DNA of 10,279 bases from Myxococcota bacterium (lineage in GTDB: Bacteria > Myxococcota_A > Bradymonadia > UBA7976 > UBA1532): NCBI GenBank assembly GCA_018824465.1, contig JAHJGJ010000331.1:1-10279 (forward strand), in the 5' to 3' direction. Shown here in pieces: positions 1 to 10,279 of this stretch; positions within the stretch are counted from its first letter, which is position 1, and each line of letters starts with the position of its first letter. The notes below the pieces were generated by a model. The model was not told the DNA's origin. It searched no databases and worked only from the letters and a program-made list of their open reading frames with translations. Made by a program: the position numbers and the translations under genes.

Positions 1-1522
1 CAGCGCGCGGCGGAGATAAGGGCTGGGCCCGCGCTGGCTCAATGGCGCGCGCCGCGCCGCGCGGGGGCGGATCAAAGGCCCGCGTCTCCTCGGCCTCAAA
101 GGGATCGTCGCCAGGGAAGGAGGCCGCGATGGAGTCATAGTCGGCGCCGACGACTTGGTGTCCGACGGCGAAGTCAGCGCGCGCCTGCCCGCCTTGAGGG
201 CTCGGCTGGGCGTAGCTGGGGGGCTGCTCGTAGGCGGGCTGGGCGTAGCTGGGCTGTTGCGGCTCGTAGTTGGGCTGCGGCTGGGCGTAGTTGGGCTGCG
301 GCTGGGCGTAGGCGGGCTGCGGCTGCTCATAGCTCGGCTGCTCGTAGGCGGGCTGCGGCTGCTCATAGCTCGGCTGCGCATAGCCGGGCTGCGGCTGCTC
401 ATAGCTGGGCTGGGCGTACGCGGAGCGGTAGGAGGGGTCCTCGACCACCTCCATCTCGTCATCGCCCAGCTCCATCAACTCAGAGATGAACTCGGGCTCC
501 ATCGAGCCGTGATCTTCAACCTCTGGGATCCGCATGATCACCGATTGGTTGTCGATGATGTAATCGTCGCGCCCTTGGAGGAGATCGCCCGCGCGCTGAT
601 CTTGGGCCTCATCAAACAGCACCTGCATCAGCTGGCTGAGGTGGCTCTTGTTAAACATCGTGCCGTAATCGCGCAGGAATCGCTCCAGATCCCGCTGCAT
701 ATGCTGGGCGGATGGATAGCGATCTTCACGCTCCCGCGCCAGCGCCTTCATCACGATGTCTTCAAGCTCGGTGGGGATCTCAGGGCGAACACGGCTGGGG
801 AGATCGATGTCGGCGCGGCGGACACGGCTGAGGAGGTTGACGTCGTCCTCGTCCTTGTAGAGCAATTCGCCCGTCAGCATCTCATAGAAGAGGATGCCCA
901 GGCTGAAGATGTCCGTGCGGTGATCCAGGCGCTCCCCCTTCGCCTGCTCAGGGGACATGTAGTAGAACTTGCCCTTGATGATCCCCGACTCCGTCTCCGT
1001 GGCCCGCGTCGCCGCCTTGGCGATGCCGAAGTCCACCACCTTCACGTCCCCCTCGAAGGAGAGGAGGATGTTCTGCGGCGAGATGTCGCGGTGGATGATC
1101 GAGAGCGGGCGACCTCGGCTGTCATTCTTGCGGTGGGCGTAGTCGAGACCGGCGAGGGCCTCCATGGCGATGTACGCGGCGGCGTCAATGGGGAAGACGA
1201 GGCGCTGATCCGTCAGCCGCCGCATCGCCCGATAGAGATCCTTGCCGTCGATGTACTCCATGGCGATGTAGTAGTGGTCTTCGAGCTTCCCCAGGTCATA
1301 GATCTGGACAATGTTGCTGTGGGTCAGCTCCACCGTGATGCGCGCCTCATCGATCAGCATCTCGATGAAGTCCGCGTCCTGGCTAAAGCGTGGGTGCAGG
1401 CGCTTGATGGCCAGGATCTTCTCAAAGCCGCCGAAGCCGGAGGCGCTGGCCCGAAAGATCTCGGCCATCCCGCCGATCGCCACGCGCTCTAGGAGGGTGT
1501 AACGCCCAAACTGCTCATTCAT
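1..1522 (-). CDS. Hanks-type Ser/Thr protein kinase, 3'-partial (C-terminus beyond window start). The N-terminal kinase domain is followed by an acidic linker and a Pro/Tyr/Gln-rich tandem-repeat tail.
   Basis: Minus-strand frame is open from the ATG at 1522..1520 to position 1, with no stop in the window; this is why the ORF track does not list it. Translation reads MNEQFGRYTLLERVAIGGMAEIF...ILAIKRL (Gly-loop plus VAIK Lys)...HRDISPQNILL (catalytic loop)...DFGIAKA (DFG)...YYMSPEQ (APE-like)...DIFSLGILFYEMLTG. Frame verified by hand at 421-478 (…SELMELGDDEMEVVEDPSYRS…). Confidence 0.85.
   Translation of the reverse strand, partial: MNEQFGRYTLLERVAIGGMAEIFRASASGFGGFEKILAIKRLHPRFSQDADFIEMLIDEARITVELTHSNIVQIYDLGKLEDHYYIAMEYIDGKDLYRAMRRLTDQRLVFPIDAAAYIAMEALAGLDYAHRKNDSRGRPLSIIHRDISPQNILLSFEGDVKVVDFGIAKAATRATETESGIIKGKFYYMSPEQAKGERLDHRTDIFSLGILFYEMLTGELLYKDEDDVNLLSRVRRADIDLPSRVRPEIPTELEDIVMKALAREREDRYPSAQHMQRDLERFLRDYGTMFNKSHLSQLMQVLFDEAQDQRAGDLLQGRDDYIIDNQSVIMRIPEVEDHGSMEPEFISELMELGDDEMEVVEDPSYRSAYAQPSYEQPQPGYAQPSYEQPQPAYEQPSYEQPQPAYAQPQPNYAQPQPNYEPQQPSYAQPAYEQPPSYAQPSPQGGQARADFAVGHQVVGADYDSIAASFPGDDPFEAEETRAFDPPPRGAARAIEPARAQPLSPPRA
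205..420 (-). repeat. In-frame tandem DNA repeats inside the kinase gene: an exact 21-bp unit x2 (266-286, 287-307), then a 36-bp unit x3 (308-343, 344-379 at 35/36 identity, 380-415 more diverged). They encode a PxY(A/E)QPQP-type peptide repeat (…PSYEQPQPAYEQPSYEQPQPAYAQPQPNYAQPQPNYEPQQPSYAQPAYEQPPSYAQ…).
   Basis: Direct reading of the plus strand: gtagttgggctgcggctgggc twice; gtaggcgggctgcggctgctcatagctcggctgc(t/g)c twice, followed by a third related copy. Confidence 0.8.
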
Positions 1523-1691
1523 CAGTCACTCGATCCGCTGCGGTCGAGCGGCGCAAGCGCCGCGCGCAGGATGCCTCCGGGGCCTCATAGACAGGCCGCA
1601 TTATGCGTAGATTGGGGGCGAGGCGCTAGCGCCGGGAGGAGAAAGCGCCCTCACCCTCGCGACACGGCCCGCCTCGCCCCCGCCTCACGCC

Positions 1692-3149
1692 GTGATCATG
1701 GTTGACGCTGGCAGGAGCGCCGCGCAAACTGCCGCCATGGGAAAAAAGTTCCCCGACTATGTCCCTCCAACACAGATCGCTTATCGAGATGATGGAGGCA
1801 CGACGCTTCACCTGCGGAAGTGTCGGCTCGCCGTGCAGCGCGGTGAACGCTGGGAGGAGACCATCTTCGACCAGACCACCATCACCATCGGCGCCATGGA
1901 GGACAATGACCTCACGCTGAGGGACGAGACGGTCAGCCGCTACCACTGTCGGATCTCTCAAGAGGGCAACGCCTACGTCCTCCAAGATCTCAACAGCACC
2001 AACGGCAGCTTCATCGACAAGGTGCGCATCAAGGAGGCCTACCTCACCCCCGGCTGCGTGCTCTCCTTGGGCAAGACCAAGATCCGCTTCCAGAGCGTGG
2101 ATGAGGAGGTCCATATTCGGCCGCTCAAGGACGAGCGGTTTGGGGAGATCATCGGGACAAACGTTCGGATGCGCGAGCTCTTCGGGATCTTGGAGAAGAT
2201 CGCCCCCAGCGACGCGACGGTGATCATCGAGGGGGAGACGGGCACCGGCAAGGAGGTCGTCGCCCGCACCATCCACGAGAAATCCCTGCGGGCCAAGCAG
2301 CCCTTTATCATCTTTGACTGCTCTGCTGTCCCCGAGAACCTGATCGAGTCTGAGCTTTTTGGTCATGAGAAGGGCTCCTTCACCGGGGCGATCATGGCCC
2401 GACCGGGCCTCTTTGAGATGGCCCATAACGGCACGATCTTCCTTGATGAGCTGGGCGAGCTGAGCGTGGACTTGCAGCCCAAGCTGCTGCGGGTCTTGGA
2501 GACGCGCGAGGTCCGCCGCGTCGGCGGCACCCGCTCGGTCAAGGTCAACGTCCGTGTCGTCGCCGCCACCAACCGCAAGCTCGAAGAGGAGGTCAAGGCG
2601 GGGCGCTTTCGTCAAGACCTCTACTATCGCCTCAGCGTGGTGCGCATCTTCCTGCCACCACTACGCGAGCGGCCCGAGGACATCCCCCTCCTCGTCCGCC
2701 ACTTCCTGCGCCAAGGCCGCTTTAACCGCGACGTGGACGGCCAGATGAAGGTCAAGGGCCTGTCGATCGACACGCTCAACCACCTGCTGCCTTACCCTTG
2801 GCCGGGCAACGTGCGCGAGCTGCTCAACGTCATGGAGCGGGCGTGCAGCTTCTGCGAGGGGGTCACGCTCAGCCCTGATGATCTGCCGCGGCACGTCATC
2901 GAGCAAGGCAGCCCGCCGCCCAGCGCGCCGCGCCGCCCCGCGCCGCCCTCGCGCCCGCCGATCAACCCGCTCGTCTCCTTCAAGGACGCCAAGGAGCAGA
3001 TCGTCTCGGACTTTGAGCGGGAGTACATCTTCGATCTCTTGCAGCGGCATCAATTTAACATCAGCCACGCCTCCCGAGAGGCCGACATTGATCGTAAATA
3101 CTTTAGAAAGCTGATGAAGAAGTACGAGATCGCCGCCCCGACGCGCTGA
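1692..3149 (+). CDS. σ54-dependent transcriptional activator (bacterial enhancer-binding protein) with an N-terminal FHA domain instead of a receiver domain. Domain order is FHA, then AAA+ σ54-interaction domain, then a Pro-rich linker and a C-terminal Fis-type HTH.
   Basis: FHA signature TIGAMEDNDLTL…VSRYHCRI…YVLQDLNSTNGSFID. Walker A GETGTGKE, Walker B FLDELGEL, σ54-contact loop EKGSFTGA (GAFTGA variant), ESELFGHEKG. Linker is GSPPPSAPRRPAPPSRPP. C-terminal HTH is ISHASREADIDRKYFRKLMKKY. Start is ambiguous: GTG 1692, ATG 1698 or ATG 1737 (MGKKFPDY…). None has a well-spaced SD. Confidence 0.9.
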   Translation: MIMVDAGRSAAQTAAMGKKFPDYVPPTQIAYRDDGGTTLHLRKCRLAVQRGERWEETIFDQTTITIGAMEDNDLTLRDETVSRYHCRISQEGNAYVLQDLNSTNGSFIDKVRIKEAYLTPGCVLSLGKTKIRFQSVDEEVHIRPLKDERFGEIIGTNVRMRELFGILEKIAPSDATVIIEGETGTGKEVVARTIHEKSLRAKQPFIIFDCSAVPENLIESELFGHEKGSFTGAIMARPGLFEMAHNGTIFLDELGELSVDLQPKLLRVLETREVRRVGGTRSVKVNVRVVAATNRKLEEEVKAGRFRQDLYYRLSVVRIFLPPLRERPEDIPLLVRHFLRQGRFNRDVDGQMKVKGLSIDTLNHLLPYPWPGNVRELLNVMERACSFCEGVTLSPDDLPRHVIEQGSPPPSAPRRPAPPSRPPINPLVSFKDAKEQIVSDFEREYIFDLLQRHQFNISHASREADIDRKYFRKLMKKYEIAAPTR

Positions 3150-3245
3150 GCCTCGGTCCGCCGCGCGCGCCCGCTGCGCGTGGTGGCTTTCAGCCGCCTC
3201 TTAGGCTACAACCCCTCAAATTCCCGAGAATTATAGGTCCCAGCC

Positions 3246-4562
3246 ATGACCCGATATCTCCCCAGGCTCATCGCGGCCCTCTGCCTGCTGAGCGGCGGCG
3301 CCTACGCCCAAGGTGAGGGCGGCGGGATCGACGTCCCCGTCAACCCCAGCGACGTGGCGCTGATCCAGCTGGCCGTGCCCAACGCCGTCAACCTCGGCGA
3401 TGTCCCCGACACGCGGGGGATCACCGAGGCCCTCTCCGGCACGGTGATCCGCGATTTACAGATCTCAGGGCACTTCAACTTTATCCCGCGCGGCGCCTAC
3501 CTCGTCGATCCCGCCAAGGAGGGCCTGGAGCCGGACTTCAAGGCCTGGTTCAACGCCGGCACGCAGGGGCTCATCAAGATCGGCTACCGGATCGAGGGCC
3601 AGCGCGTCTCGGTGGACATGCGCCTCTTCAGCGTCGATGGCAACGAGCGGATCACGCTGCCGGCGCCCTACCAAGCCGCCGCCGCCCTGCCCGTCGATCT
3701 GCCCCAGCTGCGCGCCCACGCCCACGGCTTCGTCAACGAGGTGCTGCGCTACTACACAAAGTCGCCCGGCTTCTTCCTCAGCAAGATCGTCTTCGTCAAG
3801 CGGCTCAAGCGGGGCAAAGCCATCTACACCGTCTCCCCCGATGGCTACGATGAGGCGCGGATCACCCAAGGCGACAGCATCAACATGCTGCCGAGCTGGC
3901 GTGGGGGGCGGATTTACTTCACCAGCTTCCGCAACGGCGGCGTCCACCTCTTCACCTACAGCGGCGGCCATGTCCGCCCCTTCGCCGCCTACGAGGGGCT
4001 CAACACTGGCGCCAAGCTCTCCCCGGACGGCAAGACCATCGCCTGCACGCTCAGCAAGGACGGCAACCCGGAGATCTACCTCCTCAACGGGGCCACCGGC
4101 GAGGTGATCAAGCGCCTGACGAACCACTGGGGCATCGACACCAGCCCCACATGGTCCCCCGACGGCCAGCGCATCGCCTTTGTCAGCGATCGTCACGGCA
4201 CCCCGCAGATCTGGGTGATGGACGCTGGCGGCGGCAATCAAAAGCGGCTGACCTTCCAAGGCGAGTACAATCAGACCCCTGCGTGGAGCCCACGCGGCGA
4301 TAAGATCGCCTTCACCGCGCGTGATGAGCGCAATGTCTTTGATATCTTTACGGTGGCCGTGGCGGACGGGGCCTTGGAGCGGTTGACGCAGAACCAAGGC
4401 AACAATGAGCAGCCCTCATGGTCCCCCGATGGCCGTTATCTCGTGTTCTCCAGCACCCGAAACGGCGAATCCAAGCTCTATATCACCAACGCGGATGGCC
4501 GCGTGCAGACCCAAATCAGCACAGGCAAGGGCGAGTACCTCACGCCCTTCTGGCAGCGTTGA
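3246..4562 (+). CDS. tolB: TolB, the periplasmic β-propeller component of the Tol-Pal system.
   Basis: Signal peptide MTRYLPRLIAALCLLSGGAYAQ. N-terminal TolB domain (…IRDLQISGHFNFIP…). Six-bladed propeller with repeated [WL]SPDG motifs (LSPDGKT, WSPDGQR, WSPRGDK, WSPDGRY). Strong resemblance to E. coli TolB (…PTWSPDGQRIAFVSDRHGTPQIWVMD…). Confidence 0.93.
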   Translation: MTRYLPRLIAALCLLSGGAYAQGEGGGIDVPVNPSDVALIQLAVPNAVNLGDVPDTRGITEALSGTVIRDLQISGHFNFIPRGAYLVDPAKEGLEPDFKAWFNAGTQGLIKIGYRIEGQRVSVDMRLFSVDGNERITLPAPYQAAAALPVDLPQLRAHAHGFVNEVLRYYTKSPGFFLSKIVFVKRLKRGKAIYTVSPDGYDEARITQGDSINMLPSWRGGRIYFTSFRNGGVHLFTYSGGHVRPFAAYEGLNTGAKLSPDGKTIACTLSKDGNPEIYLLNGATGEVIKRLTNHWGIDTSPTWSPDGQRIAFVSDRHGTPQIWVMDAGGGNQKRLTFQGEYNQTPAWSPRGDKIAFTARDERNVFDIFTVAVADGALERLTQNQGNNEQPSWSPDGRYLVFSSTRNGESKLYITNADGRVQTQISTGKGEYLTPFWQR

Positions 4563-4566
4563 GGTG
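4561..4566 (+). promoter_or_regulatory. Shine-Dalgarno (GAGGTG) for pal, overlapping the tolB stop codon. This indicates translational coupling of tolB and pal.
   Basis: GAGGTG at 4561-4566 with a 3-nt spacer to the ATG at 4570. The tolB TGA is at 4560-4562. Confidence 0.6.
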
Positions 4567-4569
4567 AAC

Positions 4570-5265
4570 ATGCGCTCGTGGACATGGATCGCGCTCAGCC
4601 TGCTCGTTATCAGCTGCGGCGGCCCCCCGCAGAGAGAACTCAGCGAGGTGGACTTGGCGATGAAGGAGGCGGTGTTGGCCCAGCGCTGCGCCCCCGAGGA
4701 GTACGCCGCCGCCCAACGGATGCAGCAGAAGGCCAACCAGCTCTCCAAGGACGGCAAGTACGACGAGGCCAAGGTGACAGCCATCGCCGCCAAGAAGCTC
4801 TATGAGGAGGCGCAGAAGAAGGCGGCGGCGCGCCGCGAGGAGTGCTTCAAGCCCAAGAACGGCGTCGAGCCCAAGGGCGTCAAGGCGTTCTTGGAGGAGG
4901 ACAAGAACGCCGCGGCCCTCGACGCCACGGCGGGCAGGGGCCTACAGACCGTCTTCTTTGACTTCAACGCCTTCGAGGTCAACGCCAGTAATCGCGAGGT
5001 CCTCAACCACAACGCGCAGTGGATCAACGCCCGCCCCGACAAGAAGATCACGCTGTCGGGGCACGCCGATGAGCGTGGCAGCAGCGAGTACAACTTGGCC
5101 TTGGGCGAGAAGCGCGCGCTCGTCGTCAAGCGCTACCTCATCACCCTCGGCGTCAACGGCGATCGGCTCAGGACGATGAGCTTCGGTGAGGAGATGCCCC
5201 TGGAGCTGGGCAATAACGAGGCGGCCCACGCCCATAACCGCCGCGTCGAGCTCGCCTCGAACTGA
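4570..5265 (+). CDS. pal: Peptidoglycan-associated lipoprotein Pal (OmpA-like C-terminal domain). It has an unusually long N-terminal region of ~110 aa that is helical and Lys/Ala/Glu-rich.
   Basis: Lipoprotein signal MRSWTWIALSLLVISC with lipobox L-V-I-S-C. C-terminal OmpA/Pal motif …VFFDFNAFEV…ITLSGHADERGSSEYNLALGEKRALVVKRYL…HAHNRRVEL. The 4405 start given by the ORF track would overlap tolB by 158 nt and has no signal peptide. Confidence 0.9.
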   Translation: MRSWTWIALSLLVISCGGPPQRELSEVDLAMKEAVLAQRCAPEEYAAAQRMQQKANQLSKDGKYDEAKVTAIAAKKLYEEAQKKAAARREECFKPKNGVEPKGVKAFLEEDKNAAALDATAGRGLQTVFFDFNAFEVNASNREVLNHNAQWINARPDKKITLSGHADERGSSEYNLALGEKRALVVKRYLITLGVNGDRLRTMSFGEEMPLELGNNEAAHAHNRRVELASN

Positions 5266-5280
5266 GCCCTTGGAGCGCCC

Positions 5281-6018
5281 ATGCCCCTCTTCCTGCTCAC
5301 CAACGATGATGGCTACGGCGCGCCTGGCCTGGAGGCGCTGGCCGCCGCGCTGAGCCCGCTGGGCGAGGTCGCCATCATCGCCCCCGATCGCGAGCGCTCC
5401 GGCTGCGCGCGCAGCATCAGCCTTCACCACCCGCTGCGGATCAGCCCCCGAGGGCCGCTGCGCTGGGCCATCAGCGGCACGCCCAGCGACGCCGTCTATG
5501 TGGGCATCCACCACCTCTTGCCGCGCCCCCCCGATCTGGTCCTCAGCGGGATCAACCGAGGGCCCAACTTGGCCGAGGACATCCACTACTCGGGCACGGC
5601 GGCGGGGGCCATCGAGGGGGCCATGAACGGGCTGCGGGCGGCGGCGCTGAGCCTCAGCGCGGGCGCGGACTACAGCCACATCGCCGCCTTCGCCGCGCGG
5701 CTGGCGGCGTGGATGCTCAAGCGCCCCGCGCCGCTGATCCTCAACGTCAACGCGCCGCAGGGCGCGCCCAAGGGCGTCCGCTTGGCGCCGCTGGGGCGGC
5801 GCGACTACAGCCACACCGTCGAGGCGCGCGTCGATCCCCGGGGCAAGCCCTACGTCTGGATTGGCGGGGCGTTGGGGTTCAAGCCGACGCCTGGCAGCGA
5901 CTGCGATCTCAACGCGGAGGGCTACCTCACGCTGACGCCGCTGCGCTTGGATCAGACCGATCATCAAGCGCTGGGCGCCTTAGAGGGCTTGGACTTGGAG
6001 GCGGAGGGGCTTACTTGA
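5281..6018 (+). CDS. surE: 5'/3'-nucleotidase SurE (stationary-phase survival protein).
   Basis: N-terminus MPLFLLTNDDGYGAPGLEALA…VAIIAPDRERSGCARSISL. Motifs SGINRGPNLAEDIHYSGTAAGAIEG and EGYLTLTPLRLDQTDH are all canonical SurE. GGAG SD sits 7 nt upstream of the ATG. The gap of only 15 nt after pal suggests a tolB-pal-surE operon. Confidence 0.92.
   Translation: MPLFLLTNDDGYGAPGLEALAAALSPLGEVAIIAPDRERSGCARSISLHHPLRISPRGPLRWAISGTPSDAVYVGIHHLLPRPPDLVLSGINRGPNLAEDIHYSGTAAGAIEGAMNGLRAAALSLSAGADYSHIAAFAARLAAWMLKRPAPLILNVNAPQGAPKGVRLAPLGRRDYSHTVEARVDPRGKPYVWIGGALGFKPTPGSDCDLNAEGYLTLTPLRLDQTDHQALGALEGLDLEAEGLT

Positions 6019-10279: not shown

Follow-up and report, generated by a model that had tools for sequence, protein, structure and literature searches.

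The divergent kinase and activator genes

The window, a stretch of 10,279 nucleotides from a Myxococcota genome, carries a Ser/Thr protein kinase gene on the minus strand and a sigma-54 activator gene on the plus strand, lying back to back and transcribed divergently. Scans of the window for Rfam families and tRNAs gave no match. The features referred to below are as follows.

1..1522, minus: Ser/Thr protein kinase gene, N-terminal 507 codons (translation, Pfam Pkinase, orthologs at 66-71% identity)
221..423, minus: Pro/Gln-rich repeat linker (YAQPQP / YEQPQP) after the kinase domain (translation; tandem repeats, period 15-63 nt)
662..1507, minus: kinase catalytic domain, aa 6-287 (Pfam Pkinase PF00069, E 1.4e-41)
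992-994, minus: activation-loop Thr177 (9-kinase alignment)
1025-1033, minus: DFG motif (9-kinase alignment)
1070-1093, minus: catalytic loop HRDISPQN (9-kinase alignment)
1523..1736, no strand: divergent intergenic region, 214 bp (sequence)
1702..1730, plus: sigma-70-like promoter candidate, TTGACG (1702-1707)-N17-CAAACT (1725-1730) (block conservation, 4 loci)
1737..3149, plus: sigma-54 enhancer-binding protein, 470 aa, with N-terminal FHA domain (Pfam, NCBIfam)
1737..1799, plus: N-terminal tail, aa 1-21, FPDYVPP-T12-QIAY (ortholog conservation; AlphaFold2)
1770-1772, plus: Thr12 codon of the tail (sequence)
1800..2111, plus: FHA domain, aa 22-125 (Pfam FHA; AlphaFold2; Foldseek; profile alignment to GarA)
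1890-1895, plus: Gly52-Ala53 of the FHA domain (ungapped profile alignment to GarA)
2148..2915, plus: AAA+ sigma-54 interaction domain and lid (Pfam; motifs invariant in 21 orthologs)
2373-2390, plus: GSFTGA loop, aa 213-218 (ortholog alignment)
3006..3125, plus: Fis-type HTH DNA-binding domain, NISHAsREADIDRKYFRKLMKKY (HTH_8; nearly invariant across orthologs)

The activator is identical to NCBI MBU1431441.1; its full-length homologs, with 60-72% identity, number more than 100. Pfam assigns it an FHA domain (aa 49-112, E 5.9e-17), Sigma54_activat (PF00158, aa 138-304, E 2.5e-69), AAA_lid_14 (E 1.7e-22) and HTH_8 (PF02954, aa 424-463, 24.1 bits, with the cutoff at 22); the domain E-values lie far past chance level. 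Pfam gave no match to Response_reg, which agrees with the initial annotation that the protein lacks a receiver and carries an FHA domain in its place. Walker A (GETGTGKE) and Walker B (FLDELGE) are invariant in 21 orthologs, and so, across orthologs, is GSFTGA, a one-residue variant of the GAFTGA loop that contacts sigma-54. With an AAA+ domain bearing both Walker motifs, a GAFTGA-type loop and a C-terminal HTH, the protein is, judged by its sequence, a bEBP.

Its start had been left at either 1692 or 1737. In an alignment of 20 orthologs every one starts M-x-K/Q-K-F-P-D where ATG 1737 lies, and public gene calls give 470 aa; these two observations, together with a conserved promoter-like element falling between the two positions, rule out GTG 1692. 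The spacer, previously put at 169-215 bp, therefore measures 214 bp. Within it, the TTGAC/TTGCG and CA.xCT blocks of the sigma-70-like element are kept in the window and in its three closest loci (L004, L006 and L039). A generic sigma-70 scanner made no call on this element, which is a candidate only; as it ends 6 nt 5’ of ATG 1737, a leaderless or near-leaderless activator mRNA is likewise a candidate.

The placement of the kinase gene at 1522 on the minus strand stands, with 507 codons read without a stop and a clear Pkinase domain. Its C-terminus lies outside the left window edge, so that the reading ends at residue 507, and the other contigs examined (7-14 kb) cut the kinase gene even earlier. 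In an alignment of nine kinases, Lys40, Glu59, His144-Arg-Asp146, Asn151, Asp164-Phe-Gly and Thr177 are invariant, and as such the beta-3 Lys, alpha-C Glu, HRD Asp, catalytic Asn and DFG of a Hanks-type kinase are all retained. The catalytic-loop Lys of HRDxKxxN, however, is Ser148 in all nine. Full-length orthologs (L004, L006, L076, L049 and L065) consist of Pkinase, a TM helix and two or three PEGA domains, from which we infer that the part missing here would comprise a TM helix and periplasmic PEGA repeats. Given this predicted layout, the kinase would read a periplasmic or envelope cue.

Conservation of the pair

An orthologous kinase-activator pair was found at 10 of 11 loci in two Myxococcota clades, into which the kinase-bearing loci fall in the activator tree. 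Within the window's own clade three of the four other members have it (L004, L006 and L039, all with a divergent kinase upstream of the activator and kinases 66-71% identical to that of the window), the exception being L005, where a UvrA-like gene lies upstream and no kinase is adjacent. In a Bradymonadales-like clade the pair is present in all six members: four have kinases on both flanks of the activator (L023, L049, L060 and L065), L050 has one downstream only, on a contig that breaks off 147 nt before the activator, and in L076 the two genes are adjacent in another orientation, with the kinase following on the same strand. The activator-proximal kinases of both clades and the window kinase form one orthogroup. 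The pair has thus been kept through three gene arrangements, while all other neighbours change and none is common to both clades.

Outside these clades the picture is different: at none of 62 other orthologous loci does a kinase lie directly upstream of the activator, which means that a kinase next door cannot serve as input to the activator family as a whole. As such, synteny in related genomes, which the initial annotation had made a test of its proposal, holds for the two clades and fails beyond them. Recurrence of the pair in two related lineages makes a genuine, if rather unremarkable, signalling pair the probable reading.

The FHA pocket and the N-terminal tail

The FHA fold itself is well supported. 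A model of the FHA domain by itself reaches an AlphaFold2 pLDDT of 81-96, its top Foldseek match is GarA (6i2p, E 4e-9), and the PF00498 match is accompanied by Foldseek matches to GarA, OdhI, FhaA and EmbR (E 4e-9 to 1e-7). The best matches in sequence and structure are kinase-regulated FHA proteins, namely GarA (also in its PknB complex), OdhI, FhaA, EmbR and DgcB. The model of the full-length activator (mean pLDDT 64, pTM 0.33) is weak outside the FHA domain and was not used for domain packing.

GR is one of three motifs called crucial for pThr binding (PMC3162421). In the ungapped profile alignment Ala53 falls on the Arg of GarA's GR motif, leaving Gly52-Ala53 in its place. Across 73 orthologs this position is A in 38, S in 30, T in 3 and G in 1, and never Arg or Lys, neither of which occurs there among 121 metagenomic homologs. 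For want of the GR Arg the pocket is, on this alignment, atypical, although FHA-sigma-54 activators at large share the trait, an Arg-less pocket being present in 75% of 141 representatives. The rest of the pocket is kept: SxxH as Ser67-Arg68-Tyr69-His70 (Ser in 72, Arg in 73 and His in 72 of the 73 orthologs) and NG as Thr88-Asn89-Gly90 (Thr in 73, Asn in 72 and Gly in 73). Of the pThr-binding residues whose loss the initial annotation had named as a refutation, Ser and Asn are retained, as is His, but Arg is not, so that this refuting condition applies in part. Such near-invariance of Ser67, Arg68, His70, Thr88, Asn89 and Gly90 indicates that the pocket is under selection.

Ahead of the domain lies a tail that is predicted to be disordered from its low pLDDT (33-46 for residues 1-10, 37-64 for residues 11-20). 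It carries a Thr12 found in 71 of 73 orthologs and a Tyr16 found in 68, and a disordered tail with a conserved Thr is what a self-tail phospho-switch calls for. After Thr12, position +2 is a conserved hydrophobic residue (V/I), +3 is variable (A/S/T/H) and +4 is Tyr, so that the hydrophobic pThr+3 of switches of the GarA/DgcB type is missing. Furthermore, only about 10 residues separate Thr12 from FHA strand 1.

Proposed signalling, alternatives and target promoters

FHA-sensor sigma-54 activators have been catalogued in myxobacteria since 2005, the year in which Jelsbak, Givskov and Kaiser, writing in PNAS (102:3010; cited in PMC12288465 and PMC4320627), reportedly proposed for M. xanthus that Ser/Thr protein kinases feed into them. 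We know of no direct demonstration of this wiring, and to our knowledge the kinase partners of such activators are largely unassigned; the phrase “established theme”, used in the initial annotation, is too strong for this literature. The M. xanthus FHA-EBPs have the same N-terminal FHA domain, sigma-54 AAA+ domain and Fis-type HTH, likewise without a receiver and with a Ser/Thr kinase as the proposed input, whereas here a kinase partner can be identified by conserved adjacency and the FHA domain lacks the GR Arg. No ortholog of the activator was found in a cultured myxobacterium, and no named M. xanthus protein is implied to be its equivalent. M. xanthus PexR, considered as a relative, was ruled out, having a GAF domain instead of FHA.

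So what might the kinase do to the activator? Our preferred reading, to which we give about an even chance, is that a receptor-type Hanks Ser/Thr kinase controls an FHA-gated sigma-54 activator through contact between a phospho-threonine and the FHA domain. The activated kinase would first autophosphorylate on Thr177. Then either the FHA domain would dock on the kinase through a phospho-threonine, or the kinase would phosphorylate Thr12 in the activator's tail, with pThr12 binding the FHA domain in cis or on a neighbouring protomer. Either contact would alter assembly of the AAA+ ring, and hence sigma-54-dependent transcription. Since the pocket has no GR Arg, Arg68 of Ser-Arg-x-His would have to provide its positive charge. 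Points against this model are Ala53, the 62 loci and L005, the +3 residue, the short distance from Thr12 to the FHA domain, and Ser148. The idea of the kinase as the activator's input, taken over from the initial annotation, is partly borne out: it gains from the syntenic orthologous pair, and loses from the 62 loci and the missing GR Arg.

The tail option is modelled on GarA/OdhI and DgcB. GarA and OdhI match the FHA domain closely (profile E 1e-13, Foldseek E 4e-9, rmsd 1.4-1.6 Å), and in them, too, a conserved Thr stands in a tail N-terminal to the domain; however, these proteins, phosphorylated by PknB/PknG, stand alone, inhibit metabolic enzymes and possess both the GR Arg and a tail of greater length, while the FHA domain here, with Gly-Ala, is part of a transcription ATPase. 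In Bdellovibrio DgcB, the phosphorylated tail binds the FHA domain and activates the output, which provides a precedent for a self-tail phospho-switch (PMC6733907). The logic of a disordered Thr tail, an FHA domain and an oligomeric output, with the kinase as a separate protein, is the same, although the output is a diguanylate cyclase (GGDEF) there and a sigma-54 AAA+ domain here; the DgcB pocket consists of Arg61 (the GR Arg) with Ser75, Arg76, Thr96 and Asn97, Arg61 corresponding to Ala here, and pThr+3 is Val in DgcB and variable in the activator orthologs (PMC6733907). Two-component activators of the NtrC type share the AAA+ and HTH output and an N-terminal domain that gates ring assembly (PMC3791423, PMC7175178), but the input here is FHA rather than a receiver, without a histidine kinase or Asp phosphorylation. 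Should the pair work as proposed, it would show cleanly how Ser/Thr phosphorylation can stand in for His-Asp phosphotransfer at a sigma-54 activator; should it not, the locus is an ordinary annotation. In either case it offers a specific candidate pair, one PEGA-repeat kinase orthogroup with one highly conserved activator family, and any mechanism must account for the missing GR arginine and the near-invariant Thr12 tail.

Alternatively, the FHA domain may be a phospho-independent regulatory or oligomerisation module, or bind another ligand, with the true input encoded elsewhere and the kinase related to the activator without being its direct input (e.g. through a shared pathway). The GR Arg being absent from every ortholog and from three quarters of the representative FHA-sigma-54 activators fits this well, as does the lack of an adjacent kinase in most orthologous loci, and MxiG and Cpn0172 FHA-2 are FHA folds that do not bind pThr (PMC3162421). 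However, SxxH, NG and the Thr before Asn are kept nearly without exception, unlike in MxiG, and the pair has survived three gene rearrangements; we consider this explanation somewhat unlikely.

A more elaborate form of the phospho-threonine reading, which we regard as rather improbable in full, takes the Arg-less pocket (Gly, then Ser, Thr or Ala, where GR would stand) as a trait of FHA-sigma-54 activators as a class and has the PEGA-bearing, envelope-sensing kinase phosphorylate Thr12 in this widespread Myxococcota family, the GarA/DgcB-like self-tail switch then gating assembly of the AAA+ ring. Its output might be an envelope-maintenance regulon, since in Kofleriaceae the activator orthologs follow an OmpA-like lipoprotein gene driven by sigma-54, and the window's activator precedes tolB-pal.

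That the adjacency reflects chance or inherited gene order, without a functional link, is very unlikely. Myxococcota are rich in Ser/Thr kinases, a kinase adjoins the activator in only about 10-11 of the 73 orthologous loci (window included), and L005 has its UvrA-like gene within the window's own clade. Yet the same kinase orthogroup recurs in both clades, although their activators share only about 60% identity and no other neighbour is common to the two, and in L076 the pair is still adjacent in a different orientation. Furthermore, kinase genes make up about 2.4% or less of the genes in 80 comparison loci, mostly those flanking the activator, so a kinase at -1 is not expected by chance. The reverse link, in which sigma-54 promoters in the adjoining intergenic regions would let the activator drive the kinase gene or tolB-pal, is still less likely: enhancer-binding proteins often adjoin their own targets, and in 11 Kofleriaceae-type loci an OmpA-domain lipoprotein gene with a strong sigma-54-type promoter immediately precedes the activator ortholog, but 1523-1736 holds no sigma-54-like site at three or fewer mismatches, the sole such match before tolB (3150-3245) lies at 3227-3242 and, being on the minus strand, faces away from tolB, and that spacer otherwise offers only a GG-N9-GC of the wrong spacing.

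To find an upstream activator site common to the 11 Kofleriaceae sigma-54 promoters, their surroundings were searched for palindromic dyads with 4-nt half-sites and spacers of 0-14; this gave only GC-rich noise, leaving nothing to carry over to the window. The initial annotation had further suggested that the pair, next to tol-pal and the vault-like gene, may define a regulon that includes a sigma-54-like site at 8618-8634, which these comparisons do not bear out. Neither tol-pal, surE nor the vault-like gene lies beside the activator in any other locus. The site (TGGCAC-N5-GCGCA, 8634-8619, minus strand) is the best in the window, where such matches are not enriched (27 found against 40 expected), and neither of two homologues of the vault-like gene (at 43% and 52% identity, a small and distant sample) has it upstream, nor an activator or kinase nearby. 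These two homologues apparently come from other, lower-GC taxa.

Gene content around the activator

The window (GC 59-75%, from an uncultured Myxococcota genome) was initially annotated as carrying a divergently transcribed Ser/Thr kinase and FHA-sigma-54 activator, and both Pfam domains and open reading frames bear this out. The activator matches NCBI MBU1431441.1 ('Myxococcota bacterium') at every residue, and a domain search returned no receiver domain in it.

Features of the window, with strand and basis
1522 to beyond the left edge, minus: kinase open reading frame, 507 codons (translation)
Kinase residues 6-287, minus: protein kinase domain (Pfam, E = 1.4e-41)
1070-1093, minus: kinase catalytic loop HRDISPQN (nine-kinase alignment)
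536-544, minus: invariant S-x-I motif (D..S[VIM]I), kinase residues 327-329, about 40 residues past the kinase domain (9/9 aligned kinases)
221-423, minus: Pro/Gln-rich repeat YAQPQP/YEQPQP, following an acidic stretch, C-terminal to the kinase domain
Activator residues 49-112, plus: FHA domain (E = 5.9e-17)
Activator residues 138-304, plus: Sigma54_activat (E = 2.5e-69)
Activator C-terminal part, plus, open reading frame ending at 3149: AAA lid and HTH_8 (domain search), the HTH being near-invariant
3246-4562, plus: tolB, 3' of the activator
4567-5265, plus: pal, 3' of tolB
5281-6018, plus: surE, 3' of pal
Past surE, minus (opposite strand): vault-like gene, encoding major-vault-protein shoulder and repeat domains, then PBP1C gene (domains)
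8634-8619, minus: sigma-54-like site TGGCACATAAAGCGCA, -24 element perfect, GG-N10-GC spacing correct; top match of the window

Long antisense reading frames (such as 445 aa at 155-1492, plus strand, and 424 aa at 7256-8530) were rejected as high-GC artefacts; none matches a family, and the genes they overlap show strong GC3 bias. The pal start lies within a few nucleotides of the tolB end (3246-5265), and the placement of tolB and pal directly 3' of the activator, without tolQ, tolR or tolA upstream, is found in no other locus. Past the right window edge, two loci of the same organism (L002, L003) show, after the PBP1C gene, a very large gene of the alpha-2-macroglobulin family (MG2/A2M domains).

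The FHA pocket and the N-terminal tail

The activator is a member of a very well conserved family, with over 100 metagenomic proteins at 60-72% identity along the full length. The fold of its FHA domain is, as modelled, not in doubt: AlphaFold2 gives a pLDDT of 81-96 for residues 21-120, and the best Foldseek matches are GarA (including its complex with PknB), OdhI, FhaA and EmbR (E 4e-9 to 1e-7, rmsd 1.4-2.1 Å). Canonical FHA domains carry a GR dipeptide, SxxH and NG, motifs described as crucial in phospho-threonine binding (PMC3162421). In an ungapped profile alignment, however, it is Gly52-Ala53 of the activator that aligns on the Gly-Arg of GarA.

Conservation of FHA pocket residues among 73 activator orthologs
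Position 53: A 38, S 30, T 3, G 1; R or K never
Ser67: 72 of 73
Arg68: 73 of 73
His70: 72 of 73
Thr88: 73 of 73
Asn89: 72 of 73
Gly90: 73 of 73

The same pattern is seen in 121 metagenomic homologs. Because residue 53 is never Arg or Lys while the other pocket residues are near-invariant, the pocket is under strong selection, yet without one canonical phosphate ligand. Of the Arg, Ser and Asn whose loss would contradict the initial annotation, the Ser and Asn (and the His) are kept but the Arg of the GR dipeptide is Ala53, which counts in part against that annotation, and judged by its residues the pocket is non-canonical. To place this in the wider class, an exhaustive search for FHA-sigma-54 activators was reduced to 141 cluster representatives. 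The residue after the conserved Gly is S in 43, T in 38, A in 21, K in 19, R in 16 and another in 5, so that only 35/141 have Arg or Lys and the remainder mostly Ser, Thr or Ala; SRxH and TNG are for the most part intact. Lack of the Arg thus seems to characterise the class as a whole, and not this family in particular. The obvious candidate for supplying positive charge is Arg68, which by analogy is equivalent to Arg76 of DgcB, a residue that moves onto the phosphate (PMC6733907). Phospho-threonine binding by the activator FHA is treated here as plausible.

Before the first FHA strand, residues 1-21 are modelled with low confidence (pLDDT 33-46 for residues 1-10, 37-64 for residues 11-20). 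They hold the motif PP-T12-[KQ]-[VI]-x-Y, with Thr12 in 71/73 and Tyr16 in 68/73 orthologs. Disordered sequence that bears a conserved Thr and adjoins the FHA domain is also the design of GarA/OdhI and the Bdellovibrio DgcB, in which the phosphorylated tail binds the FHA domain and output is switched (PMC6733907). Unlike in those proteins, the +3 residue is variable and not hydrophobic, and the tail is short, both of which argue against applying their switch here unchanged.

The most likely reading, in which we have moderate confidence, is that the receptor Ser/Thr kinase controls the FHA-gated sigma-54 activator via a phospho-threonine contact. The partner of the FHA domain in this contact could be the kinase or the activator's own Thr12 tail. 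The FHA-sigma-54 architecture and the kinase hypothesis were reportedly already proposed for M. xanthus in a 2005 study. In the main rival reading, the FHA domain needs no phospho-threonine or uses another partner, and the kinase does not feed the activator directly; with Ala53 on one side and the near-invariant remainder of the pocket on the other, we consider this possible but less likely.

Conservation of the kinase-activator pair

With the family-specific FHA region as query and one genome per species, we collected 80 loci from Kofleriaceae, Haliangiales, Sandaracinaceae, Polyangiales, Bradymonadales and unclassified Myxococcota, in which genes were called and clustered, and onto which the window proteins were mapped. 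A divergent kinase lies directly upstream of the activator in L004, L006 and L039, 66-71% identical to the window kinase over about 330-370 aa (76% in the kinase domain), and likewise in a Bradymonadales-like group (L023, L049, L060, L065). All seven of these loci, and L050, have a second, paralogous transmembrane kinase that is convergent and 3' of the activator. The gap between the two is 24-77 bp in most loci (30-77 bp in the Bradymonadales-like group) and about 1.25 kb in L006 and L039. In L050 this downstream kinase alone is visible, as only 147 nt of contig remain 5' of the activator. In the window, tolB-pal-surE fills the slot that the downstream kinase takes in these sandwich loci. Relatives such as Lujinxingia or Bradymonas have this kinase-activator-kinase order. 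In L076, the kinase closest to that of the window (54-58% identity) is 3' of the activator and co-oriented with it.

In a neighbour-joining tree of 73 activators, the kinase-flanked loci form two clades, with a kinase in 4/5 members of the window's clade and in 6/6 of the Bradymonadales-like clade. By kinase-domain phylogeny, the kinases lying upstream in either clade group with the L076 and window kinases in one orthogroup, and the downstream kinases fall in separate groups. No neighbour gene besides the kinase is common to both clades. The synteny expected from the initial annotation is thus present in two clades (10/11 loci), but 0/62 loci outside them have a kinase at position -1. The exception within the window's clade, L005, carries, of all activators found, the one closest to the window's (71% identity), and yet no kinase within 10 kb; its divergent upstream neighbour is a UvrA-like ABC ATPase gene, adjoining an SbcC-like gene. 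The pairing is not universal in the activator family. Judged by gene order and phylogeny, the kinase and activator are nevertheless, in two lineages, a real gene pair maintained by selection. Kinases make up 26/1085 genes in the loci, most of them the flanking ones, and chance adjacency, which the kinase-free loci might suggest, is unlikely.

In full-length kinase orthologs (674-973 aa), a linker that is acidic and rich in Pro connects the kinase domain to a single transmembrane helix and two or three PEGA domains, from which we infer the same transmembrane and PEGA architecture for the cut window kinase. Lys40, Glu59, His-Arg-Asp 144-146, Asn151, Asp-Phe-Gly 164-166 and the activation-loop Thr177 are invariant in nine aligned kinases. 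In all nine, which flank activators of this family, the catalytic loop reads HRD[IV]SPQN, with Ser replacing the Lys of canonical HRDxKxxN. The S-x-I motif may be a docking or phospho-acceptor motif.

As for the activator start, first placed at 1692 or 1737, the ATG at 1737 is retained: M-x-K/Q-K-F-P-D is found at the N-terminus of 20/20 aligned orthologs in register with it, and public gene calls give 470 aa. The GTG at 1692 is dropped, being upstream of a conserved element, TTGACG (1702-1707)-N17-CAAACT (1725-1730), which is kept in the three closest loci and ends 6 nt 5' of ATG 1737. This suggests a candidate sigma-70-type promoter, and a leaderless or near-leaderless activator mRNA. With this start the divergent spacer is 214 bp (1523-1736). 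It contains no sigma-54-like site with three or fewer mismatches. Reverse regulation, in which the activator would drive the kinase gene or tolB-pal, is unlikely.

Sigma-54-like sites in the window and in Kofleriaceae-type loci

TGGCACATAAAGCGCA lies 53 nt upstream of the first in-frame ATG of the vault-like reading frame (8566), and 94 nt upstream of its publicly called 837-aa start (8524). The proposal that tol-pal, the vault-like gene and this site (8618-8634) form a regulon of the activator is unsupported, since sigma-54-like matches in the window are not enriched (27 versus 40 expected), two distant vault-like-gene homologues (L084, L085) have neither such a site nor a nearby activator, TolB, Pal, SurE and the vault-like gene adjoin the activator in 0/80 other loci, and no good sigma-54 promoter is found upstream of tolB.

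A different lead comes from 11 Kofleriaceae-type loci (L028, L030, L031, L032, L035, L037, L038, L040, L041, L052, L069), in which the gene just 5' of the activator ortholog, in the same orientation, encodes a small OmpA-domain lipoprotein and shares a BLAST cluster with the window's Pal. A strong sigma-54-type promoter, TGGCACG-N4-[AG]TGCT, precedes the lipoprotein ATG by 12-28 nt and the activator ortholog by 600-1500 nt; no common upstream binding motif could be extracted at these promoters. By their predicted promoters, these loci show that the activator family adjoins sigma-54 promoters in another lineage, and the lipoprotein hints at an envelope connection. Several of them have a further sigma-54-type element on the opposite strand, directed toward a divergent uracil-DNA-glycosylase-like gene, the two opposed promoters being 0-50 bp apart.
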